Assembly (NCBI GenBank): GCA_046290465.1
Contig: JBKAGP010000001.1
Span: forward strand, 96,001 to 160,000
Reading direction: 5' to 3'
DNA from: Planctomycetota bacterium
GTDB lineage: Bacteria; Planctomycetota; UBA1135; UBA2386
Length of the DNA: 64,000 nt
Part shown: positions 1 through 64,000 of the stretch, piece after piece
Layout of the letters: every line of letters starts with the position of its first letter
Position numbering within the stretch: the stretch's first letter is position 1
Program-made: the position numbers and the translations under genes
Notes under the pieces: generated by a model
What the model was told of the DNA's origin: nothing
The model's input: the letters and a program-made list of their open reading frames with translations, nothing else
The model's database searches: none

Positions 1-2
1 CG

Positions 3-611
3 GCCGTCGACGGTGACGCGGCCGCGGATCGTCGTGCCGGGCTCGAGCGTCAGCGAGCCGAGGTCGTGCCAGGTGTCCGGCAGCAGCCGCAGGCCGGCGA
101 GGCGCAGCGTCGCGTAGCGGTCGGAGAGCAGGTAGACGTCGTAGGCCTTGTCCTCGACGATCGGCAGGCCGAGCGCGAACACGCCGTCGTGCGCGCTGGT
201 CGCGGTCGCGACCGGGGCCAGCAGGTGGCGCTGCTGCTGCACCAGCAGCAGCACCATCGGGTCGTTGCTCGGCGACTCGGTCAGGTGCACCGAGACGCCC
301 TCGATCGACATGCCGGCGGCGTCGACGACGCGGCCGCGCAGGCCCTGCGGGTGCTCGCTGCCCGACGGCGGCTCGGTGCGCTCGAGCGGCGGTGGTTCCG
401 GCTGCTCGACGCGGCCGCCGGTGGCGACCTCGGGTCCGTCCTGGCCGGGCTTTGGCTGCTCGACCTCGTCGGGGCCGGCGCCGCGCGGCGTCGCGGTCTG
501 GCCGTCGGGCCACAGCCAGGCGACCAGCGCCGCCAGCAGCAGCGCGAGCACCGGCACCAGCCAGCGGGCCTGGGCGTTCGCGGTCGGTCGGGTCGGGTTG
601 GCGTCGGACAT
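3..611 (-). CDS. Membrane-anchored carboxypeptidase-regulatory-like (Ig/prealbumin-fold) domain protein, partial (runs off left edge)
   Basis: Not in the ORF track; my translation from ATG 611 reads MSDANPTRPTANAQARWLVPVLALLLAALVAWLWP (TM), a Pro-rich linker, then GLRGRVVDAAGMSIEGVSV...DLGSLTLEPGTTIRGRVTVDG, typical of these repeats. Confidence 0.7.
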   Translation of the reverse strand, partial: MSDANPTRPTANAQARWLVPVLALLLAALVAWLWPDGQTATPRGAGPDEVEQPKPGQDGPEVATGGRVEQPEPPPLERTEPPSGSEHPQGLRGRVVDAAGMSIEGVSVHLTESPSNDPMVLLLVQQQRHLLAPVATATSAHDGVFALGLPIVEDKAYDVYLLSDRYATLRLAGLRLLPDTWHDLGSLTLEPGTTIRGRVTVDG

Positions 612-802
612 GCTGCTGCAGACGGTAGGGCCGGAACGACGCTTGGAAACCACGCGACTTCCGCATTCGTGCGCGAGCGGCGCGATCCGGGACGGCGCCG
701 CCGGCGCGCACCCTGGAGTCTCGTGCACATCGGCGGATCGCCCGAGGCGATCGAGGAAAACCCCGAGCCACGTCGGGACAAGGAGGCGTAAGGCGCCCGC
801 AA

Positions 803-2590
803 ATGCGTCTTCATCCGTTGCGAACCGCAGCCCGAGCCCTGGTGCTGATCCTGCTCGCCGCCGCGCCGACCCTGACGGCGCAGCACTACACGCTGACCCT
901 GCCGGCGCCAAACGACCCGGCGCCCAACGGTCGCTGGTTCGGCCAGGGCTGCGGCCCGGTGCCCGGCGACTTCCCGCAGGTGTGGGTGTCCCCGCAGTTG
1001 CTGCCGGGCCGCACCAGCATGATGACGCTCGAGAACCTGCCGGCGTCGTCGTTCGCGATGCTGCTGCTCGGCACCAGCGCAGAGGCGTGGGGGGCGGTGC
1101 CGCTGCCGCAGCCGCTCGATCCGCTCGGCGCGCCCGGCTGTGCGCTGTACGTCGCGCCGGACGCCCAACTCGCGTTCCCGACCGGTCCCGGCGCGGTCAC
1201 CGTGCCGGTGTCGGTGCCGCTGCAGCCCGCACTCGCTGCGCAGCCGCTGTTCTGCCAGCTGCTCTACGGCCACCCGGGCAACGCGCTCGGTCTCGGCCTC
1301 GGCAACGGCTACGCGACGCGGATCGGCGGCATGCCGACGCCGACGACCTGGGTGTCGTCGATCTCGCAGCACGGCGTGACGTTCCAGTTCGCGCAGCCGG
1401 TCGAGGCGGGCCGCTTCGCCAACGGCGACTGGTTCGTCGTCGGGCCGGTGACCGTCAGCGGCATGACGCCGCCGTGCGCGGTGCAGAACGGCCGCACCAT
1501 CCACGGCGCGATGGTCGACCCCGACCCGTCGACGCAGGACCACGGCTACGACTCGACGCTGTTCGACCCGCAGCACTACAGCAACGCGCGCAATGCGGCC
1601 TGGAACCTGTCGGCGCAGAACCCGCTGACGCTCGGCCCGAACCACTGCCTGGTCAAGGCGATCAGCAACTTCGACCCCAACCTGATGCCGGCGCTCGACA
1701 CCTGTGCGGTGCTGACCGTCGTCGACGTGGTGCCGCCGGAGGGCTCGTTCCGCCCGGCCTATGGCGGCGACCACGTGGTCCGCCACGCGGTCGACCAGAT
1801 CGACTGGAACGTGCTGCAGAACCTCGTCGCGGCGCCGGGCATGCCGGATCTGGCGACGACGATCGCCGGCTTCGAACGGCCGTGGCTCGACCACGCGCCG
1901 GGCTGGGCGACGCGCTTCATGCACCCGGTGCAGAACATGCCCGACTACGGCCGCGACCTCGCCGCCGCCTACAACGAGGCGGCGCTGATGTGCCAGACGG
2001 CCGGCAACCTGTCGCTGCGCAAGCAGCTGGCGACGCACCTGGTGCAGATCGGCATCGACTTCTACGGCAACCTCGAGGGCGGCGCCTCGTGGGAAGGCGT
2101 CGGCGGCCACGGCTCGGGCCGCAAGTTCCCGATCCTGTTCGCGGGCGCGCTGCTCGGCGACGTCGAGATGCTGCGCGTCGGCCACGACTACGTCTCGGGC
2201 CACCAGCCCAACGGCCAGTCTTCGACCTACTTCGGCGAGGACTGCCAGACGTTCTACGTCGAGCAGACCGGCCCCAACGAGTTCAACTGGGGCCACGGCG
2301 GCTACTCGTCGGCGCACGTCGGCCTGCCCGAGTTCGGTTTCTCGCACGCGCACTACCCGCAGAACGACGACGTCGTCTGGACCGGCAACTCGTACCGCCA
2401 GTGCTGCACCGCCAACGCGTGGATCGGCGCGGTCCTGTGCACGCGCATCCTCGGCCTCGTCGACGAGTGGAACCACCCGGCGCTGTTCGACTACACCGAC
2501 CGCTACGCGAGCATCGAAGCGACCGGCTGGACGATGTCGTGGAAGCCGTGGGTCGAGGACATGTGGACGGTCTACCGGCCGCAGTTCTGA
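803..2590 (+). CDS. Secreted hypothetical protein with an N-terminal lineage-specific beta domain and a large C-terminal domain of unknown (possibly carbohydrate-active) function
   Basis: 595 aa, signal peptide (LVLILLAAAPTLTAQ), strong coding-type codon bias; residues ~45-170 resemble the C-terminal domain of the kelch protein at 5782. Confidence 0.8.
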   Translation: MRLHPLRTAARALVLILLAAAPTLTAQHYTLTLPAPNDPAPNGRWFGQGCGPVPGDFPQVWVSPQLLPGRTSMMTLENLPASSFAMLLLGTSAEAWGAVPLPQPLDPLGAPGCALYVAPDAQLAFPTGPGAVTVPVSVPLQPALAAQPLFCQLLYGHPGNALGLGLGNGYATRIGGMPTPTTWVSSISQHGVTFQFAQPVEAGRFANGDWFVVGPVTVSGMTPPCAVQNGRTIHGAMVDPDPSTQDHGYDSTLFDPQHYSNARNAAWNLSAQNPLTLGPNHCLVKAISNFDPNLMPALDTCAVLTVVDVVPPEGSFRPAYGGDHVVRHAVDQIDWNVLQNLVAAPGMPDLATTIAGFERPWLDHAPGWATRFMHPVQNMPDYGRDLAAAYNEAALMCQTAGNLSLRKQLATHLVQIGIDFYGNLEGGASWEGVGGHGSGRKFPILFAGALLGDVEMLRVGHDYVSGHQPNGQSSTYFGEDCQTFYVEQTGPNEFNWGHGGYSSAHVGLPEFGFSHAHYPQNDDVVWTGNSYRQCCTANAWIGAVLCTRILGLVDEWNHPALFDYTDRYASIEATGWTMSWKPWVEDMWTVYRPQF

Positions 2591-2642
2591 GCAAGGCGTT
2601 CGGAACCGGCAGGCCCGCGGCGCTCTGGTTGCGGCACCGGGG

Positions 2643-4460
2643 ATGCTCCGTTCCGCGCCACTGCTCACGATGTCCGCCGTCGTCGTCGCGTCGCTCGCGG
2701 CCGCGTGGGGGCTGTACTGCTGGTGGACGTTTGCGCCGGACCTCGGCAACCGGCTGCGCGACGACGCCTACTACGAGTTCGTCTGGGCGATCAACTTCGC
2801 CGAGGGCCGCTGTGGCACCGTCAGTGACGGCGTGACGACGTCCGGCGTGCAGTGGCTGTGGACGCTGCTGCTGGCCGGGATCGCGTGGCTGTTCGGCAGC
2901 CAGGCGGTGCTGCTGGCGCCGTTCCTCGGCGGGGCATTGCACGTCGTCAACGCCGCGATCTGGTGGCGGCTGCCGCGGGACCGCGCCACCGGCGTGGTGC
3001 TGGCGCTGTGCTGGCTCGGCCATCCGCTGCTGTTGCGCGAGGCGCAGAACGGCCAGGAGACGGCGCTCGCGGTGCTCTGCGCCACCGGCGTCTACGCGCT
3101 GCGGCACGGCCGCGAACGGTCGTTCGTGCCGATGTGCATCCTGGCGACGCTGGCGCGCAGCGACCTGTTCGCGCTGGTGTTCGTGATGTCGCTGTGCCGC
3201 CACCGCCGCGCGCCGTTCTGCGCGCTGCCGGCGCCGGTGCTGTCGTTCGCGGCGCTGGCTGCGCTCAACCTGCACTTCGGCGGCGGCCTGCTGCAGGACT
3301 CCGGCATGCCGATGTCGTGGCTGTGGCACCAGAACCTCGAGCAGGTCGCGGGCTTCTGGTCGAGCCAGTGGTGGTTCACGCGGCCGGTGCTGCTCGGCGG
3401 CCCGTTCGCGCTGGCGTCGACGTTCGGCTTCGGCCTGGTCGCGTTCCTGCTGATCCGGCCGTGGTGGCCGGCGGCGCTGCGGGTCGTGCCGGCGGTCGCG
3501 GTCGGCGCGGCGGCGTCGCTCGGCGTGCACGACCTCGCGACCGCCGGCTGGTGCGCGCTGCTGCTGGCGCTGTTCCCGGCGGTCAAGCTGCGGCCGATGC
3601 CGTGCTGGCTGCTGGCGGTCACCGTCGGCCTGGTGGCGATCGTCGTGCTGCACTGGGCGATCCGCTGGTACCCGCGCGACTACTACCTGGCGCCGCTGGT
3701 GGTGGCGGCGTTCGCGGCGATGCAGCGGCTCGGCCGGTGGCGGCTGCTGCTGCTGGCGTTCCCGATCGTGCAGCTGCAGGACAGCTGGCGGGTGCAGCCC
3801 GAACCGCTGGGTGGCCAGGCCGAGATGCGGCTGGCGGGGCAGCTGCTCGAACGCACGCTGCCGGCGAGCGAACGGGTCGGCTGCTTCAACAGCGGCATCG
3901 TCACCTGGTTCGACGCGTTCCCCGACCCCGTGCATCGCGACCGCCCGCGCGGCATCGTCAACCTCGACGGCGTCGTCGACCGCCGCAGCTTCGCGGCGCT
4001 GCAGGCGCACCGCCTCGGCGCCTGGCTCGACGAGCAGGGGGTGCGCTTCGTGCTCGACTCGCCGCACCAGTTCTCGCTCGACCCGGCGGTGCCGCACGCC
4101 TGCGGCCGGTTCTTCGGCGACGGTTTCGATCCGGACGTCGACCTGGTCGAGGTCGCGCGCTTCGACGTCGCCGGCGTGCACGGCGCGCTGCCGTCGTCCG
4201 ACAGCATGCGGCTCTACTGGCGGCGCGGTCGGGGGGCGCCGCCGGCTCGCTGGATCGAGCCCGGCACCCTGCGAAGCCTCGGTCCAGAGGAGGCGAGCCC
4301 GCGTCTTGTGCTGTGGGGGGCGCAGGCCGGCGCGTCGCTGCTGGCACGCTGGCCCGGCGGCGAACGGCTGCTGGCGCGGGTCGACGTCGACACCGCGGTG
4401 GTGCTGGAGCTTCCGTCCTCCCTGCCGGACGGCGCGAGCCTCCACATCGAGCGCCGCTGA
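2643..4460 (+). CDS. Polytopic membrane protein, GT-C-type glycosyltransferase-like
   Basis: First TM followed by RDDAYYEF..AINFAEG...TSGVQWLW, then NGQET, LARSD and a C-terminal VNLDGVV; many TM segments. Confidence 0.6.
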   Translation: MLRSAPLLTMSAVVVASLAAAWGLYCWWTFAPDLGNRLRDDAYYEFVWAINFAEGRCGTVSDGVTTSGVQWLWTLLLAGIAWLFGSQAVLLAPFLGGALHVVNAAIWWRLPRDRATGVVLALCWLGHPLLLREAQNGQETALAVLCATGVYALRHGRERSFVPMCILATLARSDLFALVFVMSLCRHRRAPFCALPAPVLSFAALAALNLHFGGGLLQDSGMPMSWLWHQNLEQVAGFWSSQWWFTRPVLLGGPFALASTFGFGLVAFLLIRPWWPAALRVVPAVAVGAAASLGVHDLATAGWCALLLALFPAVKLRPMPCWLLAVTVGLVAIVVLHWAIRWYPRDYYLAPLVVAAFAAMQRLGRWRLLLLAFPIVQLQDSWRVQPEPLGGQAEMRLAGQLLERTLPASERVGCFNSGIVTWFDAFPDPVHRDRPRGIVNLDGVVDRRSFAALQAHRLGAWLDEQGVRFVLDSPHQFSLDPAVPHACGRFFGDGFDPDVDLVEVARFDVAGVHGALPSSDSMRLYWRRGRGAPPARWIEPGTLRSLGPEEASPRLVLWGAQAGASLLARWPGGERLLARVDVDTAVVLELPSSLPDGASLHIERR

Positions 4461-4509
4461 CCGCAGAACTTGGCCTGCGCTGGCGATTGCGCTCAACTGG
4501 TCGCCAGTC

Positions 4510-5490
4510 ATGAACCGCTTCACCCTCAGCGAACAGTTCTTCCGCGACCAGGCCAGCGCGCACGCGACCGGCGGCCTGTCGACGGTCCTCAACCGCATGA
4601 GCCTCGTCGCGCGCATGCTCGCCAGCGAGATCATGCGCGCCGGCTTCGTCGGCAAGCTCGGCTACACCGGCACCAGCAACGTGCAGGACGAGGACGTGCG
4701 CGAGCTCGACGTGATCAGCAACGACACCACGCTGCAGGTGTTCGAGAACATGCCGATGGTCGCGGCGATCGCGTCGGAGGAGATGGAGCACATGCAGGTG
4801 CTGCCCGGCGGCGAGGACGGCAAGTACCTGATCGCGATCGACCCGCTCGACGGCAGCGGCAACGTCGACGTCGCCGGCCAGATGGGCACGATCTTCGGCA
4901 TCTACAAGCGAGCCGAGATCGGCAAGCCGGTCGCCAAGGAAGAGTTCTTCCAGCCCGGCCGCAACCTGGTGGCGGCCGGCTACGTGCTCTACGGGCCGTG
5001 CACGATGATGGTCTACTCGGCCGGCGGCCCGGTGAACGGCTTCACGCTCGACCGCTCGATCGGCACGTTCTTCCTGACGCACCCCGACCTGAAGATCCCC
5101 GAGGGCAAGGGCGCCTACTCGGTCAACGAGGCCAACGAGATCCTGTGGGACGGCAAGACCAAGGACATGGTCGCGACGTTCCGTCGCCAGCAGGCCGACA
5201 GCGGCAAGCGCGCGGCGCGGTATGCCGGCGCGCTGGTCGGCGACTTCCACCGCACGCTGCTGAAGGGCGGCATCTACATGTATCCCGGCACCACCGACAA
5301 GCCGCAGGGCAAGCTGCGGTTGTTGTACGAGAACGCGCCGCTGGCATTCCTGTGCGAGCGGGCTGGTGGTGCGGCGAGTGACGGGGTGCGGCCGATTCTG
5401 GACGTCGTGCCGGAAGATCTGCACCAGCGCACGCCGTTGTTCATCGGGTCGAGGGGGGATGTGGAGGAGGTAGTGCGTCGCTTGGGCTGA
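4510..5490 (+). CDS. fbp: Fructose-1,6-bisphosphatase class I
   Basis: IASEE, IDPLDGSGNVD, YSVNE, RYAGALVGDFHRTLLKGGIYMYP and GKLRLLYENAPLAF motifs; start moved to ATG 4510. Confidence 0.95.
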   Translation: MNRFTLSEQFFRDQASAHATGGLSTVLNRMSLVARMLASEIMRAGFVGKLGYTGTSNVQDEDVRELDVISNDTTLQVFENMPMVAAIASEEMEHMQVLPGGEDGKYLIAIDPLDGSGNVDVAGQMGTIFGIYKRAEIGKPVAKEEFFQPGRNLVAAGYVLYGPCTMMVYSAGGPVNGFTLDRSIGTFFLTHPDLKIPEGKGAYSVNEANEILWDGKTKDMVATFRRQQADSGKRAARYAGALVGDFHRTLLKGGIYMYPGTTDKPQGKLRLLYENAPLAFLCERAGGAASDGVRPILDVVPEDLHQRTPLFIGSRGDVEEVVRRLG

Positions 5491-5519
5491 GCGCGCAGCG
5501 CTCAGCCCAAGCGACGCAC
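5473..5519. terminator. Perfect 22-bp hairpin overlapping the fbp stop codon
   Basis: gtgcgtcgcttgggctgagcgc-gca-gcgctcagcccaagcgacgcac; no U-tract. Confidence 0.55.
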
Positions 5520-5757
5520 AGCGGGTACGCGAACGCGAAGCGTTCGCGGGCCCGCCACGAGCTCGGGCAAAGCCCGAGCGGGACGTTCGGGCCTCTGTGT
5601 ACTGTCGAGGCCGACGCGACGCTGATCGGGCGACCAGCCAAGCACAACCAGCCCCAGCCCCAGCCCCAGCCCCCAGCCCACCGACGCCCGAACTGCCGCT
5701 TGGGCTTTGCCCAAGCTTGTGGCGGACCGCGAACGCTTCGCGTTCGCGTACCCGCTG
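5519..5757. repeat. REPIN/MITE-like element: ~72-bp inverted arms, each with two internal palindromes, around a spacer containing a (CCAGCC)n run
   Basis: 5519-5592 is a near reverse complement of 5686-5757; internal hairpins gcgaacgc-gaa-gcgttcgc and gctcgggc-aaa-gcccgagc; hexamer run at 5648-5679. Confidence 0.8.
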
Positions 5758-5781
5758 CGTGCGCGGCTGCGCCGCGCCCGC

Positions 5782-7143
5782 TTACTGCCCGATCAGGGCT
5801 CGGCCGCCCCGGGTCGCACCGAGGAACACCGCCCCCGGACCGATCGTGAACGCCAACCCCTGACAGTACACCGACTGCCCCACCAGGCTCACCTGCGCCG
5901 GCAGCGGCACCGAGTAGCTGGCGACGCCACCGGTCGCCAGCGACACGTCGATCAGGTCGGCGCTCGCCAGCAGGCCACAGCCCGGCAGGCCGATCAGTGC
6001 CAGGTCGAACGGCAGCGGCAGGCCATTGAAGACCTGGTCGGACAGGCCGAGCACCCAGACCGCGCCGATCGACGTGCCGAGGTTGTTGGCGTCGAGGTTC
6101 AGCGTGGTGCCGATGTTCGGCGTCGTGCCGGTCAGGCCCGGGGTGCCGTTGGCGAGGTCGCAGGCGGCGCCGTAGAGGGAGAACACGCCGTCGGTGTTGC
6201 CGGTGAACTCCCACGTCTCGTTGCTGAAGCCGCCGCCGAAGCCGCCGAACAGCACGAACTTCTCGCGCAGTGGGTCATAGGCGCCGAGCGCTTCGGTGGC
6301 GTTGGTCGGGTTGTTGCCGGCCGGCGGCACGGTCGACCACTCGCCGCCCGAGTACTCGAGCGTCTGCTCGAGGATCGAGGTGCCGTCGAAGCCGCCGTAG
6401 TAGACGGTGCGCGAGCGGTTCGAGTCGTAGACCATCGAGCCGCGGAAGCGCGGCGCCGGGCTGCTCGCCGGGCTGACGTCGACCCAGTCGACGCCGTCGA
6501 ACCACCAGGTGTCGCCGAAGATCGTCTGGGTGCTCTCGTCGCAGCCGCCGAACATCACCACGCGGTTGAGCGAGGCGTCGAACACCATGCCCATCTCCTC
6601 GCGCGCCGCCGGCGTGTTGGCGGTGACGACCTGCGTCCAGTTGGTGCCGTCGAACTCCCACGTCTGGTTGTTCGGCGCGAAGCCGCTGCGGCCGCCGAAC
6701 AGCACCACGACGTTGCGGTTCGAGTCGTAGGCCATGCCGTAGAGGAAGCGCGCGCTCGGCGCGTTGGCGGTCGGGATGACCGTCCACGAGTTGCCCGTCC
6801 ACGCGCGCGTGTCGTTGGCCAGCGAACTGATCGTCGGCGAGCGGCCGCCGAACGTGATCAGCCGGTTGTTGGTCGTGTCGGTGACCATCTGGTGGCCCCA
6901 GCGCGCGGTCGCGCCGACCGGAGCCAGCTGCGTCCACTGGCCGTTGAACGACCACATCTCGTTGGTCGACTGGCTCGGCGTCGCGGTCAGGCCGCCGTAG
7001 ATCAGCACGCGGTTGGTGTTGGGATCGAACGCGGCGGCGCCCGAGCGGCGCGGCGACGGCGAGTTGGGCGGCGACTGCTGCGCCCACTGCGCAGGAAGCG
7101 CGGTGACCAACGCCAGGAGCGGGAGAAGCTTGATGGAACGCAT
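5782..7143 (-). CDS. Secreted kelch-repeat beta-propeller protein with a C-terminal lineage-specific domain
   Basis: Signal peptide MRSIKLLPLLALVTALPAQ; about six repeats of P.AR....M.YD......V.FGG......TW.F.G..W; start moved to ATG 7143. Confidence 0.9.
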   Translation of the reverse strand: MRSIKLLPLLALVTALPAQWAQQSPPNSPSPRRSGAAAFDPNTNRVLIYGGLTATPSQSTNEMWSFNGQWTQLAPVGATARWGHQMVTDTTNNRLITFGGRSPTISSLANDTRAWTGNSWTVIPTANAPSARFLYGMAYDSNRNVVVLFGGRSGFAPNNQTWEFDGTNWTQVVTANTPAAREEMGMVFDASLNRVVMFGGCDESTQTIFGDTWWFDGVDWVDVSPASSPAPRFRGSMVYDSNRSRTVYYGGFDGTSILEQTLEYSGGEWSTVPPAGNNPTNATEALGAYDPLREKFVLFGGFGGGFSNETWEFTGNTDGVFSLYGAACDLANGTPGLTGTTPNIGTTLNLDANNLGTSIGAVWVLGLSDQVFNGLPLPFDLALIGLPGCGLLASADLIDVSLATGGVASYSVPLPAQVSLVGQSVYCQGLAFTIGPGAVFLGATRGGRALIGQ

Positions 7144-7261
7144 AGGTGTACGCATTGGGCCGGCCCGAGCGGGAACTCGGGGCATTACGGCGAAGGAGAG
7201 GGGCGTAAGGAATCTAGCCCAAGCGTGGCGCGCGCGCCTGCTGCCTATGCAGAATGTCCGG

Positions 7262-7975
7262 ATGCCTGATTCCGGTGCGCCGATCCGCGTGACCCTTCGC
7301 TGCTTCGCCGCGGTGCGAGAGACCCTTGGTACCGACCAGTTGTCGGTCGAGCTCGAACCGGGCACGACCGTGCACGGTCTGCGGGAAAAGCTCGCCGAAC
7401 AACATCCGGCGCTGCTGCGCGTGCCGGTCGCCTTCGCCGTCAACCGCGACTACGCGCGCGCCGAGTCGGTGCTGCGCGACGGCGACGAGGTCGCGTTCAT
7501 CCCGCCGATCAGCGGCGGCTCCGGCGACAAGGAGCTGTATCGCTTCGACCTGACCGACGGCGTCATCGATCCGCGTGCGCTCGAGGCCGAGTGCCGCACC
7601 GACCGCGACGGCGCGATCGTGACGTTCGCCGGCACGACGCGCGACCACAACGAAGGCGCCGAGGTGCTCTCGCTCAGCTACGAGACCTACACCGAGATGG
7701 CGCAGCGCGTCATGTGCGGCCTGTTCGAGGAAGCGATCAAACGGTTCCCGATCACGCGGGCGCGCGTCGTGCATCGACTCGGCGAGGTGCCGGTCGGCGA
7801 GGCTTCGGTCGTGGTCGTGGTCGCGTCGCCGCACCGCGGCCCGGCGTTCGACGCCTGCCGCTTCCTGATGGACCGGCTCAAGAACGAGGTGCCGATCTGG
7901 AAGCGCGAGAAGCTGCGCGACGGCAGCGGCGAGCGTTGGATCGGCGACCTGCCCAAGCCCGGCGGCGACGCATAG
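7262..7975 (+). CDS. moaX: Fused molybdopterin synthase MoaD-MoaE (MoaX-type)
   Basis: ThiS/MoaD domain ending FAVN...DGDEVAFIPPISGG, continuing in frame into MoaE (GAIVTFAGTTRD, HRLGEVPVGEASV, SPHR, LKNEVPIWKRE). Confidence 0.9.
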   Translation: MPDSGAPIRVTLRCFAAVRETLGTDQLSVELEPGTTVHGLREKLAEQHPALLRVPVAFAVNRDYARAESVLRDGDEVAFIPPISGGSGDKELYRFDLTDGVIDPRALEAECRTDRDGAIVTFAGTTRDHNEGAEVLSLSYETYTEMAQRVMCGLFEEAIKRFPITRARVVHRLGEVPVGEASVVVVVASPHRGPAFDACRFLMDRLKNEVPIWKREKLRDGSGERWIGDLPKPGGDA

Positions 7976-8092
7976 CGGCGCGCAGCCGGAGCCCCGGTCG
8001 GTGCGGAACGGCGCGCTGCGCCGACCCGGCCGGATCGGCGAGTCGAGTACTCGTTGGCCTGGCCGTGTGCTGGCGGCTACAAACACGGGCGT

Positions 8093-9586
8093 ATGAAGAT
8101 CCGCCATGTGTCGGCCGCGCAGGGAAGTCGCGGGGATGCCTGTTTCGTTCTGGCTTCGGATGGTCGCGTCGACGCGGGCGATGCGCTGGCATCGGCGCTG
8201 CGCGCGGCCAAGGCGACGGGCGACCTGAAGACGTCGTTCCGCCAGGTCTCGGTGTTCCACCAGCCGAAGGGCTCGGGCCGCAAGCGGCTCGGCGTCGTTG
8301 GCATGGGCAAGGCGCAGGACGTGCAGACCGAGCAGCTGCGGCGCGCCGCGGCGCTGGCGCAGGGCCGGGCCGAGGAGCTGGAGGTCGCCGAGCTGTCGCT
8401 GGTGGTGCCGGCCAACGTGATCCGCAAGAGCAAGCCGCTGCTGGCCGGCATGGCGATCGGCGAGGGCCTGGTGCTCGGCGCCTACCGCTACGAGCCGCCG
8501 CGCAAGGACAAGGCGCCGAAGCGCCACGCGCAGCGCTGCGCGGTCGCGACCGTCGGCCTGACCGCTGGCGACGACAAGGAGTTCGCGCGCGGGCTCAAGC
8601 TCGGCGCGCTGGCGGCGGAGGGCACCGTGTTCGCGCGCGACCTCGAGAACCAGCCGGCCAACATCCTGACGCCGGCCGCGATGGCGAGCCAGGCACGGCG
8701 CCTCGCCGGTGGCCGCCTGACGGTCAAGGTGCTCGACGAGAAGGCGATGGCCAAACTCAAGATGGGCTCGCTGCTGGGCGTGTCGCGCGGCAGCAAGCTG
8801 CCGGCCAAGCTGATCGTGTTCGAGTACAAGACGCCTGGCGCCAAGGGCAACGTCGCGATCCTCGGCAAGGGCCTGACGTTCGACAGCGGCGGCATCAGCA
8901 TCAAGCCGTCGGCGCGCATGGACGAGATGCGCTACGACATGTGCGGTGCCGGCGCGGTGATGGGCCTGTTCCACGCGCTCAGCAAGGGGGCGCTCGGCAC
9001 GCACAAGCCGAAGAAGAACGTCATCGGCGTGATCGCCGCCGCGGAGAACATGCCCGACGCCGACGCGCAGCGGCCCGGTGACGTGGTCACCGCGATGGAC
9101 GGGCAGACGATCGAGGTGCTCAACACCGACGCCGAGGGCCGGCTGGTGCTCGCCGACGCGATCTGCTACGCGAAGAAGTTCTACCAGCCGGAGAAGATGT
9201 GCGACCTGGCGACGCTGACCGGCGCCGTCGTCGTCGCGCTCGGCCACGAGATGGCCGGCATCATGGGCAGCGACCAGAAGCTGATCGACGACCTGATCGA
9301 CGCCGGTGACGTCGCCGACGAGCCGCTCTGGCAGCTGCCGCTGTGGCAGTGCCACAAGGACCAGGTGAAGAGCAAGTTCGCCGACCTCGCCAACATCAAC
9401 TCGCCCGGCCACGGCAACGGCTCGACCGCCGGCGGTGCGTTCTTGAGCTACTTCGTCGGCGACACGCCGTGGGCGCACCTCGACATCGCCGGTGCCGCCT
9501 ATGGCTGCCTCGCCAAGGACTACTACAAGGGCGGCGCCAGCGGCACCGCGGTGCGCACGCTGCTGCACTGGATCCGCACGCTCTGA
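8093..9586 (+). CDS. pepA: Leucyl aminopeptidase (M17 family)
   Basis: [38 protein letters not shown] and WAHLDIAG motifs. Confidence 0.95.
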
Positions 9587-9641
9587 GCCGCACTCGCCAG
9601 CCGAACCCGTCGCCAGCGAGAATCCGTCCGTCGCCAGCAAC

Positions 9642-11587
<1,946 letters not shown>

Positions 11588-11591
<4 letters not shown>

Positions 11592-11950
11592 GCGGGCTCG
11601 CGCCGCGGCTGCACGAAGGCATCTACGCGTTCGTCTGCGTGCCCGAGGCGACGCCGACCACGGGGCTGGGCGTGGTCGCCACGGTGCGCGAAGCCGAAGG
11701 GCGCACGCTGGTGCTGCCGGTCGCCGTGGCCGAGGCGCAGGGCTTCGAGGTGCTCTGGCGCAGCCGCTGGATCACGCTGGAGCTGCCGACCGGGCTGTCG
11801 ATGGTGGGGCTGACGGCCCGCTTCGCGGCCGCGCTGGCAGAAGACGGTGTTCCGTGCAATGTGTTCGCGGGGGCGCATCATGACCACGTGTTCGTGCCCG
11901 AGCCGGACGGCCCGCGCGCGCAGGCCCTGTTGGCTGCCCTGTCCGTGTAG
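11588..11950 (+). CDS. Small ACT-domain protein (DUF2241/ACT_7, CASTOR-like)
   Basis: GTGA overlap with the acs stop; EAEGRTLV...WITL....[31 protein letters not shown]. Confidence 0.8.
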
Positions 11951-11987
11951 GCCTGGTTCGCTAGGTCCGATGGCATCGGACGTCCGG

Positions 11988-12033
11988 TGTGGGGGCGCTT
12001 GTGGACAAATGTGGGGGAAAAGCCTGTAGAAAA
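11988..12033. promoter_or_regulatory. Cluster of DnaA-box-like 9-mers upstream of the porin gene
   Basis: TGTGGACAA at 12000-12008 (= TTGTCCACA), TGTAGAAAA at 12025-12033, weaker TGTGGGGG at 11988 and 12010; all in the same orientation. Confidence 0.3.
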
Positions 12034-12188
12034 GCTGGACACTCATTCGCGCCGCAGCAATAACACCGCAGTCCATCCCGGTCAGAGATTGGACGACGGC
12101 GGTTAGCAGGGACCTCTCGGACACACCCTGTGCTCCTCGCGCAAGCGACCCAGCCTCGTCGGACCTGCTGGCTCCACAAGGTGCACAC

Positions 12189-13469
12189 TTGAAGAACCCC
12201 CTCACTCGTTCCCTGATCCCGACCGCGGCGCTGCTGGCGTTCGCGAGCCAAGTCGCTGCGCAGAATGCGCAGGAGTCGCTCGAGCAACGCGTTGCCGAGC
12301 TCGAAGCCCGTCTCGCCGCCCAGAACCCGGAACTGAGCCAGCAGGGCTCGTCCAACGGCGACACGCTCTCCAACCTGTTCAAGAACGGTCGCGTCGACTA
12401 CCGCCTCGGGCGCGGTCTGACGTTCTCGTCGCAGGACGCCGAGGACTTCTCGATCAACATCGGTGGTCAGGTTCAGGTCGGGTACCGCTACTCGGACGAT
12501 GATCCGACGAGCACGACCAACAGCGGCTTCGCCGTGCGCTCGTCGCGCATCCGCTTCGGCGGCAACGTCTTCTCGGACAAGGTCACCTACTTCGTCCAGA
12601 TGGACCCGTCGACGGGCGCCGACCTGGTCGATGCCTGGGCCGGCTGGCAGTTCCACGAGAACGTCAACCTGCGCCTCGGCCAGCAGAAGATGCGCTCGGG
12701 CCTGCAGGCCGACACGAGCATGGCGGACACCGACCTGGAGATGGTCAACCGCTCGATCGCCACGACGGCCTTCGCCAACCAGCGCGCCACCGGTGCCCTG
12801 TTCGAAGGCAACGCCGCCGAGGGCAAGTTCAACTGGCACGCGGGCCTGATGAACAACGGCACCGCCGGCATCGACGGTGCTGGGGTTCCGGGCAACACGG
12901 CGGCGCTGGTCGGCCTCGCCGGCCCCGCGCAGGCCAACCAGGTCGGCACCAGCGAGATCGGCTGGACCGCCGGTGCGAGCTACAGCAACATGGAAGGCAA
13001 CAGTGAGGACTGGTCGGAAGGTGACCTGGCCCACACCGGCAACCTCCACTGGATCGCTGGCGGCACGATCACGTCGGCCAACGAGGCCCTCGCGAACGGC
13101 GGCGACGCCATGACCATCAACCTGTTCGGCGGCCTCAAGGCCGGCAACGGCTTCGCCGGCCAGTTCGAGTACTGGCTGCGCGACAACGACGACCTGAACC
13201 GCGACGACGCGGGCTTCTACGGCCAGGTCTCCTACACGCTGAAGAAGAACGAGGGCGACAAGATCCAGTGGGGCGGCGTGCTCCGCTACTCGTCGGCCGA
13301 CTTCGACGGTCCGGAAGCGACCGAGATCTCGGGTGGCGTCAACGCCTACTACCACGAGCACAACCTCAAGACCCAGCTGCAGATCTCGAGCATCCAGTTC
13401 GACAACGCGGCCGGCACCGAGGTCAGCGACACGACCAGCATCGACCTGCTGTTCACGCTGGTGTTCTGA
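12189..13469 (+). CDS. Outer-membrane porin, OprO/OprP-like
   Basis: Signal peptide, coiled coil (LEQRVAELEARL), F.VRSSRIRFGG, DLVDAW, LRLGQQK, beta-strand alternation and a C-terminal Phe. Confidence 0.8.
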   Translation: MKNPLTRSLIPTAALLAFASQVAAQNAQESLEQRVAELEARLAAQNPELSQQGSSNGDTLSNLFKNGRVDYRLGRGLTFSSQDAEDFSINIGGQVQVGYRYSDDDPTSTTNSGFAVRSSRIRFGGNVFSDKVTYFVQMDPSTGADLVDAWAGWQFHENVNLRLGQQKMRSGLQADTSMADTDLEMVNRSIATTAFANQRATGALFEGNAAEGKFNWHAGLMNNGTAGIDGAGVPGNTAALVGLAGPAQANQVGTSEIGWTAGASYSNMEGNSEDWSEGDLAHTGNLHWIAGGTITSANEALANGGDAMTINLFGGLKAGNGFAGQFEYWLRDNDDLNRDDAGFYGQVSYTLKKNEGDKIQWGGVLRYSSADFDGPEATEISGGVNAYYHEHNLKTQLQISSIQFDNAAGTEVSDTTSIDLLFTLVF

Positions 13470-13494
13470 TCCGCACGGATCCGAGACCAAGCAC

Positions 13495-13524
13495 AACGGG
13501 GCGGCCATCGCGGCCGCCCCGTTT
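13495..13524. terminator. Intrinsic terminator between convergent barrel genes
   Basis: aacggggcggcc-atcgc-ggccgccccgttt. Confidence 0.65.
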
Positions 13525-13592
13525 GCATGTAGATCCGGCCGGCTCCGCCGGCAGCGCGCGTGCTCCGCGGCGGGGCGGCAGCGCGTTGCTGC

Positions 13593-14480
13593 CTAGAAGA
13601 ACGTCGACATGCCGAACTCGAAGATCAGCTCGGCGCCGTCGCCGCCGTTGCGCGCCTCGTTGTTGTCGCCGAGCAGCAGCGCGTGCAGGCCGACGTGGCC
13701 GACCCACGGGCCCATGCCCGCCGGCAGGAACTCGAGCGGCGCCGAGGCGACCCCGCCGAGCTGCAGGAAGCCGAAGAAGTCGTCGTCGCCGTTGGTGACC
13801 GGGCGCTCGTAGTAGCCGCCGGTGCCGAGGCCGAGGCGGACCGGCGTGGTCAGCACGACCGGCGCCTCACCGATCGCACCGATCTCGAACTGCGGCGCGA
13901 TGCCGAGCTCGACGTACTGGCCTTCGTCGCTGCCGCCGTCGCGCTGGTTGTTGAGCTCGATCGCGATCGTCGCGTACGGGTTGAGCGCGAAGTCCTCGAC
14001 TAGCACGCCGGTGTCGTCGAAGCGAACGTCGACCTGCAGCTCGGTGATGTTGCTGAGGCCGCGCGCGAAGCCGCCGTTGTTCGGCGTGCTGTAGAAGTTC
14101 AGGCGCGCGCCGACCTGGAAGCGCTCGCTGACCTGCGCGTTGGCGCCGAAGAAGAACCGGCTCTCGTACCAGACCCCGCCGACCCCGCCCGTGCCGGTCG
14201 GGCCGTCGTGCAGCGAGTTCCACTGGCCGAACACCAGGTCGACGGACTGTTCGCCGTCGTCGGCCTGCCACAGCTCGCTGTTCAGCTCGAGCCAGGGCTG
14301 GAAGATGATGCCCTGGTTCTCCTGCTGGATGCCGCGGAAGAAGTACTGCGAGGTGACGTCGAAGCCGAGGCGGCCGTCGATGGCGGCTTCGCGCGCGGCG
14401 AGGCGTTCTTCGAAGGTCGGCGCGTTCTGCGCGCACAGGGTCGAAGCGACGAGGAGCGAGGCAAGGATCGGATAACGCAT
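13593..14480 (-). CDS. Outer-membrane beta-barrel protein (TorF/Gcw_chp-like)
   Basis: Signal peptide; FDVTSQYFFRGIQQENQG..FQP N-terminal motif; ends GMSTFF. Confidence 0.7.
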   Translation of the reverse strand: MRYPILASLLVASTLCAQNAPTFEERLAAREAAIDGRLGFDVTSQYFFRGIQQENQGIIFQPWLELNSELWQADDGEQSVDLVFGQWNSLHDGPTGTGGVGGVWYESRFFFGANAQVSERFQVGARLNFYSTPNNGGFARGLSNITELQVDVRFDDTGVLVEDFALNPYATIAIELNNQRDGGSDEGQYVELGIAPQFEIGAIGEAPVVLTTPVRLGLGTGGYYERPVTNGDDDFFGFLQLGGVASAPLEFLPAGMGPWVGHVGLHALLLGDNNEARNGGDGAELIFEFGMSTFF

Positions 14481-14523
14481 CGCGGTATCGGACGCCCGGC
14501 GCGCTCCGGTTTCCAGCGCCGGG

Positions 14524-16116
14524 TCAGCTCCGGCGCCACTCGATCGACAGCGGGTCGCCGACGTAGTCGTTGCCGACCGACTTGAGCACCCGGAAGAACG
14601 GCCGCGAGCCCTGCGGGTCTTGCTCGAAGAACACGTGCAGCACGTTGTCGAAGCCGACCAGGTAGGTGGAAGGATCGAAGGCGCTCGTCGATTTCCCGCC
14701 CGACGGCGGCACCATGTCGACGAACAGGGGGGTGATGCCCTCGTAGCGCAGCATGTCGAGCATCGCCGCGATCAGGAACCGCTGGTCGCTGATCAGCGGG
14801 AACCGTTCGTGCAGCTGGAAGATGTTGTCGAACGCCATGCGCGCGACCGGCCGCGGCGTGCCGTCGGCGTGGCCGCCCTGCACCAGCCGGATCAGGTCCC
14901 AGGTGAACTTGCCCGGCGTGATGAACTCGGGATGCAGGTAGACGACGCGGAAGTCGTCGGCGAAGCGGCCGCCCTCGCCCAGGCACGCCGACAGCGCCGG
15001 TTCGCGCTGGCAGATCCGCCGGATCGCGTCGCGGTCCTCGCGCGTCGACACGAACAGCGCGCGTTCGCCCTGGTCGAGCGCCTTGGCGAGGAACCGCAGC
15101 GCCAGGTAGGTCGAGCGCGTGCCCGGCTCGCTGAGCAGGATCGTCGACGAGTGCCTGGTCGGCCCGCTGTCCTCGAGGAACGCGCGCTGCAGGTCCGGGT
15201 GGCCGAGGTCGATCGGCGTGTCGCCGCGCGAAGGTACCGCGAACTGCGCCTGGTCACGCGCCATCGACAGCTGGGCGGCGACCGACGGGTAGATGTGGAT
15301 GCCGGGGCCGCGTTCGTTGCGCGCGCCGAGGTAGACGTCGCGGGTGATGCCGCGGCCGGCGATCGAGAAGTGGTGCACGCCGCGGTAGTAGTACTGGTGG
15401 CGCGCCTTGCTGATCTCGATCGCGCGCACCTTGAAGTCGGTGGCCTCCTCGCGGAACGACAGGTGCAGCATCAGGTCGGTCGAGAACTCCTCGGCCGACG
15501 GCAGCCGCAGGTCGCGCGGATGGGCCTCCTCCATCACGAAGATGCCGTGGATCCTCGACTCGAGCAGCCGGCGCCGCGTCTCGAGCAGCGTCGCGCGCTT
15601 CTCGAAGTACTCGAGGTCGGTCAGCAGCAGGCCGACGTTGTCGATCACGACCATGCGCACCGGCGCGACGCGGCGGTGGTTCTCGATCTCGGCGAGGATC
15701 CACTCGATGTCGACGGTGGTGCCGCGCGCGTTCTTCTGCGTCAGCGCCGCCGGCTTGGCCTGCGTCAGCACCAGCTTGCGCGGCGCCTCCGACGCCTCGT
15801 GCGCCTTCAGCACCATCTTGTTTGGCACCTCGCGCGGCTCGGCCTCGACCTCGACGCCGCTGCGGAACCAGTCGAAGTCGAACGCGAGCTTCTTCTCGAT
15901 CGAGTCGGGGGTGTGTTCGACCGAGTAGTAGAGGAACGTGCCGTCCTCGCCGGAGAGCCACGCGCGCACGACCATCTCGAGCGCGAGCAGGGTCTTGCCG
16001 GTGCCGGGGCCGCCGGCGAGGCAGACGAACGCGGCCGAGTCGTCGGGGTAGCGGATGCCGCCGCCGAGGATGCCGTCGAGGCCGTCGATGCCGGTCTTCA
16101 GGATCGCGAAGCTCAC
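14524..16116 (-). CDS. KaiC/RecA-superfamily ATPase with two domains, the second degenerate
   Basis: KTGIDGLDGILGGG, Walker A GGPGTGKT, Walker B MVVIDN, EEFSTD, IEISKAR; second-domain P-loop reads EPGTRST. Confidence 0.85.
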   Translation of the reverse strand: MSFAILKTGIDGLDGILGGGIRYPDDSAAFVCLAGGPGTGKTLLALEMVVRAWLSGEDGTFLYYSVEHTPDSIEKKLAFDFDWFRSGVEVEAEPREVPNKMVLKAHEASEAPRKLVLTQAKPAALTQKNARGTTVDIEWILAEIENHRRVAPVRMVVIDNVGLLLTDLEYFEKRATLLETRRRLLESRIHGIFVMEEAHPRDLRLPSAEEFSTDLMLHLSFREEATDFKVRAIEISKARHQYYYRGVHHFSIAGRGITRDVYLGARNERGPGIHIYPSVAAQLSMARDQAQFAVPSRGDTPIDLGHPDLQRAFLEDSGPTRHSSTILLSEPGTRSTYLALRFLAKALDQGERALFVSTREDRDAIRRICQREPALSACLGEGGRFADDFRVVYLHPEFITPGKFTWDLIRLVQGGHADGTPRPVARMAFDNIFQLHERFPLISDQRFLIAAMLDMLRYEGITPLFVDMVPPSGGKSTSAFDPSTYLVGFDNVLHVFFEQDPQGSRPFFRVLKSVGNDYVGDPLSIEWRRS

Positions 16117-16181
16117 GCCACCAAGGTAGAGGTCGGCGGTCCGCGATGGAACGGCGCTGCGCCGTTCGCCAAGATGGGGGC

Positions 16182-16808
16182 GTGCTCGACGAACCGACCG
16201 ACTTCTGCCGGCTGTGGCTGCTGCGCCACCCCGAACTCGAATCCGCGCACACCGAGCTCGCCGTCGGCGCTGGCCCGGCCGACCTGAGCCGCCGCGGCCG
16301 CGCCCAGCTGCTGCGCTGGCTCGAGCTGTTCAAGGAGCGCGAGGTCGCGCTGGTCGCGAGCGGCCCGCAGCCGCAGTGCCTCGACGCCGCGCGCGGCCTG
16401 GCCGAGCACAAGCAGCTCGAGGTCAAGGTCGACGCGCGCCTGCGCGACCAGGAGATGGGCCAGTGGCAGGGCCGTTCGTGGGCGGACATCATGCGCGACC
16501 AGGAAGCGGCGGTGCGCACGTTCTTCAGCGAGTTCGGCGAGGCCGCCGCGCCCGGCGGCGAGACCCTGGGACAGTCCGTCGAGCGCATGCTGCAGTGGTG
16601 GACCGAGGTGATGCCGGAGGTGGCGGGCAAGGAGGTGATCGTGGTCGGGCCCGGGTCCCTGCTGACCGGCTTCACCGCGGCGATGCTCGGCATGCGGCTG
16701 TCGCGCTGCCTGTCGCTCAACCTGCCCTACGGCGGCATCGGCGCGCTCGACGCGTTCCAGAACGGCGTGCGGGTCGCGACGTGGAACGCGGATGCGATGG
16801 AGGGGTGA
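16182..16808 (+). CDS. Histidine phosphatase / phosphoglycerate mutase-family protein, atypical
   Basis: RLWLLRHP, LSRRGRAQ, DARLRDQEMGQWQG, PGGET; the usual second His (VSHGG) is replaced by VGPGS. Confidence 0.75.
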   Translation: MLDEPTDFCRLWLLRHPELESAHTELAVGAGPADLSRRGRAQLLRWLELFKEREVALVASGPQPQCLDAARGLAEHKQLEVKVDARLRDQEMGQWQGRSWADIMRDQEAAVRTFFSEFGEAAAPGGETLGQSVERMLQWWTEVMPEVAGKEVIVVGPGSLLTGFTAAMLGMRLSRCLSLNLPYGGIGALDAFQNGVRVATWNADAMEG

Positions 16809-16841
16809 GCGGCGCGGCCGTCGAGGTGATGGCGCAGACGC

Positions 16842-16905
16842 ACCGAACCCGGTTCAAGTTGCGCACTTCCGCCGGAGGCGGAAGTGCGACTGAACCGGGT
16901 TCGGT
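16842..16905. repeat. Long imperfect palindrome
   Basis: accgaacccggttca...cgcacttccgcc-gga-ggcggaagtgcg..tgaaccgggttcggt. Confidence 0.75.
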
Positions 16906-16920
16906 ATGCGGTGGTTGGGC

Positions 16921-16957
16921 CCGTTCGAGCAGCTCTCCGTTCGAGCAGTTCTCCGTT
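16921..16957. repeat. 16-bp tandem direct repeat (about 2.3 copies)
   Basis: ccgttcgagcagctct ccgttcgagcagttct ccgtt. Confidence 0.7.
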
Positions 16958-17003
16958 GCGGAAGGTCGCCGGTCCGGGGCGGGGCGCAGGCTACGCTGCC
17001 TCG

Positions 17004-18125
17004 ATGCCGCGCGTCCCGCTCGCCCTGTTGTCGTTGTTCGTCGCCTCCTCGCTGATCGCACAGGAAGCTCCGTACTATCCGGGCAAGTGGGGCGACTGGC
17101 AGACCGTCGCGGCCAGGGACGCCGGCTTCGACCAGGACCGCCTCGCCGCGGCCGTCGCGTTCGCCAAGCAGCACTTCGCACGCGACGGCGGCTTCGACCC
17201 GTCGCGCGAGCCGTACGGCGAGCGCATCGGTCCGGTCAAGCCGCCGTCGGGCATGAACGGCATGGTCGTCGTCGGCGGCAAGATCGTCACCGAGTGGGGC
17301 GACACCGGCGAGGTCGACATGACCTTCAGCATCACCAAGACCTACCTGTCGACGACGGCGGGGCTGGCGTTCGACCGCGGCTTGATCCGCGACGTGCAGC
17401 ACCGGGTGCGCGACTACGTGCAGGACGGCAGCTACGACACGGCCCACAACGGCGAGATCACCTGGCACCAGCTGCTCAACCAGACCAGCGGTTGGGAAGG
17501 CACGCTGTGGGGCAAGCCCGACTGGGCCGATCGCTACCGCCGCGAGCGTCGGCCGTCGGAGCAACCGGGCGAGCACTGGCGCTACAACGACGTGCGCGTC
17601 AACCAGCTGGCGCTGTCGCTGCTGCACGTGTTCCGCGAGCCGCTGCCGAAGGTGCTGCGCCGCGAGGTCATGGACCCGATCGGCTGTTCGCCGACCTGGC
17701 GCTGGCACGGCTACGAGAACTCCTGGGTCACGGTGGACGGCTCCAGGATGCAGTCGGTCAGCGGCGGCGGCCACTGGGGCGGCGGCATGTTCATCCGCAC
17801 CCGCGACCACGCGCGTTTCGGCCTCTTGATGCTGCGCAACGGCCGCTGGAAGGACCGGCAGCTGGTGTCCGAGAAGTGGATCGAGATGGCCAAGGTGCCG
17901 ACGCCGCAGAACCGGAAGTACGGCTACATGAACTGGTTCCTCAACAGCAGCGAGGAACACAAGCAGTACCGCAGCGCCCCGGTCGGCGACGTGTTCTTCC
18001 TCGGCGCCGGCACCAACCTGGTCTGGCTGTGCCCGTCCAGGGACATGGTCGTGGTGGTGCGCTGGCTGCAGGGCCGGCACGTCGACGCGTTCCTCGGCAA
18101 GGTGATCGACGCGTTCGAGCGCTAG
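17004..18125 (+). CDS. Secreted serine hydrolase, beta-lactamase class C-like family
   Basis: Signal peptide; SxxK (FSITKT), LLNQTSG, WRYND, WGGGM, YGYMNW. Confidence 0.9.
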   Translation: MPRVPLALLSLFVASSLIAQEAPYYPGKWGDWQTVAARDAGFDQDRLAAAVAFAKQHFARDGGFDPSREPYGERIGPVKPPSGMNGMVVVGGKIVTEWGDTGEVDMTFSITKTYLSTTAGLAFDRGLIRDVQHRVRDYVQDGSYDTAHNGEITWHQLLNQTSGWEGTLWGKPDWADRYRRERRPSEQPGEHWRYNDVRVNQLALSLLHVFREPLPKVLRREVMDPIGCSPTWRWHGYENSWVTVDGSRMQSVSGGGHWGGGMFIRTRDHARFGLLMLRNGRWKDRQLVSEKWIEMAKVPTPQNRKYGYMNWFLNSSEEHKQYRSAPVGDVFFLGAGTNLVWLCPSRDMVVVVRWLQGRHVDAFLGKVIDAFER

Positions 18126-18158
18126 GAGCGCGTCCACTACATGGACGCGCTCCTAGCG
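18120..18158. terminator. Perfect 17-bp hairpin overlapping the serine hydrolase stop codon, between convergent ORFs
   Basis: cgctaggagcgcgtcca-ctaca-tggacgcgctcctagcg. Confidence 0.6.
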
Positions 18159-18161
18159 TCG

Positions 18162-18413
18162 CTACGACTGCGTGTAGCGCGCCAGGTCGGCCATCGAGAA
18201 CGTGCCGCCCGAGCCGAGCGTCGGCGTCCACGGGGTCTCGGCGTTGACGTACGAGTCCTCGTCGTTGTGCAGCATCCGGATCAGCGTCAGCGCCACGATG
18301 CGGCCGCCGACGCCGGTCATCACGCCGCCGTTGTTCTCGGCCTCGGCGAGGATGTAGTACCACAGCGGCGTCTCGTCCAGCATCGCGGTGCGCACCTTCT
18401 GGATCGCGGCGGA
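18162..18413 (-). pseudogene. C-terminal remnant of a bacterial animal-type heme peroxidase
   Basis: TPLWYYILAEAE...GVGGRIVA.T...L..D..SY......W.PTL.....FSMADL matches the C-terminus of that family as I know it; an in-frame TAA lies just upstream and there is no room for the rest. Confidence 0.65.
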
Positions 18414-18461
18414 TTACGTATTGCGGCCCGGACAGGAAATCCCGGCGCGCGGCGGCCGGCG

Positions 18462-19787
18462 TCACCGGGGCTCGAGCAGGCCCGGCGGCTCGGCGCCGGC
18501 GTACGCGCACAGCCGCCGGAGGTAGTCCTCGTAGAACGCGGCCGAGCCGGCGACGTAGCCGGCGACCGAGATCCGGCCGAGTCCCTTCAGGCGCGTGGTC
18601 GTGTTGTCGAACCACAGGTCGGGCACGAGCGCGTCCGGCGCCGGCTCGCCGGTGCGTTCGCGATGCAGGCGCCGCGCCATGGCGAGCAGTCGGCCGCACA
18701 GCCAGCTGCGCTTGTGGCCCTTGTCGAGCAGCAGGAGGAAGTCGCGGCGCTGCTCGTCGTCGTCGACGGCGGCCGCGAGCAGCCGCGGCATCTCGGCCTT
18801 GGTCTTCGGTCCCCACTTGCCGTCGGTCGCGAGTGCGGTGGTGAACAGCTGGTTGGTCAAGGCCTGCAGCGCCGCCAGGCGGCACGAGCCCTGGCCCGAG
18901 TGGAAGTCGGCGAGCACGAACGCGAGCCGCGGGTCGTGGGTGATGCGCGGCGGGATGCCGGCCGGCGGCGCCTCGCCGTAGCGCTGCTCCCAGGCGTCGC
19001 GCAGCTTGCCGTCGTCGCGGTACTGCGGGAACCGGTGCAGCACGTCGAGGGTGCGCGCGCCGGCGACGCCGTCGAGCGCCAAGGCCTCGCCGGTCAGGTC
19101 GCTCAGCAGCTTCTGCTGCAGCGCGCGGGCGCGCGGCTCCGGATCGCGGGCCAGGTAGTCGCCCGATCGGCCGAAGGCCTGCGGCAGCAGGCCGGACGGA
19201 CCGGGGGTGTGCACCTGGCCGGTCAGGCAGCGGTCCGGCACGTAGTCGACGACGATCTCGTCGAGCACCGCGACGCAGGCGGCGACGCCGGTCTCGATGT
19301 CGAGCGACAGCGCCCGCACGTTGTGTCGATCGAGGCGCTGGCCGAGGGCCTGTTCGAAGTGGTCGTGCAGCCGCCAGCGCTGCACCTGCATCGGGCCGAT
19401 CGTGCGGATCGGATCGTCGACGCCGAGGTCGTGCGCCAGCTCCGGGACGACGCGCTGGTAGACCCATTCGAGGTCCGGCGCCAGGAAGTGCGACTCACGG
19501 CGGATCTGCGCGGTGACCAGCGCCAGGTAGCCGAGGTCGGCGGTGGGCGAGCTGCGCACGATGGCGCTGGCCCAGCGCGCCGGTTGCCGCACGCCGTCCT
19601 CCTGCAGCACCCGGCTCAGCGCCGAGACCAGCGGCTGCTGGCGCGCCGACAGCGGGGCGTGGCGGGCCGGACGTTCGGGCGGCTGCGGCCACGCGCGGCC
19701 GGCGTCGGCGACAACGCCGACGAGGTGGGCCGCACCGTAGGCGGCGAGCAGGACGAGCAGGATCCGACCGGCGATCTTGACGCGCAT
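18462..19787 (-). CDS. DUF1615-like exported protein with peptidoglycan-binding-type motifs
   Basis: N-terminal hydrophobic segment; AQIRRES.F, IRTIGPMQV, ADFHSG..SCR.AALQ; two L..DG..G..T motifs. Confidence 0.65.
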   Translation of the reverse strand: MRVKIAGRILLVLLAAYGAAHLVGVVADAGRAWPQPPERPARHAPLSARQQPLVSALSRVLQEDGVRQPARWASAIVRSSPTADLGYLALVTAQIRRESHFLAPDLEWVYQRVVPELAHDLGVDDPIRTIGPMQVQRWRLHDHFEQALGQRLDRHNVRALSLDIETGVAACVAVLDEIVVDYVPDRCLTGQVHTPGPSGLLPQAFGRSGDYLARDPEPRARALQQKLLSDLTGEALALDGVAGARTLDVLHRFPQYRDDGKLRDAWEQRYGEAPPAGIPPRITHDPRLAFVLADFHSGQGSCRLAALQALTNQLFTTALATDGKWGPKTKAEMPRLLAAAVDDDEQRRDFLLLLDKGHKRSWLCGRLLAMARRLHRERTGEPAPDALVPDLWFDNTTTRLKGLGRISVAGYVAGSAAFYEDYLRRLCAYAGAEPPGLLEPR

Positions 19788-19851
19788 GAAGCCCCTCCGA
19801 GGACCGCCACCGATGATTGCAGAACGGCTGCGAACGGCAAGGCGGCGGCCG

Positions 19852-20583
19852 TCATTCCTGCGAGGACTGGCGGTAGGCGGTCGCGGTCATGCCCATGTGC
19901 CGATGGAACTGGCGGGCGAGGTCGGCGTGGTCGTAGAAGCCGGCCGCGAGCGCGATCTCGGTGATCGGCCGGTCGCCGTCGGCCAGCAGCTCGCACGCTC
20001 GCATCACCCGCAGCTGCATCAGGTAGGCGCGCGGCGTCATCTGGAACGTCGCGCGGAACTTGCGGCTCAGCTGGCGGGTCGACAGGCCGACCATGCGCGC
20101 CAGCCGGCCGACGTCGAGCGGCTGGTCGTAGTTGGCCTTGAGGTGGTCGGCGACCTTGGCGAGGTCGAGGTAGGGCTGCAGGGCCGCGCGCTGGCCCTCG
20201 TAGCTGCGCACGGTGCCGCAGATGCCACAGATGCGGCCCTGCCGGTCGAACAGCGGCAGCTTGTCCGTGATCGACCACTCCGGGCTGCCGAGCTTGTTGG
20301 GGAACAGCTCGATCAGGTCGTAGAGCGACTCGCCGGTCGCGAGCACGCGTTCGTCGTCGCGGCGGTACTTGTCGGCCAGGGCCGCCGGGAACAGGTCGTG
20401 GTCGGTCCGGCCGACCAGTTGCTGCTCGCGCTCGAGGCCGCAGCGCGCGACGAACGCCTGGTTGCCCATGCGCAGCCGGAAGTCCCGGTCCTTGGCGAAC
20501 ATCATCGTGCCCGGGAGGCGGTCGAACAGCCGGCGGAACTGGCCCGCGGCGAGCTGCGCGGCCCAGCGGTCGTTGGCCTGCAT
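19852..20583 (-). CDS. AraC-family regulator with an N-terminal PAS-like domain
   Basis: FAKDRDFR...N..F...VGRTDHDLFP..LA..YR.DD..V (PAS); C-terminal double HTH ending ITEIALAAGFYDHA.LARQF...GMTA..YR. Confidence 0.92.
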   Translation of the reverse strand: MQANDRWAAQLAAGQFRRLFDRLPGTMMFAKDRDFRLRMGNQAFVARCGLEREQQLVGRTDHDLFPAALADKYRRDDERVLATGESLYDLIELFPNKLGSPEWSITDKLPLFDRQGRICGICGTVRSYEGQRAALQPYLDLAKVADHLKANYDQPLDVGRLARMVGLSTRQLSRKFRATFQMTPRAYLMQLRVMRACELLADGDRPITEIALAAGFYDHADLARQFHRHMGMTATAYRQSSQE

Positions 20584-20657
20584 GGCCGAAACATACACAC
20601 GAGAGCCCGAAAGCTACAAGCCGCGCCGGCGGCCTCCGGGTGTCATCGGTCGTGAAC

Positions 20658-23600
20658 ATGCACAGCTCCCCGATGCTCGGTTGTCTGCGTCTGACGGTGT
20701 TGCTGTCGCTGCTCGCCCTGATCGGGCGCACCGCGACCGCGCAGCAGCCGGGCCGCCGTCTGCAGGTGATGTTCTTCGGTGCGCCGACGGCCAACCACGC
20801 CGGTCACGATCCGATCACGCGCTACCGCGTGCTCAAGCAGGCGCTCGGCGTCGACGGCATCGACCTGACCTATGTCGAGGATCCGGCGGTCGCGCTGCGC
20901 GCTGCGTGGCTCGACCAGTTCGACGCGGTGCTGATGTACGGCAACTGGAACCAGCACACGCCGATGAAGCGCGAGCAGCTGACCGCGCTGTTGCGCTACG
21001 TCGACGGCGGCGGCGGCTTCGTGCCGGTGCACTGCGCGTCGGCGTGCTTCGGCGGCTCGCCGCTGTTCGTCAAGCTGGTCGGCGGGCGGTTCGCGCGCCA
21101 CGGTGGCGAGGAGTTCGCGGTCGACAACGTCGCCGTGGACCACGAGATCCTGCGCGGGCTCGAACCGTTCCGGGCGTGGGACGAGACCTACGAGCACGAC
21201 TCGCTGGCAGACGACCGGCAGGTGCTGCAGACCAGGGACGGCGAGCCGTGGACGTGGCTGCGCCGGCAGGGCAAGGGCCGGGTGTTCTACACGGCGAGCG
21301 GGCACGACCACCGGGTCTGGGACCTGCCGCAGTTCCACCAGCTGCTGCGGCGCGGGATCCTGTGGTCGGTCGGCGATCGGCGCGAGCTGCTGCAGCGCCT
21401 GGAGCTGCCGCAGCTCGAGACCGAGCAGGTGTCGCTGCCGGGCTACCGGCGACGCGAGGAGATCACGGTGGCGCAGAAGCCGCTGTCGCCGGCCGAGTCG
21501 CAGAAGCTCGCGCAGGTGCCGGTCTCGATGACGCTGCAGCTGTTCGCCAGCGAGCCTGACATCGTCAACCCGATCTGCGTGGCCTGGGACCACCGCGGTC
21601 GCGCGTTCGTGATCGAGACGATCGACTACCCGAACAACCTGCAGCGGGGCGAGCACGGCCACGACCGCATCACCATCTGCGAGGACACCGACGGCGACGG
21701 ACGCGCCGACCGGTTCACGCGGTTCGCCGACCAGCTGTCGATTCCGACCTCGCTGTGCTTCGCCGAGGGCGGCGTGCTGTGCACCAACGGCCGCGACCTG
21801 CTGTTCCTGCAGGACACCGACGGAGACGACCGCGCCGACGTGCGCGAGGTGCTGTTCTCGGGCTTCCACATGGGCGACACCCACGCCGGCGTGTCGAACC
21901 TGCGCTACGGCTTCGACGGCTGGATCTACGCGACGGTCGGCTACTCGGGCTTCACCGGCGAGGTCGGCGGCGTGCCGCACGACTTCTCGCAGGCGGTGTT
22001 CCGGTTCTTGCCGGACGGCTCGGCGCTGGAGGTGCTGCAGGGCACCACCAACAACACCTGGGGGCTCGGCTTCACCGAGTCGTTCGACGTGCTCGGTTCG
22101 ACCGCCAACGGCAACCCGAGCTTCTACCTGAGCCATGCGCGCAAGGCCTACGAGCGCTGCGACCTGGAGCAGCCGCGCACGCCGCCGGCCGATCGCAACC
22201 CGAAGTTCTTCCCGTCGTCCCAGGACATCCGCCAGGTCGACCAGTTCGATCGCTTCACGGCCGGCGCGGGGCACGCGTTCTACACCGCGCGGCGGCTGCC
22301 GGACGAATACCACGACCGGGTGGCGTTCGTCTGCGGCCCGACCGGCAAGCTGGTCGGCAGCTTCACGGTCGAGCGGCGCGGCGCGGGCTTCCGCGCCGAG
22401 CTGTCGCCGAACAACCTGTTCTGTTCTGCCGACGCGTGGTCGAGTCCGGTCTGCGCCGAGGTCGGCCCGGACGGCGCGGTGTGGATCTGCGACTGGTACA
22501 ACCTGATCATCCAGCACAACCCGACGCCGAGCGTGCGCTCGGCCGGGATCGCGGCGAAGACCGGCCGGGGCAACGCCTACGAGACGCCGCTGCGCGACAA
22601 GCAGCACGGCCGCATCTGGCGGGTGTTCCCGACCGGCAGCGCCGACGACGAGGCGCCGCAGCTCGACCCCGACGACCCGGCGACGCTGCTCGCCGGCCTG
22701 TCGCACGACAACCTGCTGTGGCGGCTGCACGCGCAGCGGCTGCTGTTCGAGTTCGGCGACGACGTCAGCGAGCAGCTCGAACCGCTGGTCGCGGCTGGCG
22801 GCACGGCGGCGCCGCACGCGCTGCAGCTGCTGGCGCAGCTGCAGCTGCAGTCACCGGCCGTCGTCGAGGCGGCGCTGCGCAGCCGCAGCGAGGCGGTGCG
22901 CCGCACGGCGATCGCGCTCGCCGACGTCGACGCGATCAAGCGCCGTTACGTGCGTGACGGCACCATCGACGCGCAAGGCCGCGAACTCGCCGAGGTGCTG
23001 GTGGCGCTGACGATGGCGGCGGCCGATCCGGAGATCGGCGCGGCGATCTACCAGGTCGGCAAGCGCGGCGGCGATGCCCTGCTCGACGAGACCGCGATGC
23101 GCGACGCCTGGAACATGGCGGCCAACCGGCAGGCGGTGACGGTGCTGGCGGCGGCCGAGGTCGACGGGGTGACGTTCGCCGAGCCGGCGCCACCGACCAA
23201 CCTGCTGCCCAACCCGGGCTTCGAGCAGGTCGTCGACGGCGCGCCGGCCGCCTGGACCGACCTGCGTCGCTACAGCGGTGCCGCGCCCGAACGGGTGACG
23301 GTGCGTTCGAGTGATCACGGGCGCAACGGCGGCCGCTGCCTCGAACTGCGCTGCGACGCGTTCATCGACGCGGGCCTTGCGTGCACGGTCGAGGTCGAGC
23401 CGGGCACGCGCTACCGGCTGAGCGCGTGGCTGCGCACCGAGGGCGCGACGCCGCGCGGCAACGCGCCGGGCATGATGATCAACGTGCACGGCGGCCCGCA
23501 CAGCGCCGGCCTGAAGGGCGACCAGGACTGGACCGAGCTGACGGTCGAGTTCGAGGCGACGCGGAGGCGCCACGTCGTGCACTGTCTGTTCGGTGGCTAC

Positions 23601-24128
23601 GGCGGCGCCCGGGGCACGGCGTTCTACGACGACGTCTCGCTGGTCGCGATCGGCAACCAGAACACGTTCGCCGGCGCGCTGCGCGCGCTGCACCAGGGGG
23701 ACCTCGGCGACCGGCCGGCCGAGCCGATCGTGCGGCAGCACCAGCCCGATCCGGCGGTGCACGCGCGCGGCAAGCAGGTGTTCCAGCGGACCTGCATCGC
23801 GTGCCACGGCGTCGACGGCCGCGGCGTGCCCGGCACGTTCCCGCCGCTCGACGGCTCGAGCTTTGTGACCGGCGATCCGGCGGTCGCCGCGCGCATCGTG
23901 CTGCACGGCCTGATGGGCCCGGTCGAGGTCGCCGGCAAGCGCTACCAGAACGTGATGGCGCCGCTCGGCCCGACCCTCGACGACCAGCAGGTCGCCGACG
24001 TGCTGACGCTGGTGCGGCAGAGCTGGAGCAACGACGCGGCGCCGGTGGCTGCCGACGCGGTGCGCCGCGTGCGCGAGCAGCACCAGGACCGCGTGCAGAT
24101 GTGGACCGCCGCCGAGCTGGCGCGCTGA
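20658..24128 (+). CDS. PVC-type membrane-bound dehydrogenase-like protein: ThuA-like, beta-propeller, HEAT, CBM-like and cytochrome c domains
   Basis: GKGRVFYTASGHD (ThuA); FASEPDIVNP, EDTDGDGRAD, GPDGAVWICDWYN, HGRIWR; NLLPNPGFE (CBM4/9-like); CIACH...FPPL..S; start uncertain (20658 or 20673). Confidence 0.9.
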   Translation: MHSSPMLGCLRLTVLLSLLALIGRTATAQQPGRRLQVMFFGAPTANHAGHDPITRYRVLKQALGVDGIDLTYVEDPAVALRAAWLDQFDAVLMYGNWNQHTPMKREQLTALLRYVDGGGGFVPVHCASACFGGSPLFVKLVGGRFARHGGEEFAVDNVAVDHEILRGLEPFRAWDETYEHDSLADDRQVLQTRDGEPWTWLRRQGKGRVFYTASGHDHRVWDLPQFHQLLRRGILWSVGDRRELLQRLELPQLETEQVSLPGYRRREEITVAQKPLSPAESQKLAQVPVSMTLQLFASEPDIVNPICVAWDHRGRAFVIETIDYPNNLQRGEHGHDRITICEDTDGDGRADRFTRFADQLSIPTSLCFAEGGVLCTNGRDLLFLQDTDGDDRADVREVLFSGFHMGDTHAGVSNLRYGFDGWIYATVGYSGFTGEVGGVPHDFSQAVFRFLPDGSALEVLQGTTNNTWGLGFTESFDVLGSTANGNPSFYLSHARKAYERCDLEQPRTPPADRNPKFFPSSQDIRQVDQFDRFTAGAGHAFYTARRLPDEYHDRVAFVCGPTGKLVGSFTVERRGAGFRAELSPNNLFCSADAWSSPVCAEVGPDGAVWICDWYNLIIQHNPTPSVRSAGIAAKTGRGNAYETPLRDKQHGRIWRVFPTGSADDEAPQLDPDDPATLLAGLSHDNLLWRLHAQRLLFEFGDDVSEQLEPLVAAGGTAAPHALQLLAQLQLQSPAVVEAALRSRSEAVRRTAIALADVDAIKRRYVRDGTIDAQGRELAEVLVALTMAAADPEIGAAIYQVGKRGGDALLDETAMRDAWNMAANRQAVTVLAAAEVDGVTFAEPAPPTNLLPNPGFEQVVDGAPAAWTDLRRYSGAAPERVTVRSSDHGRNGGRCLELRCDAFIDAGLACTVEVEPGTRYRLSAWLRTEGATPRGNAPGMMINVHGGPHSAGLKGDQDWTELTVEFEATRRRHVVHCLFGGYGGARGTAFYDDVSLVAIGNQNTFAGALRALHQGDLGDRPAEPIVRQHQPDPAVHARGKQVFQRTCIACHGVDGRGVPGTFPPLDGSSFVTGDPAVAARIVLHGLMGPVEVAGKRYQNVMAPLGPTLDDQQVADVLTLVRQSWSNDAAPVAADAVRRVREQHQDRVQMWTAAELAR

Positions 24129-24164
24129 TTCTCAGGACCTTCCTTCGTTCGTCGCAACCGACCC

Positions 24165-25286
24165 ATGACCAAGTTCCGCGCCGCCCTCGTCGGCCTCGGC
24201 TTCGGCGCCGAGTTCCTGCCGATCTACCAGCGCCACCCCAACGCCGAGCTGTTCGCGATCTGCCAGCGCAACCGCGAATCGCTCGACCAGCTCGGCGACG
24301 CGTTCGGCATCGAGCGCCGCTACACCGACTACGCGGACCTGCTGAAGGATCCGGACGTCGACTTCGTGCACATCAACACGCCGATCCCCGACCACGCCGA
24401 GATGTCGATCGCGGCGCTCGAGGCCGGCAAGCACGTCGCCTGCACCGTGCCGATGGCGACCAGCGTCGAGGACTGTCGGCGCATCGTCGAGCTGTGCGAA
24501 CGCACCGGGCTCAAGTACATGATGATGGAGACCGTCGTCTTCTCGCGCGAGTTCCTCTACGTGAAGGAGCTCTACGAGAACGGCGACCTCGGCAAGCTGC
24601 AGTTCTTGCAGGCGAGCCACCAGCAGGACATGGACGGTTGGCCGGGCTATTGGCCGGGGCTGCCGCCGATGCACTATGCGACGCACTGCGTCGGTCCGAT
24701 GCTCGGCCTGCCCAAGAAGGACGCCGAGTACGTGTCGTGCTTCGGGTCCGGCACGATCCGCGAGGAGATGATCGGCATCTACGGCTCGCCGTTCGCGGTC
24801 GAGACCGCGCACATCAAGCTCAAGGACAGCGACCTGTCGGCGCGCATCGTGCGTTCGCTGTTCGACACCGCGCGCCAGTACCGCGAGAGCATCGACGTCT
24901 ACGGCAGCAAGCAGGCGTTCGAATGGCCGCTGATCGAGGGCGAGCAGGCGGTGCTGCACACGGCCAAGAAGCCCGAGCACGAAATCCCGGCGCGCGTCGA
25001 CGTGCCCGACTACGCGCACCTGCTGCCCGCTGGCGTGCGCGACTTCACGACCAAGGGCGTCTACGACCTCGCGGGCAACGAGCACCTGTCGTTCACGCAG
25101 GGAGGCGGCCACGGCGGCAGCCACCCGCACCTGGTGCACGAGTTCCTGTCGGCGCTGGTCGAGGACCGCGACCCGTGGCCGAACGCCAGGCAGTCGGCCA
25201 ACTGGACCTGCGTCGGCATCCTGGCGCACGAGTCGGCGATGGCGGGCGGCGTGCGCAAGGACCTGCCGTCATGGAGCCTGAGCTGA
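24165..25286 (+). CDS. Gfo/Idh/MocA-family oxidoreductase
   Basis: ALVGLGFG Rossmann start, VHINTP..DHA..S..ALEAGKHVAC.VPMA, GHGGSH. Confidence 0.9.
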   Translation: MTKFRAALVGLGFGAEFLPIYQRHPNAELFAICQRNRESLDQLGDAFGIERRYTDYADLLKDPDVDFVHINTPIPDHAEMSIAALEAGKHVACTVPMATSVEDCRRIVELCERTGLKYMMMETVVFSREFLYVKELYENGDLGKLQFLQASHQQDMDGWPGYWPGLPPMHYATHCVGPMLGLPKKDAEYVSCFGSGTIREEMIGIYGSPFAVETAHIKLKDSDLSARIVRSLFDTARQYRESIDVYGSKQAFEWPLIEGEQAVLHTAKKPEHEIPARVDVPDYAHLLPAGVRDFTTKGVYDLAGNEHLSFTQGGGHGGSHPHLVHEFLSALVEDRDPWPNARQSANWTCVGILAHESAMAGGVRKDLPSWSLS

Positions 25287-25290
25287 ACGC

Positions 25291-26133
25291 ATGCACGACC
25301 GTCTCGGCTTCAGCTTCCTCTACTTCGCGCCGCGCATCACGGCGGTGCACGAGCCGTGGTTCGGCCGACTGCGCGCGCACGGCTACGCCTGCGCCGAGCT
25401 GCCGATCGTCGACGCGTGCGACGACGAGATCGGCTGGCTGCGGCAGGTCTGCGAACGCGAGGGCCTGGCCCGCACCGCGGTCGGCTTCGCGGTGCCGGGC
25501 GCCAACCCGGTGTCGGCCGACTCCGCCGAACGGCAGGCGGCGGTCCGGCACCTGCAGCGTCTCTGTGAGAAGGCGCAGGCGCTCGGCGCCGAGGTCCTGG
25601 CCGGCCCGCTGCACTCGGCCTACGGGGTGTGGACCGAGCAGCCGCCGAGCAGCGACGAGGTGTCGCGCTGCGTCGACGTGCTGCAGCAGGCCGCCGAACA
25701 CGCGCGCCGTCATGGCGTGACGCTGGCGATCGAGCCGCTGAACCGCTTCGAGAGCTACTTCCTGAACACCGCGGCCGACTGCGACGAGCTGGTCCGCGCC
25801 GTCGGCCACCCCAACGTCGTCGGCGCGCTCGACACGCACCATGCGCACCTCGAAGAGGGCGACCTGTGCGCTGCGATCCGGTCGAGTCGGACCACGCTCG
25901 GCCACGTGCAGCTGTCCGAGAACCACCGGGGAACGCCCGGAACGGGGCAGGTTCGGTTCGGCGAGGTCCTGATGGCGCTCGACGAAATCGGGTACCAGGG
26001 ATGGCTCATCGTCGAGGCGTTCTCGCGTCAGGACCCCGGATTCGGTTCGATGTTGCGGATCTGGCGGGCGCTCGACTCCGGTCCCGAGTCGGTGCTCGCC
26101 GCTGGTGCTCGGTTGCTGTCCACTGGCGGCTGA
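25291..26133 (+). CDS. Sugar epimerase/isomerase, D-psicose/D-tagatose 3-epimerase-like (TIM barrel)
   Basis: IEPLNRFE, LDTHHAHLEE, HVQLSENHRGTPG.G and IVEAF metal-site motifs. Confidence 0.88.
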   Translation: MHDRLGFSFLYFAPRITAVHEPWFGRLRAHGYACAELPIVDACDDEIGWLRQVCEREGLARTAVGFAVPGANPVSADSAERQAAVRHLQRLCEKAQALGAEVLAGPLHSAYGVWTEQPPSSDEVSRCVDVLQQAAEHARRHGVTLAIEPLNRFESYFLNTAADCDELVRAVGHPNVVGALDTHHAHLEEGDLCAAIRSSRTTLGHVQLSENHRGTPGTGQVRFGEVLMALDEIGYQGWLIVEAFSRQDPGFGSMLRIWRALDSGPESVLAAGARLLSTGG

Positions 26134-26186
26134 GCCAAAGCCCGGGCCCGGATGGGCCGCACCCGTCTCTCTCCCCGTCGGAACCC

Positions 26187-27776
26187 ATGAACGACCGCAA
26201 CGAGAAGCTCGTCTTCTGGGGCTGCTTCATCGCCCTCATCACCACGTCCTTTGCGTTCATCACGAGGGCGTTCCTCGTCAACATCCCCGACCTGTGGCCG
26301 GCCGAGTTCGGACTCGACCGCGTCCAGGGCCAGGAGCTGTTCGGCGCCGGCATCTGGCCGTTCGCGATCAGCATCATCCTGTTCAGCCTGATCGTCGACC
26401 GGATCGGCTACCGCGCCGCGATGCTGTTCAGCTTCGTGTGCTACGCGATCTATGCGGTACTGGCGCTGCAGGCGTACTCGATCGTCAACGCCGAAGGCCT
26501 CGCGGAGGCGGAGCTCGCGCAGGCGCGCCAGGACGCGTTCGGCTACCTCTACTGGGGCTCGGTCGTGCTCGGCCTCGGCAACGGCACGGTGGAGGCGTTC
26601 ATCAACCCGGTCGTCGCGACGATGTTCAGCCGCGAGAAGACCAAGTGGCTCAACATCCTGCACGCTGGCTGGCCGGGTGGCCTGGTGCTCGGTGGCATCC
26701 TGACGATGCTGCTCGGGGCGCAGGCCGCCGAGGACTGGCGCGTGTTGGTCTACGTGATCGCGCTGCCGGCGGTCGTCTACCTGCTGATGCTGCTGTTCGT
26801 GCGCTTCCCGGTCAACGAACGGGTCGCAGCGGGGGCCTCCTACCGCGAGATGCTGGCCGAGTTCGGCGTCATCGGCGCGGCGATCGCGGGCTTCTTGATC
26901 GTCAAGCAGCTCGGTCTGGCGCTGGGCTGGTCCGACCTCGTCGTCTACATCCTGCTCGCGGTGCTGGTGGTCGGCTACGGCGTCTACTGCCGCGCGCTGG
27001 GCAGGCCGCTGATGATCTTCCTGTGCATCGTGATGATGCCGCTGGCGACAACCGAGCTCGGCACCGACGGTGCCATCACCGGCATCATGGAGGAGCCGTT
27101 GAAGCAGGCCGGCTCGAACCCGCTGTGGGTCCTGATCTACACCTCGGCGATCATGTGTGTGCTGCGCTTCTTCGCGGGCGCGATCGTGCACAAGATCAGC
27201 CCACTGGGTCTGCTCGCGGCGAGTGCTGCGATCGCCTCGGCCGGCCTGCTGGCGCTGTCGGTCAGCGAAGGTCTGTTCGTGATCTTCGCGGCGGCGACCC
27301 TCTACGGCGTCGGCAAGACGTTCTTCTGGCCGACCACGCTCGGCGTGGTGTCCGAGCAGTTCCCGAAGGGCGGCGCGTTGACGCTCAACGCGATCGCCGG
27401 CATCGGCATGCTGACGGTCGGCATCATCGGCGGCCCGCTGATCGGCGAGATGCAGGAGAACAGCGCCAAGGCAGCCCTGCAGGACCAGCTGCCGGGCGTC
27501 TACGAGAAGGTCTCGAAGGACGACACCTACTTCCTCGGTGGCTACACGGCGGTCGACATGGCCGCCGTCGAGGCGCTGCCGAACGCGGAAGAGGTCGGCG
27601 AGATCGTCGAGGACGCCAAGCAGGGGGCGTTGGCGAGCATCACGGTGTTCCCGCTGTTCATGCTGGCCTGCTACATCGCGATGATCCTGTACTTCCGCAG
27701 CCGTGGTGGTTACCGGCCGGTCGAGTTGCGGGGGCAGGACCACGCCGACGAGGAGCACCCGGCAACCGAAGCCTGA
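26187..27776 (+). CDS. MFS transporter (probably sugar)
   Basis: About 12-14 TM segments; LIVDRIGYR, GLGNGTVEA.INP, LHAGWPGG, GKTFFWPT. Confidence 0.9.
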   Translation: MNDRNEKLVFWGCFIALITTSFAFITRAFLVNIPDLWPAEFGLDRVQGQELFGAGIWPFAISIILFSLIVDRIGYRAAMLFSFVCYAIYAVLALQAYSIVNAEGLAEAELAQARQDAFGYLYWGSVVLGLGNGTVEAFINPVVATMFSREKTKWLNILHAGWPGGLVLGGILTMLLGAQAAEDWRVLVYVIALPAVVYLLMLLFVRFPVNERVAAGASYREMLAEFGVIGAAIAGFLIVKQLGLALGWSDLVVYILLAVLVVGYGVYCRALGRPLMIFLCIVMMPLATTELGTDGAITGIMEEPLKQAGSNPLWVLIYTSAIMCVLRFFAGAIVHKISPLGLLAASAAIASAGLLALSVSEGLFVIFAAATLYGVGKTFFWPTTLGVVSEQFPKGGALTLNAIAGIGMLTVGIIGGPLIGEMQENSAKAALQDQLPGVYEKVSKDDTYFLGGYTAVDMAAVEALPNAEEVGEIVEDAKQGALASITVFPLFMLACYIAMILYFRSRGGYRPVELRGQDHADEEHPATEA

Positions 27777-27780
27777 CCAA

Positions 27781-28959
27781 CTGATCACTTGGCTGTTGGT
27801 CCCGCGGATTCGCTGCCACCGCCAGCGAATGCGGGCCCGGTGTCGTGGCGCATCGCCACGACACCGCATGACCTTCGAGCCACCCCGTTGTCCGCACCAG
27901 GACTGCTCCGCCTTCACGACCCCGCCCCGGCGATTCGCCCGCTGGGGTTCGTTCCGCGCCGCCTGCCGCACCGCGCCGGAGCAGCGCTATCGCTGCCCCG
28001 CCTGCCGTAGAACGTTCTCACGCCAGACGTTCCGTCACGACTACCGCGACCGCAGGCCCGCTACCAACGCCCGCCTGTTCGACCTGCTGACGAGCGGCAT
28101 CGGCCTGCGCCAGGCGGGGCGCCTGCTCGAGCTGTCGTGCTCCGGGGTGCAGCGCAAGATGCGCAAGATCGCCCGCACCTGCGCGGGCCTGCACCGCAAC
28201 CTCTCGCAGCGCCTGCCGTCGGGCGGCGACTACGTGCTCGACGAGGAGGAGACGTACGAAGGCTCGTCGATCCGCACCCTGACGGTGCCGATCCTGATCG
28301 AGCGGAAGTCGTGGTTCCTGGTCGCAGCCGACACGGCGCCGATCCGCCGGCTCGCCCGACGCGGCACGACCCGGCGGGCATGGCAGGACGCCCACGAACA
28401 GCAGCACGGCCGCCGGCCCGACCGCAGCCGCGAGTGCGTCGAAGGCGTGCTGCGCGAGCTCGACCGGCGGTGCACCGGACGGCTCGGGCTACACACCGAC
28501 AAGAAGGCGAGTTACGCGAGGTCGTGCAAGAAGGTGTTCGGCGACCGCGCCACCCACACGACCACGGCCGGCACCGAGGCGCGCACGATCCGCAACCCGC
28601 TGTTCCCGATCAACGCGACGATCGCGATGTCGCGCGACAACTGCGGCCGCCTGCGGCGCAAGTCGTGGCTGGTGTCCAAGGCCGCACGCTGGCTCAAGGC
28701 GCAGCTCGACCTGTTCGCCGTCTACCGCAACTACGTGCGCAAGCGATTCAACCGCGACCATCCGATGCTGGCGTCCGCGGTCGTGCTCGGGTTGCTGCCG
28801 CGCCGGCTGCGGTCGGTCGAGGTGCTGCGCTGGCAGCAGGACTGGGGTCCGCGCAGCATCCATCCGATGAGCCTGAGCGGGACGCGATCGGTTTGAATGC
28901 GGACCAATCTACGCCTCCGCGTGCCACTCGTGCGAGGGCACCAACAGCCAAGTGATCAG
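27781..28959 (+). mobile_element. Insertion sequence (~1.18 kb) with perfect 20-bp terminal inverted repeats
   Basis: ctgatcacttggctgttggt (27781-27800) and accaacagccaagtgatcag (28940-28959) enclose a single transposase-like ORF; no clear TSD. Confidence 0.85.
27868..28896 (+). CDS. IS1/IS1595-like transposase (Zn ribbon, HTH, RNase H-like catalytic domain)
   Basis: CP...C and QRYRCPACRRTFS; HTH GLRQAGRLLELS; VLDEEET, LHTDKKASY, PINAT...R..RLRRKSW. Confidence 0.75.
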   Translation: MTFEPPRCPHQDCSAFTTPPRRFARWGSFRAACRTAPEQRYRCPACRRTFSRQTFRHDYRDRRPATNARLFDLLTSGIGLRQAGRLLELSCSGVQRKMRKIARTCAGLHRNLSQRLPSGGDYVLDEEETYEGSSIRTLTVPILIERKSWFLVAADTAPIRRLARRGTTRRAWQDAHEQQHGRRPDRSRECVEGVLRELDRRCTGRLGLHTDKKASYARSCKKVFGDRATHTTTAGTEARTIRNPLFPINATIAMSRDNCGRLRRKSWLVSKAARWLKAQLDLFAVYRNYVRKRFNRDHPMLASAVVLGLLPRRLRSVEVLRWQQDWGPRSIHPMSLSGTRSV

Positions 28960-28964
28960 CTGCC

Positions 28965-29963
28965 CTACTCGCCGCCGTCGAAGCCCTCGGGCAGCTTCTG
29001 CGCCAGCACCCACTCCTTCCACTCCGCCTCGACCTCGTCGATGTCGATGCCCTTGAAAGCGCGCTCGGTGCAGTCCTCGATGTTGCTGTCGTCCTTCACC
29101 AGCTTGATGAAGGTCGGGATGATCTTGCGGTACTTCTTGTTCTTGTGCTCCATCAAGAAGTGGCACATGGCCCAGCCCTGCGCGTAGCAGAGGCCCGGTC
29201 GGCTGTAGTAGTCCCGCTGGCTGTAGCGGATGATCTGCTTCCACGGGACGTGCTGGTTCTGCTTCACCGCGGCCCAGATCGTCGGCAGGCGCTCCTGGTT
29301 GAGCGAGCCGAGCTTGACCTTGGCCTTGCGGCTCTTGGCGTCGTAGGGCGGAACCGCGCAGTAGAAGTAGTCGCCCATGCCTTCGTTGATCCACGACGGC
29401 AGCTGGATCTGCGACACGACGTACCAGTGGAAGTACTGGTGCCAGCCCTCGTGCGACATGACCCCGAGGAAGTCCATCGGCTTGTTGAGCAGCTCTTCGA
29501 GGCGCTCGCGCCGGGTCTTCTTCTTGCCGGTCTCCGGCGCCTCCTTCTTCTCGTCCTGCCAGACGCCGGTGTCGAAGCCGACCAGTTCGCGGTTGGGCGC
29601 CGACATGTAGTAGGCCATCGTGCCGCCGCCGACGCCGCTGTAGCGCTGGAAGCTCTCGCGGTCCTTGAACAGCTTGACCGGCTTCTTGATGAAGCCGTCC
29701 TTACCCGGCGGGAACGTCTTGCGGTAGAGCTTGAACATCTGCTCCATGTGCTCCGCGAGGCGCTCGGCCTTCTCCTTGCCGACCTGCGACTGGATCTGGT
29801 AATGGCGGCTCTCGTGAACGATCCAGCCCTCGGCCCACCGGGACTTGGAGGTCCACTTGCCGGGGTGGATGCGGTCGGCCTGCGCGGTCGCGTGCGCCGA
29901 GGTGAAGGCCAGCGAGATCGCTGCGGCCGTCAGGGTGAGGAAGTGCCGGATATTCGTGCTCAT
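28965..29963 (-). CDS. Secreted DUF1570 / peptidase MA-like (HExxH) protein
   Basis: Signal peptide; SHEGWHQY, LPSWINEGMGDYF, YAQGWAMCHFL. Confidence 0.85.
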   Translation of the reverse strand: MSTNIRHFLTLTAAAISLAFTSAHATAQADRIHPGKWTSKSRWAEGWIVHESRHYQIQSQVGKEKAERLAEHMEQMFKLYRKTFPPGKDGFIKKPVKLFKDRESFQRYSGVGGGTMAYYMSAPNRELVGFDTGVWQDEKKEAPETGKKKTRRERLEELLNKPMDFLGVMSHEGWHQYFHWYVVSQIQLPSWINEGMGDYFYCAVPPYDAKSRKAKVKLGSLNQERLPTIWAAVKQNQHVPWKQIIRYSQRDYYSRPGLCYAQGWAMCHFLMEHKNKKYRKIIPTFIKLVKDDSNIEDCTERAFKGIDIDEVEAEWKEWVLAQKLPEGFDGGE

Positions 29964-30366
29964 CAATGAGGGTGGGCACCGTGGCGCCCGAAGTCTGATT
30001 CTCCAGGCGAGCAGGCTAGCGGCCGTTGTGCGCACGCAAAGCCCCCGCTGGGGGGAAGATGTGTGAAGGTTCCGTACCGGCCTGGGCCGAGGCCGTGGGG
30101 GCGGACCGTCACGATCGGCGACGTGGCCGGTCGGGGCGGCGATCTGTCGGGATTGCGCGGCTGCGAGGCGCACAACGGTCGGCTCGACGCGGTCGACCGG
30201 TAGTCGGATCCCGGCGGTCCTGCCGGTCGCCTCGCGCCGGATCACGCCGGGGATCTGCACCGCCGGGGATCTGCCGGGTTGGGCGGCAAGTGGCCGATCG
30301 CGCCGGGCGGTCGACAGCGGAGCTCCGCCATTTGCAGGACGCCCGGCTTACGTATCGTGGCCGGCG

Positions 30367-31671
30367 ATGCCGCACGTCGCCTTCGTCCCGCTGGTCGGCG
30401 CACGCGTTCACCAAGAACGTGTGCTGGAGCTGGGCATGTCGCTGCCGGGCTTCCGGCAGCGCGGCCGCGCGATCGGTGGCCTGCCGGCGCTGGGGCTGTT
30501 GACGCTCGCCGGCATGACGCCGGGCGAGTGGGGGCGCAGCTGGCACGAGCTGCAGGGCGACGCGCGGACGGTCGTCGACGAGCTCGTCCTGCAGCGGCCG
30601 ACGTTCGTGGCGATCTCGGCGCTGACGGCGTCGGTCGACGAGGCCTATGCGCTGTGTGCGCAGCTGCGCGACGAAGGCATCCCGGTCGTGGTCGGCGGCC
30701 TGCACGCGACAGCACTGCCGGACGAGGTGCTGCAGCACGCCGACGCGGTGTGCGTCGGCGAAGGCGAGCCGGTGTGGCTTCGGATCTTGCGCGACGCCCA
30801 GAACGGCCAGCTGCACGGCCGCTACCAGGCGGACCGCGCGTTCGACCTCAGAGACGCACCGCTGCCGGCGTTCGAGCTGCTCGGCGAGGGCGTGCGGCCG
30901 CGCTACACGCTGCAGACCGCACGCGGCTGCCCGTTCGCCTGCGAGTTCTGCGCGGCGAGCCGGCTGCTCGGGCCGTTCCGGCAGAAGCCGCTGCCGCGCA
31001 TCGAAGCCGAGCTCGACGCGATCACGCGGCGCGAGGCCCGGCCGCTGATCGAGCTCGCCGACGACAACACGTTCGCCGGTCGCGATGCGCCGTGGCTGCC
31101 GGCGTTCGCGCAAGTCCAGGCGCGCTGGTTCACCGAGAGCGACTGGCGCATCGGCGAACGGCCCGAGCTGCTCGCGCAGCTGCGCGCGTCGGGCTGCCGC
31201 CAGGTGCTGGTCGGGATCGAGTCACTGGTGTTCCGGCATCCCGGCATGGGCAAGAAGGAGGACCGGCTCGATCGCATGCTCTCTGCGGTCGACGCGATCC
31301 AGGCGGCCGGCATCGTCGTCAACGGCTGCTTCGTGCTCGGCGCGGACGGCGAGACCGACGAGTCGGCCGGGCGGCTGGCGGAGTTCCTCTGCGACAGCCC
31401 GTTCGCCGAGGTGCAGGTGACGCTGCAGACGCCGTTCCCGGGCGCGCCGCTGCGCGAGCGGCTGCATGGCGAGGGGCGGCTGCGCGCGGCCGCGCCGTGG
31501 TCGAGCCACACGCTGTTCGACGTCTGCTTCGAGCCCGACCGGATGTCGGTGACGCAGCTCGAGGCGGCGTTCGAGGCGGTGCTGCGGCGCGTGTTCTCGG
31601 CAGAGCAGACCGAGCAGCGCGCGCGGCTGCGCCGGTCGGTGTGGCGGCGGGCGCGGGAGGTGCGCGCATGA
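30367..31671 (+). CDS. B12-binding radical SAM protein
   Basis: LGLLTLAG, VVVGGLHATALP, VGEGE (cobalamin domain); ARGCPFACEFC; DDN; GIES. Confidence 0.93.
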   Translation: MPHVAFVPLVGARVHQERVLELGMSLPGFRQRGRAIGGLPALGLLTLAGMTPGEWGRSWHELQGDARTVVDELVLQRPTFVAISALTASVDEAYALCAQLRDEGIPVVVGGLHATALPDEVLQHADAVCVGEGEPVWLRILRDAQNGQLHGRYQADRAFDLRDAPLPAFELLGEGVRPRYTLQTARGCPFACEFCAASRLLGPFRQKPLPRIEAELDAITRREARPLIELADDNTFAGRDAPWLPAFAQVQARWFTESDWRIGERPELLAQLRASGCRQVLVGIESLVFRHPGMGKKEDRLDRMLSAVDAIQAAGIVVNGCFVLGADGETDESAGRLAEFLCDSPFAEVQVTLQTPFPGAPLRERLHGEGRLRAAAPWSSHTLFDVCFEPDRMSVTQLEAAFEAVLRRVFSAEQTEQRARLRRSVWRRAREVRA

Positions 31672-32798
31672 ACCTGTTGGACTGTGTGAGGTTCCTGGTT
31701 GGCGATGCTGGCGCGATCCGGCGCATCGCCGCCTGCCGCGCGTCGGTCTGGGTCGGCCTCGTCTTTGTGCTGATGGCGTCGCTGGCGCGCGAGTACGACC
31801 AGGAGGACCTGGTGCACGAGCCGTGGCGGCTGCTGGCCTCGCCCGGCGCGTCGTTGCTGGTGGCGTCGGTCCTGTACGCGTTCGTGCGGGGGGGCGGCAA
31901 GGGGGAGCGGACCAAGGAGCCCTTCGCTGTCGGCTGGCGCCGGTTCGTCGCGCTGTTCTGGATGACCGGGCCGCTCGCGTGGATCTATGCGGTCCCGTAC
32001 GAGCGGTTCCTCGAGACGCAGCAGGCCGTCGCCGCGAACCTGTGGTCGCTCGGTCTCGTGGCGACCTGGCGCGTGCTGCTGATCATCCGGGTGGTCAGCG
32101 TCGTGCACGACGTGCCCTTCCGCCGCGCGGCAGGGGTGGTCCTGCTGGTCGCCGACGTGGTCGCGCTGGCCCTGATCCAGCTGCTGCCGTTCCCGATCAT
32201 CGTGGTCATGGGCGGCGCGCAGGATCCGGCGACCGAGACCATCCGCGGAACGGCGTGCGCCGTGCTCGGGTGGGGCGTCGTCACGCTGCCGGTCTGGTTC
32301 GGCATGACGATCTTTGCGCGTATCGAAGCTCGCAAGCAGGGGGGCTGGCGCGACGGACCCGCGCTCGAGCCGACGCGCGCGGTGCATGTGTCGATCTGGC
32401 TGCTCGCGGCGCTCCTGCTGGCGGCGTCGGGGCCCGCCGTTGGGGCCGCGCAGCATCGTCAGGTGGAGCGTGCAGAGCAGCGGCGCGCCCGGGTCTCGGC
32501 TGTGTGGGCTGCGATCGAGGCGTTGCCTCCCCCGAATCCTGCGGGGGAGCTGTCCGCATCGGAGCGGCAGCTATGCAAGCAGCTGCAGGAGGCAGTAGGG
32601 GCTCTGGATCGCGACACCATCGAGCGTATGGCGGCAGCGGACACGATCCAGATCGCGGCCGCCGTCTTGCTGCGTCCGGGGTTGGGGGACCCGGTGAAGC
32701 CTGTGCTGCGTCAGCTGCTAGACGGGCACGGCCACCCACGCCGATTCCGACTACCGGAGCAAGCCCTGGACGAATGGGTGCGGCTGTTCCGCCACTGA
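31668..32798 (+). CDS. Hypothetical polytopic membrane protein
   Basis: ATGA overlap with the radical SAM gene; about 7 TM segments; LAREYD and WMTGPLAWIYAVPYERF. Confidence 0.75.
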   Translation: MNLLDCVRFLVGDAGAIRRIAACRASVWVGLVFVLMASLAREYDQEDLVHEPWRLLASPGASLLVASVLYAFVRGGGKGERTKEPFAVGWRRFVALFWMTGPLAWIYAVPYERFLETQQAVAANLWSLGLVATWRVLLIIRVVSVVHDVPFRRAAGVVLLVADVVALALIQLLPFPIIVVMGGAQDPATETIRGTACAVLGWGVVTLPVWFGMTIFARIEARKQGGWRDGPALEPTRAVHVSIWLLAALLLAASGPAVGAAQHRQVERAEQRRARVSAVWAAIEALPPPNPAGELSASERQLCKQLQEAVGALDRDTIERMAAADTIQIAAAVLLRPGLGDPVKPVLRQLLDGHGHPRRFRLPEQALDEWVRLFRH

Positions 32799-32799
32799 G

Positions 32800-33105
32800 C
32801 TAGTCGTCGGACGTCGGCATCGAGCACCCGCTCGGCGCGTCGTCCGTGCCGCAGGTCGGCTTGCAGCCGCCCTTCGGTTCGCTCGACTCCGTGTCCTTCT
32901 TGGCGTCCTCGGCGTAGCTCGACGAACGGTAGTCGGTCTCGTAGAAGCCCGAACCCTTGAAGATCACGCCGGCGCCGGTGCCGATCAGCCGCTCGAGCTT
33001 GTTCTTCTTGCACTGCGGACACTTCTTCAGCGGGTCCGCACTCATGCTCTGGAACTCTTCGAAGCGGTGTCCGCAGCTGCTGCAGGCGTAGTCGTAGGTC
33101 GGCAT
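32800..33105 (-). CDS. FmdB-family zinc-ribbon protein
   Basis: MPTYDYACSSCGHRFE...CPQC...FKGSGFYETDY. Confidence 0.92.
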   Translation of the reverse strand: MPTYDYACSSCGHRFEEFQSMSADPLKKCPQCKKNKLERLIGTGAGVIFKGSGFYETDYRSSSYAEDAKKDTESSEPKGGCKPTCGTDDAPSGCSMPTSDD

Positions 33106-33115
33106 CACTCGGCTC

Positions 33116-33733
33116 CTATTCGCCGGCCTTGGGGCCGGCGACGATCACCCTGCTGTGGCGCACGACGTGCTCGCCGAGCATGTAGCCGGTCTGCATGACG
33201 CGCAGGACCTGGTTCTCGGGCACGTCGGCGTTCGGCTCCTTGCCGAGCGCCTCGTGGCGGGCCGGGTCGAACGGCTGGCCCTCGGCCGGGATCTCCTTGA
33301 GCCCGTGGCGCTCGAGCGCGCCGCTGAGCATCGTGCGCACCATGCGCACGCCCTCGACCAGCGCGTCGACGTCGCCGGCCTGGCCCGCGGCCGAGCCGTC
33401 GGCGGCCTCGCCGTCGTAGCTCTGCAGCGCCAGCCCGAACGTGTCGAGCACCGGCAGCAGCTCCTGGGTCAGGCCTTCGAGCGTGCGCCGACGGCCGTCC
33501 TCGAGCTCCTGGCGCTGGCGGCGCAGGATGTTCTGGGTGTCGGCCATCGCGCGCTGCAGCTTGGCTTCGAGCTGGTCGCGCTCCTCGCGCAGCTTCGTCA
33601 TCTCGGCTTCGTGCGCAGGGATCTCGACGGTCGGCTCGTCGCCGCCCGCGTCGGGGCCGGCGCCTTGGTTCTGCTCGTCGAGGTCCTTGGGGTCTTCCGT
33701 CGAATCTGTCACGTTCGGCTCCTGATCGCTCAC
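33116..33733 (-). CDS. grpE: Nucleotide exchange factor GrpE
   Basis: [34 protein letters not shown]...VVR.SRV.V. Confidence 0.93.
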
Positions 33734-34875
33734 GAGAAGATGTCCTTCACCTTCTCGAAGATCGTCTTCTTCTGGTCCTTCTTGGGCTTCTTGCCGGTCT
33801 CGAGCTCGTCGAACTTGTCGAGCAGCTCACGTTGTTCGGCGGTGATCTTGGCGGGCACGTCGACCTGGATCTGCACCACCAGGTTGCCGCGGCCGTAGCC
33901 GTCGGGGCGGGGCAGGCCGTGGTTGCGAACGCGCAGCTTCTCGCCCGGCTGGGTGCCGGACGGGATCTTCATCATCACCTGTTCGCCGGTGATGGTCGGG
34001 ATCTCGACCTCGTCGCCGATGACCGCCTGGCGGAACGAGATCCGCGTCTGCATCAGCAGGTCGTCGCCGTAGCGCGTGAACACCGGGTGTTCCTTGACGT
34101 GCAGCACGACGATCAGGTCGCCGGGCGGCGCGCCACCCTCGCCGGGTTCGCCCTGGCCGGGGATGCGCTCGGCGTGGCCGTTCTCGATGCCGGCCGGGAT
34201 GGTGATGTTGACCGGCGACGTCTTCGGCACCGCGCCGCGTCCCTTGCACTTGGTGCAGGGCGTCTCGATCATCTCGCCCTGACCCTGGCAGGTCGGGCAG
34301 GTCTGGCGCAGCTGGAAGAACCCCTGCGAACGCACGACCTGGCCGTGGCCCTCGCAGGTCTGGCAGGTCTTCTTGCTGGTGCCGGGCTTGGCGCCGGAGC
34401 CGGCGCAGGTGCCGCAGGCCTCGGCGCGCTTCAGCTCGATGGTCTTCTTGACGCCGGTGGCGACCTCTTCGAGGGTCAGCTCCAGGTCGACCTTGAGGCT
34501 GGCGCCGCGCCGGCCGCGACCGCGCCGGCCGCCGCCGAACAGCTGGTCGAAGAAGCCGCCGCCACCGCCGCCGCCGAACATGTCGCCGAACGCGGCGAAG
34601 ATGTCCTCGGCCGATGAGAAGCCGGCGCCGCCACCGCCGCCCGCGCCGTCGACGCCGGCGTGGCCGAACTGGTCGTAGCGCTGCCGCTTCTGCGCGTCGC
34701 TGAGCACTGCGTAGGCCTCGGCGGCCTCCTTGAAGCGCTTCTCGGCCGCTTCGTCCCCCGGGTTCTTGTCCGGGTGGTTGGCGATCGCGAGCTTGCGATA
34801 GGCCTTCTTGATCGTGTCGTCGTCGGCCGATCGGTCGACGCCGAGGATCTCGTAGTAGTCGCGCTTCGTACTCAT
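33730..34875 (-). CDS. dnaJ: Chaperone DnaJ
   Basis: [17 protein letters not shown]-rich region, four CxxCxGxG repeats. Confidence 0.97.
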
Positions 34876-34943
34876 GCGGCGTCGTGCGGTGGAAGGTCGG
34901 TCCCGTCCCGCGGCGGCTGCTGCGGGACGGGTGGGCGAGCACC

Positions 34944-36554
<1,611 letters not shown>

Positions 36555-36560
36555 CTTGGA

Positions 36561-36854
36561 TCAGCCCTCCACCTTGGCCAGGATCTCGCTCTCGCGAAGG
36601 ATCTTGTAGTCGTCGCCGTCGACCTGCACGTCGCTGCCGGCGTACTTGCCGAACAGGACCACGTCGCCCTTCTTGACGTCGAGCTTGAGGCGCTTGCCGT
36701 CCTTGCCGAGGCGGCCTTCGCCGACCGCGGTCACCTTGCCGCGCTGCGGCTTTTCTTGGGCGCTGTCGGGCAGCAGGATGCCGCCGGCAGTCTTCTCTTC
36801 GGCGTCGAGCACCTTGAGCACGACGCGATCATCGAGGGGTCGCAGGGAAGCCAT
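36561..36854 (-). CDS. groES: Co-chaperonin GroES
   Basis: [34 protein letters not shown]. Confidence 0.97.
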
Positions 36855-36908
36855 AATCAGTTACTCCGGATGTGTGTGTGTGGTTGTGTGCGTGAGGGGG
36901 TGGTGCGA

Positions 36909-38528
<1,620 letters not shown>

Positions 38529-38643
38529 CACAACCTTGGGGAGGATTCTGGATACTTCAGGGGTTGGCAGTTCCCGCGCGCCGTTGCACGCGGTGACCCG
38601 ACCTCGTCGTCGAGGCGGTCTGCATAGGAATGGCGCGCGCGAG

Positions 38644-38660
38644 AGCAAAGGTGGTGCCGA
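38644..38660 (-). promoter_or_regulatory. Candidate sigma-54 (-24/-12) promoter of the chaperone operon
   Basis: Minus strand TCGGCAC-CACCT-TTGCT with exact GG-N10-GC spacing, ~115 nt upstream of groEL. Confidence 0.55.
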
Positions 38661-38836
38661 TGATGAAGGCGTTGGCCGCGGATCTGCGCGGCGGGTTCGA
38701 AGTTGCTTCTGGCAAACGGTTTGAGGATTCGGCGAACGCAGCGGCCAGCAGCCGCGGCGCGCCGGCCGCGCGACAAACTGTCAGCCTGTCGGACCGACGT
38801 CGTCGGGCCTTGCGCCATTCTGGCAGGGGGGCGTGC

Positions 38837-40015
38837 GTGGCCGCGGCCCTGTTGCTGGCCGCGGCGCTGCCGGCGCAGGCGTCCCGCCAGCTCGAACTGG
38901 ACCTGCGCAGCGGTCGCAAGCTGCTGGCCGAGCGGCTGATCGGCAGCCCGGAGTCGGGCTACGAGGCCCGCGTCGGGGGCCGCATGCAGAAGGTCGCGGC
39001 CAAGGACCTGCTGGCGGTCCGGCTCGGCCCGGCGACGGCGCCCGAACTGCTGCGCGTCGACCTGGTCGGCGGCGAACGGCTGTTCGGTGCGATCGCCGGC
39101 GGTGACGACAACGGCGACAACCTCGAACTGCTGTCGCCGGTGCTCGGCAAGCGCACGGTGCCGATCGACCGCATCGAGACGGTCGTGCATCCCGGCGTGC
39201 ATCCCGGCGACCAGGTCGTGCCCGAGGGCGTCGACGAGGCGCTGTTCGTCGAGACCCAGCGCGGCTACGACCTGATCGCCGGCACGCTGTTCCGGTTCGG
39301 GCCGCAGGGCGTGCAGTTCCAGGCCGAGGGCCGGGAAGGCGCGCAGTGGTTCGCGCCGCGCAAGTTCTCGTCGCTGCGGTTGCGCGGCGGCCTTCTGCGC
39401 GAGCAGCCGGCCGGCTGCACGCTGCTGACCCGCAGCGGCGACCGCCTCGGCGTCGCGATCGGCCGCTGCAGCGAGGACGGCGTCGAGGTGACGTTCGAGG
39501 CCGGCGACACCGCGACGGTGCGCTGGCTCGACCTCGCCTGCCTGGTGTTCGAGCACGGCGTCACGCACCTGTCGTCGCTGACGCCGACCGAGGTGGTCGA
39601 GCGCGGCTTCGGCGGCGAGCCGGTGCTGCGCTGGCGGCGCGACCGCAGCGTCGTCGGCACCGAACTGCTGGCCCACAACCGCGCCTACGGCCGCGGCCTC
39701 GGCGTGCACAGCATGAGCCGGCTGACCTTCGCCGTGCCCGAGGGCGCGACGCACTTCCGTTCGGCGGTGGCCTTCGACGACTCGGTCAACGCGTTGCCGC
39801 TGCGCGCGCACGCGGTCGCGCGGGTGCTGCGCAACGGCAAGCAGGTGTTCGAGGTCGACGACCTGGCGGCCGGCCAGCCGCCGCGCGACGTCGGCATGCA
39901 GGTCGTCGAGCCCGGCGACACGATCACGCTCGAGGTCGACTACGGCGACGGCCGCGACCTCGGCGATCGGGTCGACTGGCTGATGCCGCTGTTCCTGATG
40001 CGCAGCGGGTCGTAG
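38837..40015 (+). CDS. Secreted NPCBM/NEW2-domain protein
   Basis: Signal-like AAALLLAAALPAQ; C-terminal YGRGLGVHS.SRLTF...F...VAFDD...LEVDYG...DLGDRVDW; start uncertain. Confidence 0.8.
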   Translation: MAAALLLAAALPAQASRQLELDLRSGRKLLAERLIGSPESGYEARVGGRMQKVAAKDLLAVRLGPATAPELLRVDLVGGERLFGAIAGGDDNGDNLELLSPVLGKRTVPIDRIETVVHPGVHPGDQVVPEGVDEALFVETQRGYDLIAGTLFRFGPQGVQFQAEGREGAQWFAPRKFSSLRLRGGLLREQPAGCTLLTRSGDRLGVAIGRCSEDGVEVTFEAGDTATVRWLDLACLVFEHGVTHLSSLTPTEVVERGFGGEPVLRWRRDRSVVGTELLAHNRAYGRGLGVHSMSRLTFAVPEGATHFRSAVAFDDSVNALPLRAHAVARVLRNGKQVFEVDDLAAGQPPRDVGMQVVEPGDTITLEVDYGDGRDLGDRVDWLMPLFLMRSGS

Positions 40016-40017
40016 CG

Positions 40018-42330
40018 GTGACGCTGCCCGTCGTGCTCGCCACCGGCATGCTGCTCGCGCTGTGCGGGCTGGCCGCGGTGCGCACGGCGCCGGCGATCGC
40101 GCGCTGGCTGGCGCTGCTGGTCGTGCTCGCGTTCACGATCGTGGCCGGCATCTCCGACCGCACCGCCGAACGTCGCATCGAGCCGCGCGTCCAGCAGGTC
40201 GAACTCGCGGGCGAGCTCGCCGAGCACCGCGCCGCGATGCTGCGCGCCGCCGCCCGTTCGGGGCCGCGCAGCCAGGAGCTGCAGCTGCGCTGGCGCACGC
40301 GCGGTGCGGCGGCGGCGCCGGCGGCGGCGTTCGGCGCCGTAACCAGCCTGCCGGAAGCGATGCCGTTCGCCCCCGAGGACGTGCACATCCGCGCCGCGGC
40401 GCGGGTCGAAGCCGACCGGCCGGCGCTGCTCGAGATCGGCGTCGACGGCCTCGATCGCGACGTCCCCGCCGAACTGGTGGTGCGCGACCGCAACGGCGAG
40501 GTGCTGCGCGAGGCGGTCGTGATCGGGGCGACCGTTCGCAGCGTCACGTTCACGCCGATGCAGCCCGGCCGCTACGACGCCGTCCTCGAGGTCGTGGTCG
40601 GCGCGCACCGGGTGCAGGCGTCGGGCGGCTTCGACGTCGAGCCGCCGGCGGAGATCCTGGTCGTCGAGCCGACCGGCGTGCTCGCCGCCGCGCTGCGCGC
40701 GCAGGGCGAACGGGTGCGCGAGGCCGACCGCTGGCCGGCCGACTGGCGGCGTCACCGCCGGGTCGTGCTCGGCCAGGACCTGTCGGTCGCGCAGCAGCGG
40801 GAGCTGGTCGACGCGGTGCGCGACGGCGTCGGGCTGTTCGTGCTCGGCGCCGCGTTCGGACCCGACGGCGCGCCGCTGCGCGCCATCCTGCCGGTGCGGC
40901 CGCTGCCGCAGCAGCCCGACGAAGGCGATGGCGAGGGCCCGGGCGGTGGCGATCCGGAGCCGCGCCCCGAACCGCCCGAAGCGGGCGAGCCGTCGCCGCC
41001 GCCGCCGCCGCAGCCCGACAGGATCGGCGACACCGAGGGCGCGAGTCCGATCTCGGAGGAGCCGATCGAGGTCGACAAGCACGCGATCGCGATGGTGCTG
41101 GTGGTCGACCGCTCCGAGAGCATGGGCAACCGGCTCCCGGACGGCATGACCAAGATGAGCTACGCCAAGACCAGCGCGCTGCGCACCGCGCAGACGCTCG
41201 GCGAAGGCGACCGCGTCGGCCTGGTGACGTTCGGCGACCAGGGAGCGGCGCGCATCGAACTGCCGTTGACCGATGCGACCCGCAGCGCAGCGGTGCGGGC
41301 CGGCATCGAGAAGCTGGCCCACCAGAAGGAGTGGACGTTCTTGCTCAGCGGCCTGCGCAGCGCCCACGCGATGCTGCGCGACGAGCCGGCGGCGGTCAAA
41401 CACGTGGTCGTGCTGACCGACGGCGAGTTCCAGATGGGGCAGGCGCTGCCGCTGCGGCGCGAGGCGCACCTGATGCGTTCGCGCAGCAAGATCACGGTGT
41501 CGATCATCTCGATCGTCGACGCGCAGACCGACCCGGACTTCAAGGCGAAGTCGCGCGAGATCGCGCACGACGGCGGTGGCGAGTTCATCGCGACCGGCAA
41601 CGCCAGCACCGTGCCCGTGCTGGTCAGCGGCGAGGTGACGCGCGCGCTGTCGCGGGCCGGTCGCAAGCCCAACGTGCCGGGCGAGGATCCGGACCGGCCG
41701 GCGCCGCAGGAGGAGCCGCAGCCGGAGCCGCCGCCAGCAGAACAGCCGGAGCAGCCCGCGCCGACGGAGGCGCCGCGCGCCCTGCCGGTGTTCTCGGTGG
41801 TCGAGTCGCCGCTGCTGCAGCCCGAGCCGGCCGAGTGGCCGATGCTCGGTGCGGCCGTCGCGTGCGAGGCGCCGCTCGACAGCCGCGTGCTGCTGGTCGT
41901 CGGCGAGCAGGGCTGGCCGCTGCTGTCGTTCGCCAATCGGGGGCTCGGCCGCGTCGGCGCGTTCGCGGCGGACCTCGGCGGGGCGTCGGGGCGCGCGTTC
42001 CGCGAGGCCGACGCGTTCCCGGCGTGGATCGCGCAGTGGCTGCGGGCGACCGCGGCGGCCGAGCCGTCGGTCGAGGCCGAGGACCTGCGCTCGGACGGCG
42101 AGGTCCGGCCGCCAGCGCCGGTGCCCGACGACGTCGACTACCTGCGCGCGCTCGGCGGCGGCGCCCCGCGCACCGGCGACGAGCCGGCGCCGGCGCCGAC
42201 CGCGGTGGTCGGCAGCGCCGTGGTCGAGCAGGTTTCGCGGCTGGCGCCCTGGCTGCTGCCGCTGCTGCTGCTGCTGGCGATCGCAGAACGCGTGGCGACG
42301 GCGCGTGCGCTGCGGCGCGGGCGCAGCTGA
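40018..42330 (+). CDS. Membrane-anchored vWA-domain protein with Pro-rich linkers
   Basis: Two N-terminal TMs; MIDAS VVDRSESM...T...VVVLTDG; GLGRVGAF; C-terminal TM. Confidence 0.85.
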   Translation: MTLPVVLATGMLLALCGLAAVRTAPAIARWLALLVVLAFTIVAGISDRTAERRIEPRVQQVELAGELAEHRAAMLRAAARSGPRSQELQLRWRTRGAAAAPAAAFGAVTSLPEAMPFAPEDVHIRAAARVEADRPALLEIGVDGLDRDVPAELVVRDRNGEVLREAVVIGATVRSVTFTPMQPGRYDAVLEVVVGAHRVQASGGFDVEPPAEILVVEPTGVLAAALRAQGERVREADRWPADWRRHRRVVLGQDLSVAQQRELVDAVRDGVGLFVLGAAFGPDGAPLRAILPVRPLPQQPDEGDGEGPGGGDPEPRPEPPEAGEPSPPPPPQPDRIGDTEGASPISEEPIEVDKHAIAMVLVVDRSESMGNRLPDGMTKMSYAKTSALRTAQTLGEGDRVGLVTFGDQGAARIELPLTDATRSAAVRAGIEKLAHQKEWTFLLSGLRSAHAMLRDEPAAVKHVVVLTDGEFQMGQALPLRREAHLMRSRSKITVSIISIVDAQTDPDFKAKSREIAHDGGGEFIATGNASTVPVLVSGEVTRALSRAGRKPNVPGEDPDRPAPQEEPQPEPPPAEQPEQPAPTEAPRALPVFSVVESPLLQPEPAEWPMLGAAVACEAPLDSRVLLVVGEQGWPLLSFANRGLGRVGAFAADLGGASGRAFREADAFPAWIAQWLRATAAAEPSVEAEDLRSDGEVRPPAPVPDDVDYLRALGGGAPRTGDEPAPAPTAVVGSAVVEQVSRLAPWLLPLLLLLAIAERVATARALRRGRS

Positions 42331-42350
42331 TCGCGTATCGTCGCGCGCCC

Positions 42351-42650
42351 ATGCCCTCCGTCTCCGATCGCGTCGCCGAGGCGCACCGGCGCCACTGGCG
42401 CACCAACGTTCGTCTCTCCCTGTCGCTGCTCGTGGTCTGGGCGGCGGTCTCGCTCGGCTGTGGCGTGCTGTTCGCCGACGCGCTCAACGCCTGCACCTTC
42501 CTCGGCTTCCCGCTCGGGTTCTGGTTCGCGCAGCAGGGTGCGATCGTGACGTTCGTCGTGCTGATCCTGATCTACGCGGTCGGCATGGCGCGGCTCGACC
42601 GGCGCCTGCAGCGCGAGCTGCAGCAGATCGAGCGGGAGTCCGACGCGTGA
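42351..42650 (+). CDS. DUF4212 small membrane partner of a solute symporter
   Basis: HWRTNVRL...LL.VWA.VS, GFPLGFWFAQQGAI..FV.LI..Y...M..LD. Confidence 0.9.
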   Translation: MPSVSDRVAEAHRRHWRTNVRLSLSLLVVWAAVSLGCGVLFADALNACTFLGFPLGFWFAQQGAIVTFVVLILIYAVGMARLDRRLQRELQQIERESDA

Positions 42651-44443
42651 GCGTGCAGGGCTGGACGTTCCTGTTCGTCGCGTGCACGTTCGGGCTCTAC
42701 CTGTTGCTGGCCTGGCGCGCGCGGGTGCGCGACACCCGCGGCTTCTTCGTCGCGGGCCGCGGCGTGCCGGCGATCGCCAACGGCATGGCGACCGCGGCCG
42801 ACTGGATGTCGGCGGCGTCGTTCCTCGGCATGGCCGGCACGATCTCGATCCTCGGCTTCGCCGGCGGCGTCTACCTGATGGGCTGGACCGGCGGCTTCGT
42901 GCTGCTGGCGCTGCTGCTTGCGCCGTATTTACGCAAGTTTGGCCACTTCACGGTGCCGGACTTCGTCGGCGATCGCTTCGAGTCGCAGACCGCGAGGCTG
43001 GTCGCGCTGCTGTGTGCGCTGTTCATCAGCTTCACCTACGTCGCCGGCCAGATGCGCGGCGTCGGCATCGTGTTCGCGCGCTTCCTCGAGGTCGACGTCA
43101 CCGTCGGGGTGTTGATCGGCATGGTGCTGGTGTTCGTCTACGCGACGCTCGGCGGCATGAAGGGCATCACCTACACGCAGGTCGCCCAGTACTGGGTGTT
43201 GATCTGCGCGTTCGTGGTGCCGGTCGCCGCGATCAGCTACCAGCTGACCGGCCACGCGGTGCCGCAGCTCGGCATGGGCGCGGAGCTGCAGACCTCGGGC
43301 GAACGGCTGCTTGCGACGCTCGATCGCATCCACGAGGACCTCGGCTTCTCGAGCTACACCGAGGCGTTCGAGGGCAGCTGGGACCGCGTCAACGTGTTCT
43401 GCACGACGCTGGCGCTGATGGCCGGGACCGCCGGCCTGCCGCACGTGATCGTGCGCTTCTACACCGTCAAGAACGTGCAGGCCGCGCGCTGGTCCGGCTT
43501 CTGGGCGCTGCTGTTCATCGCGATCCTCTACCTGTCGGCGCCGGCGACCGCCGCGTTCGCGCGCTACTACGTGTTCGAGAGCCTCAACGGCAAGACCGAG
43601 CAGCAGCTGCCGCAGTGGTTCGACACCTGGGAGCGCACCGGGCTGGTGATCTGGCTCGACGACGGCGACGGCAGGATGGCCTACCACGGCCCCGAGCAGG
43701 CCGCGCAGAACGAGCTGTTCCGCACCGGCAAGCTCTCGGCCGCCGAGATGGAGGCGTTCCAGGCCGCGCACGCGCGCTGGCTCGCGAACGAGCCGGGCGG
43801 CCGCGACGTGCGGCCGGAGCTGACCGCGCTCGGCAACGCCGGGCCCGACCGCGACATCCTGGTGCTGGCGCTGCCGGAGATGGCCAACCTGGCCGCGTGG
43901 ATCATCGCGCTGGTCGCGGCCGGCGGCCTCGCCGCGGCGCTGTCGACGGCGTCGGGGCTGCTGCTGGTCATCAGCAGCAGCATCGCGCACGACCTCTACT
44001 ACCGCACGCTGCGGCCGCAGGCCAACGAGAGCGAACGGCTGCGGCTGTCGCGCATCGCGATCGGCTTCGCCGTCGTCGTCGCCGGCCTGTTCGGCATCTA
44101 CCCGCCGGGGTTCGTCGCCGAGGTGGTGGCGTTCGCGTTCGGCTTGGCGGCGTCGTCGTTCTTCCCGGTGCTGGTGCTCGGCATCTTCTCGGTGCGCGTT
44201 GGCACGGTGCCGGCGATCGCGGGCATGGTCGCCGGCATCGGCTTCACCGCCGGCTACATCCTGTCGACGGTCTACTTCGGGGCCGACCGCTGGTGCTTCG
44301 GCATCGGCCCGCAGGGCATCGGGGCGGTCGGCATGGTCGTCAACTTCGTCGTCGCCGGCGCGCTGACGCCGCTCTGTCGCGGGCCGTCGGCTGCGGCTCG
44401 CGAGATGGTCGCGCAGATTCGCGCGCCGGAGCAGGACGCGTGA
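42647..44443 (+). CDS. Sodium:solute symporter, ActP/VC_2705-like (probable acetate or monocarboxylate permease)
   Basis: NGMATAADWMSAASF, GWTGG, PYLRKFG.FTVPDF, GGMKGITYTQVAQY, GTAGLPHVIVRFYT. Confidence 0.92.
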   Translation: MSVQGWTFLFVACTFGLYLLLAWRARVRDTRGFFVAGRGVPAIANGMATAADWMSAASFLGMAGTISILGFAGGVYLMGWTGGFVLLALLLAPYLRKFGHFTVPDFVGDRFESQTARLVALLCALFISFTYVAGQMRGVGIVFARFLEVDVTVGVLIGMVLVFVYATLGGMKGITYTQVAQYWVLICAFVVPVAAISYQLTGHAVPQLGMGAELQTSGERLLATLDRIHEDLGFSSYTEAFEGSWDRVNVFCTTLALMAGTAGLPHVIVRFYTVKNVQAARWSGFWALLFIAILYLSAPATAAFARYYVFESLNGKTEQQLPQWFDTWERTGLVIWLDDGDGRMAYHGPEQAAQNELFRTGKLSAAEMEAFQAAHARWLANEPGGRDVRPELTALGNAGPDRDILVLALPEMANLAAWIIALVAAGGLAAALSTASGLLLVISSSIAHDLYYRTLRPQANESERLRLSRIAIGFAVVVAGLFGIYPPGFVAEVVAFAFGLAASSFFPVLVLGIFSVRVGTVPAIAGMVAGIGFTAGYILSTVYFGADRWCFGIGPQGIGAVGMVVNFVVAGALTPLCRGPSAAAREMVAQIRAPEQDA

Positions 44444-44558
44444 GGGCCATGCCAGCGGCGGGTGCGCCGAACGCTTAGGGATTTCCCTGGGTCGCTCATG
44501 TTGCCGATCGCCGCGCGCCGATCAGGGGAGGGTCGCGCTCGCCACGCGGCTCCTCGCC

Positions 44559-45824
44559 ATGAACTCCGCCACCTCGATCGGGATCTCCAGCAGCGCGTCG
44601 CCGATGGCGCGCGTCGGGCGCCTGACGCCCCTGCCGGGCGTCGCGCTGCGTAGCCATCCGGACCGCGCCCAGTTACGCCAGTTCCTGAAGGAGCTGCGGC
44701 TGCCGCTGGCGGCGGGCCAGGCGATGCTCGATCTGGTCGAGGAGGCCGACGTGCCGGAGGCCGTGCGCATGGCGATGAACGCGGTGCGCAACCACAACGA
44801 GTACCTGCAGCAGTTCGTCAGCGACTACGCCGAGTTCGGCCGGCTCGAGCAGGACGCGGTGCAGCCGTCGCCCGTCGAGGTGGCGCTGCGTGCGTGGTTG
44901 GAGCAGGCGCTGCGCGACGAGGCTGACCGGGCCACCGAACTCGGCCTCGAGGTCGCGGTGACCTACCGCAGCTTCCTGCCCGACCGGGTCGTGTTCGACG
45001 CGGTGCTGGTCCGGCGTGCGATCGCGGCGGTGCTGCACGTCGCGATGCAGCGCGCGCTGCCGGGCCGCTTCGACGTCCGGATCAGCTACGAGGAGGCGCC
45101 GGGAGGCGACCGGCCGGCACAGCTGGTCGTCGAGGTCGCCACCCACGGCGGCGGCTTCGCGGAGATCGAACTCGGCTACGTGTTCGCGCCGTTCCACGTG
45201 CGCGACGCGGCGGCGAGGCCGCTGCTCGGCCTGACGCTCGCGCAGCGCCTGACCGAACTGCTCGGCGGCGAACTGCGCGTCGAGTCGCCGGGACGTTCGG
45301 TGTGCAGCTACCGCCTTGCGCTGCGCGCCGAGCCGAGCGAACGGGCGGTCTGGATCGACCCGACTGGTGACGGTGGCCACCTCGGCCTGGTCCGGCCCGG
45401 CAAGGTGCTGGTGGTCGGCAGCTGCGAGCGCAGCTTCGAACGGTGCCGGACGGCGCTGCAGCACGCCGGCTACCAGGTCGAACGCGCCGAGCGCGAAGAG
45501 TTGGTGCTGCCGCGCATCGATCGCACGCCGAACCGCTGGTGCGCGATCGTCGTCGACACGACCTGCCGTGGCGAACGGCTGGCGGGCTTCGCCGGGGCGA
45601 TCCGCGCGCTCGGCTTCGGCAACCGGCTGCTGTCGCTGTGCGACGACGAGGCCGTCGAAGCGCGCGCGAGCGGCGTCGACGAGGTGGTGCCGGCGCCGGG
45701 CGGCGCCATCGCGCAGCAGGCGCTGCTGGCGGCCCTGCAGGGAACCCTGCTGGGAACCCTGCTGGGACGCGCAGCTACAGCGACCGCAGGAACGCGACCA
45801 GCGCCTCCTGATCGCTCGCGCTGA
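44559..45824 (+). CDS. Degenerate hybrid histidine-kinase-like protein (pseudokinase with a receiver-like tail)
   Basis: H-box position reads FLKELRLPL; GGGF......VFAPF; LGLTLAQRLTELLGGELRVES; C-terminal KVLVV...AGYQVE...IVVD. Confidence 0.65.
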   Translation: MNSATSIGISSSASPMARVGRLTPLPGVALRSHPDRAQLRQFLKELRLPLAAGQAMLDLVEEADVPEAVRMAMNAVRNHNEYLQQFVSDYAEFGRLEQDAVQPSPVEVALRAWLEQALRDEADRATELGLEVAVTYRSFLPDRVVFDAVLVRRAIAAVLHVAMQRALPGRFDVRISYEEAPGGDRPAQLVVEVATHGGGFAEIELGYVFAPFHVRDAAARPLLGLTLAQRLTELLGGELRVESPGRSVCSYRLALRAEPSERAVWIDPTGDGGHLGLVRPGKVLVVGSCERSFERCRTALQHAGYQVERAEREELVLPRIDRTPNRWCAIVVDTTCRGERLAGFAGAIRALGFGNRLLSLCDDEAVEARASGVDEVVPAPGGAIAQQALLAALQGTLLGTLLGRAATATAGTRPAPPDRSR

Positions 45825-46767
45825 GCGTCAGCGGCTTCATCTTGCGGTCGAGGTGGGCGTTGCGTTCGCCGCCGCGCGCGTAGAACGCGACCACCTCCTC
45901 GAGCGTGCGCAGCGACCCGTCGTGCATGTACGGCGCGGTCAGCCGCACCGAACGCAGCGTCGGCGTCTTCCAGCGACCGCGGTCGCGCTCGTCGTTGCTG
46001 ATCGCCGCGCGGCCCGGCTCGGCCTTGCCGTCGACGACCCCGATGCCGGTGTTGTGGAAGCGCTCGTCGGTGAACAGCGGCGGCGTGTGGCACTTCCAGC
46101 AGCCGCCCTTGCTCTCGAAGATCCACTGGCCGTGGCGTTCCTGGGCGTTCATCGCGTCGACCTCGCCGCGCAGGAAGCGATCGTACGGCGCGTCGCCGGT
46201 GACGATGCCGCGCACGAACGTCGCCAGCGCGCGCTGCAGGCCCTGACGGTCGGCCTCGCCGGCGAACGCGGCGGCGAACGCCTTCTGGTAGCCGGCGTCC
46301 TGCTTGAGGCGCGCCAGCGCGTCGTCGACCGACGAGCCCATCTCACGCGGATCGGCGATCGGCTCGAGCACGAACGCCTCGAGGGTCGGCGAGCCGCCGT
46401 CCCAGCGCTGCAGCGGCGCGTAGCCGCGGTTGAACAGCGTCGGCGCGTGCCGCACCGCGACCTGGCCGGCGACACCCGGAGGCTTCGCCGCCGGATGCGC
46501 GAAGCCGGTCGCGGCAGGGTGGCAGGTCGCGCACGAGACCGAGCCGTCGCGGCTCAGGATGCCGTCGTGGAACAGCTTGCGCCCGAGCTCGAACATCGCC
46601 TCGGTCGGCTGGTAGCCGACCGGCTTCGGCATCGGCGGCAGGCCCTTCGGCGGTGCCGTCAGGAACGAGAACGACGGCGCCGGCGGCGCCGGCCGCGCGG
46701 GCGCCGGCTGGTCCTGGGCCAGGACGCAGCCGAGCGCGAACGGGATGCATGGCAGCGGACGGATCAC
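45775..46767 (-). CDS. Di-heme cytochrome c peroxidase / MauG-family protein
   Basis: LGRKLFHD..LS.DGSVSCATCH, WDG, CWKCH, KTPTLR, TAPYMHDGS. Confidence 0.92.
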   Translation of the reverse strand: MIRPLPCIPFALGCVLAQDQPAPARPAPPAPSFSFLTAPPKGLPPMPKPVGYQPTEAMFELGRKLFHDGILSRDGSVSCATCHPAATGFAHPAAKPPGVAGQVAVRHAPTLFNRGYAPLQRWDGGSPTLEAFVLEPIADPREMGSSVDDALARLKQDAGYQKAFAAAFAGEADRQGLQRALATFVRGIVTGDAPYDRFLRGEVDAMNAQERHGQWIFESKGGCWKCHTPPLFTDERFHNTGIGVVDGKAEPGRAAISNDERDRGRWKTPTLRSVRLTAPYMHDGSLRTLEEVVAFYARGGERNAHLDRKMKPLTLSASDQEALVAFLRSL

Positions 46768-46782
46768 GCCCGCATGCTACTG

Positions 46783-47907
46783 CTAGTGGGCGCGGAAGGT
46801 CATCTGGGTGGCAGAACGGTACGTCTGCCCCGGCTCGAGCACCGTGTCGGGGAAGTTCGCGTGGTGGATCGCGTCCGGATGGTGCTGGGTCTCGAGGCAG
46901 ATCGCGCTGCGCTGCGGGTAGGTCCGGCCGCCCTTGCCGGTCTGGCCGAACAGGAAGTTGCCGGTGTAGACCTGCAGGCTCGGCTCGGTCGTCTCGATCA
47001 CCATCGAGCGGCCGGTCGGCTTGTGCTGCAGTTCGGCGACGCGGCGCATCGTGCCGGCTTCGCCGTCGAGCACCAGGTTGTGGTCGTAGCCCGCGGCCGG
47101 CGTGTCGACCAGGTGTTCGATCATCAGGCCGAGCGCGGTCGGCTGCTGGAAGTCGAGCGGCGTGCCGAGCACCGGCGCGATCTCGCCGGTCGGGATCAGC
47201 GTCGCGTCGGTGGGGGTGTAGCGCGCGGCGTCGACCTGCAGCGTGTGGTCGAGCACCGTTGCCGAGCCGGCGCCGCCGAGGTTCCAGTAGGCGTGGTTGG
47301 TCAGGTTGACCGGCGTGCGCTTGTCGGTGCGCGCTTCGTAGTCGATGCGCAGCCGGTCGTCGGCGTGCAGCGTGTAGGTCACCGCGATCGACAGCTCACC
47401 GGGGTAGCCCTCTTCGCCGTCGGGGCTCGTGTAGGTGAACCGCAGCGCCGGCGCGCCGTCGGCCGTCCTCTGGCGTTCGGCGTTCCAGGTGACCTTGTCG
47501 AGGCTGCGCTCGGCGCCGCCGTGCAGGTGGTTGGGGCCGTTGTTCTTGGCCAGCACGTAGTCGTAGCCGTCGAGCGAGAACTCGCCGTTCGCGATCCGGT
47601 TGCAGACGCGGCCGGTGGTGCAGCCGAAGTACTGGTTGCGGTCCGACTGGTAGCCGGCCACGTCGTCGAAGCCGAGGATCACGTCGCCCAGGAAGCCGGC
47701 GCGGTCGGGGACCCGCACGGCGACCAGGGTCGCGCCGTGGTCGGTGACATCGACCTCGACGTTGCCGTTGCGCAGCGTCCAGAGCGTCGCGGGGCGACCC
47801 TCCGAGTTGCTGCCGAAGTGACGGGACGTGATGGCGTTCTCGGGGAGTTCGGGCATCGACGAGCAGGCGGCGAGGAGGGCCAACGCCGCGAGGGTGGGAC
47901 GCGTCAT
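46783..47907 (-). CDS. galM: Aldose 1-epimerase (mutarotase), predicted lipoprotein
   Basis: GRVCNRIA, NHLHGG, DGEEGYPG, NLTNHAYWNL, GYDHN, CLETQ; lipobox LAAC. Confidence 0.92.
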   Translation of the reverse strand: MTRPTLAALALLAACSSMPELPENAITSRHFGSNSEGRPATLWTLRNGNVEVDVTDHGATLVAVRVPDRAGFLGDVILGFDDVAGYQSDRNQYFGCTTGRVCNRIANGEFSLDGYDYVLAKNNGPNHLHGGAERSLDKVTWNAERQRTADGAPALRFTYTSPDGEEGYPGELSIAVTYTLHADDRLRIDYEARTDKRTPVNLTNHAYWNLGGAGSATVLDHTLQVDAARYTPTDATLIPTGEIAPVLGTPLDFQQPTALGLMIEHLVDTPAAGYDHNLVLDGEAGTMRRVAELQHKPTGRSMVIETTEPSLQVYTGNFLFGQTGKGGRTYPQRSAICLETQHHPDAIHHANFPDTVLEPGQTYRSATQMTFRAH

Positions 47908-47973
47908 AGCGACGCAGGCTAGCCCGCCGGCAGGGCCCATGCCAACGGCGCGTGGCCGTCGCGGCTGCGGGCC

Positions 47974-48066
47974 AAAAGAAAAGCCCCGCGGCCGTCTCGA
48001 GCCGCGGGGCTTCGTTCGTTCTGGTTCCCGACACCACACCGGGAACCACCCAAGTCTGCAACCATG
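47974..48066 (-). ncRNA. Candidate sRNA 1 (~93 nt): hairpin plus intrinsic terminator
   Basis: Minus strand cttgggtggttcccg-gtgtggtgt-cgggaacca...aagccccgcggc-N8-gccgcggggc-ttttctttt; ECF-like promoter directly upstream; ends approximate. Confidence 0.55.
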
Positions 48067-48072
48067 CTCAGG

Positions 48073-48099
48073 AACGTGGGCACCAGGCCCCACGTTGCA
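48073..48099 (-). promoter_or_regulatory. ECF-sigma-type promoter 1
   Basis: TGCAAC-N17-CGTT. Confidence 0.6.
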
Positions 48100-48182
48100 C
48101 CATGTCTCTACGGCTTCGACGGGGTTGGCGGCTCGTCCTTTCGCATTCCTCGGTGGAACGGCTCCTGCCGACTGCCGGGGAC

Positions 48183-48368
48183 CTGATCACTTGGCTGTTG
48201 GTCCGCTGCGTGCCAAGGCAGCCACACCCCCCAGAGCCGCCGGCGAGGCCATGTTCGGGCCCTGCGGCGTCACCGGAGGGCCAGGCGGGGCGATTCCTCA
48301 CGAAATGCGGACCAGAGTCCCGATCACCCTGCCACGGTCGCCGCGGCGACCAACAACCAAGTGGTCAG
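48183..48368. mobile_element. MITE (186 bp), non-autonomous relative of the IS at 27781
   Basis: Left end ctgatcacttggctgttggt is identical to the IS TIR; right end accaacaaccaagtggtcag matches 18/20; subterminal aatgcggacca lies 45 nt before the right TIR (44 nt in the IS). Confidence 0.85.
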
Positions 48369-48406
48369 CTGCATCTGGTGCCGTGGGCCGTATCTGGGCG
48401 AGCCCG

Positions 48407-48498
48407 AAACGAAAAAGGCCCCGCGGCAGGACCGACTGCCGCGGGGCGAGGGCTCGACCTTGGCTCCCCCTCAGGAGCCACCCAAGGGATCGAGCAAG
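48407..48498 (-). ncRNA. Candidate sRNA 2 (~92 nt)
   Basis: Minus strand cttgggtggctcc-tgaggg-ggagcca...gccccgcggcag-N6-ctgccgcggggc-ctttttcgttt; ends approximate. Confidence 0.55.
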
Positions 48499-48504
48499 GG
48501 TGGT

Positions 48505-48530
48505 AACGCCGGAGCGGCCGCCGTGTTGCA
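48505..48530 (-). promoter_or_regulatory. ECF-sigma-type promoter 2
   Basis: TGCAAC-N16-CGTT. Confidence 0.6.
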
Positions 48531-48551
48531 TGTCGCAGCGGTGTATCGGTC

Positions 48552-48675
48552 AAAAAACAAAGCCCCGCGGCTGTCCGACCGCGGGGCTTCGTGCCCGGTC
48601 GGCGCCTCGTCCCAAAGGCGCCGCGGTTTCCTCTCGGGGGCTCCCCCTCAGGAGCCGCGCATCTGCGATGCACGG
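48552..48675 (-). ncRNA. Candidate sRNA 3 (~124 nt)
   Basis: Minus strand ggctcctgagggggagcc (18-mer identical to sRNA 2), a second hairpin ggcgcct-ttgggacg-aggcgcc, and terminator aagccccgcgg-N8-ccgcggggc-tttgtttttt; ends approximate. Confidence 0.55.
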
Positions 48676-48680
48676 GGAGG

Positions 48681-48707
48681 AACGTCGGGCCGGTTGGCGG
48701 CGTTGCA
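48681..48707 (-). promoter_or_regulatory. ECF-sigma-type promoter 3
   Basis: TGCAAC-N17-CGTT. Confidence 0.6.
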
Positions 48708-48751
48708 GCCGGGCCCGGATTCGCGGCACGGGGGTGGCCTCAGCGGCGGCG

Positions 48752-49447
48752 CTACTTCGCCGGAACGAACAGCCGGACCTGCTCGAGCGCGACCTCGTCG
48801 AGGTGGCCGGTGCGGGCGTCTGCGATCGCGTGCAGGTGGCTCTGTCGGTTGTGGTGGGTCAGCTGGCCGGCGGCGTCCTCGACGTAGAAGCCGACCAGCG
48901 TCAGGTCGTCGGCCGGCCCGTCGTAGCGCCACGGCGACGGGCCGGTCGGGTTGGCGATCGGGCAGGCGCCGGCGATGACGTGCATCCGCAGGTTGCGGGC
49001 CCGGCCGGTCACTCGCACCGGCGTCGGCGCGAACGGGTCGACGCCGCGCTGGCGCAGCGCCTCGCCGATGCGCTGCTCGAGGGTCGCGTAGTCGGCGCAG
49101 TCGGGCAGCGGCAGCTCGGTCCACGCGGCGACCTCGCACGCGACCAGCAGGGTCGCACGCTCGCCGGGGCGGGCATCGCGCATCGCGACGTCGTCGCCGA
49201 CGCGTTCGGCGACCAGCGCGCGACCGTCGGCGATCGTCACCTCGCCGCGTAGCCCGGCGAGCGCGCCGACGCCGACCGCGGTCGGGGTCGCGACGTCGGT
49301 GAGCACCACCCGGCCTTCGTCGTTGCCGTTGCGCATCACGTCGCGCAGGCCGCCGAAGGTGCGCACGGGGCCGGTGGCGGGCGGCGCGGTGCAGCTCGCC
49401 AGCAGCAGCACGGCCAGCAGCGCGACCAGCATCGGAGCACGGTTCAT
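48752..49447 (-). CDS. Lipoprotein with an alpha-acetolactate-decarboxylase-like fold
   Basis: Lipobox LASC; GVGALAGLRGEVTIADG, LVGFY...THH...HLH......GHLD. Confidence 0.65.
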   Translation of the reverse strand: MNRAPMLVALLAVLLLASCTAPPATGPVRTFGGLRDVMRNGNDEGRVVLTDVATPTAVGVGALAGLRGEVTIADGRALVAERVGDDVAMRDARPGERATLLVACEVAAWTELPLPDCADYATLEQRIGEALRQRGVDPFAPTPVRVTGRARNLRMHVIAGACPIANPTGPSPWRYDGPADDLTLVGFYVEDAAGQLTHHNRQSHLHAIADARTGHLDEVALEQVRLFVPAK

Positions 49448-49466
49448 GGCGACAGCGTAACCGGCG

Positions 49467-50990
49467 TCACGCGGCGCCGCGCGCGTGCGGCACCAGGATC
49501 TCGACCAGCGTCCAGCCGGCGACGTCGTTGGTCGCGGTGATCGTGCCGCCGTGGGCCTCGGCGACCCTTCGCGCGACCAGCAGGCCGAGGCCCGACGAGT
49601 CCGCCTGCGTGTCGCGACGGCTGACCTGGCCGAGGTCGACGTCGCCCTTGTCGCACGCAAAGCCGTCGCCGTCGTCGGCGACGTAGAGCCGCACGCCCTC
49701 GTCGACGACCTGCACGCCGATGCGCACCCGCGTGCGCGCGTGGCGGATCGCGTTGCTCAGCAGGTTCTCGCAGGCGCGCAGCAGCCGGTGGCCGTCGCCG
49801 GTGATCTCGCCGGGCTCGCCCTCGGACTCGACCTGCAGCGTGATGCCGTTGAGGTCGGCTTGCGGTCGCAGCGAACGGGCCGCATCGGCGACCAGTTCGA
49901 GCGGCGGGATCGGCTCGAGGTCGAGTTCGTCGCCGATCTCCAGGCGCGCGATCTCGAACAGGTCGTTGACGAACGAGCGCACCCGGCGCAGGTCGTGCCT
50001 GGCCAGCTCGAGCGCCTCGCGGGTCGCTTCGGAGGCGCCGTCGAGGTCGTTGCGGGCGCGGTCGAGGCAGACCGACAGCGACGTCAGCGGCGTGCGGATG
50101 TCGTGGCTGACCTGGGCGATCCATTCGCGCCGGTTCTGGTCCTGCTCGCGCAGGTTCTCGACCAGTTCGCCGATGCGCGTGCGCATGTCGTTGAGCGCCG
50201 CGGCCAGCAGCGAGATCTCGTCGCGGCCGCGCGCGGTGAACGGTCCCGGCAGGTCGGCGTCGGCGCTGGCTTCGACCTCGCGCGCCAGCGCGCGCAGCCG
50301 CCGCGTCACCAGGAACGACACCACGATGCCGAGCAGCAGCGCGGTGGCGACGGCGATGCCGACCATCACGGCGTTCGAGATCCGGCTGTACTGGAACCGC
50401 CGGGCCTCCTGCTCGGCGACCAGCTCGGGGCTCAGCGACAGGTCGGTGTCGGCGTCGAGGTCGAGCAGCGGCGCGTCGACGTAGAACTCGCTGGTGACGC
50501 GGTCGGCGTCGAGCGTGTAGACCATCGAGTTGACGAAGCCCTGCAGCGTCTCGTCCTCGTAGACCGGTCGCACGTAGCTGAACACCGTGCCGGCGACCTT
50601 GCCGCCGATCGCCAGCCGGTAGCGCGGCGCGGCGGTCAGGTCGGCGTCGTCGACGGCGGTCAGTTCGGGCGAGCGCGCGACGATGTCGCCGGTCAGGTCG
50701 AGCACGAACGCCAGCGTCTCGTTGGAGCGGCGCGCGTCGAAGTAGACCTGCAGCCGGTGGGCGATCGCCGGGTCCTGCTGGGCGTCGCGGTCGCGCATCA
50801 CCGCGACCAGCGAGTCGTGCGCCTGGTCGTCGGGGCTGACCGTCGGCGCCGGGATCGCGAACGTGTCGAACGCCCACGCCGTCAGCGTCGAACGCAGCCA
50901 GCCGAACGCCAGCATCACCAGGGCGGCGACCAGCGTCAGCTTGACGACCAGGCTGCCGAGCCGCGCTGCGCGACGGGGCCGCTGGCTCAC
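49467..50990 (-). CDS. Sensor histidine kinase (two TMs, HAMP, HisKA, HATPase)
   Basis: RDEI..LA.ALN.M; VSHDIRTPL; ENLLSNAIRH; DDGDG; SGLGL. Confidence 0.95.
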   Translation of the reverse strand: MSQRPRRAARLGSLVVKLTLVAALVMLAFGWLRSTLTAWAFDTFAIPAPTVSPDDQAHDSLVAVMRDRDAQQDPAIAHRLQVYFDARRSNETLAFVLDLTGDIVARSPELTAVDDADLTAAPRYRLAIGGKVAGTVFSYVRPVYEDETLQGFVNSMVYTLDADRVTSEFYVDAPLLDLDADTDLSLSPELVAEQEARRFQYSRISNAVMVGIAVATALLLGIVVSFLVTRRLRALAREVEASADADLPGPFTARGRDEISLLAAALNDMRTRIGELVENLREQDQNRREWIAQVSHDIRTPLTSLSVCLDRARNDLDGASEATREALELARHDLRRVRSFVNDLFEIARLEIGDELDLEPIPPLELVADAARSLRPQADLNGITLQVESEGEPGEITGDGHRLLRACENLLSNAIRHARTRVRIGVQVVDEGVRLYVADDGDGFACDKGDVDLGQVSRRDTQADSSGLGLLVARRVAEAHGGTITATNDVAGWTLVEILVPHARGAA

Positions 50991-51691
50991 TGCGGTGCCT
51001 CCTCGTCGTTGAGCCGGTAGCCGACGCCCCAGACGGTCGCGATGAACTGCGCCGCCGCCGGGTTGTCCTCGATCTTGCGGCGCAGCTTGCGCACGTGCAG
51101 GTCGATCGTGCGCGAGTCGCCGACGCCGCCGCGCACGCCCCAGACGTGCTCGAGCAGCTGGTCGCGCGTCCACGCCTTGCCCGGGTTCTTCAGCAGGAAC
51201 AGCAGCAGGTCGAACTCGCGCGGCGCGAACTCGATCTTGCGGTCGCCGCGGCCGGCCTCGCGCGACTCGGCATCGGCCCACAGCTCGCGGCAGCGGTAGA
51301 GCTGCTGGGTCACCTGCTGGCGCGAGCGGCGCAGCACGCTGCGGATGCGGGCCAGCACCTCCTCGACCTCGAACGGCTTGACGACGTAGTCGTCGGCGCC
51401 GGCGTCGAGGCCGCGCACGCGATCCCGCGCCGCGTCGCGGGCGGTCAGCACGATGATCGGGGTGGCGACGCCGCGTTCGCGCAGCTGGCGGCAGAAGTCG
51501 AGGCCGTCGCCGTCGGGCAGGCCGAGGTCGAGCAGCACCAGGCTGTGGCGGGCTGCGTCGGCGTCGCGCGCCTGGCCGAGATCGGCCGCCTCCCGCACCT
51601 GCAGGCCTGCTTCGCAGAGCGCCGCCCGCAGCTCGTGCCGGACGCGCACGTCGTCTTCGACCAGCAGGATGGAGTCGGGATCACGGCTCAT
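50987..51691 (-). CDS. OmpR/PhoB-family response regulator
   Basis: ILLVEDD, LLDLGLPDGDG, GADDYVVKPF, REFDLL, RTIDLHVRKLRRK, TVWGVGYR. Confidence 0.96.
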   Translation of the reverse strand: MSRDPDSILLVEDDVRVRHELRAALCEAGLQVREAADLGQARDADAARHSLVLLDLGLPDGDGLDFCRQLRERGVATPIIVLTARDAARDRVRGLDAGADDYVVKPFEVEEVLARIRSVLRRSRQQVTQQLYRCRELWADAESREAGRGDRKIEFAPREFDLLLFLLKNPGKAWTRDQLLEHVWGVRGGVGDSRTIDLHVRKLRRKIEDNPAAAQFIATVWGVGYRLNDEEAPQ

Positions 51692-51903
51692 CGACGCGAA
51701 CAGTCTGGGCAGGCGGTTGTATCCGCGCCGTTTCCTTCCGGGCGGCGCTTTCCTGCCAGGCCGCGCTCGGGCCGGGCCTTCCGCCGCGATCTGCGCGAAT
51801 CTGGCGGAGGTTTCCATTTGGTAACAAAGGAGACGGCAGGATCTGGGCGTCGGCGATCCGATACCTTGGTCGTCCGTTTCTGAAACTCCTCCGAGGAACC
51901 TAC

Positions 51904-53034
51904 ATGCGAACGAACGTCCCCTTGCTCGCGGCTCTCGCGCTGGCCGGCTCTGCCGCCGCCCAGGCGCTGCCGAAGAGCGGCGAGGTCGCGCTGCAGACCA
52001 AGATCCAGCGCCGCCAGAAGCTGCTGCTCCCCGGTGAGGCCGCCACCGCGGTCGCCACCGGCTTCCACTTCCAGGACGGCATCGGCGCCGACTTCCGCGC
52101 CGACATCGACGGCGAAGCGCTGCGCATCGACGCCGACGGCGACGGCGAACTCGAGACCCGCATCGAGGGCGACAAGGGCTTCGTCGTGCTGGCGAAGGAC
52201 GGCCGCCGCTACGGCGTCTCGCTGCACAAGCAGGGCGAGTGGACGTTCGTCGCCGGCTCGGTGGTGCAGGGCGAACTCGCCGGCACGCGGATCCGGATCG
52301 TCGACCAGAACCACAACGGCCGCTTCGACGACATCGGCAAGGACGCGCTGGTGATCGGCAACGGCCGCGCCGCCTCGTTCCTGTCGGAGGTGGTCTCGAT
52401 CGGCGGCGAGCTGAAGCAGATCGAGGTCGCCGCCGACGGCAGCAAGCTGCGGTTCGCGCCGTTCGCGGGCGCCACCGGCAAGCTGTCGCTGCGCGCGGTC
52501 ACCGACGGCAAGGTGATGGCCGCCGTGCTCAACAGCACCGACGGCCGCTACTCGGTGCACCTCAGCAAGCACGACGCCGAGATGGTCGTGCCGGCCGGCG
52601 ACTACGTGCTGCACTCGGGCGTGCTGTCGCTCGCCGGCAGCCGGGTCGCGATGAGCCAGGGCCGCAGCAAGCCGTTCGCGGTCGCCGCCGACGCCGCCGA
52701 GAAGCTCCAGTGGGGCGGCCCGGCCAAGGCCGAGTTCGCCTACCAGGACCAGGGCGGCCAGCTGACCTTCGACCCGAACCGGATCTGGTTCTACGGTGCG
52801 AAGAACGAGGAGTACAAGAACTGGAACCCGGTCGGGAAGTCGCCGCGCATCACGGTCGTCGATCGTTCGACCGGAGAGGTGATCGCCGAGACCAGATTCC
52901 CAGGCAGTTGTTGAGGCCGAGGCCTCGTACCGGTCGCCGTGAGCGTGCCGAACAACACCAAGGAACTGCACATCGAGATGGTCTTCGACAACTGGGCGTT
53001 CGGCGAGATCGTCGGCACCCCGCGCGGGCTGTAG
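51904..53034 (+). CDS. Secreted hypothetical protein, candidate selenoprotein (read-through of TGA at 52912-52914; otherwise ends at 52914)
   Basis: Signal peptide; D-rich Ca-binding-like loops (DADGDGE, DQNHNGRFDD); ...FPGSC-TGA-GRGLVPVAVSVPNNTKELHIEMVFDNWAFGEIVGTPRGL-TAG in frame. Confidence 0.7.
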
Positions 53035-53042
53035 TCGGCCCC

Positions 53043-53100
53043 GCTCGAAGCACAGCCCGCTCGAACGACAGCTGGCTCGAACGCAGCCGGCTCGAAGCAC
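53043..53100. repeat. Four degenerate 15-16-bp direct repeats (core GCTCGAA)
   Basis: gctcgaa at 53043, 53059, 53075 and 53090. Confidence 0.7.
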
Positions 53101-53171
53101 ACCTGACGCGCCCGTTCCCCCCGAGTCCCCCGACCCGGCGGGCGCACCCCTGATCGAGACGTTTCCCGCCC

Positions 53172-55502
53172 ATGGTCCGTACCCATCGAATCGTCGCGCT
53201 CGTGCTGCTGGCATGCAGCATCGCCCTCGGCCCCCTGGCGGCACAACAGGGGGAAGCGCGCGTGCCCGTGCGCGTGCTCGGCGGCCGCCTGGTCGCCCGC
53301 TGCCAGCTGTCGTCGCCGACCAACAGCGCGCCGGTCAACCTGTGGATCTCGTTCGACAAGCCGGTCGGCCTCGAACTGCACAACAAGGTCGCCAACGGCC
53401 TCGCGGTCGAGCAGCCCGACGGCACCACGCTGCCGATGACGATCGAACTGCCGGGCCTCGACATCGAAGTGCCGATGCGCGAGCACGGCGACGAGCAGGC
53501 GATGGAGGACTTCACCAAGCGGTGGGCGCCGCAGATGGAGGAGGTCGCCTGTGCCGGCACGATCGGCGCGAAAATCCTCAAGGACTACGAGGTCACCTTC
53601 GACCTGCCGCGCGGCCAGCTGCGGCTCAAGCGGGCGGTCGACCGCGGCGGCGAACGGCCGACCGGTCCCGAGCAGCACTACGTGCCGGCGTCGGTCGCCG
53701 GCGACGTCGTCTGGATGCCCGCTCGTCTGCAGAACGGCACCACGCGCATGATCGGCCTCGGCTCGACCAGCCTCGACAGCATCGTCGACGAGGACTTCTG
53801 CTTCGAGGTCGACCAGCCCGGCGGCCGCATCGGTCGCGTCGAGGTAGCCGGCATCGATCTGTCCGAGGTCGTTGCATGGCGGCCTGAACTGTTCGACCTG
53901 GTGCACCGCGACGGCGCGCTGGCGACGCTCGGCCTCGGCTTCCTGCAGCAGTTCCGCGTCAGCGTCGACGTGCAGAACGGCTGGATCGGCCTGACCCGCG
54001 TGCGCGAGCAGCCGTTCCCCGAGGAGGAGGCCGCGTTCTTCGACGCCCGCGCCGAGGAGGACGCCGAGGCGCTGGTCGCGTGGATCCGCGAGCACGGCGG
54101 CTCCCGGCTGGCCGGTGAGTGTGCCAACCTGCTGCTGCAGATGCAGATCGACGAGGGCGCGCCGAAGGAGGACATCGAGCCGGCGCTGCAGTGGGCGCAC
54201 GCGGCGCGGCCGGCGGACCTGCGCGCGACCGAGGCGCTCGACGCCGTCGACGCGCTGGTGCAGGCGCGCCGCCCCGACCTCGCGGTGATGGCCGGGCGCA
54301 TGGGCATCGAGGACGGTCGCGCCGACCGCTACCCCGAGGCCGTGCACCGGCTGCACGTGCGCCTCGGCGAGCTGCTGCTCGAGATGGAGGATACGCGCGG
54401 CGCGTGGGAGCATCTGATGTCGGCGGCGTTCGGGCTGACCGACGCGTTCGGCTCGGCCGACCGCGCCAAGGTCAACCTGCTGCTCGGTCGCGTCTACGAG
54501 CTCAAGGGCAAGCACAAGCGCGCGATGTCGCGCTACGTGCAGGCGGTGATCTCGCCGGAGTTCGGTCCGCAGGCGGTGCCGCGGATCGAGGCGCTGCAGC
54601 AGAAGATGGGCGGCGAGCCGTTCTCGGTGGCGCTGGTTGACCGGATGATCTCGGGCAAGGTGCGCAGCATGACGGCGCCGACCCGCTTCGAGGTCGACGA
54701 CAAGACCGACACCAACCGCTGCGTGCTGATCGAGCACGTCACCAACCCGCACCTCGGCCAGAAGCAGGGCGAGCGCTGGCGCGCGTTCACCGAAGGTGGC
54801 GCGATGGTGTTCGAGGCGCTGCAGAGCCACTTCCCCGGCGATCGCGTGGCGCTGCTGTCCTACCACACCGACGCGCCGCGGCCGGTCGCGATCATGAACG
54901 AGCTGTCGCTGACGGTCGCCGAGTCGGTCGGCAAGCGGCCGGTGTTCCTGGTCGACGGCGTGCAGGCCGGGCCCGGCGCGTGTCGCTATCCGGACGCCGA
55001 CACGGTCTACCAGGACGTGCGCGACTCGGCGGTCGCGCGGTTGAAGCGCAAGAGCGACTTCACGATCGAACTCGACGCGCGCATCGAGGACGGCGTGGTG
55101 CGCGGCGAGGCCCGCATCGCCGGCCCGGCGCGCGGGCGCCGCATCGAGCTGGTGCTGGCCGAGAAGGGCGCCATCTACCCGGGCCTCGGTGCGACCGTCG
55201 TGCACCGCATGGTCGCGCGGGCGGCGCTGACCGGCTCGGTGTTCGGTGCCGCCTGGCGCCCCGAGGACGGCAAGATGGTGCTGCCGTTCGAACGCAGCCT
55301 CGACCAGATCGTCGCCGACAACGTCGCGTTCCTCGACGACTACGAGCAGAGCGGTGGCTCACCGGCCTCGCGCCTTTCGACCGGCATGGCCAAGGACCAG
55401 CTGGTGGTCGTCGCGATCGTGCGCGACCCCGGCGGCCGGCGCGTCGACCAGTGCGCGCAGTGCGACGTGCGCGTCGGGACGCCGCAGGAGGACCAACGAT
55501 GA
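53172..55502 (+). CDS. Secreted multidomain protein: two retropepsin-like domains, TPR region and a thioredoxin/Omp28-like C-terminal domain
   Basis: Signal peptide; GTIGAKILKDYEVTFD..RGQLRL and TLGLGFLQQFRVSVD..NGWI; helical TPR-like middle; VLIEHVT...LSYH...P.FLVDG...LVLAE...H.MVAR. Confidence 0.65.
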   Translation: MVRTHRIVALVLLACSIALGPLAAQQGEARVPVRVLGGRLVARCQLSSPTNSAPVNLWISFDKPVGLELHNKVANGLAVEQPDGTTLPMTIELPGLDIEVPMREHGDEQAMEDFTKRWAPQMEEVACAGTIGAKILKDYEVTFDLPRGQLRLKRAVDRGGERPTGPEQHYVPASVAGDVVWMPARLQNGTTRMIGLGSTSLDSIVDEDFCFEVDQPGGRIGRVEVAGIDLSEVVAWRPELFDLVHRDGALATLGLGFLQQFRVSVDVQNGWIGLTRVREQPFPEEEAAFFDARAEEDAEALVAWIREHGGSRLAGECANLLLQMQIDEGAPKEDIEPALQWAHAARPADLRATEALDAVDALVQARRPDLAVMAGRMGIEDGRADRYPEAVHRLHVRLGELLLEMEDTRGAWEHLMSAAFGLTDAFGSADRAKVNLLLGRVYELKGKHKRAMSRYVQAVISPEFGPQAVPRIEALQQKMGGEPFSVALVDRMISGKVRSMTAPTRFEVDDKTDTNRCVLIEHVTNPHLGQKQGERWRAFTEGGAMVFEALQSHFPGDRVALLSYHTDAPRPVAIMNELSLTVAESVGKRPVFLVDGVQAGPGACRYPDADTVYQDVRDSAVARLKRKSDFTIELDARIEDGVVRGEARIAGPARGRRIELVLAEKGAIYPGLGATVVHRMVARAALTGSVFGAAWRPEDGKMVLPFERSLDQIVADNVAFLDDYEQSGGSPASRLSTGMAKDQLVVVAIVRDPGGRRVDQCAQCDVRVGTPQEDQR

Positions 55503-56991
55503 GCGAGACGCGCCGCTCCAAGGAGCAGATCCGCGCCGGCCTCGAGCAGCTGGCCCGCCCGGTCGCCGAGCACATCCAGGAACACCACGTGCGCCAGCAG
55601 GCCGGCACCGTGCGCGGGCTGGCCGCACCGCTGCTGGTGTTCCCCGCCGTCTACCTGGTGCTGACGCTGCTGTTCGCGCTGGTCGGTGTCGACCTGCGCT
55701 GGCCGTGGTTCGTGCTGCTGCCGCTGACGCTGCTGCTGCCGACGATGCGCGTGCTGCTGCGCCGCAAGGCAGCGCGCGAGCTGCGCGTGCGCGAGCAGCA
55801 GGCCCTGTGCCTGCTCGACCGCGAGCTGGACCTCGACGACCGTTTGTCGACGGCGCACGCGTTCAGCGCCGAGCAGGAGCCCGACGGCTTCATGCTGGCG
55901 GCGATGCACGACGCCGACCGGCGCCTGCGCGAGGCCCAGGGCCGCAAGCCGCGGCCGACGGCGGCCGAACCGGAGAACGCCGCGCCGATGTGGCTCGCCG
56001 GCGTCGCCGCGCTGGTGCTGCTCTGCGTCGCGACGCAGGTGACGCCGGCGCGTTCGGATGGGGCCGATGCGCCGCTCACCGGCCAGCGCGCCGAGGTGGC
56101 CGGCCACGACCGTCGCGACGACGTGCGCGAGCCGGTGGCACCGCCCGCGGGCGAACGGCCGAACCCCGAGCAACGCACGCCGAGGCGGGCCGAACGCGAC
56201 GCCGTCGACTCGTCGGCCGGCGAGGACGACAACCCGACCGAGGCGCAGCGCAAGGGGCGCAACCCGATGGGCTCGGGCCGCAGCGCCGAAGCGCGCACGG
56301 CCGCCGGCGGCGGCAGCGAGCGCGGCCAGCCGAGCAACCAGGCGCAGTCGACCAAGGGCGGCAAGGCCAAGAAGCCCAAGGAGAAGAAGAAGGACCAGCC
56401 GCGCGCGGACGAGCGCGAGCGCCAGGACGAGCCGAACAAGCCGCCGGAGGAGTCGGGCTCGACCCAGGGCCGCGGCTCCGGCAAGGGCTCGTCGAAGTCG
56501 CCGACCGCGTCGCCGTGGTCGGCCAAGGACCAGGTCGTCACCGACGAAGAGGAAGACCCCGAAGAGGACGAAGAGGTCGACGACGAGAACGACGAGTCGA
56601 AGGCGCGCGGCGGCGTGCAGCCGAACCTTCGCCAGCGCAAGCCGCCGGTGAACCGCGACCTGCAGATCTCGATGGGCAACGGCCAGCCGCAGGACGACGC
56701 CAACGGCCGCGGCGGCCCCGGTGGCCCGAAGAAGCAGCGCGGCGTCGCGCAGCTCGTGCTCGGCGTGACGTTCCCCGACCACGTCAGCGCCAAGCCCAAC
56801 CCTGGCATCTCCAAGATCACCCAGGAACGGATCGAACCCCAGGCCCAGCAGGGCGACCGCATCCCCGGCGAAGGCCGCGGCGCGCGCGCCGCCCCGATGG
56901 GCCACCTGACCAAGAGGACCCTGAGCCCCTGGATGCAGGAGCTCGTGCGCAGTTTCTACCTCAGCCTTCGCGAGGAAGGCGGACCGCAGTG

Positions 56992-56992
<1 letters not shown>
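55499..56992 (+). CDS. Membrane protein with a long charged low-complexity C-terminus (MoxR-operon associated)
   Basis: Three TMs, LDRELDLDDRLSTA, G/S/E/K-rich tail, ends ELVRSFY; ATGA-coupled. Confidence 0.8.
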
Positions 56993-58002
<1,010 letters not shown>

Positions 58003-58044
58003 CCGTCGCGTTCTCTTCGCAGCTTCCTCCACGTCTTCCCGCCG

Positions 58045-58944
58045 ATGCCCGCGACCGCACCGACCCGACAGGAACTCTTCGATCCGGAGTTCCTCGAGGC
58101 CGTCACCCGCTTCCGGATCCTGGCGCAGCGCGTCGCGCGCGGCGGCGTGCACGCCGAGCAGCGTTCGCGCCACGTCGGCTCCGGCATGGAGTTCCGCGAC
58201 TACCGCGGCTATGCGCCGGGCGACGACCTGCGCGCGATCGACTGGAACATCTACCGAAGGCTCGGCCGGGTGTTCCTGCGCCTGTTCGAGGAGTTCGAGG
58301 ACCTGCCGGTCTACCTGGCGCCCGACGTCAGCGGCAGCATGTGGCACGGTGACAAGCCGCGCGCGCATGCCGGCCTGCGCTCGGCGTTCGCGCTGGCGCT
58401 CGCGGCGTTGAACCACCACGACAGCGTCGGGTTGTTCCCGTTCGCCGAGCAGCTGCGCATCGCGCTGCCGGCCAGGAGCGGCAACGTGCGCAAGATGCGG
58501 ATCGCCGAGGCGCTGGCGGCGCAGACGCCGGGCGGGCAGACCGACTTCGTCGCGTCGCTCGGCAAGTTCGCGCGCATGGGGCAGCGCCGGGGCCTGCTGG
58601 TGGTGATCTCGGACTTCTTCGACCCGAACGGCATCGCCGCCGTGCAGGACAGCCTCGCCCGCCAGCGCCACCGGCTGGTGCTGGTGCAGCTGGTGCGCAA
58701 GTCGGACCGGGACCCGTCGCTGAGCGGCGACCTGCTGGTCAAGGACTGCGAGAGCGGCCAGCAGCACGACGTGTCGGTCACGGCCGACGTGCTCGCCGCC
58801 TACCGGCGCGCCTACCAGCAGCACCAGGAAGGCCTCGAGAAGCTGGCGGTGCAGCGGCAGGCGGGCCTGGTGCAGGTCGACGTCGACGAACCGGTCCTGC
58901 CGCAGCTGTCGCAACTGTTCGAGACGGGGGCACTGATCGTATGA
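58045..58944 (+). CDS. DUF58 protein
   Basis: GSGMEFRDYRGYAPGDDLRAIDWN, DVSGSM, VVISDFF. Confidence 0.93.
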   Translation: MPATAPTRQELFDPEFLEAVTRFRILAQRVARGGVHAEQRSRHVGSGMEFRDYRGYAPGDDLRAIDWNIYRRLGRVFLRLFEEFEDLPVYLAPDVSGSMWHGDKPRAHAGLRSAFALALAALNHHDSVGLFPFAEQLRIALPARSGNVRKMRIAEALAAQTPGGQTDFVASLGKFARMGQRRGLLVVISDFFDPNGIAAVQDSLARQRHRLVLVQLVRKSDRDPSLSGDLLVKDCESGQQHDVSVTADVLAAYRRAYQQHQEGLEKLAVQRQAGLVQVDVDEPVLPQLSQLFETGALIV

Positions 58945-60644
58945 GCTTCGGCTTCGTTCCGGCGCTGCTCGGCGTCTTCGGTCTGCTCGCGATCGCGGCG
59001 GCGCTGTTCGCGCTGCAGCGGCTGCGCGTCCGCCACCAGCAGGTGGAGGTCGAGACCACGCTGTTCTGGAAGCAGGCGATCGAGGAGTCGCGCGCCCGCG
59101 TGTTGACGCAGCGCTTCCGCCACCCGTGGACCTACGCGCTGCTGCTGCTGATCTGTGCGCTGCTGTGGCTGTCGTTCGCCGGCATTCGCGGCGACGGTGG
59201 CGACGGCCGCCGCCACCTGGTGCTGCTCGACGGCTCGGCCGGCATGGCCCACGGCGAACGGTTCGCGCGCGCGATCGAACGCGCCCAGGACTACGTTGCC
59301 GGCCTGCCGCAGGAACGCCGCACGGTGGTGCTGTGCGCGGGCCGCACCGAGACCCTGCTGCGGCCCGGCGAGCCGGCCCTGCTGCTGTCGCGCCGGCTCG
59401 ACGGAGTGGCACCGGCCGCGGCGCCCAACCGGATCGCCGAGGTGCTGTTCGACCTGGTCCGCGCCGCCGACGGCGTGCCGACGACCGTCTGCGTGGTCGG
59501 CGACGCGCCGCTGCGCGCAGCCGAACGCGCGCTGCTGCCCGACTCGGTGCGGCTGCGTCGCCTGCCGGTGCCGCCCCGTAGTGGCGCCAACGCCGGCATC
59601 ACCGCGCTCGGCGTGCGGCCCGCGGCGTCCGGTCGCTGGGACGCGGTCGACGTGCTGGTCGAGGTCCTGGCCCTATCGGGCGCGACCGACGGCGCCGCGC
59701 CGCGGCTGCGTCTCGACGACGTCGACTGGACCGGCACCCCGTCGGCCGAGCCCGTCGACGGCGGCCGGCGCTTCCGCTACCGCGACGTGCCGGCGAACGG
59801 CCAGCAGCTGACCGCGTCGCTCGCGGGCGGCGACGCGCTGGCGCTCGACGACGTCGCGACGTTCGTACTGCCGGACCGCGCCCCGATCCCGGTCGCGATC
59901 GGGCCCGGCGTGCCGGCGATCGTGCTGCGCGCGGTCGCCTCCGATCCCGGCCTGGTGCGTCGCGATGGCGATGCGCGGGTCGTGGTGCGCGTCGCCGGCA
60001 CGACCTTCGGCAGCGGCCTGCCGGCGTTCGAACTGGCCGACCCCGAGCAGTCCGACGACGCCTTCCTGGTGTTCCATCCGCCAGGCCAGGATCCGTCGGC
60101 CGTGCTCGACGAACTCTACACCGGGCTCGGCCTGCACGAGATCGACGCGATGGCGGCTGCCGCCGCGCTCGGCCGCGCGGTCACGATGGGTGCGAAGCCA
60201 GCCGAACGGAAGGGGCTGTGGGTCTGGCGGCAGCTGCTCGACCCCGACTACGACTTCGTGCGCTCGCGTTCGTTCCCGCTGTTCGTCGGGCTCGGCCTGC
60301 GCTGGCTCGCCGACTTCGAAGAAGGCCCGGCGCGGGTCGCCGTCGGCGAACCGGTCGCCGCGCACGACGGTGACGTCACCGTAGACGAAGTGCGCGGCCG
60401 CAGCTTCGGTGCCGCGTTCGTGCCGCGGCAGCCCGGCCCACACCAGCCCGCGCGCGGTGCGGCCTTCGCGGCCTCGCTGCTCGACCCGCATGCCAGCGGG
60501 CTCGCGCCGGCCGACCTGGCCGACATCGACGAACTCGACGCGGCGTCGTCGTCGGGCTTCGACCTGATCACCGTCCTGCTGCTCTTCGCGCTGCTGCTGC
60601 TCGCGGCTGAGTGGGTGCTGTTCCGCACGTCCCGCATCCCGTAG
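58941..60644 (+). CDS. BatA-like N-terminal double-TM, vWA-like membrane protein
   Basis: ALQRLR.R...V...TLFW; VLLDGSAGM; C-terminal TM ending LLAAEW. Confidence 0.85.
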   Translation: MSFGFVPALLGVFGLLAIAAALFALQRLRVRHQQVEVETTLFWKQAIEESRARVLTQRFRHPWTYALLLLICALLWLSFAGIRGDGGDGRRHLVLLDGSAGMAHGERFARAIERAQDYVAGLPQERRTVVLCAGRTETLLRPGEPALLLSRRLDGVAPAAAPNRIAEVLFDLVRAADGVPTTVCVVGDAPLRAAERALLPDSVRLRRLPVPPRSGANAGITALGVRPAASGRWDAVDVLVEVLALSGATDGAAPRLRLDDVDWTGTPSAEPVDGGRRFRYRDVPANGQQLTASLAGGDALALDDVATFVLPDRAPIPVAIGPGVPAIVLRAVASDPGLVRRDGDARVVVRVAGTTFGSGLPAFELADPEQSDDAFLVFHPPGQDPSAVLDELYTGLGLHEIDAMAAAAALGRAVTMGAKPAERKGLWVWRQLLDPDYDFVRSRSFPLFVGLGLRWLADFEEGPARVAVGEPVAAHDGDVTVDEVRGRSFGAAFVPRQPGPHQPARGAAFAASLLDPHASGLAPADLADIDELDAASSSGFDLITVLLLFALLLLAAEWVLFRTSRIP

Positions 60645-60657
60645 CCGAGGCCCCCCG

Positions 60658-63129
60658 ATGAACTTCCAGTATCCCGGTTTCCTCTGGCTGCTGCCGCTCG
60701 TGCTGCTGGTGTGGTTCGTGCCGCGGCGACCCGCCGACGCGCGCCGCGCCCTGCTGCGCACGGTCGTGCTGGTCGCGCTGCTGCTGGGCCTCGCGCGGCC
60801 CGTGCTGGTGCGCTCGTCGTGGAGCGACCACCACGTCGTGGTCGTCGATCGCACCGGCAGCGTCGCCGATCCGGCGGCGGTCGACCGTGCGCTCGCGGCC
60901 GTGGTCCAGAAGCTGCAGCCCGACGCGGTGCGGGTGCTCGTCGAGATCGGCGAACGTGCCGGTGCCACCGACGCGCCGGCCGGCTTCGACCAGCTGCTGC
61001 AGGTGCGTTCGAGAGGCCGCTCGCCGCTCGGCGATGCGCTGCACGCGGCGCTGCGGGCGATCCCCGCCGGCACCGGCGGCGCCATCACGCTGATCAGCGA
61101 CGGCCGCGGCACCGACTCTGGCTGGCAGCGCGCGGTCCAGGAACTGACCGAACGCGATCTGCCGCTGCACGTCGTCGCCGTGCCGGCCGCCGACACCAAC
61201 GCGCGGCCGGTCGGCATCGTCCCGCTCGACGAACTGCGCGTCGGCCACGTCGGCCGCGTGCGCGTCGCGGTCGCCGCCGCCGACGCCGAACTGCAGGTCA
61301 CCCTGAAGGCCGATGGCGAGGTCGTCGGCCAGCCGGTCGCGCTCACGTGTCGCGGCGTCGCCACCGTCGACCTGCCGTTCGAGCCGCGCGCGAGCGGCTT
61401 CGTCGACCTGACCGTCGAGGTCGCGCGCACCGACGCCGCCGAGCAAGACCCGTCCGACGACACGCGGACCCGCACCGTCGCCGTGCAGGAGCCGCTGCGC
61501 GTGCTCTACCTCGGCGGCCGCGTGCAGCAGGCCGGAGAACACCTCGGCCAGCTGCTCGGTGACGGCTTCGAGCTGCGGCAGCCGGCCGGGGATGCGATCG
61601 ACCTCGCCGACGTCGACCTGACCGTGCTCGACGACCGCGCTGCGGCCGAGGTGCCGACCGCCTGGCAGCAGGCGATCGCCGACGCCGTGCAGCAGCGCGG
61701 CATGGGCCTGTTGGTCAGCGGCGGCCGTTCGGCGTTCGGTCCCGGCGGCTACCACGACACCGTGATCGAGACCATCTCGCCGGTCGAGTACGTGCAGAAG
61801 GAGGAGAAGAAGGACCCGAGCACCACGCTCGCGGTCGTCATCGACACCTCCGGCTCGATGGTCGGCAACCGGATGACGCTGGCCAAGGAGGTCGCGCGGC
61901 TGGCGATCCGCCGCCTGCTGCCGCACGACAAGGTCGGCATCGTCGAGTTCTACGGCACCAAGCAGTGGGCCGCGCCGATCCAGTCGGCCGCCAACTCGAT
62001 CGACCTGCAGCGCGCCATCAACCGCCTCGGTGCTTCGGGCGGCACGGTGCTGTTCCCGGCGATCGAGGAGTGCTACTACGCGCTCAAGAACGTGCAGACG
62101 CGCTACAAGCACGTGCTCGTGATCACCGACGCCGGCGTCGAGACCGGGCCCTACGAGAACCTGCTGCGCAAGATGGCCGACGAGGGCATCGCGACGTCGA
62201 CGGTGCTGGTTGGCCCGGGCCGTCACAGCGAGTTCCTGGTCGAGCTCGCCGACTGGGGCGGGGGCCGCTACTACCACTCGCCCGACCGCTTCAACCTGCC
62301 CGAGCTGCTGCTGAAGAAGCCGAGCACGTCGATGCTGCCGCCGTACCGTCCCGGCAACTACGCGGTCGAGACCCGCGGCGGCCGCGGCTGGTGGGGGGAC
62401 GTCGACCCGAAGCAGATCCCGCCGGTGGAGACGCTGGTCGAGACCTCGGCGCGGCCCGGTGCCGACGTGTTGATGTCGGTGCAGGGCAGCGGTCGGCCGG
62501 TGCTCGCGTCGTGGCGCTACGGCCTCGGCCGCGTCACCGCGATGACCACCGAGCCGGTCGGCCCGGGCACGCGCGGCTGGCGCGACTGGGACGGCTACGG
62601 GCCGATGCTGGCCCGCCTGCTGGCCCGCACGTCGCGCTCGTCGCAGCCGCCGTTCTCGTTCCTGCTGCGTCGCGACGCCGAACACCTGTACGTCGAGGCA
62701 CGCCGCGCCACTCGCGGCGCGAGCGCGCCACGGGTCGCTGTCGCCGATGGCGCCGAGGTCGATCTGCGCGAGGTCGCGCCGGGCGTGTTCGCCGGCGTGC
62801 ACGTCGCGGCGGCGAGCGACGACGTGCGCCTGCTCGCGACCGATGGTTCGGGCTGGCGCCACCACCTCTGCTCCGATGCGCTCGATGGAGGCGTCCCGGA
62901 GACCCAGGTCGACCCGCGTGAGGCCCTGCCGCTGCCGGCGATCGCCACGCACACCGGCGGTGCGTTCGTGGCGGTCGGCGCAGCCGCGCCGGCCCTGTCG
63001 CTGCGCCGCTCCGGCACGCCGCTGCAGGTGGTGCCGTTGTGGCCGTGGCTGGTCCTGCTGTCCCTGCTCGCATTCCTGTTCGACGTGTTCGACCGCCGTC
63101 GCGGCGCCGGCACGCGGAGGCCCGTCTGA
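60658..63129 (+). CDS. Membrane-anchored double-vWA / glutamine-amidotransferase-like protein
   Basis: MNFQYP.FLWLL; VVDRTGS, LISDG; GG..AFGPGGY; VIDTSGSM, ITDAG; WRYGLGRV; C-terminal TM. Confidence 0.88.
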   Translation: MNFQYPGFLWLLPLVLLVWFVPRRPADARRALLRTVVLVALLLGLARPVLVRSSWSDHHVVVVDRTGSVADPAAVDRALAAVVQKLQPDAVRVLVEIGERAGATDAPAGFDQLLQVRSRGRSPLGDALHAALRAIPAGTGGAITLISDGRGTDSGWQRAVQELTERDLPLHVVAVPAADTNARPVGIVPLDELRVGHVGRVRVAVAAADAELQVTLKADGEVVGQPVALTCRGVATVDLPFEPRASGFVDLTVEVARTDAAEQDPSDDTRTRTVAVQEPLRVLYLGGRVQQAGEHLGQLLGDGFELRQPAGDAIDLADVDLTVLDDRAAAEVPTAWQQAIADAVQQRGMGLLVSGGRSAFGPGGYHDTVIETISPVEYVQKEEKKDPSTTLAVVIDTSGSMVGNRMTLAKEVARLAIRRLLPHDKVGIVEFYGTKQWAAPIQSAANSIDLQRAINRLGASGGTVLFPAIEECYYALKNVQTRYKHVLVITDAGVETGPYENLLRKMADEGIATSTVLVGPGRHSEFLVELADWGGGRYYHSPDRFNLPELLLKKPSTSMLPPYRPGNYAVETRGGRGWWGDVDPKQIPPVETLVETSARPGADVLMSVQGSGRPVLASWRYGLGRVTAMTTEPVGPGTRGWRDWDGYGPMLARLLARTSRSSQPPFSFLLRRDAEHLYVEARRATRGASAPRVAVADGAEVDLREVAPGVFAGVHVAAASDDVRLLATDGSGWRHHLCSDALDGGVPETQVDPREALPLPAIATHTGGAFVAVGAAAPALSLRRSGTPLQVVPLWPWLVLLSLLAFLFDVFDRRRGAGTRRPV

Positions 63130-64000
63130 TGTCCGTGGTTCGTGTCGCAGCAGCGCTGGCAGCGCTCTGGTGTTCGTCGTGGTTCGCGTTGGCGCAGGAC
63201 GGTGCGGTGCGGGGTCCCAGTACGCAGGATCCGGGCACCCAGGACCCCGACGCCCTCGCTCCCGAGGTCGTGCGGCTGGTCGATGCCACGCTGCAGGGAC
63301 CGTCGCCGGAGGCCGGCGCGGACGCCGTCTGGCAGGCGGCGTCGGCGGCACACGGCGAGTGCACCCAGGTGGTGGCCGAGCTGCGTCGTCGCATCGAAGC
63401 CGACGACCGGGCCGCGACGCGCCGCCTGCTGTGCGGCGTGCTGCGCTACCAGGGTCGCACGCGCCAGGCGCTGCGCGTGCTCGACGGCATCGACGTGGCC
63501 TTGCGCACCGACGCCGACCTGCTGCTGCGTGCCGAACTGCTCGACGCGCTCGGCAAGGGCGACGACGCCGGCAAGGCCTACGAGGATCTGCTGGCGCGCG
63601 AGCTCGAGCCGGCGCTGCGGCGCCGCATCCTGTTCCGGCGGGCTTTGGTCGGCAGCGACTCGATCCAGCAGCTCCGGGACTTCGCCGCCAGTGACGGCAA
63701 CGACCGCGAGCAGCGCAACCAGGCTGCGATCATCCTCGCGCTGCGCAACGAGCCGAAGGCCGCGCTCGAGCTCTACGAAGTCTCCGGCGAAGGCACGGCG
63801 CGGTTTCGTCAGCTGGTGCGTCTCGCCGAGTGGGCGCTGGCCGCCGACGAACCCGAACGTGCCCAGCAGCTCGCCTGGGAGGCGGTCGACGTCGCCAAGA
63901 TGCGCCGCGATCGCCGCTATGCGCTGACCGTGGTGGTCTCGGCCTACCGGGCCGGTGACGCCATCGACGCGCTGCTGCAGCGGTTCGAAGCGGCTGAGTC
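63129..64000 (+). CDS. Secreted TPR-repeat protein, partial (runs off right edge)
   Basis: Not in the ORF track; ATG overlaps the previous TGA; MSVVRVAAALAALWCSSWFALAQD then helical repeats (LLLRAELLDALGKGDDAGKAYEDLL); open to the window end. Confidence 0.8.
   Translation, partial: MSVVRVAAALAALWCSSWFALAQDGAVRGPSTQDPGTQDPDALAPEVVRLVDATLQGPSPEAGADAVWQAASAAHGECTQVVAELRRRIEADDRAATRRLLCGVLRYQGRTRQALRVLDGIDVALRTDADLLLRAELLDALGKGDDAGKAYEDLLARELEPALRRRILFRRALVGSDSIQQLRDFAASDGNDREQRNQAAIILALRNEPKAALELYEVSGEGTARFRQLVRLAEWALAADEPERAQQLAWEAVDVAKMRRDRRYALTVVVSAYRAGDAIDALLQRFEAAE

Follow-up and report, generated by a model that had tools for sequence, protein, structure and literature searches.

A tandem array of putative sibling small RNA genes behind ECF-type promoters in a Planctomycetota genome

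The Planctomycetota bacterium of assembly GCA_046290465.1 has a genome of one contig (6.59 Mb, 70% GC, 94% complete), and the window analyzed here is a stretch of 64,000 nt from it (contig JBKAGP010000001.1, forward strand, 96,001-160,000). Window coordinates count from 1, and "genome" coordinates are positions in the whole single-contig genome. A gap of 844 bp separates galM from a predicted lipoprotein gene, which is the last gene after a response regulator and a histidine kinase. The gap holds three minus-strand units, each built of a promoter, a hairpin, and a terminator (Table 1). An initial annotation had described these units behind the pattern TGCAAC-N16/17-CGTT, and on recomputation every one of its coordinates is correct; the 18-mer that unit 2 has in common with unit 3 is likewise present, as is the compensatory base pair seen on comparing unit 1 with unit 2. 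It had missed the miniature inverted-repeat element that interrupts the array.

Table 1. Features of the gap between the lipoprotein gene and galM, in window coordinates
Feature	Position	Strand	Description
Upstream neighbour	48752..49447	-	Predicted lipoprotein, acetolactate-decarboxylase-like domain
Unit 3 (type A) ECF-type promoter	48681..48707	-	-35 box 48707-48702; 17-nt spacer; -10 box 48684-48681
Unit 3 predicted RNA	48551..48675	-	About 122 nt from inferred start 48675; rearranged type A
Unit 3 hairpin	48656-48639	-	Shared hairpin
Unit 3 terminator	48592-48557	-	Followed by T-tract
Unit 2 (type B) promoter	48505..48530	-	-35 box 48530-48525; 16-nt spacer; -10 box 48508-48505
Unit 2 predicted RNA	48409..48499	-	About 90 nt; basal stem, internal loop, shared hairpin 48479-48462, terminator 48447-48418
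Miniature inverted-repeat element	48183..48368	.	186 bp, between units 2 and 1
Box like -10 element of second ECF-like promoter class	48114..48122	-	Class drives homologous unit in G008 and G012
Unit 1 (type C) promoter	48073..48099	-	-35 box 48099-48094; 17-nt spacer; -10 box 48076-48073
Unit 1 predicted RNA	47974..48067	-	About 93 nt; 5' 20 nt mostly unpaired
Unit 1 hairpin	48047-48023	-	G/U-rich loop
Unit 1 terminator	48013-47980	-	
Downstream neighbour	46783..47907	-	Aldose 1-epimerase (galM)

The three units are designated type A (unit 3), type B (unit 2), and type C (unit 1). They are related as siblings, and the genome total is five rather than three: two dispersed copies, at genome 1421935 and 5551740, each carry a promoter and a terminator. 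The identical 18-mer occurs four times in the genome, i.e., in four of the five units. Unit 3 also has an extra inserted hairpin that is unseen in the type-A units of relatives. The G-rich word TTGGG is found in all three units of the array, as had been noted, but it is not family-wide, being missing from the RNA bodies of both dispersed copies and of relatives' type-A units; the proposal that it serves as a common seed is not supported. The dispersed copy at genome 5551740 lies antisense between two paralogous secreted proteins of 479 and 474 aa (57% identical; genome 5550071-5553271) that match no Pfam family and have near-identical C/A-rich leaders.

The 186-bp element is unrelated to the RNAs. 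It has 21-bp terminal repeats that are 90% complementary, two copies of 85-86% identity plus partial copies occur elsewhere in the genome, and it is missing from the three-unit array of a relative (G011; G000-G013 and similar labels denote the genus genomes compared). A 1.2-kb element at window 27781-28959 shares the same terminal inverted repeats and contains a 374-codon open frame that is transposase-like by eye, with no Pfam match; it probably is the autonomous element from which a small MITE family, with about eight places in the genome, derives. A classification of the RNA units themselves as REP- or MITE-type dispersed repeats was rejected, as they number five copies, not the hundreds expected of dispersed repeats, and the terminal repeats belong to this separate element.

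The promoter was surveyed in 18 units from this genome and its relatives, which are mutually related and thus not independent. Each box is exact in 16 of the 18, the spacer is 16-17 nt in 17, and the mid-spacer columns are only 33-56% conserved. The observation that both boxes are kept while the spacers diverge is therefore borne out, and the near-constant spacing supports an ECF-type promoter. A pyrimidine-purine step at +5/+6 after the -10 box (14/18 units each) suggests starts at 48675, 48499, and 48067. When the 844-bp gap was shuffled 2,000 times with dinucleotides preserved, the promoter pattern, which was chosen post hoc, appeared once in five of the shuffles and twice in none. In three units (window 48062-48057, the genome 5551740 copy, and a variant in G013), the -35 box is also found as its reverse complement, at a distance of exactly 10 nt past the -10 box.

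Three checks are independent of the promoter. First, both extra genome copies, found by the hairpin alone, carry it (2/2). Second, a promoter-free pattern matched 52 metagenome loci, three of which score with the RNA model; the promoter lies within 75 nt of all three and of 0/49 others, and two of the three true loci nearly equal the units of G011 and G001. Third, there are 70 strict intergenic terminators in the genome, 46 of them with at least 110 free nt upstream, and the promoter pattern occurs at five of these 46 free-standing terminators, which are exactly the five units.

This genome does contain real promoters of the AAC-N16/17-CGTT build. A TGAAC variant of the same build, taken as a control, peaks at spacers 16-17 (six and seven matches vs. 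0-3) and precedes its own ECF gene at genome 704464. A second control type, GCATCC/CGAA, precedes fasciclin genes in 14 of 18 loci across the genus. In excerpts of the supplement of PMC7826278, GCAAC -35 boxes are given for ECF21, 30, 51, 249, and 266 and CGTT -10 boxes for ECF37, 213, and 256, among the groups listed. The region around the TGAAC control (genome 704464-708347) encodes the autoregulated ECF sigma factor, an anti-sigma-like gene, and an outer-membrane efflux gene, and TGAAC-type promoters precede about 20 genes.

The unit-type boxes yield a weak mRNA regulon signal. A genome scan for the pattern, as the initial annotation had advised, did find sites at mRNA genes, but the raw count is not over-represented at the unit spacings (seven and eight matches at spacers 16 and 17 vs. 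1-13 at other spacers between 10 and 25). Restriction to upstream DNA leaves a small excess (two and four vs. 0-2 elsewhere), and together these counts argue against a large regulon. The boxes precede orthologues of a DUF2203 gene in 3/3 relatives checked and orthologues of a predicted lipoprotein gene in 2/4. The genome has 98 sigma-domain matches, and among the 94 that were mapped to called genes, none has the exact unit boxes upstream; the expected autoregulated ECF gene was not found in this set. Another unit-type site, at genome 2114534, lies upstream of a cluster that resembles, by eye, a type VI secretion tube/baseplate operon.

Downstream of the promoters, the RNA bodies fold better than 200/200 shuffles each (z = -5.7, -4.2, and -3.5), and the region contains five terminator-like calls vs. 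0.6 in shuffles. The terminators are GC-rich with a T-tract, and some are symmetrical enough to function in both directions. In an alignment of eight type-A sequences, 99.3% of cells are paired, a value that falls to 38-58% when the structure is slid. Four pairs show two-sided change, one in the hairpin and three in the terminator, and the covariation score was reached by 0/500 shuffles, so that the covariation sought for this structure is present in type A. Types A, B, and C have retained the stem sequence, while G010 and type C have loops that differ, and the most conserved part is the stem itself, sequestered by pairing. The type-A linker is conserved yet predicted to be unpaired in most units. 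A basal stem common to all types was rejected; it is supported for type B alone (p = 0.03-0.19; combined p = 0.16 over 17 units), and type A lacks it.

To delimit the family, a covariance model was searched with 23-38 candidates scored per genome. Strong matches occur in 7 of the 14 other genus genomes, and several of the non-matching genomes are incomplete; six of the seven positive genomes belonged to the training set, and G010 is new. The anticipated conservation in relatives is thus seen, within narrow limits. In other genera of the family, only weak matches were obtained (14/76 genomes), and the 15 loci concerned were dismissed as terminators, tRNA flanks, or coding DNA without a promoter-hairpin-terminator layout with the unit boxes. 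Across 151 class genomes, strong matches were confined to members of the genus, and four weak class loci lacked the same layout. A scan of 185,579 species returned five loci, all of them units already seen in the genus, and two viral matches were set aside as chance.

Rfam 15 gave no match above the gathering threshold, in agreement with the proposed novelty: the best score was 26.6 bits against a threshold of 50 (E = 0.52), the best E value was 0.064, and seven further loci produced 0 matches. The open-access literature consulted describes no regulatory sRNA family from Planctomycetota, and the portions of it that deal with planctomycete sRNAs or ECF-driven tandem siblings, including part of PMC9029176, contain nothing on this family. 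The comparisons point to a likely undescribed sRNA family, restricted to one genus and of a known functional kind. Stand-alone hairpin-plus-terminator units also occur in other families of the order, in G123 (L248), where the hairpin is nearly the same, and in G039 (L245). Both lack the unit promoter and an Rfam match, and they are possible distant relatives.

Within the genus, the unit complement differs among genomes, which indicates that the array gains, loses, and remodels units. In G011, types A, B, and C follow the same lipoprotein gene in an unchanged order; G002 has types A and B; G009 has types A and B plus a 3' remnant of C; G013 has type A and a variant; and type A is found in G001, G006, and G010, the last with a single unit. 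A lipoprotein orthologue precedes the array in G001, G002, G009, and G011. It likewise precedes a related single unit in G008 and G012 (G008:C150 and G012:C28), where the gap before galM holds one longer unit that is colinear with unit 1 plus its upstream DNA and lies behind different, second-class ECF-like promoter boxes. This homologue suggests promoter switching between ECF classes, and the box at 48114..48122, without a recognisable -35 partner here, is a possible remnant of the second class. The DUF2203 gene at genome 5814657 is preceded by a unit-type promoter with which second-class boxes overlap.

Such flux, with one to three units, the remnant in G009, and a mobile element inserted at this very place, is what functionless cassettes would also display, whether these were duplicated promoter-terminator pairs, insulators, or relics of small mobile elements, transcribed or not. 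The lack of strong matches in half of the other genus genomes, several of them incomplete, and the narrow range of the family fit this explanation as well. Against it, the units exist in only five copies without terminal repeats, boxes and stem are kept while spacers diverge, the stems change on both sides, and the position by the same gene is retained across species. We therefore judge a functionless origin to be improbable.

Position also bears on whether the units act in cis, as leaders (attenuators) of the downstream gene, or encode tiny mRNAs or type I toxin-antitoxin pairs. Unit 1, the single unit of G010, and those of G008 and G012 stand directly before galM in the same direction, and the several terminators that are symmetrical enough for both directions would suit either leaders or toxin-antitoxin units. 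However, both dispersed copies and the arrays of G002, G009, G011, and G013 precede genes on the opposite strand. Frames that begin at the type-A AUG or on the opposite strand, read by eye, differ from copy to copy and continue into the terminator, and this reading gave no conserved short hydrophobic ORF of the toxin-antitoxin kind, sense or antisense. Taken together, the probability of a cis-acting or coding role appears slight.

An alternative raised at the outset was titration of a protein such as CsrA, in the manner of CsrB or RsmY. Purine-rich apical loops and GGA triplets are indeed present, but there is one apical loop, and the triplets lie mostly in the paired stem and are not repeated in loops. 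No CsrA was found above the Pfam cut-off in any of the 15 genus genomes, with a profile that was positive in 3 of 14 reference genomes, and CsrA titration is accordingly unsupported; barring a divergent CsrA-like protein beyond the reach of the Pfam model, we consider it extremely improbable. Searches of the genome itself for Hfq, ProQ, KhpA/B, and Ro60 found none.

A broader version of this idea holds that the ECF-driven RNAs bind a protein other than CsrA, or act as decoys that mimic a ribosome-binding site, with the conserved stem as the recognition element. The 3' arm of the type-A stem is Shine-Dalgarno-like, and an AUG lies 7-9 nt beyond it; this AUG is kept in relatives' type-A units and in both dispersed copies, but unit 3 itself lacks it, as do types B and C. 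Protein binding would account equally well for a sequestered stem as the most conserved part, and for its retention across types A, B, and C while spacers and loops diverge, including the G010 loop; no conserved base-pairing target was found, as set out below. On the other hand, profiles for CsrA, Hfq, ProQ, KhpA/B, and Ro60 identified no candidate RNA-binding protein, and the types differ most in their unpaired segments, as the seeds of siblings do. We regard this explanation as unlikely, though it deserves more weight than those above.

The reading that we favor is pairing with mRNA, and candidate targets were sought on gene calls from our own gene finder (about 5,000 genes, some with wrong starts, including galM). 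Leaders of mRNAs in this genome are C/A-rich. Positions 48067-48060 of unit 1, kept in G008 and G012, match the complement of a start codon preceded by C/A-rich bases, and among the 22 best predicted partners of the unpaired 5' end, 12 overlap a called start codon; part of this overlap is trivial, since numerous starts will pair with any RNA that contains the short word. The type-A linker is predicted to pair with the starts of many predicted secreted proteins. Complementarity of accessible 6-mers to start regions exceeded that of shuffles in 3 of 19 evaluable units and did not in 16. A bipartite seed across the hairpin was rejected for lack of excess (17 sites vs. 17-23 in controls).

Two individual sites merit description. 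The 14-nt complement of the hairpin arm plus loop occurs five times in the genome, in four of the RNA genes and once at the ribosome-binding site of a fasciclin gene (genome 2846538), the top match of 5,374 start windows. This gene heads an ECF-RskA operon (genome 2845270-2848816) and is divergent from a gene with a B12-binding domain. The G010 orthologue lacks the site, and so do the orthologues in five genomes where type-A/B units are not known and the paralogous fasciclins of G001, G002, G009, and G011; G013 gave no match. In five carrier genomes, the complement has five non-self sites, none at a shared ribosome-binding site. The fasciclin pairing is a genome-specific lead that may be due to chance.

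The second site is the start region of the gene that heads a kinase-ECF operon (genome 6536953); this region is predicted to pair with the type-A linker. It is kept in G000, which is counted among the type-A carriers, and in G001, G002, G009, G010, and G011, and partly in G013; this amounts to 6/7 carriers vs. 0/4 genomes without a known type-A unit (G003, G004, G008, and G012), in a comparison of 13 loci from which two lacking the leader were left out. The site ranks 75th of 5,374 in the cofolding scan, and we read its apparent conservation as confounded by an extended Shine-Dalgarno sequence and by kinship. Among the predicted targets, none survived the conservation test in relatives. The operon itself (genome 6536953-6539951) encodes a membrane or secreted protein that matches no family, a Ser/Thr kinase, an ECF sigma factor, and a small cysteine/histidine-containing protein, and its first gene is found in 13 of the 15 genus genomes.

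We propose that the units are probably sibling sRNA genes that are ECF-driven, independent of chaperones, and repress translation by pairing at mRNA start regions. The first step, in which the two boxes would form an ECF promoter, place the start 6 nt beyond the -10 box, and give rise to real transcripts, is very likely. One stress-type ECF sigma factor would then switch on all five units together, and the predicted transcripts of 86-125 nt would repress translation at mRNA start regions without a known RNA chaperone. The conserved unpaired type-A linker and the 5' end of unit 1 would serve as seeds, pairing across start codons in C/A-rich context, mostly of secreted or envelope proteins; on this basis, the RNAs are proposed to be the repressing arm of the sigma factor's response. 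Types A, B, and C would have arisen by tandem duplication followed by divergence of the unpaired segments, which could provide both shared and separate targets.

A more specific role is conceivable, in which an orphan ECF sigma factor acts mainly through the five RNAs, and these connect sigma regulons at the RNA level. They would, free of known chaperones, block translation of the first genes in the fasciclin-ECF-RskA and kinase-ECF operons, and units would exchange promoters from one ECF class to another, a possibility raised by the homologue in G008/G012. We hold this role to be doubtful.

Several known systems are comparable. FoxI of Fusobacterium nucleatum is an ECF-controlled sRNA that represses envelope-protein mRNAs at the ribosome-binding site, in a bacterium without Hfq or other known sRNA chaperones but with a KhpB homologue (excerpts of PMC9546586). 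The ECF-type promoter and the lack of a known chaperone are common to both systems; repression is experimentally shown for FoxI and predicted here. FoxI, however, is a single sRNA in a host with a KhpB homologue, whereas this genome has five units and no detected KhpA/B. The same excerpts present MicA and RybB of E. coli and VrrA and MicV of Vibrio as a repressor arm of sigma-E, in which several sRNAs share targets (PMC9546586). These sRNAs resemble the present family in that several follow one ECF promoter type, but they depend on Hfq, and here there is no Hfq and no Rfam match. MicA/RybB and VrrA/MicV are not known to be tandem paralogues.

In genetic layout, the closest match to the five-unit family is LhrC1-5 of Listeria monocytogenes, which comprises five copies of 111-114 nt, four at one locus and one separate, each with its own promoter; the RNAs are driven by the two-component system LisRK, induced by envelope stress, and pair independently of Hfq (excerpts of PMC4132741). 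LhrC copies are near-identical and expose C-rich anti-Shine-Dalgarno motifs, unlike the diverged types described here, in which the anti-Shine-Dalgarno-like arm is paired. Sibling sRNAs are defined in excerpts of PMC4211561 as at least two highly related sRNA genes within a single bacterium, and five related predicted units in one genome conform to the gene-relatedness part of that definition. The siblings covered there (csRNA1-5 of Streptococcus, OmrA/B, PrrF1/2, and AbcR1/2) are tandem or dispersed, with copy numbers that vary between species (PMC4211561). The insertion in csRNA5 resembles the inserted hairpin of unit 3. These families differ from ours in their regulators (CiaR for the csRNAs), in their phyla, and in the absence of an Rfam match here. 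OmrA/B, PrrF1/2, and AbcR1/2 are controlled by OmpR, Fur, and others. Judged by the Rfam searches, the present units belong to none of the compared families by sequence. Finally, the Rhodopirellula-1 motif, a multi-copy structured motif of Planctomycetes that was obtained by comparative genomics, is annotated as cis-regulatory in excerpts of the supplement of PMC2864571; the alignment rows compared share neither the hairpin nor the terminator of the units, which have no Rfam match.

The family offers predicted starts, seeds, and candidate targets with which a repressing RNA arm of an ECF response can be tested in Planctomycetota. A genome with 98 sigma-domain matches, in which CsrA, Hfq, ProQ, KhpA/B, and Ro60 were not found, is also a setting in which to ask how such RNAs would act free of chaperones, and the array is a small-scale example of how sRNA genes may arise, disappear, and acquire other promoters in a single genus. 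Its significance is bounded by the narrow range of the family, an uncultured host, and the predicted nature of the RNAs. At genome 6239357(+), 3558551(-), and 4098911(-), further intergenic terminators stand free with 120-320 nt of unoccupied DNA upstream, and these are candidates for additional small RNAs.

Follow-up and report, generated by a model that had tools for sequence, protein, structure and literature searches.

In the 64,000-nucleotide stretch of planctomycete DNA analysed here (the window), the TGA codon at positions 52912–52914 very likely encodes selenocysteine (Sec), as judged from comparative sequence evidence. The gene that contains it would give a likely exported selenoprotein of 376 residues, and we assign a probability of roughly 0.5 to the reading that its Cys-Sec pair is a redox centre of the cell envelope, acting in concert with the protein encoded by the gene that follows, F1. 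A first-pass annotation of the window had proposed a selenoprotein at this site. That reading is borne out by the Sec machinery of the genome, the conservation of the sequences flanking the TGA, homologues with Cys at the Sec position, a downstream hairpin that conforms to the SECIS model, and a predicted fold that is completed by the extension beyond the TGA. The features of the gene are:

51904..53034, + strand: predicted selenoprotein gene, 376 aa, a signal peptide followed by all-beta domains (pLDDT 86, pTM 0.80)
51904..51960, + strand: likely cleavable signal peptide (Met-Arg, hydrophobic run, Ala-rich end), recognised by eye and not by a predictor
52129..52344, + strand: acidic DxDGDG and DQNxNGxxxD loops, in which D76, G81, D134, G139, and D147 are invariant
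52717..53025, + strand: C-terminal Ig/FnIII-like beta-sandwich (approximately residues 272–374) bearing the Cys-Sec loop; the extension provides the last three strands
52909..52914, + strand: Cys336 (TGT) and predicted Sec337 (TGA), the sole Cys/Sec residues of the protein
52915..53034, + strand: 39-codon extension to TAG, conserved at the protein level (PVAVSVP; NWAFG)
52931..52950, + strand: predicted bacterial SECIS, a 7-bp stem with one bulged U and the loop CGUGA at 52938–52942, located 23 nt downstream of the UGA (−8.5 kcal/mol)

The ORF from 51904 to 52914 comprises 336 codons and ends in TGT-TGA-GGC, and the frame stays open, as had been noted in the first pass, for 39 codons up to the TAG at 53032–53034. 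The codons of the extension are as gene-like as had been described, with a mean codon log-odds of 0.57 compared with 0.62 for the gene body. The length of the open frame is not evidence in itself and was discarded as such, because at least 39 open codons follow the TGA in 1486 of the 2379 gene-like TGA-ending ORFs of the genome that served as controls; 47 of these 1486 score as coding as the extension of the selenoprotein gene. Immediately upstream of the TGA, codon usage does depart from that of the genome (mean log-odds −0.59), but the RNA-level constraint that had been suggested to explain this is not seen, as codons 326–342 vary ordinarily at synonymous sites (0.46–0.47 in 30 homologues). 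Contigs from four out of four other DNA runs cover the TGA with no variant listed, and therefore the codon is not an assembly error. Some contigs from RNA runs span the extension; as contigs only, they are no measure of transcription or its level.

A promoter scan found no sigma-70 site. An element at window positions 51815–51870, composed of TTxGTAAxA, approximately 25 nt, and GxTAC, is kept in all seven aligned loci of the same genus and may serve as a promoter or as an operator with an inverted repeat. In the spacer that separates the selenoprotein gene from F1, at 53043–53100, a unit of approximately 16 nt resembling cagcccgctcgaa is repeated three to four times, and one of the repeat units is missing from the contigs of two of the three DNA runs covering the region.

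The sequences on both sides of the TGA are conserved, as would be expected of a selenoprotein. Matches were found in 29 of 61 related genomes (the source included), each match covering the site has one TGA, and all 26 distinct loci run on in frame for 37–75 residues. The site and a later Phe-Gly are invariant in an alignment of 23 rows, in which the identity to the query falls to 29%. The named homologues are mostly from Planctomycetota, and a profile search matched 141 of the 401 genomes in a sample of the phylum, many of them via partial or distant paralogues only. TGA occupies the site in 62 of 70 aligned rows covering the domain (61 distinct loci, as L122 is a duplicate). The 70 rows were drawn from the highest-scoring matches plus a selection of the others, their counts are not frequencies, and the frameshifted locus of genome G012 lies outside the filter. 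The 61 TGA loci divide into 53 with Cys-TGA (CU), five with Cys-x-x-TGA (CxxU), two with TGA-TGA (UU), and one with a lone TGA (U). Every stop-bearing locus at the site (61/61) uses TGA and no other stop. A criterion given in 10.1101/2022.07.06.499078 for recognising selenoproteins is an in-frame TGA, with no other stop, that is conserved at one site in at least ten homologues with similarity extending through it; for this family, the number of distinct TGA loci is 61.

The remaining eight of the 70 rows read through the site, two with Cys-Cys, one with Ser-Cys, two with a single Cys, and three without Cys. Homologues with Cys at the Sec position, which had been named as a potential source of support, are represented by L093, L094, and L095. 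L093 and L094, both of them Cys forms, are nested in well-supported TGA clades of a quick tree, which suggests a change from Sec to Cys. A search of 1.84 billion representatives returned 208 at an E value of 1e-30 or better. Among the best 150 of these, 111 end at the site, 18 read through, and 21 do neither. Stop codons are invisible in this set, and the 111 proteins ending at the site do so in Cys (67), in Cys-x-x (10), or otherwise (34). Because these 34 lack Cys as the last or third from last residue, the neighbouring Cys may be dispensable. The 18 read-through representatives, classified by eye, include nine with Cys-Cys, four or five with x-Cys, and four without Cys. A scan of a species-genome collection for the Cys-TGA pattern yielded at least 120 loci, and 84 of the 120 matches listed are family members; the set was selected by pattern and overlaps the first homologue set. 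Its members include L256 from Engelhardtia mirabilis Pla133 and Pirellulaceae MAGs. Among cultured strains, the CU form is represented by L256 and the UU form by L201.

Genome G314 contains two near-identical TGA-bearing copies (L104 and L113), and several other genomes hold one member of each of the two subfamilies described below. In L046 and L043, the homologue is split by a frameshift near residues 100–133, approximately 280 codons before the TGA, which may be an assembly error; the TGA, the hairpin, and the extension are kept. Loci L097, L100, L108, L109, and L110 encode distant paralogues with frames of 690–780 aa, in which the domain is set C-terminally and the site holds neither Cys nor Sec. 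Weak TPR matches were found in two of these five paralogues.

The SECIS is located further downstream than either of the two pairings that had been named at the TGA in the first pass; neither pairing is conserved, although one of them, gaggc/gcctc, forms in the predicted fold. The consensus constraints quoted in PMC13188914 are a loop of 3–9 nt, a stem of 4–16 bp, a G in loop positions 1–2, a spacing of 16–37 nt, and an MFE of −7.5 or lower. The hairpin at 52931–52950, checked by hand, agrees with the four published constraints quoted there and is the predicted SECIS of the gene. At the same offset, the loop starts with CG(U/G) in 60 of the 62 TGA rows, and in the other two it is shifted by one codon, as judged by eye. 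The top three pairs of the stem are 97.4% paired over 26 sequences and include ten double changes, which is reached by none of 500 shuffles; the structure used in this covariation analysis was taken from one of the 26 sequences tested. Synonymous differences in 30 members of the window's subfamily drop to 0.075 at codons 343–349, compared with 0.41–0.48 in all other segments. At codons 361–374, amino-acid conservation is 74% and synonymous sites change at an ordinary rate, the pattern expected of coding DNA. The loop is altered in two Cys-Cys genes (CGCGC and GGCAC) and intact in the Ser-Cys gene. The folding energy of the hairpin is unremarkable (z −0.04, with 84 of 200 shuffles folding equally well), and the z-score was set aside as uninformative. 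The TGA conserved in many planctomycetes, together with the conserved hairpin behind it, makes it very likely that the codon specifies Sec.

The TGA-TGA form of the site was sought by a pattern scan of the species-genome collection, which gave 114 loci, four of them family members with the same hairpin behind the codons. One of these is L201 from the complete genome of the cultured Rohdeia mirabilis Pla163. The identifiers carrying the tandem codons are L074, L077, L162, L201, L241, and L242, which correspond to four distinct loci, as some identifiers likely denote the same locus. The two UU rows fall in separate places of the quick tree. Because the codon for Cys has given way to the first TGA and the reading frame downstream of the pair stays conserved, the tandem is likely read as Sec-Sec. 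The UU motif occurs in no row of Table 1 of a 2026 review (PMC13188914), and the TGA-TGA form would provide a test of whether bacterial SelB decodes back-to-back UGAs from one hairpin.

The genome, which is assembled into one contig and is 94% complete, encodes the Sec machinery whose presence the first-pass annotation had made a point to check: selA, selB, selC, and a TGA-containing selD all score above cut-off. SelA is matched with an E value of 1e-109 and the C-terminal domain of SelB with 6.5e-12, tRNA-Sec scores 72.8 bits (cut-off 47), and selD has one internal TGA with a hairpin of similar loop (CGGGC) located 26 nt after its UGA. Across the genome, such a hairpin lies behind 328 of 102,602 TGAs, and in 172 of these cases the frame is open on both sides. 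When ranked by coding score, the selenoprotein gene is fifth, amid UxxC thioredoxin-like and HMA-like candidates. Further candidate selenoprotein genes with the same CG(U/G)G-loop hairpin are located on contig G000:C1 at 2991886(−), 2992126(−), 2971017(−), 3251155(+), 3216888(−), 1516270(+), 3220115(−), and 5453431(−); from their motifs, we take them to be HMA-like UxxC proteins, two copies of which are separated by 240 nt, and UxxC proteins of a thioredoxin-like type. The genome looks selenoprotein-rich. TGA is also its commonest stop, ending 1615 of 2759 long genes, and therefore the codon is not globally reassigned. The co-occurrence of the family with selB was dropped as support, since selB is present in 71 of 74 family genomes and in 67 of 80 comparison genomes, which hardly discriminates; three TGA-bearing MAGs are without a selB match.

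The protein is very probably exported. Hydrophobic N-termini are found across the 23 alignment rows, and residues 1–20 of the structure predicted by AlphaFold2 from the 23-row alignment, with U modelled as C, are disordered (pLDDT below 50). The remainder of the model is all beta, without helices, at the overall confidence given above. The acidic loops in its N-terminal half likely bind Ca2+, as suggested by their sequence motifs; EF-hand and FG-GAP profiles gave weak matches only, in single family members. Cys336 and Sec337 are located in an inter-strand loop of lower confidence (approximately 70). The 39 extra codons add three strands that complete the Ig/FnIII-like domain of the predicted model, a point that the first pass had proposed to check. 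In Cys-free paralogues, which reach 780 aa in length, these strands likewise form the end of the protein, and no stop interrupts the frame. In VIA-align comparisons, residues 272–374 match FnIII and Ig-like sandwiches as a unit, with Z scores of 6–7 (maximum 7.1) and an rmsd of approximately 3 Å, as exemplified by 4gh7_B (Z 6.9, rmsd 2.8, 81 residues aligned). None of the matches reaches a Z of 8, and the fold is thus a common arrangement and not evidence of function. The family was rightly called unrecognised, since the protein of the window has no Pfam or NCBIfam match, and NCBIfam models gave no family for the read-through protein at E values up to 1. A sequence search of the PDB returned one antibody light chain (E 3e-4) and otherwise noise, and Foldseek with the whole model retrieved generic beta-repeat proteins only, with TM-scores of 0.2 or lower.

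The selenoprotein gene is the first in a run of genes on the same strand:

53172..55502, + strand: partner gene F1, 776 aa, likely exported, with an N-terminal beta region, a TPR-like middle, and a C-terminal Omp28-like domain without CxxC
54980..56992, + strand: ORF F3, with membrane segments and a charged low-complexity tail, its true start probably near 55499
56992..58002, + strand: MoxR AAA+ ATPase (AAA_3, E 4e-60)
58045..58944, + strand: DUF58 protein (E 1e-35)
58941..60644, + strand: protein with a BatA-like N-terminus (E 6e-5; 23.8 bits, below the Pfam cut-off of 25.9)
60658..63129, + strand: VWA-domain membrane protein, followed by an ORF of approximately 2100 aa that runs out of the window

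The family can be divided into two subfamilies. Genes of the window's type head a conserved order of F1, F3, MoxR, DUF58, BatA-like, VWA, and giant ORF, whereas those of the GGCUGGG type (Gly-Gly-Cys-Sec-Gly-Gly) have variable neighbours and no MoxR/VWA operon. A family gene is located within 1 kb upstream of F1 in 30 of the 39 strongest F1 matches. The divergent two-component system that the first pass had noted beside the gene is not a constant neighbour: its kinase family lies beside the gene in two of 24 loci, one of which is the window, and in one further locus. The family gene directly precedes selD-selA(-selB-selC) in L113–L116 and tRNA-Sec-selA-selB in L117, and these five loci are not independent because four come from one family. 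L114 and L115 have two selD-like genes each, and L117 has a second, distant family match after selB.

Among 16 members of the F1 family, an Omp28 domain was detected in four (best E 1.2e-4) and TPR_7 in six. The N-terminal beta region of F1 resembles, by eye only, a degenerate double retropepsin fold, and this stays a lead because the single-sequence model of the region has a pLDDT of 36. A distant F1 homologue at G176:C3:18114-19589 has an in-frame TGA inside the match, which could be another Sec site.

The family protein probably binds F1, as indicated by complex prediction. The pair from L121, formed by a Cys-Cys homologue and its F1, scored 0.61 (0.61, 0.09, and 0.71 in individual runs), compared with 0.00 for the best control; the mark set for this score is reached by 116 of 157 solved pairs and by two of 215 mismatched pairs. 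Agreement among the runs extends to at least 0% of contacts, and the pLDDT of the partner is at least 78. In the predicted complex, the motif loop docks on the N-terminal region of F1, near the invariant H73, N74, and E107 (L121 numbering), and the residue equivalent to Sec is itself absent from the named contacts. A cleft Cys is located near the predicted interface in 11 of 15 F1 proteins, and the F1 of the window has Val. Conservation at the F1 interface does not exceed that of the remaining F1 sequence (0.56 compared with 0.60).

In the mechanism that we propose, SelB would bind the hairpin with the CGUGA loop and deliver Sec-tRNA to the UGA; in selenium shortage, translation would stop at the UGA, and the last domain would be left unfolded. 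The complete protein would be exported, and its last domain would present the Cys-Sec loop to F1. The periplasmic selenolate could then attack disulfides or peroxides, with the neighbouring Cys or a Cys of F1 as the resolving residue. The pair would cycle between the selenolate-thiol and selenenylsulfide states, reducing or rearranging envelope substrates for the Bat-like MoxR/VWA complex. We lean slightly towards such a redox function over the binding of a soft metal. The interchange of CU, CxxU, UU, and CC at one site, where they are the sole Cys/Sec residues of the protein, argues for redox activity, and the fold, which is not thioredoxin-like, argues against it. For Bat operons, both the supply of periplasmic reducing power, which is unproven, and a role in envelope integrity are among the proposals in PMC5700661. 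A wider and more tentative version of the redox reading is that the family extends throughout the phylum, that its exported members use an Ig-like domain to offer a Cys-Sec loop to a conserved partner and serve as the redox catalyst of a planctomycete Bat-like MoxR/VWA envelope machine, and that some members decode two consecutive UGAs from a single SECIS into a Sec-Sec (diselenide) centre.

MoxR/VWA pairs are often metal-insertion chaperones, and the selenoprotein might instead use its Cys-Sec loop as a soft-metal ligand (for Cu, Ag, Hg, or similar) that captures the metal in the periplasm and hands it over to F1 or the MoxR/VWA machine. We consider this less likely; it is nevertheless the main rival to the redox function, because several of the catalogued CU families have links to metals. 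The site would possibly be shared with the conserved His and Glu of F1, whose invariant His, Asn, and Glu lie within or next to the predicted contact surface; the genome also contains several HMA-like UxxC candidates. CU motifs occur in families for which metal handling is proposed, namely SaoL, SaoB, and HgcA (10.1101/2022.07.06.499078) and MbdU (PMC13188914). However, no metal-transport or metal-resistance family recurs among the minority of neighbour clusters that were annotated, and the CxxU, UU, and lone-U variants would present differing ligand geometries.

It is improbable that the protein serves selenium housekeeping, whether by storing selenium, by carrying it, or as a selenium-dependent switch that truncates the last domain when translation ends at the UGA and so controls the assembly of the envelope complex. 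The gene directly precedes sel genes in five loci from two families, the UU variants double the selenium content, and the stop falls within a folding unit, as such a role would predict. Selenoprotein genes, however, commonly cluster with sel genes whatever their function, one or two Sec per 376 residues make a poor store, and genomes that have retained selB still contain Cys-Cys forms. It is highly improbable that the TGA acts as an ordinary stop, that it arose as a nonsense mutation common to these loci, or that a variant code assigns it to Cys, Trp, or Gly: public gene calls do end there (14 of 15 fetched proteins terminate in FPG[S/T/N]C) and open frames after TGA are common in the genome, but TGA is the commonest stop without global reassignment, it is the codon at the site in all 61 stop-bearing loci, codons 361–374 preserve their amino acids and vary normally at synonymous sites, and the domain needs the extension, the strands of which are read through in the Cys-free paralogues.

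The reading of the gene as that of an envelope selenoprotein can be compared with known systems. Like bacterial genes with a SECIS inside the ORF, of the E. coli FDH type, the gene has a UGA, a 5-nt loop with G at position 2 followed by U, a 7-bp stem, and SelA/B/C/D. It differs from catalogued bacterial selenoproteins in its all-beta, Ig/FnIII-like host domain and likely export, an unusual setting for Sec. The 119 families in Table 1 of the review (PMC13188914) include no match by name, domain, or motif; this comparison comprised the table entries and Pfam and NCBIfam scans, and the families of Haft and Tolstoy 2025 (mSystems) were covered via Table 1 and NCBIfam only. Planctomycetes are unmentioned in the main texts of deep-Sep (PMC12013277) and BSepDB (PMC13326102), and a literature search that included Planctomycetes together with selenoproteins found no description of the family, the comparison with these two catalogues covering passages of their main texts. 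The family is very likely new and uncatalogued. It adds to the bacterial catalogue a large family that is systematically truncated, as seen in the 111 of the best 150 representatives that stop at the site.

The closest motifs are those of the CU families SaoL, SaoB, SaoC, HgcA, MbdU, KCU-star, and Csac_0668, which share with the new family the CU pair, database proteins truncated at the Cys, and Cys-Cys homologues. The new family differs from them in its fold and gene context and in the CxxU, lone-U, and UU variants at its site, and the NCBIfam models of SaoL, SaoB, SaoC, HgcA, MbdU, and KCU-star do not match the read-through protein at E values up to 1. The occurrence of CU, CxxU, U, CC, and UU at one site provides a natural series on selenium versus sulfur. 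A thioredoxin-fold selenoprotein, with UxxC or CxxU at the start of a helix, was ruled out since the model is all beta without helices and has no Pfam match.

Mammalian thioredoxin reductase has a C-terminal Gly-Cys-Sec-Gly redox centre, and the family resembles it in the vicinal Cys-Sec followed by Gly. Unlike that enzyme, the family has no flavoprotein (FAD/NADPH) domains according to Pfam, and its motif is an internal loop located 39 residues from the end and not a mobile tail. A thioredoxin reductase of the large type was ruled out on the same grounds, the internal position of the motif and the lack of a Pfam match, and at most the Cys-Sec loop may, by analogy, work like the centre of that enzyme.

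The planctomycete operon resembles the Bat (Bacteroides aerotolerance) operons in its run of MoxR, DUF58, BatA-like, VWA, and TPR-like genes. It differs from them in that it is headed by the selenoprotein gene and F1, and no BatD or SH3 protein was found among the scanned proteins. The link between the selenoprotein and this operon makes the old and unproven idea of periplasmic redox activity for Bat-like operons directly testable and, if the redox reading is true, the notion of periplasmic reducing power gains a concrete active site.
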